Assembly (NCBI GenBank): GCA_024137785.1
Contig: JAHRHZ010000005.1
Location: 342,201-374,450, forward strand
Source: Ginglymostoma cirratum
Taxonomy: Eukaryota
DNA: 32,250 nucleotides
Direction: 5' to 3'
Shown here piece by piece: positions 1 through 32,250 of the stretch. The number at the start of each line of letters is the position of its first letter. Within the stretch, counting starts at the first letter, position 1. The notes beneath the pieces are model-generated. The model was not told the DNA's origin. It saw only the letters and a list, made by a program, of their open reading frames with translations, and searched no databases. A program made the translations under genes and the position numbers.

Positions 1-799
1 ATGTTCATTTATGTAGCTATTTTCAGCCTGTTGGAGAACAGCTACAGTTAGAGAGTTGAGAGGGCCGACTGTTGGGAGGATGGTGGTAATGGTTCTGAGA
101 AGGGCAACTTGCTGGGGAGATTTGGGCTTTGGAATGGTTGTCTCATAGCGTCCTACAGCACAGAAACAGGCCCAGATCTCTCTAAACCTTTCCTATCCAT
201 GTTCCGTGGAAATTTTGGGAGAAACAGCTATTTTGGATCCGAGAGTCCTCACTTCCAATTCACGTTCTGAGAATCTGGGTGATCCAATGGCGAGAGAAAG
301 TTTTAAAATTGTGCATTGATATAAGGCAGCCATTCTCGTTTGTAATTATCACATTCCCAACACACCGCTCTCTGAAAGGCTCAGCACCCAAGCCGAATGC
401 TATTGTTTTGGATTTCCCTCCCCTCCCCCTGCATCACACAGTACAAATCAGGAAATCAGCATCAAAACTATAAATCATTGATTAGTTGATATCTGGACGT
501 TCCTGTCAAATTCTGGGCAGCACACTTTATCAAAGATGTCAAGGTGTTGGGGAGGAGATTTATTTTACCAGAACAGCCACAGAGGTGAGGGAACAAAACA
601 GAAATAGGTGGAGAAACTCAGCAGGTCTGGCAGCCTCTGAGCAGAGAGAAACAGAGTTAATATTTCAGGTGCAGTGACTGCTTTACAGAACAAAGGTGAG
701 GGACTTCAGTTCAGAGAGGAGACTGGAGAATGAGGGAATTTCCTCCTACACTAGGGAGGAAAAACAGGGAAAGAGGAGTCAGGAATAAGTTTTGAGAGA

Positions 800-1015
800 G
801 TTTTTTGATTTATTCATGGGATGTGAGTGTTCCTTGTTAGATCAGCATTTTTGCCCATCCCTCGTTGCCCCTTGAGAAGGTGGGGATGAGCTGCCCTCTT
901 GAACCGCTGCAATCCGCGTGCTGTAGGTTGACCCAACATTCCCTGAGGAAGGGTATTCCGGGATTTGGACCCAGCAACAGTGAAGGAACAACGACATATT
1001 TCCAAGTCAGGATGG
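800..1015 (-). mobile_element. 3' tail fragment of the same LINE/SINE family as 13090-13810
   Basis: Reverse-complement similarity to 13590-13810. Confidence 0.6.
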
Positions 1016-1900
1016 TGGTGGAGTGAGGGTGAGAGGGGGAGTGAGAATGAGGGAGAGAGTGATGGTGAGAGGGGGAGTGAGTATGAGAAGGGGAGTCACA
1101 GTTATAGAAGAGAGTGTGTGAGGTTGCGGAGTGTATGACTATGAGTGTGAGAGGGGATGTGAAGGTGAGGGAGAGTGAGGATGAGGGGATGGACTGAGTG
1201 TGAGGGGGAATGAGTGTTTGAGGGTGACGAGTGTGTAAGAGATTAGTGAAGGCAAGGTTGATGTGAGGGCATAGTGATGGTGGGGTCGAAGAGTGAGTGT
1301 GAGGGGTGTTTAGTGACGGTGGGGTTGAGGAGTATGTGAGGGGGTAGTCATGATGAGGTTAAGGAGTGTGAGGGGTTTAGTGAGTGTGAGGTTATGGAGT
1401 GTATGAGGGTGGTAGGGATAACGAAGTTGAGGAGTGAGTTTGGGGGGAATAGTGAGGGTGAGGTTGAGGAATGTGTGAGGGGAGCAGTGAAGGTGAGGTT
1501 GAGGAATGTTTGAGGGGAGTAGGTGAGGGTGAGGTTGAGGAATGAGTTTGGGGGAATTAGTGAGGGTGAGTGTGAGGAATGAGTTTGGGGGGGTTAGTGA
1601 GGATGAGGTTGAGGAGTGTGTAAGGGGAGTAGTGAGGGTGAGGTTGAGGAGTGAGTTTGGGGGAATTAGTGAGGGTGAGGTTGAGGATTGAGTTTAGGGG
1701 GTTTAGTGAGGGTGAGGTTGAGGACGGTGTGAAGGGGTTAATGAAGGTGAGGTTCAGGAGAGAGTTTGGGGGTATTAGTGAGGATGAGGTTGAGGAGTGA
1801 GTGTGAGGGGTTTAGTGAGGGTGAGGTTGAGNNNNNNNNNNGGAGTGTGTGTGAGGGGTTTAGTGAGGGTGAGGTTGAGGAGTGTGTGAGGGGTTTAGTG
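1015..1900. repeat. G/A-rich minisatellite (~35-40 bp unit, gagtgtgtgaggggtttagtgagggtgaggttgag) with an assembly gap at 1832-1841
   Basis: Directly visible tandem units that degenerate towards the left. Confidence 0.9.
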
Positions 1901-2024
1901 ATGCTGCAGCCCTCTTCATTACCACTGGCACAGGGCACAGCTGACCTGCCTTCCCATCGAGGTGTGAAATACTGAGCCAAGGGGCAGCTCGACACAGTTT
2001 ACACGTCCCATCACATTGAGGCGT

Positions 2025-2347
2025 TTACCTTATCTGAAACCGTTCCCTTAAAGGGTTGGTGAGAGACTCGTGTCTGACCTCACACATATACGTCTGAGTG
2101 GGGTCCACATCCACAAAGGCAATGGTCATCTGACTGACTGTACTGTAGGTCCCACTCACGTCCCTCACCACTGGGAAGTTGGTCACACTGCCCGGAACTT
2201 GCAAATCCCTCTCCGTTCTCCAGTTCACATAGATCCCGGCGGGATAGAACCCCGAAACAAAACACGCCAACGTCACAGCTTGTGGCCGACGGGAGTCACG
2301 TGACTGAACCTTGATGGGGGTTATCGTCGGTTGGAGGAAAATAAATT
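2025..2347 (-). CDS. C1-set constant domain exon 3 (ends in TAA overlapping a possible splice donor)
   Basis: Acceptor ctgcctgtaacag|. Translation EFIFLQPTITPIKVQ...VTLACFVSGFYP..VNW..GTYSTVSQM..YMCEVRHESLTNPLRERFQIR*. Confidence 0.92.
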
Positions 2348-5300
2348 CTGTTACAGGCAGAGATAAAACATTTCAATCAACAGACATTTTCCCTTAAGGT
2401 CAACGCCACTGTTAACTCTACCTGAGCATTTTTATTGACTCACTGGGCCTCGTTGTCTTCACAAAAACAAAATCAGCCAGAGACACGTTTACCTCATTCA
2501 GTCGACAAAGCAGGATCACTTTGGCTGCCTGACATAGACCTGACCTGTTACTGAATTCGACTCACAGTTACAGGAGGTCGGTGGACAAATATCAAGCAGA
2601 ACATGTAACAGGCAGTCAATGCCTGAACATGAGAGCAGATGTGCAACAGGCAGTCAATGCCTGAAAATGAGACGAGGTGTGTAATAAGCGATCAGTGCCT
2701 GAATGTGAGGTGGGATTTGTAGCAGGCAGTCAGTGCCTGAATGAGAGGGGATATGCATCAGGCGGTCAGTGCTGAATATGAGAGGGAATGTATAACATGT
2801 GGTTAATGCCTGAATATGAGATGAGATGTATAACAGGCAGTCAGTGCCTGAAAATGAGAGCAGATGTGCAACAGGCAGTCACTGCCTGAATATGAGAGGT
2901 GGTCAGTGCTGAATATGCAAGGGAGTGTATAACAGGCAGTTAATGCCTGAATATGAGTGGTGTATATAACTGGTGGTCAATGCACAAATCTAGGTATTTT
3001 TTTATCAAATGTCTGAGATGCAATTCAATCTGATTGTTAGAACAAAAGCAGTTGTACCAGCAGCGATTTTGCACCATTTATAACAACTGATCGTTTATGT
3101 ATTTGGGAACTTAGACTTGCTCAGCTCACAATTTCTCTGATAACTGTACATTTACAACTTGTTCTCCAGCCAACAAACCCATACATTTACCGCCTGTTCT
3201 CCATTATCCTGATACTTGTATGTTTACTCCAAGTTCTATCCTGATACCTGTAAACCTATTACCTGTTATTCACCAACACCCCTGATACTTGGCCATTTAC
3301 TGGCTGTTCTCTATTACCCCGATACCTGTACATATAATGCCTGTTCTCTTTTATCCTGATAACTGTACATTTATCACCTGCTCTCCATTACACTGATACT
3401 TCTATATTTCCTGCCTGTTCTCTATTATCCTGACACCTGTATATTTCCTGCCTGTTCTCTATTATCCTGACACCTGTACATTTACTGCCTGTCCTCTATT
3501 ATCCTGATACCTGTACATTTACTGCCTGTCCTCTATTATCCTGATACCTGTATATTTACTGCCTGTCCTCCATTATCCTGATACCTGTATATTTACTGCC
3601 TGTCCTCCATTATCCTGACACCTGTAAATTTACTGCCTGTCCTCCATTATCCTGATACCTGTATATTTACTGCCTGTCCTCCATTATCCTGACACCTGTA
3701 TATTTACTGCCTGTTCTCTATTATCCTGACACCTGTATATNNNNNNNNNNACCTGTATATTTACTGCCTGTTCTCTATTATCCTGACACCTGTATATTTA
3801 CTGCCTGTCCTCCATTATCCTGACACTTGTACATTTACTGCCTGTTCTCTATTTTCCTGACACCTGTATATTTACTGCCTGTCCTCTATTATCCTGACAC
3901 CTGTACATTTACTGCCTGTCCTCCATTATCCTGATACCTGTATATTTACCGCCTGTTGTCTATTTCTCCGATATCTACATCTATTCTCCTCTCCCAGTAT
4001 TTCCGTGCACTGATCACTTGTTATCCATCCATCCCCCACCTAATCTGATATCCCTGCCAATGTATTCCGTGATCAAGTCAGAGATGTATCGATCGAATGG
4101 CCTAATTGTGGAAGAACACCTGGTTAGTTTGCAATGGAACAGCAAGGGGGTAAAAAGAGAAACCCTGAAATAGTACTGCCTTACCCCGGGTTTTATTGAT
4201 GGTTTGAATGATGCTGTCTGGGACTGACATGTGCTGAATCTCACAAGTGTATTCTGTACCCCGGTTCCACATTTGATCAGATGTGGTCAGTTCACTCTGG
4301 GAGGAGTAGGTGCCGTTGATATTGAGAATTGGTGGGTAGATCTTGATGCTGTCGACCACCGGATTGCCATTGATGAACCAATGGAAAGAGATCTCCGCTG
4401 GGTAGAAGCCAGTTGCTAGGCAGACCAGGGTTGCTTTTTCCATTGTGACGAGCTCTTCTAAAGTCGGTGACAGGAGATACAGCTTTGGCTCCATGGGGTA
4501 CCGCTCTGTGTAACAATCACAACTGAGTCTGTCTCAGAGTAAAGTGGCAAATCACCAAGGTATCCTGGCAAGAAAGGCCATACTAGGAGATTCACACTGA
4601 GATCCAGTGGCCATGAGGCTACCACTACCATTGAAATGATGGACATGCAGCAATGGGCCATCTCATGTCACTTGATCCTCTGATATTGTACTGTCTGTGT
4701 GGTGCAGCAGTAGTGTCTCTACCTCTGAGATAGGAGACCCAAGTGACTGACTATCCATCTGACTATTTTCCCATGATGGTGTCAAGTTGTTCCTGGAATG
4801 ATTCCAGTACTTGAGACCCATTCACCTTCCTCACAAGGCAACGAGATTGCCCTCTTTGCAAGGAAAGTATTTTTTGAATGCATTCATGAAGACGCATGAG
4901 GGGGAATCTCATAGAGATTTATAAAATTGTAACAGGGTAGATGCAGGGAGGATGTTCTTGATGGTGGGTGTGTTCAGAACCAGGGGTCACAGTCTGAGGA
5001 TTCGCGGTAGACCATTTAGGACAGAGATGAGGAGGCATTACTTCACCCAGAGAGTGGTGAGCCTATGGAATTCATTACCACAGGAATTAGTTGATGCCAA
5101 AACATTGAACGTATTCAAGAGGTGACTAGATATAGCATTTGGGGCGAATGGGATCAAAGGTTATGGGGAGAAAGCAGGATTAGGCTATTGAGTTGGACGA
5201 TCAGCCATGGTTGTGAAGAATGGCGAAGCAGGCTCAAAGGGCCGAATGGCCTCCTCCTGTTCCGATCTTCTATGTTTCTATGTAGCCATTGCCCTGAAGA

Positions 5301-8300
5301 AGGTGGAGAGACTGATGAGCTGCCTTCTTGAACTGTTGCAGTCCTTGGGATATAGGAACACTCACAATGATGTTTGGAAGGGAGTTTCAAGATTTTAATG
5401 CAGTGACACTGAAGCAATGGCGACATATTTTCAAGTCTGATTCCAGCACTGCTGTATTAAGAGAGACCATTTATTCAATGGAGTTTAGAAGGGTGAGGAG
5501 TTATCTCATTGAAAGTTATGAAATTCCACCAGGACTAGACAGGGTAAACACAGAAGAATGTCCCTGATGTCCAGGAGTCCAGAGCCAGGGGTCACAATTT
5601 AAAAATATTTCATATTTTTTTCATGGAATCCCTACAGTGTGGAAACAGCCCCTTCGGCCCAACAAATCCACACTGACCCGCACACCATCCCACCCAGATC
5701 CATCCCCGTATAATCCACCTAATCTACACATCCCTGAACACTACGGGCAATTTAGACTGGCCAATCCACCGAGCCTGCACATCTTTGGACTGTGGGAGGA
5801 AACCGGAGCACCCGGAGGAAATCCACGCAGACACAGGGAGAATGTGCAAACTCCACACAGACAGTTGCCCGAGGGTGGAATTGAACCCAGGCCCCTGGTG
5901 CTGTGAGGTAGCAGTGCAAACAACTGAGCCACCATGCTGCTCATATGGGGTACATATGGGTATACCATTTTGGATTGAGATAAGGAGAAATCTCTTCACC
6001 CAGACAGTGGAGAGCCTGTGGAATTCTCTGTCACAGGAATCGGTTGTGGCAAAAAAAAACTGAATGTTCTCAAGAAAGTTTGTGGCTAAAGGGATCAAAG
6101 GGAATGGGAAGATAGCAGGAACAGGGTATTGAGTTGGATGATCAGGCATGATCATATTGAATGGCACGGTGGGCTTAAAGGGCTGAAACGGCCTGCTCCT
6201 GCTCCAACATTTTGTAGTTCTATGTGAGTGACTCAGAGGGGAACTTGCAGGGTGTGGTGTTCCCATGGGTCTGCTGCCTCATGATGGAAGTGGTCGTGGA
6301 TTTGTAAGGTGCTCTCTGAAGACCCTTGGTGAGTTGCTTGAGTGCATCTTGTAGATGGTACACACTGCTGCTACTAAGTGTTTGTGGATGGGAACGTGGA
6401 TGGTCAATCGAGTGGCTGTTAATAGGCTGTGTCATCGTTTGCATTGTCCTGATATCCAGGTATGAGATGAGGAAAACTGGCAAGAAGCTCTGTGTTGTTG
6501 GAAATCATTTTGGGGAGAGGAGTAGGGGTGAAGTGTGGGCACTGGTGCCATTTGGAATGGGCTGTTTGAATTCAATGAAATTGGAATGAGCAGGTGAATC
6601 TGGTGAGAGAGAAGGGTTTAGGCCCGAAACGTCAAGTTTTCCTGCTCCTATGATGCTGCTTGACCTGCTGTGTTCATCCAGCCCCATGCTTGTTATCTCG
6701 GATTCTCCAGCATCTGCAGTACCTTTCATCTCTGAATCTGGTGAGAAATAGCTTTGCCAAAATCAGTAAAAACCACACAGTGTGTGACTTACCAGTGTTA
6801 CTTATGTGCTTGATGATGGGAGAAGGCAGTGCCCCATGTGATACTTGGCAGCTGATAATAGATCCTTTGATCCACTGGGATGTATTGATCACCAGCTTAC
6901 TGATCGCTGTGTAGGTGCCGTTGTCTCCCAAAAGTGAGGCAGAATGCGAGACCCCTCTGTGGACCTGCTCACCATCAACACGCCAGGAAAATGAGAGGTC
7001 GTCCGGGTAAAAGCTTTCTGCCGCACAGAGCAGCGAGATGTTCTTCCGGAGAAAGACATCCTCAGGGTGTGGGTTTTGGAAATAAACCAACGGAGGAGAC
7101 ACTGAGGGAGCTGAAATGGAAATGAATCTGTTACTAAGTGGCCAACAAGTTAATTACGGCCTGACACTGATATTGCCAAGATTCACTGCGCCAGGTTCAA
7201 GCTCCTCTGTCATGTTCAAAGGTGGCAAGATATTATCCTGGTGGGCCTCAGGAGCCAAGGTGCAGATTCGCGTGGCACGGTGGACCTCCTGGGATGGGAT
7301 TGCAGTCACCCGAGCTCAGCTAGAAGGATGTAACAGTGTGAGACACAGATTCAGAGTGGGCACTCTCTGTTCATTCCTGGAATGAGGGAGGTTAGACAAT
7401 GAGGAGAGGTTGGGGCAGACTGTGTCCGTAACATTGGGATTTAGAAGAACGAGAGGCAAACTTATTGAAGACTCGGGGGTGACTGGAAGAGGTGTCTACC
7501 CTGAGGAATAGGGTTGGGGGAAGACCAGAACCTGCGACTCAGTTTAGGAATAAAGGGGTCTCCCATTTCAAATGGAGCTGAGGAGAATTTCCTCTTTCAG
7601 CTGATGCTAATTCTGTGGAACACTCTTCCCCAGAGAAGAGTGGAGGCTGAGCACTTGAACAGTTTCAAGGCTGAGTGACTGTAAGAATGGCAGATTAGGG
7701 AGGCAATGATTATTGGAGGAAATGAAGCCAGGAATTTGAAGTTCTTTCAACAACCAGATCGGCCATGATTGTACTGGTGAGTCTGTAAGACCCGATTGGG
7801 CCGAATGGCCTGATTCTGCTCCCATGTCCTGTGTTTCTAATTGATACAGTGACTCAAAGGACCCAGACAATCAGAAGGCAGAGGTTAGCCTGTGATTCTG
7901 GTCCTGATGATTGCCCAGTGACCCATCTTGAAAATTATTTGATGGTGGGTTGGTGAAAAAGGCCAGATGAGATCGGAATATCAGGCCTGTTTAAATAGGA
8001 ACAGGAGTTGGCTTTTCGCCACTCCACTCCACTCCTGGGCCTTCTCACTGGTCAGAAACCCCTGTCAGATTGAGCAGATTGCCTCATGGGAAAAGGGTGG
8101 ACAGGTTCGGCCTGTATCCTCAGGAGTTTAGAAGATTCAGGTGTGACTTAGTCGAAACATATAAGATCCTGAGGGGACTTAACCAGGGGAATGTGGAAAG
8201 GATGTTTCCTCTTGTGAGAGGATCTAGAACTCAGGGTCAAAGTTTAAAAATAAGGGGCCGCCTGTTTAAAACAGAGAGAGGAAAGAGTTTTTCTCTCAGA

Positions 8301-11300
8301 GGGTTGTGAGTCGGTGGCGTTTCCTTCCACAAAAGGCAGTGGATGCAGAACCTTTAAATGTTTATAAAGCAGAGGTAGAGAGATACTTGATTGATACTGA
8401 CAGATTGAATGATTATCAGGGATAGGTGGGAAAGTACAGCTAAGGTCAAAATCTGATCAGCCACGGTCTTAGTGAATGGTGGAGCAGGATCAAAGTGCTT
8501 GTATATTTGTTGGGTAATTAGCTAATATACCATTGCAATAAGGTGGGAAGCACTGGGATTCATTTGGGAACAGCTCTGTGGCTGAGGTAGGGAGGTTGAG
8601 AGTTTAAAGTGCGCCTGCTGAGAGATGTTCACACAAGCCACTCCTGTGCCACACTCTGAAAGGTCGCTGGGTACAGACATTCAGGGCAGCAGGAGGAGGG
8701 GTTGTGTTTGTACAGGGTGTTGCAATTAAATGCAGAGCCAATTCAGTTTTTCCTGGCCCAGGGTCTGTTTCGTAGACAAACGGGAAGTGAAAATGTGTTC
8801 TGTCAGAGGCCTGTGGAGTAAGCAACGATCAACCTCTGAATGCAGCTTAGTATAAAAAGACGTTTAGCACGCTTGCCTTCATTTCTCAGTCCTTTGAGTA
8901 AAGCAGTTAGGAAGTCATGTTAAGGTTGTACAGGACATTGATGACGCCTGTTCTGGAAAACTGTCCGGTTCTGTTCGCCCAGTTATGGGAAAGATATCAT
9001 TAAGCTGCAGAGGGTTCAGAAGACGTTCACCAGGACGTTTCAGGGTATGGGTCGTTTGAGTTAGAAAGAAAGGCTGAACAGGCTGCAACTTTTTTCACTG
9101 GAGCATAGGAGGTTGAGAGGCGACCTTATAGAAGTTTATAAAATAATGAGAGGTATACATAGAATTAGTGGTCTTTTACATAGAATCCTTTCCCTAGGAT
9201 GGGGGATTTCAAGACAAGGGGGCAAATTTTTAAGGTGAGAGGAGAGAGATTTAAAAAATGACATGAAGAGCAAATTTTTTACACCGAAGGTGGTTTGTGT
9301 GTGGAATGAACTTCCTGAGGAAGTGGTGGATGTGGGTACAATTACGACATTTAAAAGATCTTTGGATAAGGATATGAATAGGAAAGATTTGGAGGGATAT
9401 GGGCCAGGAGCAGGCAGGTGGGACTAGTTTTGTTTGGGATTATGGTCAGCATGGACTGGTTGGACCGAAGGGTCTGTTTCTGTGCGGTATGACCTGATTG
9501 AATTTTAATGTTGGTCAGGACACCAAGACCATCCCATTCACAGGTAGAATGGGGCCCCAGGACAAGACTGCAGCAACAGGATAGCGAGATTCAACTCACA
9601 AACATTTGAAGGCTGGCACCCTTGACCAGGCAGCACCACTTTCCACTCCCACCTTGACACTGTCCCAGTGAATCACGTGATGAAGTTCTGTCAGACAGCA
9701 AGGCATAAGAAGAGACAGGGTCAAAAATGACCTACCTGCTTTAACAGTGAGCGTGACTCCACATCCGCTCCAGTCTGTGCTGAATGGGAAGTAAGTGTTG
9801 GAGCTGCCACAATAATATCTGGCTGAATCTTCTTGTCGGAGACCTTTTATTGTCAGTGAGAACTTCTTGCTGGTCCAGTCCTTTGAGCCAATGAAGCGAT
9901 CGCTGACCACGGACGGGTAAAGAGCAGCACTCGATCCCGGCATCCAGTAAAGAATCCACGAGATCATGAGATCTCCCGGCTTGGCGGATCCCCAGATGAG
10001 GTAATAATTATCCACAGTCCTGGAGGTGAAACAATTCAACGTCACTGTTTCATTTTCCCAGCGACTCAGAGATATGGGCGAGATATAGAGAGTGTCATCA
10101 GCTGTCAAAGGGCCTGCAAGGAAAAAGCCCACATTCATGAGTCAGCTCACCGTCAACCAGACTTAAAGTCATTGGCAAAGGTGCCAAAGAAATGCTGAAT
10201 TGTTTGTTTTAATGCGGCGAGTTATAGAATTAAGTAGGTGTTGCATTTATATAAAGTGTATTTCACAACCATCAGGCTCCTCCAAGTACTTGAAAGCAAT
10301 GGGCTTCTATCCACACGGGACTGAAACCCTACTCTGTAAAAAATTCTCCTGAACATATTTCAGGAACACATGGCTTTGTCTGCTCTTCATGCTGAAACTG
10401 TCCCAGTCTACATTTGGATAGTTTCATTTCGTCTGCTCTAAAATTCTGTCATTTCCTTGCAGATTTGTCCCTCCATACCTTTCCCGTTGCCAGTTCCCTG
10501 TAGAATACACCATACAATGTAATGATTCTGCTGTCATCCCCTAACTCTAACCAAACATATTCTGTCCTTGATGCTTCTGTCCAACACTGTCATGTTCAGA
10601 TTTGCCTCCCTTTTTGCTTTCATTCCTTCCCATCTTTCTTAGAACAGCTTGTATCCAGGAATGTTCAACACCCAGTTCTGCCCTTCCCAGATTCAGGTCT
10701 CCACTGTTGCCCCATCATCAGATTTCAATGGGACTAACTGTCCCAGTAACCTGGGAATCATATTTATCACACACTATTCATGCACAGTAAACTAAATTTG
10801 GTTTATTCCACTCCCGTTTACTGTGACCTCAATCCTGTTTATGATCATTTCCTCCTTTAATATTACCTGTCTTTGCCAAATCACTGTGTATCTTTCATCT
10901 CCAGTATTACTTCCTAGTTCGCCCAACACTGCCATGTTTGTTTAACCTCTACCCGATATGCAAGCTGCCTCACAAGGATCTCAATGCTATTTTTCTCAGA
11001 AGCAAACGGTCAGGCCTGAGCTCACCCCAACAGCCAATGAATCCAAAAACCTCCCTCCTGCACCAACCCTCCAGCTGTGCTCTGAGTTGCTCCAATCTCC
11101 TATTTCTGCATCCACTGGCACCTTGGGGATGCCCTATGGGTTACTCTGTTTGAAATCCGGTTTGCTGATATCTTCCTCAGCTCCCTAGGCTCTACCCTTA
11201 TCCTACTTTCAGGGGAAAATGGGAAAGGTATAGAGGGACAAATCTGAAAGAAAATGAGAATCAGAATGACAGAATAAGCAGCGGAAATGAGGGACTTGAA

Positions 11301-12031
11301 CTATCTGAATCAAGACTGGGATAGTACGAGCAGAAAGGGCCATGGGTTCCTTAAGTGTGTTCAGGAGGGTTTTCTACAGAGTATGGGACCCAGGGTCTGC
11401 TGCATCTGGTTTTGGAGAACAAATTGGAAGACGTGGAATGGGACTGCAGAATGCTTACAGCACTGTACGTGGCTATTTGGCCCAAATTTTCCACGTGGGC
11501 CTTCCACAACAGGAATTTAGTTTGGCCCATTTCCCCACCATTCCCCTCCACCTTACCCCAAAATACTGCAATTTTATTTTCTCTTTGCTTAATTGTCCAA
11601 TTCTCTTTCAAAAGCTGCAAAGTACGACAAATCAGTGTTTACTCTGTACTTGAGCAAGGATTTAGGATCGAGAGTCTAACCCCGAACCACACCCAAAAAC
11701 TAGAAGCTCTCCGCTCCCCACCCGCCTCCTCCCCAAACTCTGTCTCTGCTCCCCGCTCGGTGAGCCCAGCATTCATGAGGAGGGGTGAGGGTGTGGAGAC
11801 AAGACCAGGTGAAGACAGACAGGGTCACGCTCCCCTCTGTCTCCCATCGCTCTCTAGGCCCACGTCCACCTTTGGTGAGGACCAACATTGACCCATTGTC
11901 CCATTAAGACTCACGTGCTTCCGAGAGGGCCAAAGAGAAGGTGAAAGGGAGGAGAAAAATCAAAGAGGCCAACGACACCTACTAGGTAGCCTACCTGCAA
12001 GGGCAGCGAGCAAGAACAGAACTTGCCACAT
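2025..12031 (-). CDS. UrIg: Non-rearranging immunoglobulin-like gene, L-V(J)-C1-C2-C3, 458 aa, probably secreted (UrIg or UrIg-like). join complement(11995..12031, 9736..10113, 6793..7110, 4185..4505, 2025..2347)
   Basis: Five exons with canonical GT-AG sites, all introns phase 1, summing to 37+378+318+321+323=1377 nt with no internal stop. Signal peptide, one V-set domain with built-in J motif and three C1-set domains. The name comes from recalled properties of shark UrIg (non-rearranging V plus C domains, no TM), not from an alignment. Confidence 0.8.
2590..2985. repeat. ~38-bp minisatellite (aacaggcagtcaatgcctgaatatgagagcagatgtgt)
   Basis: About 10 diverged tandem units in the C2-C3 intron. 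Confidence 0.88.
3140..3965. repeat. 37-bp minisatellite (tttactgcctgtcctccattatcctgatacctgtata) with an assembly gap at 3741-3750
   Basis: About 20 tandem units, near-identical between 3400 and 3950. Confidence 0.95.
4185..4505 (-). CDS. C1-set constant domain exon 2
   Basis: Acceptor gttacacag|, donor CGG G|gtaagg, 321 nt. Motifs: PKLYLLSPTLEEL, ATLVCLATGFYP, FHW, NGTYSSQSEL, YTCEIQH. Confidence 0.95.
4890..5285 (+). mobile_element. CR1-type LINE 3' end
   Basis: Contains agatgaggag..ttcacccagagagtggtgagcctatggaattc and a (ttctatgt)n tail. Confidence 0.8.
5620..5942 (-). mobile_element. tRNA-derived V-SINE (HE1-like)
   Basis: On the minus strand: A box tggctcagttg, B box ggttcaattcc, core gtgtggagtttgcacattctccc...ggtttcctcccacagtccaaaga, and a CR1-like tail. 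Confidence 0.85.
5960..6222 (+). mobile_element. CR1-type 3' fragment, continuation of 5470-5610 interrupted by the SINE
   Basis: EIRRNLFTQTVESLWNSL motif; the upstream part lies left of the SINE. Confidence 0.65.
6608..6732 (-). mobile_element. Penelope-like terminal repeat fragment
   Basis: Near-identical inverted match to 20912-21002 and 27575-27666; carries a hammerhead-like remnant, gaagggtttaggcccgaaacgtc. Confidence 0.65.
6793..7110 (-). CDS. C1-set constant domain exon 1
   Basis: Acceptor ccatttcag|, donor ACT G|gtaagt, 318 nt. Motifs: ISLLCAAESFYP, FSW, NGTYTAISKL, SCQVSH. Confidence 0.93.
7380..7840 (+). mobile_element. Old CR1-type 3' fragment
   Basis: Decayed tttagaag..gaggc..cttattga, tggaacactct and ggccgaatggcct..tctgctcc motifs. 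Confidence 0.6.
8070..8500 (+). mobile_element. CR1-type 3' fragment
   Basis: FGLYPQEFRRFRCDLVETYKILRGL...MFPL. Confidence 0.8.
8860..9495 (+). mobile_element. CR1-type LINE 3' fragment (V-C1 intron)
   Basis: Collinear with 28925-29560 and 17500-18115. Confidence 0.85.
9736..10113 (-). CDS. V-set domain exon including a J-like G strand
   Basis: Acceptor tttttccttgcag|, donor GCA G|gtaggt, 378 nt. Motifs: TVTLNC, IW, DRFIGS, FSLTIKGLRQEDSARYYC, WSGCGVTLTVK. Confidence 0.95.
11995..12031 (-). CDS. Leader exon (MWQVLFLLAALA-G) of the Ig-like gene
   Basis: ATG TGG CAA GTT CTG TTC TTG CTC GCT GCC CTT GCA G|gtaggc. Hydrophobic 12-mer with a phase-1 donor that joins in frame to the V exon (GPLTA/DDTL). 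A split leader is typical of Ig/TCR V genes. Too short for the ORF track. Confidence 0.85.
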
Positions 12032-12239
12032 TCTTTGAGCTCTGCGGCAAATTCTTCGCAAATGGCAATCTGTAATTAGCTTTGGATCTTAGGCCTGTTT
12101 GAGATGACTGAGAGGCATTTGGTTGCCTCCGAGTGGTTCAGTGGCTCAACTGAAAGTAAGACAGAGTTGGCTGCTGAATATTGACCTCCCGTGGACCCCT
12201 CCCCAGTCTGATCCACTTATTGCAACAGACTGTTGTACA

Positions 12240-12253
12240 GGTTAATCGTTCAC
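12240..12253 (+). promoter_or_regulatory. Candidate HNF1 site ~210 bp upstream of the Ig-like ATG
   Basis: GGTTAATCGTTCAC versus consensus GTTAATNATTAAC (2 mismatches); motif match only. Confidence 0.3.
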
Positions 12254-13089
12254 TCGTGAAGTCTGGCATAAATAACTCCAATGGTACCTTGTACTGAACG
12301 GGAAAACTTTCCTCTAAAACTGACCAATTCATTGAATTATATTCATTGCACTGGATTTGGAACGAGTGCGTTGTTAGTGTTGTTACATTTCCCGCTCGTT
12401 CTGAAGGATAAACATACGGACAATGTGGAAAAACCCCGCAAGTATTTTTGGAACATTGTTTTGACGCTGAACAACTGTAAATGGGTAAAATTTCACTGAG
12501 ACTGAAACAAGCTTAGAGCCTCCGGATGAGGACCGAACTGTTCATCACTGGGATAAGAAGAGGGGCATGATTTTAAGGGCAGGAAGTTTAGAGGGGATTT
12601 GAGGAATTTTTTTTCACACGGAGGGTGGTGGGAATCTGGAACGCGGTATCAGAGAGCGTAGTAGAGGTGGGAAGCCTCAGAACCATTAAAGGGTTACATG
12701 CATGAGCACTTGAAATGTCATAACATTCCAGACTAGAGGAAAAGGCACCGACTTGATGGGCTGAAGGGCCACTTCAGCGTTATATGACTTAGAGGGCCGT
12801 GACTCACTGGCCTTATGAGCTGTGGCTTCCTAGCCACTCAGTACACATTGTTGCCTGCCCAGCGTTGCATCTAGGCCAGACTGGGTATGGAGAGGAGATT
12901 TCCTTTCCAAAAGGGCATTATCAGATGAGTTTTTACAATCGTTGATGACAATCTTCATCTCCACCATTTAGCTTCATATCCCAAATTTATTAATTTACAT
13001 TGTCTCCCCCCCCACTGCTAAGGCAGGAATTGAACCCCTGTTCCCACAGCATGAGCCTCTGGCTCAGTGATATTATCTCTCAATCATCA

Positions 13090-13810
13090 TTACTCCCACC
13101 TCTTTGGAATGCCTAAACTTTCAGTGGCATTACCATGGCTGAATCCCTCACTATCAACATCCTGAGGCTTACCATTGCCCAGAAACAGAACTGGACAAGC
13201 CACATAAACATTGTGACAACAACAGGAGGTCAGAGGATGGGAATTCTGTTGTGAGTAACTCATCTCCTGATTCCCCAAAGCCTGTCCACTATCTACAAAG
13301 TACAAGTGAGGAGTGTGATGGAATACTCCCCACTTGCCAGGATGAGTGCCGCCCCAACAACACTCAAGAAGCTTGACACCATCCAGGACAAAGCAGCCGC
13401 TTGATTGGCACGACATTCCACAAGTATCCATTCCCTCCAGCACCTATGCTCAGTAGCAGCAGCGTGTACGACCAACAAGATGCACAGCAGTAATTAACCA
13501 AAGCTCCTTACAAACATACATCCTCTGCCATCTAGAAGGGGAAGGGTAGTAGACACAGGGGAACAGCAGCCCCTGCAAGTTCCCTCCAAACCACTCTCCG
13601 TCCTGACTTGGCAATATATTGCTGCTCCTTCACTGTCTCTGGGTCAAAATCCTGAAACCCCTTCTGAACCCCTGCAGTCCCTACAATCCAAGGCCTCCAG
13701 TGGTTCAAGGAAACAGCTCGCCACCGACTTCTCAGGGGAGCAACTGGGGATGGACAATAAATGCTGGCCTCACCAATGATCTCAGCGTCCCACAAATGAG
13801 GAAAAAAACC
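13090..13810 (+). mobile_element. Degenerate LINE 3' end (L2/CR1 group)
   Basis: Decayed coding-like segment followed by the tail gggatggacaataaatgctggcc...aaatgaggaaaaaaa. Homologous pieces lie in reverse at 800-1015, 5285-5440, 6225-6420 and 23320-23545. Confidence 0.6.
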
Positions 13811-14919
13811 TGACCTTGGTCTCCTGTAAGAAGATCTCTTTGTCTAATCTGTGGATGTTAAATTGTGTTCAGTAACATTCTTATGAAGCATTTTAGGACA
13901 CTTATTGTAATATGTAAAGGTAAGTTAGGAAACGCCACAGAGAGTGGTGGAAATCGGAAATTCTCTTGCCCCAGAAGGCGGTGATCACTGGGGGTTAATT
14001 GCAATGTTTAAGAGTTAACATCAATAGATTCTCATTTGCAATGGGCAACAATAAGTACGCAGCAAATGCAGGTAGTGGGACTGAGAAACAGTCCAACCGT
14101 GATCCCAGAGACTGACAGATTGTGCTTAATGGGCCAAATGGCCACATTCTGTAACCCATCAGCTGATACAGCAAAATTATTTGTCTCCTTTCAGCTTGGT
14201 ATACATTGGAATCGATACCATTGGCTCTGTGAGTGATCACTCCAGTTAATAGTTAATGGGATCGGGTCATTAGTTGCACAAATATCATTCCAAATATTCA
14301 GTTTTCAACCAAACTGTTAACTAATTTATCATTTCAATCACACGTATGAGGTCAGTATTGTTCACAAACGAAAGTACTGTTCCAAAAACAAAATTACGCT
14401 TTGGAACTTTTAATGAAATATTCAATTTACTGACATAAACAAGTCAGAGCAAATGAATAGTTGAATGTTTAAGGTCCAACGAAAGATTACAAAAGTTTGT
14501 CGACTTCTGAACTTGGTCAGATAGCGCCCAGGCTGCAGAATGAACACAGTGAAATGTGTAGCAGAGGTTTAAGGGCTCTCTCTACTATTAACAGTTTCCC
14601 TATGTAAGCTCATGTATTAAAGGGGCATGTACTGGAGTTCACCCAAGTCATTGTGAAATGGAGCTGAAGGTATTTGCTGACGCTGACATATTTACTACAG
14701 CCTGCAGACGTCTTCAAAACTTAGGTGTCTAATTTGTATCTCCTTAGTACAATACATGCTTATTTGTTAATGCAGCTGTCCAGAGAATTGCAAAATGGTT
14801 ACAACACAGAAGGACACTCAGCCCATAGTGTCTATACTGGCTCACTGCAAGAGGAATTCACCGAGTGGCACACTTTTGTGATTAGGTCACAGTCCTGCAA
14901 ATATTTCCTGTTTGATGAC

Positions 14920-15600
14920 GATTGATTGATTGAATTATTGTCACGTGTACTGAAGTACGGTGAAAAGCTTTGTTTATGAGCGGTCAAGGCAGATCATGGT
15001 AAGCAAGGTTGGACAGATCAAAATGACTTAGACAGAAGCAGAGCACAAGGTGTGCGCTAGGCAAGATCAACGTTGGCAAGATCAATCATTATTTGAGGCT
15101 AGAGAGTCCATTCATCAGTCTAATAGCGGCTGGGAAGAAGCTGTTCCTGAACCTGCTGGTGCGTATGTTCAGGCTTCTGTATCTTCTGCCTGATGGAAGA
15201 AGTTGTAGGAGGTCATTACCAGGCTGCGATGAGTCTTTAATAATGTTGGCCACCTTTCCGCGGCAGCGAGCTGTGTAAATGGAGTCCATGGATAGAAGCT
15301 TGGCTTCTGTGATGGTCTGGACTGTGCACACCACCTCCTGTAGTTTCTTACGGTCCTCGGCAGAGCAGTTGTCGTACCAGGCCGTTATGCATCTGGACAG
15401 TACGCTTTCAATGGTGCATCTGTTGAAGTTGGTGATGTTCCTTATGGCCATGCCAAATTTCCTGAGCCACCTGAAGAAGAAGAGGTGCCGTTGTGCCTTC
15501 TTGACTGTCACATCTACGGGGCAGTCCAGGACAGGTTGTCGTTTATCGTCACTGCGAGTAACTTGGTGTTCTCCACCCCCTCAACTTCAGTCCCATTAAT
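14920..15600 (-). mobile_element. Rex1/Babar-type LINE 3' fragment
   Basis: ORF 15089-15511 (KKAQRHLFFFRWLRKFG...RCTIESVL..CITAWY...LLPSGRRYRS...RFRNSFFP) is the characteristic post-RT C-terminus; (caat)n tail. Confidence 0.8.
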
Positions 15601-16359
15601 GATGAAAGCCTTGGTTGAATCAGCTTCCACCACTCTCCCAAGCAAGGCCAGCCAATCGCTCAGTGTGTGTGCTAAAGTTTGTCCTCATTTCACTCTAGCT
15701 CCTTTTGCCAACCACGAAAGTCGGTGTCCTCTGGTTTTTAATCCCTACCACCAGTGGGAACTGTTCCTCCCGAAATATTCCATCCAGACCCCTTGTAATT
15801 TTGAAGATCTCGAGCAAATTTCCTCTCGACCTTCCCAAAGGAGGACCTGTCCAATAAAATCTAATGGATATTGGGTTAACTTTGGAATCTGATTTTCTTA
15901 AGATTGCTTTGCAGATGTGAGAGAATCAAAGTCACTTTTTGTAACTTACAATGGATTGTCAAACTCTAAAAACAGTTTGGGAGAAATGGTGGGACCAAGC
16001 TGTCATAGTGTGACCAAGGCTGATCTGTGTGTGTTGTCCAAGGTTAAGTTTTGTCAGAGATCTCAGCATCAGCTGTGAGAGAGATTCCTGCGCTCTCTCT
16101 CCCCCTCTAACTCTACCTAAGACAGCATCCTATTTGCTGACTTTGACTGTGTCCACATTGCTCCAAGCAAACAAGGAACCTTTAAAGGAAGATTTCATTT
16201 CCATTGCAATTTACTTACAGACAGTCAGCTCTTAGTTTTCCATCTCTTTCTTATTGAAGTTTAACTTATCTCAAGTTACTCTCCTGTAAAATTTTGTAAT
16301 CTGCATTTCTAGTGTATGATTCAAGTGTGTGTGCACACAGCTTGTTGAAATTGGGATAT

Positions 16360-16732
16360 GAATCATAGAATCATAGATCATAGAACCTCTACAGTGTGGA
16401 AGCAGGCCATTGAGTCCATCAAGTCCAGACCAACCATCTGAATAGCATCCCACCCATAACCGACCCCCACCCCCTCCATCCTATCCCTGTAACCCTTTAT
16501 TTCCCAAGACTAATCAACCTGATCTACACATTCCTGGCAATTTAGCATGGCTGAGCCACCTTTGCTGCACATTTTAGGACCATGGGAGGAAACCTGAGCA
16601 CCCAGAGGAAACCCACGCAGACACAGGGAGAACATGCAAACTCTTCACAGACAGTCACCCAAGAGTGGAATCAAGCCTGGGTCCCTGGTGCTATGAGACA
16701 GTAATGCAAAACCCTCAGTCACTGTGCCGTCG
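16360..16732 (-). mobile_element. tRNA-derived V-SINE (HE1-like), second copy
   Basis: Same core as 5620-5942, with a (gaatcata)n tail at the left end. Confidence 0.85.
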
Positions 16733-16948
16733 AAATATACTTTTACATTTTTTGTTTAACTGAGTATGTTTTAGCCTAATACATTACTTTTTAACTAAAA
16801 AACAAACTGCCAGTTAGACCATGGACCATTGAATATAGGTGCAGAATTAGGCCATTCAGCCCATCATCCCTGCTCCACTATTTGATCATGGCTGGTATGT
16901 TTCTCATTCTCCTGCCTTCTCCTTTTACCCCTTCTTCCTCTTACTGAT

Positions 16949-18115
16949 GTGGGCAGAATGGTCAATTTTGTTTATTTGGAGTTTAGTAAAGCATTTGATA
17001 AGGTTCCATATGGTAGACTGATCAGTAAAGTTAGATCACATGGGATTCTGGGTGAGCTTGCCAATTGGATACAAAATTGGTATAACAGCAAGAGACAGAG
17101 GGTGGTGATGGAGGGATGTTGTTTAGAATGGAGGCCTCTGAAAAGTACTGTTCCACAGGGACTTTTGTGTATCATTTATGGGAATAATTTTGATGAGAAT
17201 CGAGGAGGCATGTTTAGTAGGTTTGCAGGTGACACCAAAATTGGTGGTGTAGCATACAGTGAAGAAGGTTATCTACAAGTACAAAGAGATCTTGATCAAT
17301 TGAGTCAATGGGCTATGGCTCAGATGGAGCTTAATTTGGACAAATGCAAGGAATTGCATTTTGGTACAACAAACAAGGGCAGAACTTATACAATTAATGG
17401 TAGAGCCCTGGATAGTGCTGTAGAACAGAGAGGCCTAGAGGTTCAGGGACATAATTCTTTGAAATTCCTGTCACAGATAGACAGGGTGGGTGAGAAGGCA
17501 TTTAGCATACTTGCCTTCTTTGCTCAGACCTTTGAGTACAGGAGTTGGGACGTCATGTTGAAGTTGTACAGGATGTTGATAAGACTTCTTCTGGAATACA
17601 GTGTACAGTTCTGGTCGCCCTGTTATTGGAAGGATATTATTAATCTGGAAAAGGTTCAAAACAGATTCACCAGGATGTTGCCAGGAATGGAGGATTTGAT
17701 TTATAAAAATAGGCTAATAGGCTCAGACTTTTTCACTGAAGCATAGGAGGTTGAGGGGTAAACTTACAGGAGTTTATGAAATCATAAGGGCACAGATAAG
17801 ATGAACAGTATGGGTCTTTTCCCTAAGGTGGGAGAGTTCAAAACTAGGGGGCATATTTTTAAGGAGACAGATTTGAAAAGGACATGAGGAGCGCCTTATT
17901 TTGCAGAGAGTGGTTAGTGTGTGTAATGAACTGCCAGAGGAAGTGGGGAATGCAGGTACAGTTACATCATGTAAAAGACATTTGGATAAGTGCATAAATA
18001 AGAAAGGTTTGGAGGGATATGGGCCAAACACTGGCAGGTGGGAGTAATTTAGTTTGGGAACATTGTCAGTGTGGACTAATTTGACTCGGGTCTGTTTCAT
18101 GCTGTATGACTCTAC
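16949..18115 (+). mobile_element. CR1-type LINE, 5'-truncated (RT domain and 3' UTR)
   Basis: YLEFSKAFDKVP, VPQG, FAGDTK (decayed FADD), LLEYSVQFWSP; tail ctgtatgactct. Confidence 0.92.
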
Positions 18116-18116
18116 A

Positions 18117-19262
18117 ATTAAGAACATATCTACCTTTGTCTTAAAGACACTCAATGACTTGGTATCCACTGACTTCTGTGATAATGAATTCCACAGATTC
18201 ACCACCCTCTGGCGGAAGGAATTCCTCCTCATTCCAGTTCTAAAGGGTCATCTCTTCACCCTGAGGCTGTGGTCCCAGGTCCTAGTATCTCCTATTAGTG
18301 AAAACATCTTCTCCATGTCCACTCTGTCCAGACCTCTCAGTATTCTGTAAGTTTCAGTCAGATGCCCCCCATCCTTCTAAACTGAATTGAGTACACACCC
18401 AGAGTCCTCAATTGCTCCTCAAATGATAAGCTCATCATCATTGGGATCATTCTTGTAAACTTTGTCCAACCCCTCCAATGCCAAAACATTTTCCCCTAAA
18501 TATGGAGTCCGAAACTGCTCACAATATTCCAAATGATGTATGACCAAAGCCTTATATAGTCTCAGTAGTACATCTCTACTTTTGTTTGTCAGCCCTCTCG
18601 AAATGAATGCCACCGTTGTGTTTGGCTTCCTAACTGCCAACTGACCCTGCAAGTAAACCTTAACGAATCCAGCCTAGGAATCCGAAGTCCCCTTGTGCTT
18701 TAGATTTCTGAAGCATTTCCCTATTTTGAATGTAGTCTATGCATCTGTTGTTCGTACCAAAGAGCATAAGCTCACACTTTGCCACAATGTATTGCATTTG
18801 CCGCTCTGTTGCCCACTGGCCAAGCATGTCCTAAGTCCTTCTGCAGCCTCCCTGCTTCCTCAGCACGACCTCTACCTCCAAGTATCTTTGTGTCAGCTGC
18901 AAACATAGCAACAATGTCCTCAGTTGCTTCATCCAGATTGGTAATGTATAATGTGGTAGTGTAGTTGCAACACTGACCTCTGCAGAACTCGACTAGTTAC
19001 CTGCTGCCATCCTGAAAAAGGGCTCTTAATCCCTACTCTCTGCCTTCTGCCAGTCAGCCATCCTCTATCTGTGCCAGGGCCTTGCCCTTAACAAACACCA
19101 TGGACTCTTATCTAATTCAGCAGACTCCTGTGTGGCACCTTGACAAAGGCCTTCTGGCAATCCAGACAGATTACGTCCACTGGCTCTCCTTTGTCTAACT
19201 TGCTCGTTACCTTCTCAAACAATTCTAACAGATTTGTCAGGCATGATCTGCCCTCAAAAAAG
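18117..19262 (-). mobile_element. CR1-type LINE fragment, different subfamily
   Basis: GRSCLTNLLELFE..DVICLDCQKAFVKVPH; LLRLYKALV..LEYC; RRNSFRQRVVNLWNSL. Confidence 0.9.
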
Positions 19263-20911
19263 CCAAGTTCTAGACAATTCTTTAGAAAATGGATGTAAAC
19301 AGATAAGTGCACATTGAGTTCAGAGGTAGAGGTAGGGACTGAAGGGATTAAAGGGCATGGGGAGAATGACGGAACAGGGGCCTGAGTTGAATGATCAGCC
19401 ATGATCATTTTGAAAGGTAGAGTAGGCTTCAAGGCCAAATGGCGTACTATTGCTCCAACTTTCTACTTTCCAATATTTCTATGAATTGGCCAATACCGTG
19501 TTTCTACATTCAAACCCCTGCTGCATTCCAATGAAGAAAAGCAGGGAGCCATTTCCTCTCACCTGGTTGTAATAACATACAAGAAAGGCTCTTTTTAAAT
19601 GCAATGAAGTTTTCTGCCTCTTCCACCTCCTCAGCACCAACTTCTGAATAAACTGAAATATTTTTCAATCCCACTAACCACTACTAATTACTTTGTATGT
19701 ATTCTCGCTGGTATTCTTAGAAAAACAATGACTATCCACTCTATCTAGGCCCCTGATTTATAAACATCAAATGTAAATTTCCCTTCTCTCTTGTCTCTTC
19801 CAAAGAATGCAACCCTGATCTATTCCTCATTGCTAGAGTACTTCATTGTGGAAATATCCTCTGTCAGTGACTTCTGAACTGTCTCTAGTCCTGCAATGCA
19901 AGGACCAGAACTCCATACAATGCTTCAGCTATGTTCTATCTGCAGTTGTAGCATGACTTCTCTGCTTTTAAATGCTGTTTCTCAGCTAAAGAAAGTATCT
20001 GATGAAAATAAAAGCAGGAAAGTAACACATATTTCTTCTAAACTATTTTAAGTACCTGTCCTGTCATCTCCAGTGAGCAGTGACTATGCATTCCAAGGTC
20101 CCTCTGTTCTTTTACACTTTTCTCCCGTGCTGCCATTTATTGTGTATTTCTCATTTATTGTGTATTTCTCCGCCATACTATGCATTATCCAATATTCCAC
20201 TTGCTGCTTATTCTCCTACCTGGCCATTCCATTGATAGCTGTCTGCTGTCCCTAACTTTCTTCCACATTTTCAACCTGGTGACCAATTCTGCATATCATG
20301 AACCTTTACATTTCCAACCAGTCACTTATCTCAATGTGTGCATGTCCCTGTTTCTGTTGGTGAGATGCGTCATTGATTATTCGTAAATAATTTTGCAGTT
20401 CCTTCAGTTACTAATAATATCTTAGAAAAACAGCACGATTGTAAAAATACTGATGCAATCTTGCTACATTTATTCAGTTCTCTGTCACAGAATATCGATG
20501 ATTCTCACATTCCTGCATAATGTAGACTCTATGTCTGTGATGCCGCCTTTTTTGATGTTGTGGGAGTCTAATTCCAATGCTGGCACCAAGACAAAAGTAA
20601 CAAAGTGTGAAAGTTGGAGATCAGAAATAAAAACAGAAGTTGCTGGTAGCACATGGCCGATCCAGAGCAGCATAACGTTTCAGACCTTTCATCAGAACTT
20701 GAAAAAAGAAGATGGACAAGTTAGAGATTTTCAGCCAGTGTAAGGGTATTAAGAGGTAAACAGAAGCTCTGTGGTGGGATTTTTAAAAAAAATTTCATCA
20801 TGCAATAGCCAAAGTGGTCAAGTTAAAAAAAGACAAAGGTTGTATACAAATGATCTGTGAATGGCTTAATCAGAATCACAATCCAACTAATTAGCAATAT
20901 GTCCTCATCCT

Positions 20912-21002
20912 GGATAACAAGCATGGAGCTGGATGAACACAGCAGGTCAAGCAGCATCATAGGAGCAGGAAAACTTGACGTTTCGGGCCTAAACCCTTCA
21001 TC
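20912..21002 (+). mobile_element. Penelope-like terminal repeat fragment
   Basis: gataacaagcatggagctggatgaacacagcaggtcaagcagcatc...gacgtttcgggcctaaacccttcatc. Confidence 0.65.
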
Positions 21003-22385
21003 CTGTACTGTATGTTCCCTTTCTGAATTTGGTTTTCTTGCTTTTTAGGCCTGATGAACACAAGATGAAAAATTGCAATGCATGTCCCTTTTCAGCAATG
21101 TTCAGCAACTATGTAAAAACCATGAGGGCAATATGCAGCACTCCTTTGGTACTGCACCAACATTTCAGCCTGGATTCTTGTGTTCAAGTTCTGGAGTGGC
21201 ACTTGGACCCACAACCTGCCGAATTCACCCATCAGGTCTGGTTGAGGCTGGTGGTAGGTGTGGGGTACATGCTGGGGAGTTGTGACAGGATAGATGGTAG
21301 ATTTTGCAGTTTCGTTGTGGCGTTCTGTAGGGGTCTGGGGCATCTTATATATCTTCCAAATTGTTGTTCCATTCCATCCAAGTCAATGAAAATGTAAACT
21401 AGGATCAGACATTAAACCAGCTTTCCATTCACTACCAATTGTTCAATACCTCTGTGGAAAGTCAGCATCTACACCCTGGATTCTTACAGAAGGTTTTCAA
21501 ACCCACAGCAGTATCCGATAAACAAAATTACAATTAAAAGCTACAACTAAACAGTCCCAATGTAGTGATATTACACGGTGCAGAGCTGGATGAACGCAGC
21601 AGGCCAAGCAGCATCAGAGGAGCAGGAAAGCTTGACATTTCGGGCCTAGAAAATCCCAAGACTGCTGACAGATAAATCGAGGTCTAATTTACATGAAGCA
21701 TTGATTTAAGTAGTTTTTATGTAAAAGAATCCTATATACTCACTTTAAATATACCCCTGCGGGAGAGATTGTCAAACCAGACCATTGAGGAATCGGTCAT
21801 TGGTTCCTTTATTTAGTCCAACATTTAAGCTGGCAGGGTAAAGGTTTTAATGGGTGAGACAGAAAACAGATTTCAAATGAGGAACACCTTTCCATTTATT
21901 TGTGGTCATTGTATCACCCTCTGAAAAGTAATACGCTGGCCACATTACAAACACACCTTCTTCAAAGATCAGGTTCAGGCAATGGTTTTCAACCTGGAGC
22001 TCTGGTTCAGGAACAGTCAGCATTGTGTCACAAGGTCTGCAAACTCTGGAGCTCACAAGTCATTTTTTGTTCATTTTTGTGGAATGTGGGTGTCCATAAG
22101 ACCATAAGACAGAGGAGCAGAAATCAGACCATTCGACATATTGGGTCTACTCCGCCATTCAATCATGGCTGATAAGTTTCTCTACCCCATTCTCCTGCCT
22201 TCTCCCTGTAACCTTTGACTCCTTTCACAAACCTTTTGCTGTCTTAAATATACTGACTGGCTGGGCTAGCATTTATTCCCCAGCTCTAATTGCTCAGAGC
22301 ACAATTAAGAGTCAACGTCATCGCTGTGGGTCTGGAGTCATATGTAGACCAGCATATTTCCTTCCCTAAAGCATATTAGAGAACC

Positions 22386-23205
22386 AGAGATAGTAAGAAC
22401 TGCTGATGCTGGGATCAGAGGAAACACATTGTGGAGCTGGAGGAATACAGCAGGCCAAGCAGCATCAGAGGAACAGGAAAGCTGATGTTTCGGGTCGGGA
22501 GCTTTCTTCAGAAATGGAGGAGGGAGACGGGAGCTCTGAAATAAATAGAGAGGAGGGGTGGGTCTGGGGTAGGTAGGTGGAATAGTGATTGGTGAATGCA
22601 GGTCAGCTGTGGTGGGGATTGGTCAGTGAGGTGGGAGGAGCGGATAGGTGGGAGAGAAGATGGAGAGGTTGTGTCAGGTCAAGGAGGCGGGGATGAGAGG
22701 GAGGGTGGTCATGGGATGAGACAGTGGTGGGTGGAGGGGGGGGTGGATTTTGGAACTAGTAAGGTCCACATTGAGACCATTGGGCTGTAGGCTCCCAAGG
22801 CGGAATATGAGGTGCTGCTCCTCCAGTTTCCGGGTGGCGTTGTTTTAAAACTGGAGGATGCCCAGGATCGACATGTCATCCAGGGAGTGGGAGGGGGAGT
22901 TGAAATGGTTCATGAGTGGAAAGTGTTGTTGTTTGTCATGCAACTGGAAGGTGTTCTACCCCTGACCTCATCCCATGACCACCCTCCCTCTCATCCCCAC
23001 CTCCTTGACCTGACGTTTCGTCAGCTTTGCTGCTCCTCTGATGCTGCTTGGCCTGCTGTGTTCATCCAGCTCTACACCTTGTTATCTCAGATTCTCCAGC
23101 ATCTGCAGTTCCTACTATCCCCCGACCTGAAAAGTCAGCTTTCCTGCTCTTCTGATGCTGCCTGGCCTGCCTTATTCCTCCAGCTCCACACTGTGTTATC
23201 TCTTA
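22386..23205. mobile_element. Rearranged Penelope-like element with internal inversions
   Basis: A terminal repeat at 22390-22515 is mirrored by inverted copies at 23015-23120 and 23135-23200. 22675-22720 is also inverted at 22965-23012. Confidence 0.65.
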
Positions 23206-23677
23206 GTAGTGAACCAGATGGGTTTTTGCAACAAGCAACAGCCATTGTTAAATTCTATTTTTCACTATTTGCCCTAAACATTTAACCCTAACCCAAACAC
23301 AGGAGTTTGGAATGCCTGTACAATGATATACCACTGCCTTACTAATGGGCATAGGTTTGGAAAGTGCTGTTTAAAGAGCCTTAATGAAATTCTGCAGTGC
23401 ATCTTGTGGATGGTCCACACTGTGGCTCAGCGTTGGTGATGGAGGGAGTGGATACTTGTGGATATGGTGCCAAACAAGCGGGCTGCTTTGTCCTGCATGG
23501 TGTCATGATTCTTGAGAGTTATTGGAACTGTAGTTCCAGTGGGAGGAGTTTGGAGGGAGGGACAATGAGAGGCAGGAAGAAATATGTTCAGCCAGAATTG
23601 GCAGCATTCTTACCAGTTGATTTGTGTTGTTTGAGACAGTAGGTGTTGATCTCTGACACAGCAACATCTGCAACACG

Positions 23678-24030
23678 AAGAGAGGAGATACAGCCGAGAG
23701 GAGGAGAGGTGGGGAGGAGGGAGAGAGGGCAGACCGGAGAGGTGGAGAGGAGATACAGCCGAGAGGAGGAGAGGTGGGAAAGAGAGAGAGTGGTGTAGAG
23801 AGGGGGTAAAGGCTGGAGTGGGGGGGGGGGGGGGTAGGGAAGATAGAGGTGGGGAAGAGGGGGAGGGGAATAGAGAGAAGGAGAAGTGGGGGAGAGGAGG
23901 AGAGGTAGTGGGGATAAAGACTAAAAAGGAAGAGGGGGTAAAGCCTGAAGGGGAGAGTGGGGAAAAGGGGCATAGAGAAAGAGGGAGAGGGCGGAAAGAG
24001 AGGAGGAGAGGTGGGGAAGAGGAGCAGAGC
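23678..24030 (+). repeat. Polypurine (GA-rich) low-complexity tract with a G15 run upstream of the TRIM start codon
   Basis: Direct repeat gagaggagatacagccgagaggaggagaggtggg occurs twice (~23680 and ~23745); poly-G at ~23820-23834. Confidence 0.85.
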
Positions 24031-24087
24031 TGGGGGTGCTCACTCAGGGAGAGCTCGTTGGGGGCAGGGAACCCCTGAGGCTGGGAG

Positions 24088-24540
24088 ATGGCATCAAGAG
24101 AGCAGGCGGAGGGCCTGAGCAAGTACCTGCAGTGTGGCCTGTGCCGGGAGCTGTTCCAGCAGCCGGTCATCCTGGAGTGCGGCCACAACTTCTGCCGGGG
24201 CTGCATCCAGAGCGAGTGGCAGAAAGGAGATGGGGGCGGCTGCTGCCCTGAGTGTCTAACCCTGTCCCGGGAAAGTAGCATCAAACTGAACAGGGCCCTA
24301 GCCAACCTGGCCGACAAGCTGAGGAACCTGAAGCCATCCCTGGAGCTCGCTCCTTGGGGAGAGAGTCCGGCAGAAGAGGGTGGGCTCGGGCTGTATTGCA
24401 GCGAGCACCGGGAGGAACTCAAACTGTTCTGTGAGACTGACCGACAGCTGATCTGTGTGATGTGCCTGGATGGCAGAGGGGGTCACAGTCACAAGTACCA
24501 CGACTTCATGCTCATCCATGAAGCTGTCGTCAAATACAAG
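24088..24540 (+). CDS. TRIM exon: RING (C3HC4) and B-box2
   Basis: CGLC...CGHNFCRGC...CPEC; CSEH...FCETD..ICVMC...HKYH; ends TAC AAG|gtaaag. Confidence 0.95.
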
Positions 24541-27500
24541 GTAAAGGAAAGTTTTAAAAAAGCAGTTTCTAAACACAGTGAGTGCGATTTTAACTCCGGG
24601 CGCAGTCGGATTTCTCGCCGAATTGATGCCTTTCTGAAGGAGAGGGCCATTCAGTCTTGCCCACATTTACCTTACTCTAATTGGTGTATTCAGATCGCCG
24701 GGCGCCCCCCCCCCACAACTCCGCCATTACCTTGAATTGAAGTGCAGAGGGTAGTGTCCTCTGCCCCTGTGCCAGGAGCTCCGGGTTCAAGTCCCGCTCC
24801 TGGACTTGATGCCCAAGGAAGCTGTTATCATAACACCGTTCCCAGCGAGTTGCTTATGGTTTAGTAGATCGTGTGGCACCGTGGTAGTGTCCACAGTTCT
24901 GGGCCAGGAGGCCTGGGTTCACGTCCCACCTGCTCCAAAGGTGCATCTTAACGTCCCTTGGTGATGGTCACTTTGTAAATCCTTCTACCACTGTGTCAAC
25001 GTTGGGGTGGTGCAAGGAAGTGAGATTCCTGGTGGACTGGGGTGGACAGGATGGGAAGAAACCAGCCACTATCTCCCCCTATCCCCCGATCTTTATCCAG
25101 AACTCGTCTATACAGTGCCTGTGAAGGTGTACATTACTCTGACCACTTAGAATTGTCATTACATTGAACTTGGGCCAAAAGTAGGCTGCTCGATACTTCG
25201 AGCCTAATCCACTGTTCAGTAAGATATGGCTGATCTGATTTTAACCTTATTTCCACGCTCCTCCCTACTCCCTACTCCCCCCACCCCCGCAATAATCTTT
25301 CATCCCCACCACCCTGCCCATGATATCAGCTTGCTTCTCCCCTCCAACCCCCATCCCACACAAATAAACATTTCTTCAAAAGAGACTGTTTTCACCTTTT
25401 GAGAGAAGGTTGAGTGGGGATCTGTTTGAAGTGTATAAGATTATGAGGGGCATGGACAGAGTGGATAGAAGGCATCTGCTCCTCTTGGTGGGGGGAGTTA
25501 AATAGCTTTATAAGGTGAAAGGTGGGAGATTTATAGGTGATTTGAAGGAAAATGCTTTCAGCCAGAGGGTGGTGGGGTCTGGAATGCACTGCCTGGGCAG
25601 TGAGAAACCGAACCATCTTTAAAAACTATTTGGATATGCATTTGAAATGTCATAACATTCAAGACTACGGGCCTGGAAGATGGGAATATTTTGCCCAGGT
25701 TGGTACAGATTCGATGAGTCGTTTCTGTACTTTGTGACTTTATGTCTCTGTCACCTTAGGAAAGACTGAAGACATCCCTGGACAAGCTGAGACAGAAGAT
25801 CATGGTCCTTGAAGCAAAGTTGAAAGAGAAACAGAGTATTTCGGAAATCGGAGTAAGTTTACTTGTTGCACACTCTCTGTCTGTCCTCCCACTCTATAAC
25901 CTGGTGTCCCACCGCTACACTCCATCTGCCTTGTTGTGTTGCTCTGTTCCCGCAGGAGAAATCAGTCAGTCTGCAGAACCTTATCTCGTCCGAATTCGCT
26001 AAAATGCACCAGTTCCTCAACAGAAAAGAAGAGAGTTTGATTCGAGAGCTGAAGGACCATGAAGACAACCTTTCAGGAGCGATGGAAAAGAACCTTCAAG
26101 AGATAAAAGGTCATTTAGATTCTGTTCGGCGGAAACTATCACGATTACACACAAAAATGGACCAGCAAGCATCAATCAACTTCTTGGAGGTACGAGGGGG
26201 TCATATGGAGTGGGGAAATATTTGTTTTTATCTGTAAGGTTTAAAAATTATAACAGCTTCAAAAATACTCAATGGAATGAATATTTGTGATTTTGCTTGC
26301 GTAGCACACAGAAACAAGTTCTTTGGTTGTTGAATGCACTGCCTGAGAGTGGTGGAGACAGCAGCTTCAGGTGAGGCATTCAGAATGGAATTAAACTGAA
26401 AAGGAAGATTGTGCAGGCTTACAGGAGAAGGCAGGGGGATGTTTGCTTGGACAGTGGGCCGAAAGATCTCCTTCTGCTCCTTCGCAATTCAGTGGTGAAT
26501 ACAATTCATGAAAAAAAACGACAAGTTGCCAAAAAAAAAGTGTGAAACAGGAACCTGTTAAAGTAGAATTCCTCAAACTGTTTTATAATTTCCCCAATGA
26601 GTTTTGAGTTCATCTGGCTCTCAAACATCATTCATTAATTAATACAGTTCTCTCTAAACATCTCTCTGCAGTACACAGTTTGTTATAGTTGTAACTTTCA
26701 GTGCCAAACTCATTATTTCATCAATCTGTTTAGGGATTTTGGGACACTCCTCTGGAGCAAGTGGGACTTGAACCATGGTCTCCCTGTTCAGGGGTATGGA
26801 CACTTCCACAGTGCCCCAAGAGCCCTCAGTGGCTTGATATAATCCTGTGCTATCACCCACCTGAACCTCGCTGAGATTGTGAATAGTGGGTTGGAGCTAA
26901 TTTCCCTGCTGAGAAAAGGCTGATGGAGCATGGACAGAAAAATGGAGTTAAGATTGCAATTAGATTAGCTGTGATTTTACGGAACAGTGCGGTAGCCTTG
27001 AAAGGCTGAATGTAATACAGGAGAATGGGTGGGAGACTGGTTTCATACCCTGTACAACTTTAGAATTCATTGAGTAGAATGAGAAACAAGTCTTGCACAC
27101 TGTTGCCTGATTGATGGGCAAAGTTAAGATTGCTCCCATGGTGGGGAGGCGATGGCCTAGTGGTATTATCGCGGGACTGTTAATCCAGAGACCCAGGTGA
27201 TGTTCTGGGGACCTGCTTTTGAAGCCTGCCACAGTAGATGGTTGAATTTGGATGCACTGAAAAATGACTGGAATTAAGAATCTAATGATGGCCATGAATC
27301 CGATGTCAATTGTTGGAAAAATCCATCTAGATCAGTAATGTCATTTAGGGAAGGAAACTGCCATCCTTACCTTGTCTGGTCCACATGTGACTCCAGATCC
27401 ACAGCAATGTTGTTGACTGTTAACTGATCTCTGAGCAAATAGGGACAGGCAATAAATGCTGGCCTAGCCAGCATCACCCTCAGCCCATGAATCAATAAAA

Positions 27501-28646
27501 AAATTTGAGTAACTGCTGTAAAATTCTGTCCATGCACCGCACTGACCTGATGACAAAATGACAGTGTTGAGATAGAGATAAAAGGTACTGCAGATGCTGG
27601 AGGATCCGAGATAACAAGCATGGGGCTGGATGAACACAGTAGGTCAAGCAGCATCATAGGAGCAGGAGTTGAGCTGTGGGGTTGGGTTGGGTTGGGGTTG
27701 ATGGTGGTGGTGGTGGTTGTGTGTATGTGTGTGTGTGTTGGGGGGTGGGGGGGTTGGGGGGGGGAAGTGGGTAGAGGGGAAAGTGGAATTGCTGGATCTA
27801 AAACTAAGCATTTGTGTGTCGTGTCAGAGACCCAGAAATGAGCCCATGAGCGCATACTGTCAGGATGTGCTTGCACTAACTGACCCTGGAAGGATGTTAA
27901 TCAGGATAAAATAAAGAGGCCAGAAAAATGGTTGGAGCAGATTAATGAATGAAAAAGTCAAGCATTCTTGTGCCAAAAGAAGTTCTGAGATCCATGTCCC
28001 TTCCTCAGTGAGGTTATCTTTGTGTCATAGGAACAGGAGAAAGCTACTCAGCCGGATACCTGCTGTGCCACTCAAATAGAATGTGTTAATTGGTGTCTTA
28101 ACTCTTGTTACTCAACGTAGCTCCATGCTGCCTGGTAGTGTCACCCAACAAAATTCTGTCAGCTCATCTTGAAAGATCCAATTGGATCCATAGCATGTTG
28201 GGAGACAGAATTCCTGATTCCGATATAAACTGTACGTGGGAAGTATTTGCGTTGCTCACATTTAGATCTCTTTTAATGATGTAGTTGCATCTCAGCTACT
28301 TTGATGTTGTGTTGTGGGATTCTACTTCCTATTGTCTCTATTTGGTTCTGTCCTAACACTGTCATGAGTACTGTACAATGCCCAGCTCAGATACCTCTTC
28401 TGTTTTATATTTAGGAAGAAGCTTGGGGACAAAAGAGGTATGGGAAATTCCTCACATAACCTTTCTTTATCACGCAAAAATAAGACGAATAGTGTTTAAG
28501 GTCACTCTGTAATGCCAATTATTACATTTCTATTGTTAGTGAAGACAGCCACCATATATTAACCAGTGAAAATCAGCCTCTGGGACTGTTCAAAGGACCA
28601 TTACAGTACACAGTTTGGAGAGAAATGATTAACGTTATCTGCCCAG
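24088..28646 (+). CDS. trim69-like: TRIM69-like E3 ubiquitin ligase (RING-Bbox2-coiled coil), 3'-incomplete in window. join(24088..24540, 25760..25852, 25956..26189, 28415..28437, 28540..28646)
   Basis: In-frame GT-AG exons of 453/93/234/23/107 nt, close to the usual pattern of B30.2-type TRIM genes. The pre-PRY motif GLFKGPLQYTVWREMINVICP resembles TRIM69 as recalled. The last donor is phase 1, as expected before a B30.2 exon. Confidence 0.85.
25400..25745 (+). mobile_element. Old CR1-type 3' fragment
   Basis: gagaaggttgagtggggatctg..gaagtgtataag motif; similar to 12520-12790. Confidence 0.6.
25760..25852 (+). CDS. TRIM coiled-coil exon (ERLKTSLDKLRQK...ISEIG)
   Basis: ccttag| ... GGA|gtaagt; 93 nt, phase 0-0. 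Confidence 0.88.
25956..26189 (+). CDS. TRIM coiled-coil exon (EKSVSLQNLISSEFAKMHQFL...INFLE)
   Basis: ttcccgcag| ... GAG|gtacga; 234 nt; contains the EFxxMHQFL motif. Confidence 0.92.
27140..27505 (+). mobile_element. tRNA-derived SINE with a LINE-shared tail (DeuSINE/SacSINE1-like)
   Basis: Head ggcgatggcctagtggtatt; tail ggcaataaatgctggcctagccagc...tgaatcaataaaaaaa, shared with 13740-13810 and 800-850. Confidence 0.6.
27575..27666 (+). mobile_element. Penelope-like terminal repeat fragment followed by a GT-rich microsatellite (to ~27780)
   Basis: Reverse complement of 6640-6732. Confidence 0.6.
28415..28437 (+). CDS. TRIM 23-nt micro-exon (EEAWGQK)
   Basis: atatttag|GAA GAA GCT TGG GGA CAA AAG AG|gtatgg; a 23-nt exon at this position is typical of TRIM-B30.2 genes. 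Confidence 0.8.
28540..28646 (+). CDS. TRIM linker exon preceding B30.2
   Basis: tattgttag|T GAA GAC ... GPLQYTVWREMINVICP G|gtaaga; in frame with the 23-nt exon. Confidence 0.85.
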
Positions 28647-28849
28647 GTAAGAGGCTCTTCTTGAACTTGAGAAGGAAAGAGACGTAAAACATTAACTATT
28701 AGTATGATGCACATGTTGTTGTGCAAAGATCAGATATCGTTGTTTCTTCAGTGTTGGACAACTTCCTCAGATATGTTCATCAGATTTATTTTAAACTGTC
28801 ACCCTACTTCCACTCTTTGTTGAAACTGCTGGACACACTAACTCGTGTT

Positions 28850-29562
28850 GTACAACAGAGAGACCTAGGGGTTCAAGTACACAACTTTTAAAAGTTTGCA
28901 TCACACACAAATAGCGTGGTTAAGAAGGCATTTAGCATGCTTGCCTTCATTTCTCAGTCCTTTGAATATCGGAGTTGGGACATTACATTGACGTTGTATT
29001 GGGCGTTGGTGAGGCCTCTTCTATAATACTGTGTCCAGTTCTGGTCTCCCTGTTATAGGAAGGATGTTATTAAGCTGGACAGGGTTCCAAAGACATTTAC
29101 CAGGATGTTGCTGGGAATGGAGGTTTTGAGTTAGAAGGAGAGGCTGGATAGTCTGGGACTTTTTTCACTGAAGCTTAGAGGTTGAGAGGTGACCTTATAG
29201 AAGTTTATAAAATAATGAGTGGTATAGATAAGGTGAATGGTAGGTGTCTTTTCCGTAGGGTGGAGTATTTCAAAACTTGGGGGCAAGTTTTTAAGGTGAG
29301 AGGAGAAAGATTTTAGAAAGACCTGGGGGCAGTTGTTTTATAGAAAGAGTAGTTCGTGTGTGGAATGAACTTCCAGAGGAAGTGGTGGATGCAGGTACAG
29401 TTACAATGTTTAAACAGCTTTTAGATAAGTACATGAATACGAAAAGTTTGGAGGAATATGGGCCAAGTGCAGGCAGGTGGGACTAGTTTAGTTTGGGATT
29501 ATGGTCGGCATGGACTGGTTGGACCGAAAGGCCTGTTTCCTCGCTCTATGACCCTATGTCTC
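28850..29562 (+). mobile_element. CR1-type LINE 3' fragment (TRIM intron)
   Basis: Same subfamily as 8860-9495. Confidence 0.85.
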
Positions 29563-30269
29563 TATAACTAAGAATCAGTTCATTCTGTAACATGCTACTG
29601 GTCCACAAATTGTAAATCTCCATCTTGTTTTGATGACAATGGAATGCCACTGACGCTCTGTTTTTCTCTCATATCATTGTGCTCACCCTCAAGGTTATAC
29701 AATAGTTCATTTGTTGAATAGAAAGGACGTGTTTTTTTTTTGCCTTCATTGTAGCAGATACACCGAGTGTGAGGATACAGTTCTTCAATAACGGCCTGTC
29801 CTCCAAACTGAATAACCAATAAAAACGATTAAAAATAAACATTGTAGTCTCGCAGAACGAAATGTGCTTAAGATGTAGCAGTAACCAAGATGAGTGTCCA
29901 TGAAGCACTTTTTGCTCATTCCGTCTCACTATAAATATTGATTTGCTGCTCCTTCCAGTTACATAGATGCACTAACAGTTTGTCCTTGCATTAATCGAGT
30001 TGATAACATTTGCGCAATGTTTTCTCGTTGTGTTCTCAAAGTAATATTAACATCGCCCTGGGTTCTCAGTGTGAGCTGGGCCTTTCTGTGTTGTACTGGG
30101 TGGAGAAAAATTAACAAGCAGCAACTCCTCCAAAACACTGACAGGAGAAATCAGTTAATGCCCAGTCAGGTTGAGGACTTGTGGAGAATTGGGAGTCTGT
30201 CTTATGTCACATTCAATGTTATTTTCCATGGCGAATGAAATTGGACTTTAAGGAAGAGCAAAATCATGT

Positions 30270-30985
30270 TCGGATCTGGGAGGGCTAGTCCAGGATTCTC
30301 TAAAGGTTAACTTGCAGGTTGAGCCTGTGATTAGGAAAGCGAATGTAATGTTGTCATTTATCTCAAGAGGGTTGGAATATAAAAGCAGCGACGTGCTTCT
30401 GAGACTTTATAAAGCTCTAGTTAGGCCCCGTTTAGAATACTGTGTCCAATTTTGGGCCCCACACCTCAGGAAGGACATACTGGCACTGGAGTGTGTCCAG
30501 CGGAGATTCACACGGATGATCCCTGGAATGGTAGGCCTAACATACAATGAACGGCTGAGGATCCTGGGATTGTATTCATTAGAGTTTAGAAGGTTGAGGG
30601 GAGATCTAATAGAAACTTACAAGATAATGCATGGCTTAGAAAGGGTGGACGCTAGGAAGTTGTTTCCATTAGGCAGGGAGACTAGGACCCGTGGGTACAT
30701 CCTTAGAATTAGAGGGGGTCAATTTAGAACGGAAATGAGGAGACATTTCTTCAGCCAGAGAGTGGTGGGCCTGTGGAATTCATTGCCACGGAGCGCAGTG
30801 GAGGCCGGGACGTTAAATGTCTTCAAGGCAGAGATTGATAAATTCTTGATCTCGCAAGGAATTAAGGGCTACGGGGAGAGTGCGGGTAAGTGGAGTTGAA
30901 ATGCCCATCAGCCATGATTAAATGGCAGAGTGGACTCGATGGGCCGAATGGCCGTACTGCCACTCCTATGTCTTATGGTCTTATG
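30270..30985 (+). mobile_element. Relatively young 5'-truncated CR1-type LINE
   Basis: Uninterrupted 195-aa C-terminal ORF (LLRLYKALVRPRLEYCVQFWAP...FFSQRVVGLWNSLP) and a (tcttatgg)n tail. Confidence 0.93.
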
Positions 30986-31819
30986 TTGGTTATCATTTTC
31001 TGACACACGCCTGATATTTAAATCTGTTGAACTTAGCAGGGCGAAGTATCAGGTGGTGTCCATAATAGATGATGGAGTCTGTGTAATTCTGGAGCTCTTA
31101 TAGTTTCAGTCGTAGTGTCCTAAACAGTTTTATTAAAGATATCCAGAATAAAACAGGCTTAGAATATGGCAGCAGCCAGTTTTTCACCCCTTCCTCCCCA
31201 TTTGTATTTTCCATGAAAGACAGTAGGATAAGGGATAAAATGGACTGGCAGCTCCCTATCCCTAAAGCCTGGTTGTAAAAGTTATCCCAGTCCCTCTTAG
31301 TCTTCACATCAGAGTTTACCCTCTTATTGGCGACTCCCAATCAGTGGAAATGTTTCCCCATTGACCCAATGAAAACCTTCCCAAATCTTTAATAGAAACA
31401 GTCTTCCATAACATTCCTTGCTGCATCTCTGAGAATTAGGAAACATAGAAAATAGGATCAGGAGTAGGCCAGTTGGCCCTTTGAGCCTGCCCTGCCACTT
31501 ACTATGTTTGTGGCTGATCATCCAACTCAGCAGCCTCTTCCTGCTTTTCCCCCCCATATCGTTTGATCCTCATGTGCTTGAAACAACTCCACAGCAGCCA
31601 GTATCCCATCACCAAGATCCCCTTTATTTACACACAGAGCGTATTTGACACTGATTCAGATCCCTTTGAGCCAGCTCTCAGAGTGAACAGGATGTCTGAC
31701 ACCTCTGTTTATATCTGTCAGCCAGTGCTCCCTGATTGGACCAAGTTAACAGCCCCAATCAGGGAAATCATATTCTAAGAGGTCCACCTGGCTGCCCTTA
31801 TTCCAATCGTTACGTGCTA

Positions 31820-32210
31820 TTCCCAACTCCTTCTTGAAATCATACAATGTTTTGGCCTTGACTGCTTTCTGTGGTAGTGAATTCAATAGGCTCACCGCTC
31901 TGGTGAAGACGTTTCTCCTCATCTCAGTCATAAAATCTGTATCCTTAGACTGTGACCCCTGGTACTAAATTCCTCTGCCATCCTTCACTGATCTACCATT
32001 GTCTGGTCCTGTTAACATTTTCTATGTTTCCATGAGATCCCCCTTCATTTTTCCGAACTCCAGTAAATATAATCCTAAATGAGTTAACCTCTCTTCCTAT
32101 GTCAGTCCTGCTATCCCAGGAAACTGACAAACCTTCGCTTCATTTCCTCCATCGCCAGAACATCCTTCCCCTGATAAGGTGACCAAAACTGCACGACATA
32201 TTCCAAGTGT
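31820..32210 (-). mobile_element. CR1-type fragment
   Basis: TEMRRNVFTRAVSLLNSLPQKAV. Confidence 0.7.
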
Positions 32211-32250
32211 GAACAAAAACCAAGTTGCTGGAAAAGCTCAGCAGGTCTGG

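What the first reader, a model, noticed from the sequence alone, without database searches (positions are those of the whole stretch)
9736..10113. V and J-like G strand in one uninterrupted exon with no RSS relics
Seen: YYC-GSSNTYFPFSTDWS-GCG-VTLTVKA runs straight into a phase-1 donor. I found no heptamer-12/23-nonamer in or beside the exon or in the unique parts of the following intron. The leader is split by an intron as in Ig/TCR V genes. Known: sharks also have RAG-derived germline-joined Ig genes, but these remain similar to conventional V families. Inference: the very divergent framework here argues for a never-split VJ exon, the kind of substrate the RAG transposon is thought to have invaded.
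Basis: partly seen in the sequence, partly recalled or inferred. Interest (0 to 1): 0.7.

Follow-up and report, generated by a model that had tools for sequence, protein, structure and literature searches.

The report
Known shark non-rearranging antibody gene UrIg
This exon is the variable tip of UrIg, an already published shark antibody-like gene that is used without DNA reshuffling and is thought to resemble the ancestor of antibody genes; the same genome also holds two seemingly undescribed relatives that are likely membrane-anchored.

Summary
Exon 10113-9736 encodes a whole V domain, G strand included. It is spliced leader-V-C1 in 4 of 4 runs, and C2 and C3 exons follow. The gene is already published as UrIg. 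The V domain reads letter for letter like the nurse shark UrIg V in fig. S2A of PMC12227049 (by eye), and it matches 116/121 residues of GCC18650.1, which that paper lists as UrIg. The 'never-split VJ' idea is that paper's own hypothesis. Missing RSS do not test it, because 3 of 3 germline-joined Ig loci in this genome lack them too. Better support comes from the tree and from a fixed 12-residue CDR3-like loop in 6 of 6 UrIg rows, but the tree has no outgroup. By-catch: contig C94 carries two further head-to-head single-exon VJ genes with UrIg-type C domains and predicted TM exons. They have orthologues in five other sharks and are distinct from UrIg2. I found no paper on them, but three key papers were unreadable. 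The scan had not noted either locus before.

The parts
11995..12031 (-). Leader exon coding part (12 codons plus 1 nt, phase-1 donor); transcribed 5' part reaches at least 12157
   Evidence: tblastn and pattern scan, boundaries, spliced contigs
9736..10113 (-). Single VJ exon: rest of leader plus complete V-set domain with G strand (the finding)
   Evidence: AlphaFold model pLDDT 89.4 with strand at residues 112-121
9773..9808 (-). CDR3-equivalent loop, 12 residues, fixed length
   Evidence: 12 residues in 6 of 6 UrIg rows; 8 of 12 columns invariant
9761..9763 (-). G-strand Cys (residue 130), the only cysteine beyond the four intradomain pairs; likely interchain disulfide
   Evidence: 9 Cys in the 458-aa protein; invariant in 16 of 16 family rows; UrIg2 V-V disulfides are on the G strand (PMC12227049)
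6793..7110 (-). Constant exon C1 (C1-set)
4185..4505 (-). Constant exon C2 (C1-set)
   Evidence: splicing not checked by reads
2025..2347 (-). Constant exon C3; read-through stop gives 458 aa, and a GT donor after 2029 may lead to an unfound last exon
   Evidence: splicing not checked by reads

Best explanation
The exon encodes the V domain of shark UrIg, an invariant leader-VJ-C1-C2-C3 protein made by ordinary splicing without DNA rearrangement, which is likely secreted as a two-chain, antibody-shaped dimer and likely acts as a fixed-specificity innate binder. Shown here: exon structure, leader-V-C1 splicing, no RSS, no close paralogue found in this assembly, fixed loop length, and strong V conservation. 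Reported in PMC12227049, which quotes the 2023 paper I could not read: secreted only, made in liver and not lymphocytes, disulfide-linked homodimer, found in extracellular matrix, MHC class III location. Inferred here: Cys130 in the G strand is the only spare cysteine, so it would make the interchain bond and pair the two V domains edge-to-edge through their G strands, as in the UrIg2 crystal, not face-to-face like an antibody Fv. Also inferred: the V domain is more conserved than the C domains, so it would bind one conserved ligand (a matrix component or microbial pattern; ligand unknown). The exon most likely descends from an unsplit VJ lineage that is sister to rearranging Ig/TCR genes.
For: Identity: V equal by eye to 'Gici_UrIg' in fig. 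S2A. P0005 = GCC18650.1 is listed as UrIg in the Methods and matches V 116/121, C1 94/106, C2 91/107, C3 95/106. Architecture. Four of five database orthologues end at C3 with no TM, and the fifth also ends there. No credible TM stretch in 22 kb downstream (5 hydrophobic stretches, judged by eye as repeat-derived or unconvincing). Synteny: TNF-family exons lie 230-290 kb away on the same contig, and a TNFSF cluster flanks UrIg in the white shark MHC table (PMC10751288 supplement). Selection: V identity exceeds every C domain in 5 of 5 orthologues (e.g. Triakis V 110/121, C2 68/107), and 4 of 4 V differences in run X12 are silent while 2 of the 5 listed C1 differences change the residue. Tree: UrIg, UrIg2 and the C94 genes stand apart from Ig/TCR V (96/93; 98/96 without the TCR row). 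An AU test rejects placing UrIg inside the VH clade, p = 0.039. The fold is a full V-set domain (Z 16.3, rmsd 1.9, 112 aligned to UrIg2 9dmx).
Against: The original UrIg paper was not held, so secretion, tissue and dimer claims are second-hand. No GoLoco (GPSM3-type) match was on this contig, although GPSM3 neighbours UrIg in white shark. The V tree warns that long branches meet and has only 7 comparators and no outgroup; the AU result is marginal. The fold search does not single out UrIg2: antibody VH/VHH chains score as high or higher (Z 17.6). Contigs drop rare variants, so they cannot exclude rare somatic change. No ligand evidence was obtained.
Confidence: 0.93

Rival explanations
1. UrIg is a very old germline-joined gene: RAG joined V and J in germ cells before sharks and rays split, and the gene then became fixed, so it is a product of rearrangement and not a relic from before it.
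For: Germline joining happens in sharks (PMC2193156, abstract and one Discussion section). Joined genes keep no RSS (3 of 3). UrIg V is 29-36% identical to Ig/TCR V, closer than UrIg2 is (20-23% for the whale shark row). The V tree is unrooted.
Against: Known joined genes stay close to split relatives (up to 99% in PMC2193156; 51-54% here). All 19 family V rows share a [W/F]-x-x-C-[G/A] G strand not seen in the comparators. Family C domains group by position apart from IgH/IgL C domains (80/85, 89/92, 87/97). The locus is in the MHC, not among Ig/TCR clusters.
Confidence: 0.2
2. [quoted passage not shown]
For: Database names; V-C1-C2-C3 layout like IgG; antibody hits dominate the PDB searches.
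Against: No V above 41% identity among 23 matches in the genome other than itself; identity with published UrIg; 71-100% V identity across sharks and a ray.
Confidence: 0.02

Closest known systems
UrIg (elasmobranch MHC class III; Flajnik et al. 2023, not read; described in PMC12227049 and PMC10751288)
   Same: V sequence equal by eye to nurse shark UrIg; split leader, single VJ exon, three C1-set exons, no TM found, TNF-family neighbours.
   Different: Nothing of substance. It differs from the whale shark model P0001 at 8 of 319 C-domain positions, and the last residue (R by read-through, S by splicing) is unresolved.
UrIg2 (PMC12227049; PDB 9dmx)
   Same: Single-exon VJ, G-strand cysteine, C1-C2-C3 order; the only single-stretch row among the 60 PDB hits shown (E 3.6e-17).
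   Different: 28-39% V identity; UrIg2 has repeated C domains, a TM, usually two G-strand cysteines, and lies with the IgH/TCR-alpha-delta loci.
Shark germline-joined Ig genes (PMC2193156; here L004, L005, L009)
   Same: V and J in one exon, split leader, no RSS.
   Different: They stay close to rearranging families and keep a canonical [FW]-G-x-G J motif; the window V is 33-35% identical to them.
PRARP and NCR3/NKp30 single-exon VJ genes (named in PMC10751288 and PMC12227049; details recalled)
   Same: Non-rearranging VJ exon in the MHC or its paralogous regions.
   Different: Membrane proteins with one or two Ig domains (recalled); not compared by sequence here.

Membership tests
UrIg | V sequence orthologous to published UrIg | tested here: met
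   By-eye identity to fig. S2A; 116/121 to GCC18650.1, listed as UrIg
UrIg | VJ in one exon with split leader, no RSS | tested here: met
UrIg | Three C1-type domains after the V | tested here: met
UrIg | Secreted only (no TM exon) | tested here: inconclusive
   No credible TM in 22 kb downstream and orthologues end at C3, but the 3' end was not read from transcripts
UrIg | Location in MHC class III | tested here: inconclusive
   TNF-family exons on the same 474-kb contig fit the white shark table; no GoLoco match there; no MHC gene shown on the contig
UrIg | Liver expression, extracellular-matrix location, disulfide homodimer | not testable with these tools
   Runs carry no tissue label; taken from PMC12227049
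UrIg2 | V orthologous to UrIg2 (50-60% or more across species), repeated C domains, TM | tested here: not met
   28-39% to 6 UrIg2 rows and a separate clade; three C exons only
RAG-made germline-joined Ig gene | Close similarity to a rearranging V family | tested here: not met
   29-36% to 7 comparators against 51-54% for L005; AU p = 0.039 against nesting in VH
Pre-RAG (never-split) VJ lineage | Branches outside all rearranging receptors in a rooted tree | tested here: inconclusive
   Separate from Ig/TCR V but no outgroup, long-branch warning

The most novel reading that the evidence does not exclude
The UrIg family has a third, undescribed branch. Two single-exon VJ genes lie head-to-head about 6 kb apart on G000:C94: gene A is L-VJ-C1-C2-C3-TM and gene B is L-VJ-C1-C3-TM. 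They are conserved in carpet sharks, catsharks and a smooth-hound, separate from UrIg and UrIg2, and on a contig where no other C1-set exon was found. In the boldest form they build a non-rearranging two-chain membrane receptor, a living model of the paired pre-RAG antigen receptor, and their map position would test the proto-MHC origin scheme. I put the undescribed paralogue pair at about 0.6 and the heterodimer at about 0.25.
Probability: 0.55. Interest if true: 0.65.

Novelty: already known. Interest (0 to 1): 0.3.

Why it matters
The finding is a rediscovery of UrIg with the published interpretation, so it adds little beyond two small points: missing RSS are not diagnostic, and the G-strand Cys is the only candidate for the known interchain bond. 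The value lies in the by-catch. The current model of antigen-receptor origin rests on two relics, UrIg in the MHC and UrIg2 beside IgH/TCR-alpha-delta. Two further predicted membrane-bound paralogues at a third place would double the family. They would also allow a test of whether the pre-RAG receptor was a homodimer or a paired receptor, and whether all relics map to MHC-paralogous regions.

Tried and rejected
Papers not held: the 2023 UrIg paper and a PMC id recalled for the 2019 'primordial immune complex' paper. The PRARP paper did not appear in a search and was not read. No RNA holder was listed as such, and run tissues are unknown. Splicing of C2, C3 and the 3' end was not checked on reads; a pattern search for a last exon giving Ser-stop found none in 22 kb. 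dN/dS could not be computed (no orthologue DNA); only 9 listed differences of one run were classed. The synteny of C94 is unresolved. Pfam scans of 132 of 418 and 60 of 397 filtered open stretches in 380 kb found a P450 exon, an intronless actin-like gene and a LINE endonuclease. Proteasome, PBX, TNF and GoLoco searches put no match on C94, and 'cyp26', 'PRARP' and 'actl7' are absent from the PMC10751288 supplement. A UrIg2 orthologue was not found in G000 (only the best candidates are scored, so this is no proof of absence). One C-domain row was mis-cut; one search repeats that tree correctly and is the one cited. Rejected: conventional or recently joined Ig; UrIg2; the C94 genes as UrIg2 orthologues (whale shark and cloudy catshark carry both kinds).

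Full report
Observation. The three plus-strand frames are closed; the exon is on the minus strand. It runs 10113-9736 between an AG acceptor and a phase-1 GT donor and encodes a V-set domain (Pfam E 3.5e-10). The AlphaFold model (16-row alignment, pLDDT 89.4) has a G strand at residues 112-121. tblastn and boundary checks give the gene as leader 12031-11995, V, C1 7110-6793, C2 4505-4185 and C3 2347-2025, 458 aa by read-through. Contigs of 4 of 4 runs laid on 6700-12200 join leader to V and V to C1 at these places.

RSS. No heptamer-spacer-nonamer with 4 or fewer mismatches lies in 7100-12100; 200 shuffles give 0.21 sites at <=3 and 1.3 at <=4. The scan works, since 4 of 4 rearranging V loci from the same genome have a site with 0-1 mismatch. 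But 3 of 3 germline-joined Ig loci from that genome (two light-chain-like, one VH-like, classed by their sequence) have no site at <=3 either. Missing RSS therefore show that the gene does not rearrange now, not that it was never split.

Identity. The gene is UrIg. The PDB search returned UrIg2 (9dmx) as the only single-stretch row of 60 shown. PMC12227049 (main text parts 1-5 of 8 read; supplement PDF part 1 of 2; table S1 part 1 of 2) prints the nurse shark UrIg V, which reads the same as the window's 121 residues by eye. Its Methods list GCC18650.1 as UrIg; that is P0005, with 116/121 identities in V. The whale shark model P0001 is identical in V and differs at 8 C-domain positions; I did not determine the window's species. 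Two TNF-family exons lie 230-290 kb away on the same contig, as a TNFSF cluster does beside UrIg in the white shark MHC table (PMC10751288: passages; supplement rows). No GoLoco match was on the contig. The original 2023 paper and its supplements were not available and may already hold points I infer below.

How it likely works. Shown: it is a spliced, invariant gene with no close paralogue found (best other V in the genome 41%). The CDR3-like loop is 12 residues in 6 of 6 UrIg rows with 8 of 12 columns invariant, while the CDR1- and CDR2-like stretches are less conserved (4/10 and 4/14). V is more conserved than each C domain in 5 of 5 orthologues, and 4 of 4 V differences in run X12 are silent. 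Reported second-hand in PMC12227049: secreted only, liver-made, matrix-associated, disulfide-linked homodimer. Inferred: the protein has nine cysteines, eight in the four canonical pairs, and the ninth (Cys130, in WSGCG) is invariant in 16 of 16 family rows. In the UrIg2 crystal the V domains pair through A and G strands with G-strand disulfides. Cys130 would thus make the interchain bond, and UrIg would show two identical fixed V domains on an Fc-like stalk. A conserved ligand is the likeliest reason for the V conservation; none is known.

Never split or joined long ago? The window V is 29-36% identical to 7 Ig/TCR comparators, whereas a true germline-joined VH keeps 51-54% to rearranging VH; PMC2193156 (abstract and one Discussion section) reports up to 99% for joined light chains. 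In the V tree the 19 UrIg-family rows stand apart from Ig/TCR (96/93; 98/96 without the long TCR row), and an AU test rejects UrIg inside the VH clade at p = 0.039. Against over-reading: few comparators, a long-branch warning, no outgroup, and a fold search in which antibody VH/VHH chains score as well as UrIg2. Recent joining is excluded; joining before the shark-ray split is not (about 0.2).

By-catch. The genome search gave two full-length V matches on contig C94 (41% and 38%). Gene A (minus; V 1509198-1508884) is followed by C1, C2, C3 and a TM-like exon. Gene B (plus; V 1515744-1516070) is followed by C1, a C3-like exon and a TM-like exon, with no C2 found. Both have a split-leader candidate and no RSS at <=3 mismatches. 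A profile search of 1.84 billion representatives (best 150 listed) and two word searches gave orthologues in Chiloscyllium, Rhincodon, Mustelus, Scyliorhinus torazame and S. canicula, under automatic or hypothetical names; the three-domain form of B is conserved (P0010, P0160). Whale shark holds UrIg, UrIg2 and B, and cloudy catshark holds UrIg2, A and B, so these are not UrIg2. They form their own clade (89/90, unstarred) beside UrIg2 (99/97), and their C domains group by position with UrIg/UrIg2 and not with IgH/IgL (80/85, 89/92, 87/97, none starred). No ray or chimaera orthologue turned up among the 13 hits I examined (those with a stretch reaching the end of the profile). Expression was not tested. 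A complex prediction of the two V domains gave weak support: score 0.59, best control 0.02, run agreement at least 79%, partner pLDDT at least 74, one of three runs 0.19. The mark was reached by 51 of 78 solved and 2 of 108 mismatched pairs, but at 0.60 or under by only 5 of the 78 and by all 4 mismatches that passed, and the solved UrIg2 V dimer could explain the pass from memory. Searches 'urig3' (0 papers), 'urig'+shark+MHC (3 listed) and searches found no description, and 'GCC32115' is absent from the main text of PMC12227049. The 2023 UrIg, PRARP and 2019 comparative papers were not read, so 'undescribed' is provisional.

Earlier scan notes. Nothing near this place and no sequence look-alikes for UrIg or gene A. 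One note (e1-9299208) describes another shark VJ-C1 receptor cluster, SIRP-like by its own account; I did not test it.

Verdict. Observation confirmed; interpretation matches the published hypothesis; the gene is already known. Interest 0.3, mostly for the C94 pair, which deserves its own follow-up.

Noticed in passing
G000:C94:1501700-1527700 (L002, L003, L019-L021): Head-to-head pair of single-exon VJ genes with UrIg-type C1-set exons and TM-like exons (A: V-C1-C2-C3-TM; B: V-C1-C3-TM), with orthologues in five other shark species; candidate UrIg3/UrIg4, no description found.
   Followed up: partly
L019:2317-2625 and L021:3405-3704: The C3 exons of genes A and B are nearly identical although their V and C1 domains are far apart (V 36%), which suggests gene conversion as reported for UrIg2 repeats.
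   Followed up: no
window 2025-2029, minus strand: C3 ends at a possible phase-2 donor just before the read-through stop; three database orthologues end in Ser (spliced form) and one in Arg (read-through). The last exon was not found.
   Followed up: partly
window 24088-26234, plus strand: TRIM-type gene (RING, B-box, coiled coil) divergent from UrIg, about 12 kb upstream of its leader.
   Followed up: partly
P0004 (stingray model XP_059827057.1): The database model fuses a TRIM RING/B-box/coiled-coil part to UrIg V-C1-C2-C3; probably a gene-model error joining a neighbour, not checked.
   Followed up: no
L005 (G000:C130:2494304-2494639): Germline-joined VH exon with a Cys just before the WGRG J motif; used as comparator.
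   Followed up: partly
L025:2982-3635 minus (G000:C94, about 35 kb from gene B): Cytochrome P450 exon, CYP26-like by recall only; best PDB sequence hits are weak.
   Followed up: partly
L036:9522 to L037:775 plus (G000:C94, about 130 kb from gene B): Apparently intronless, divergent actin-like reading frame.
   Followed up: partly
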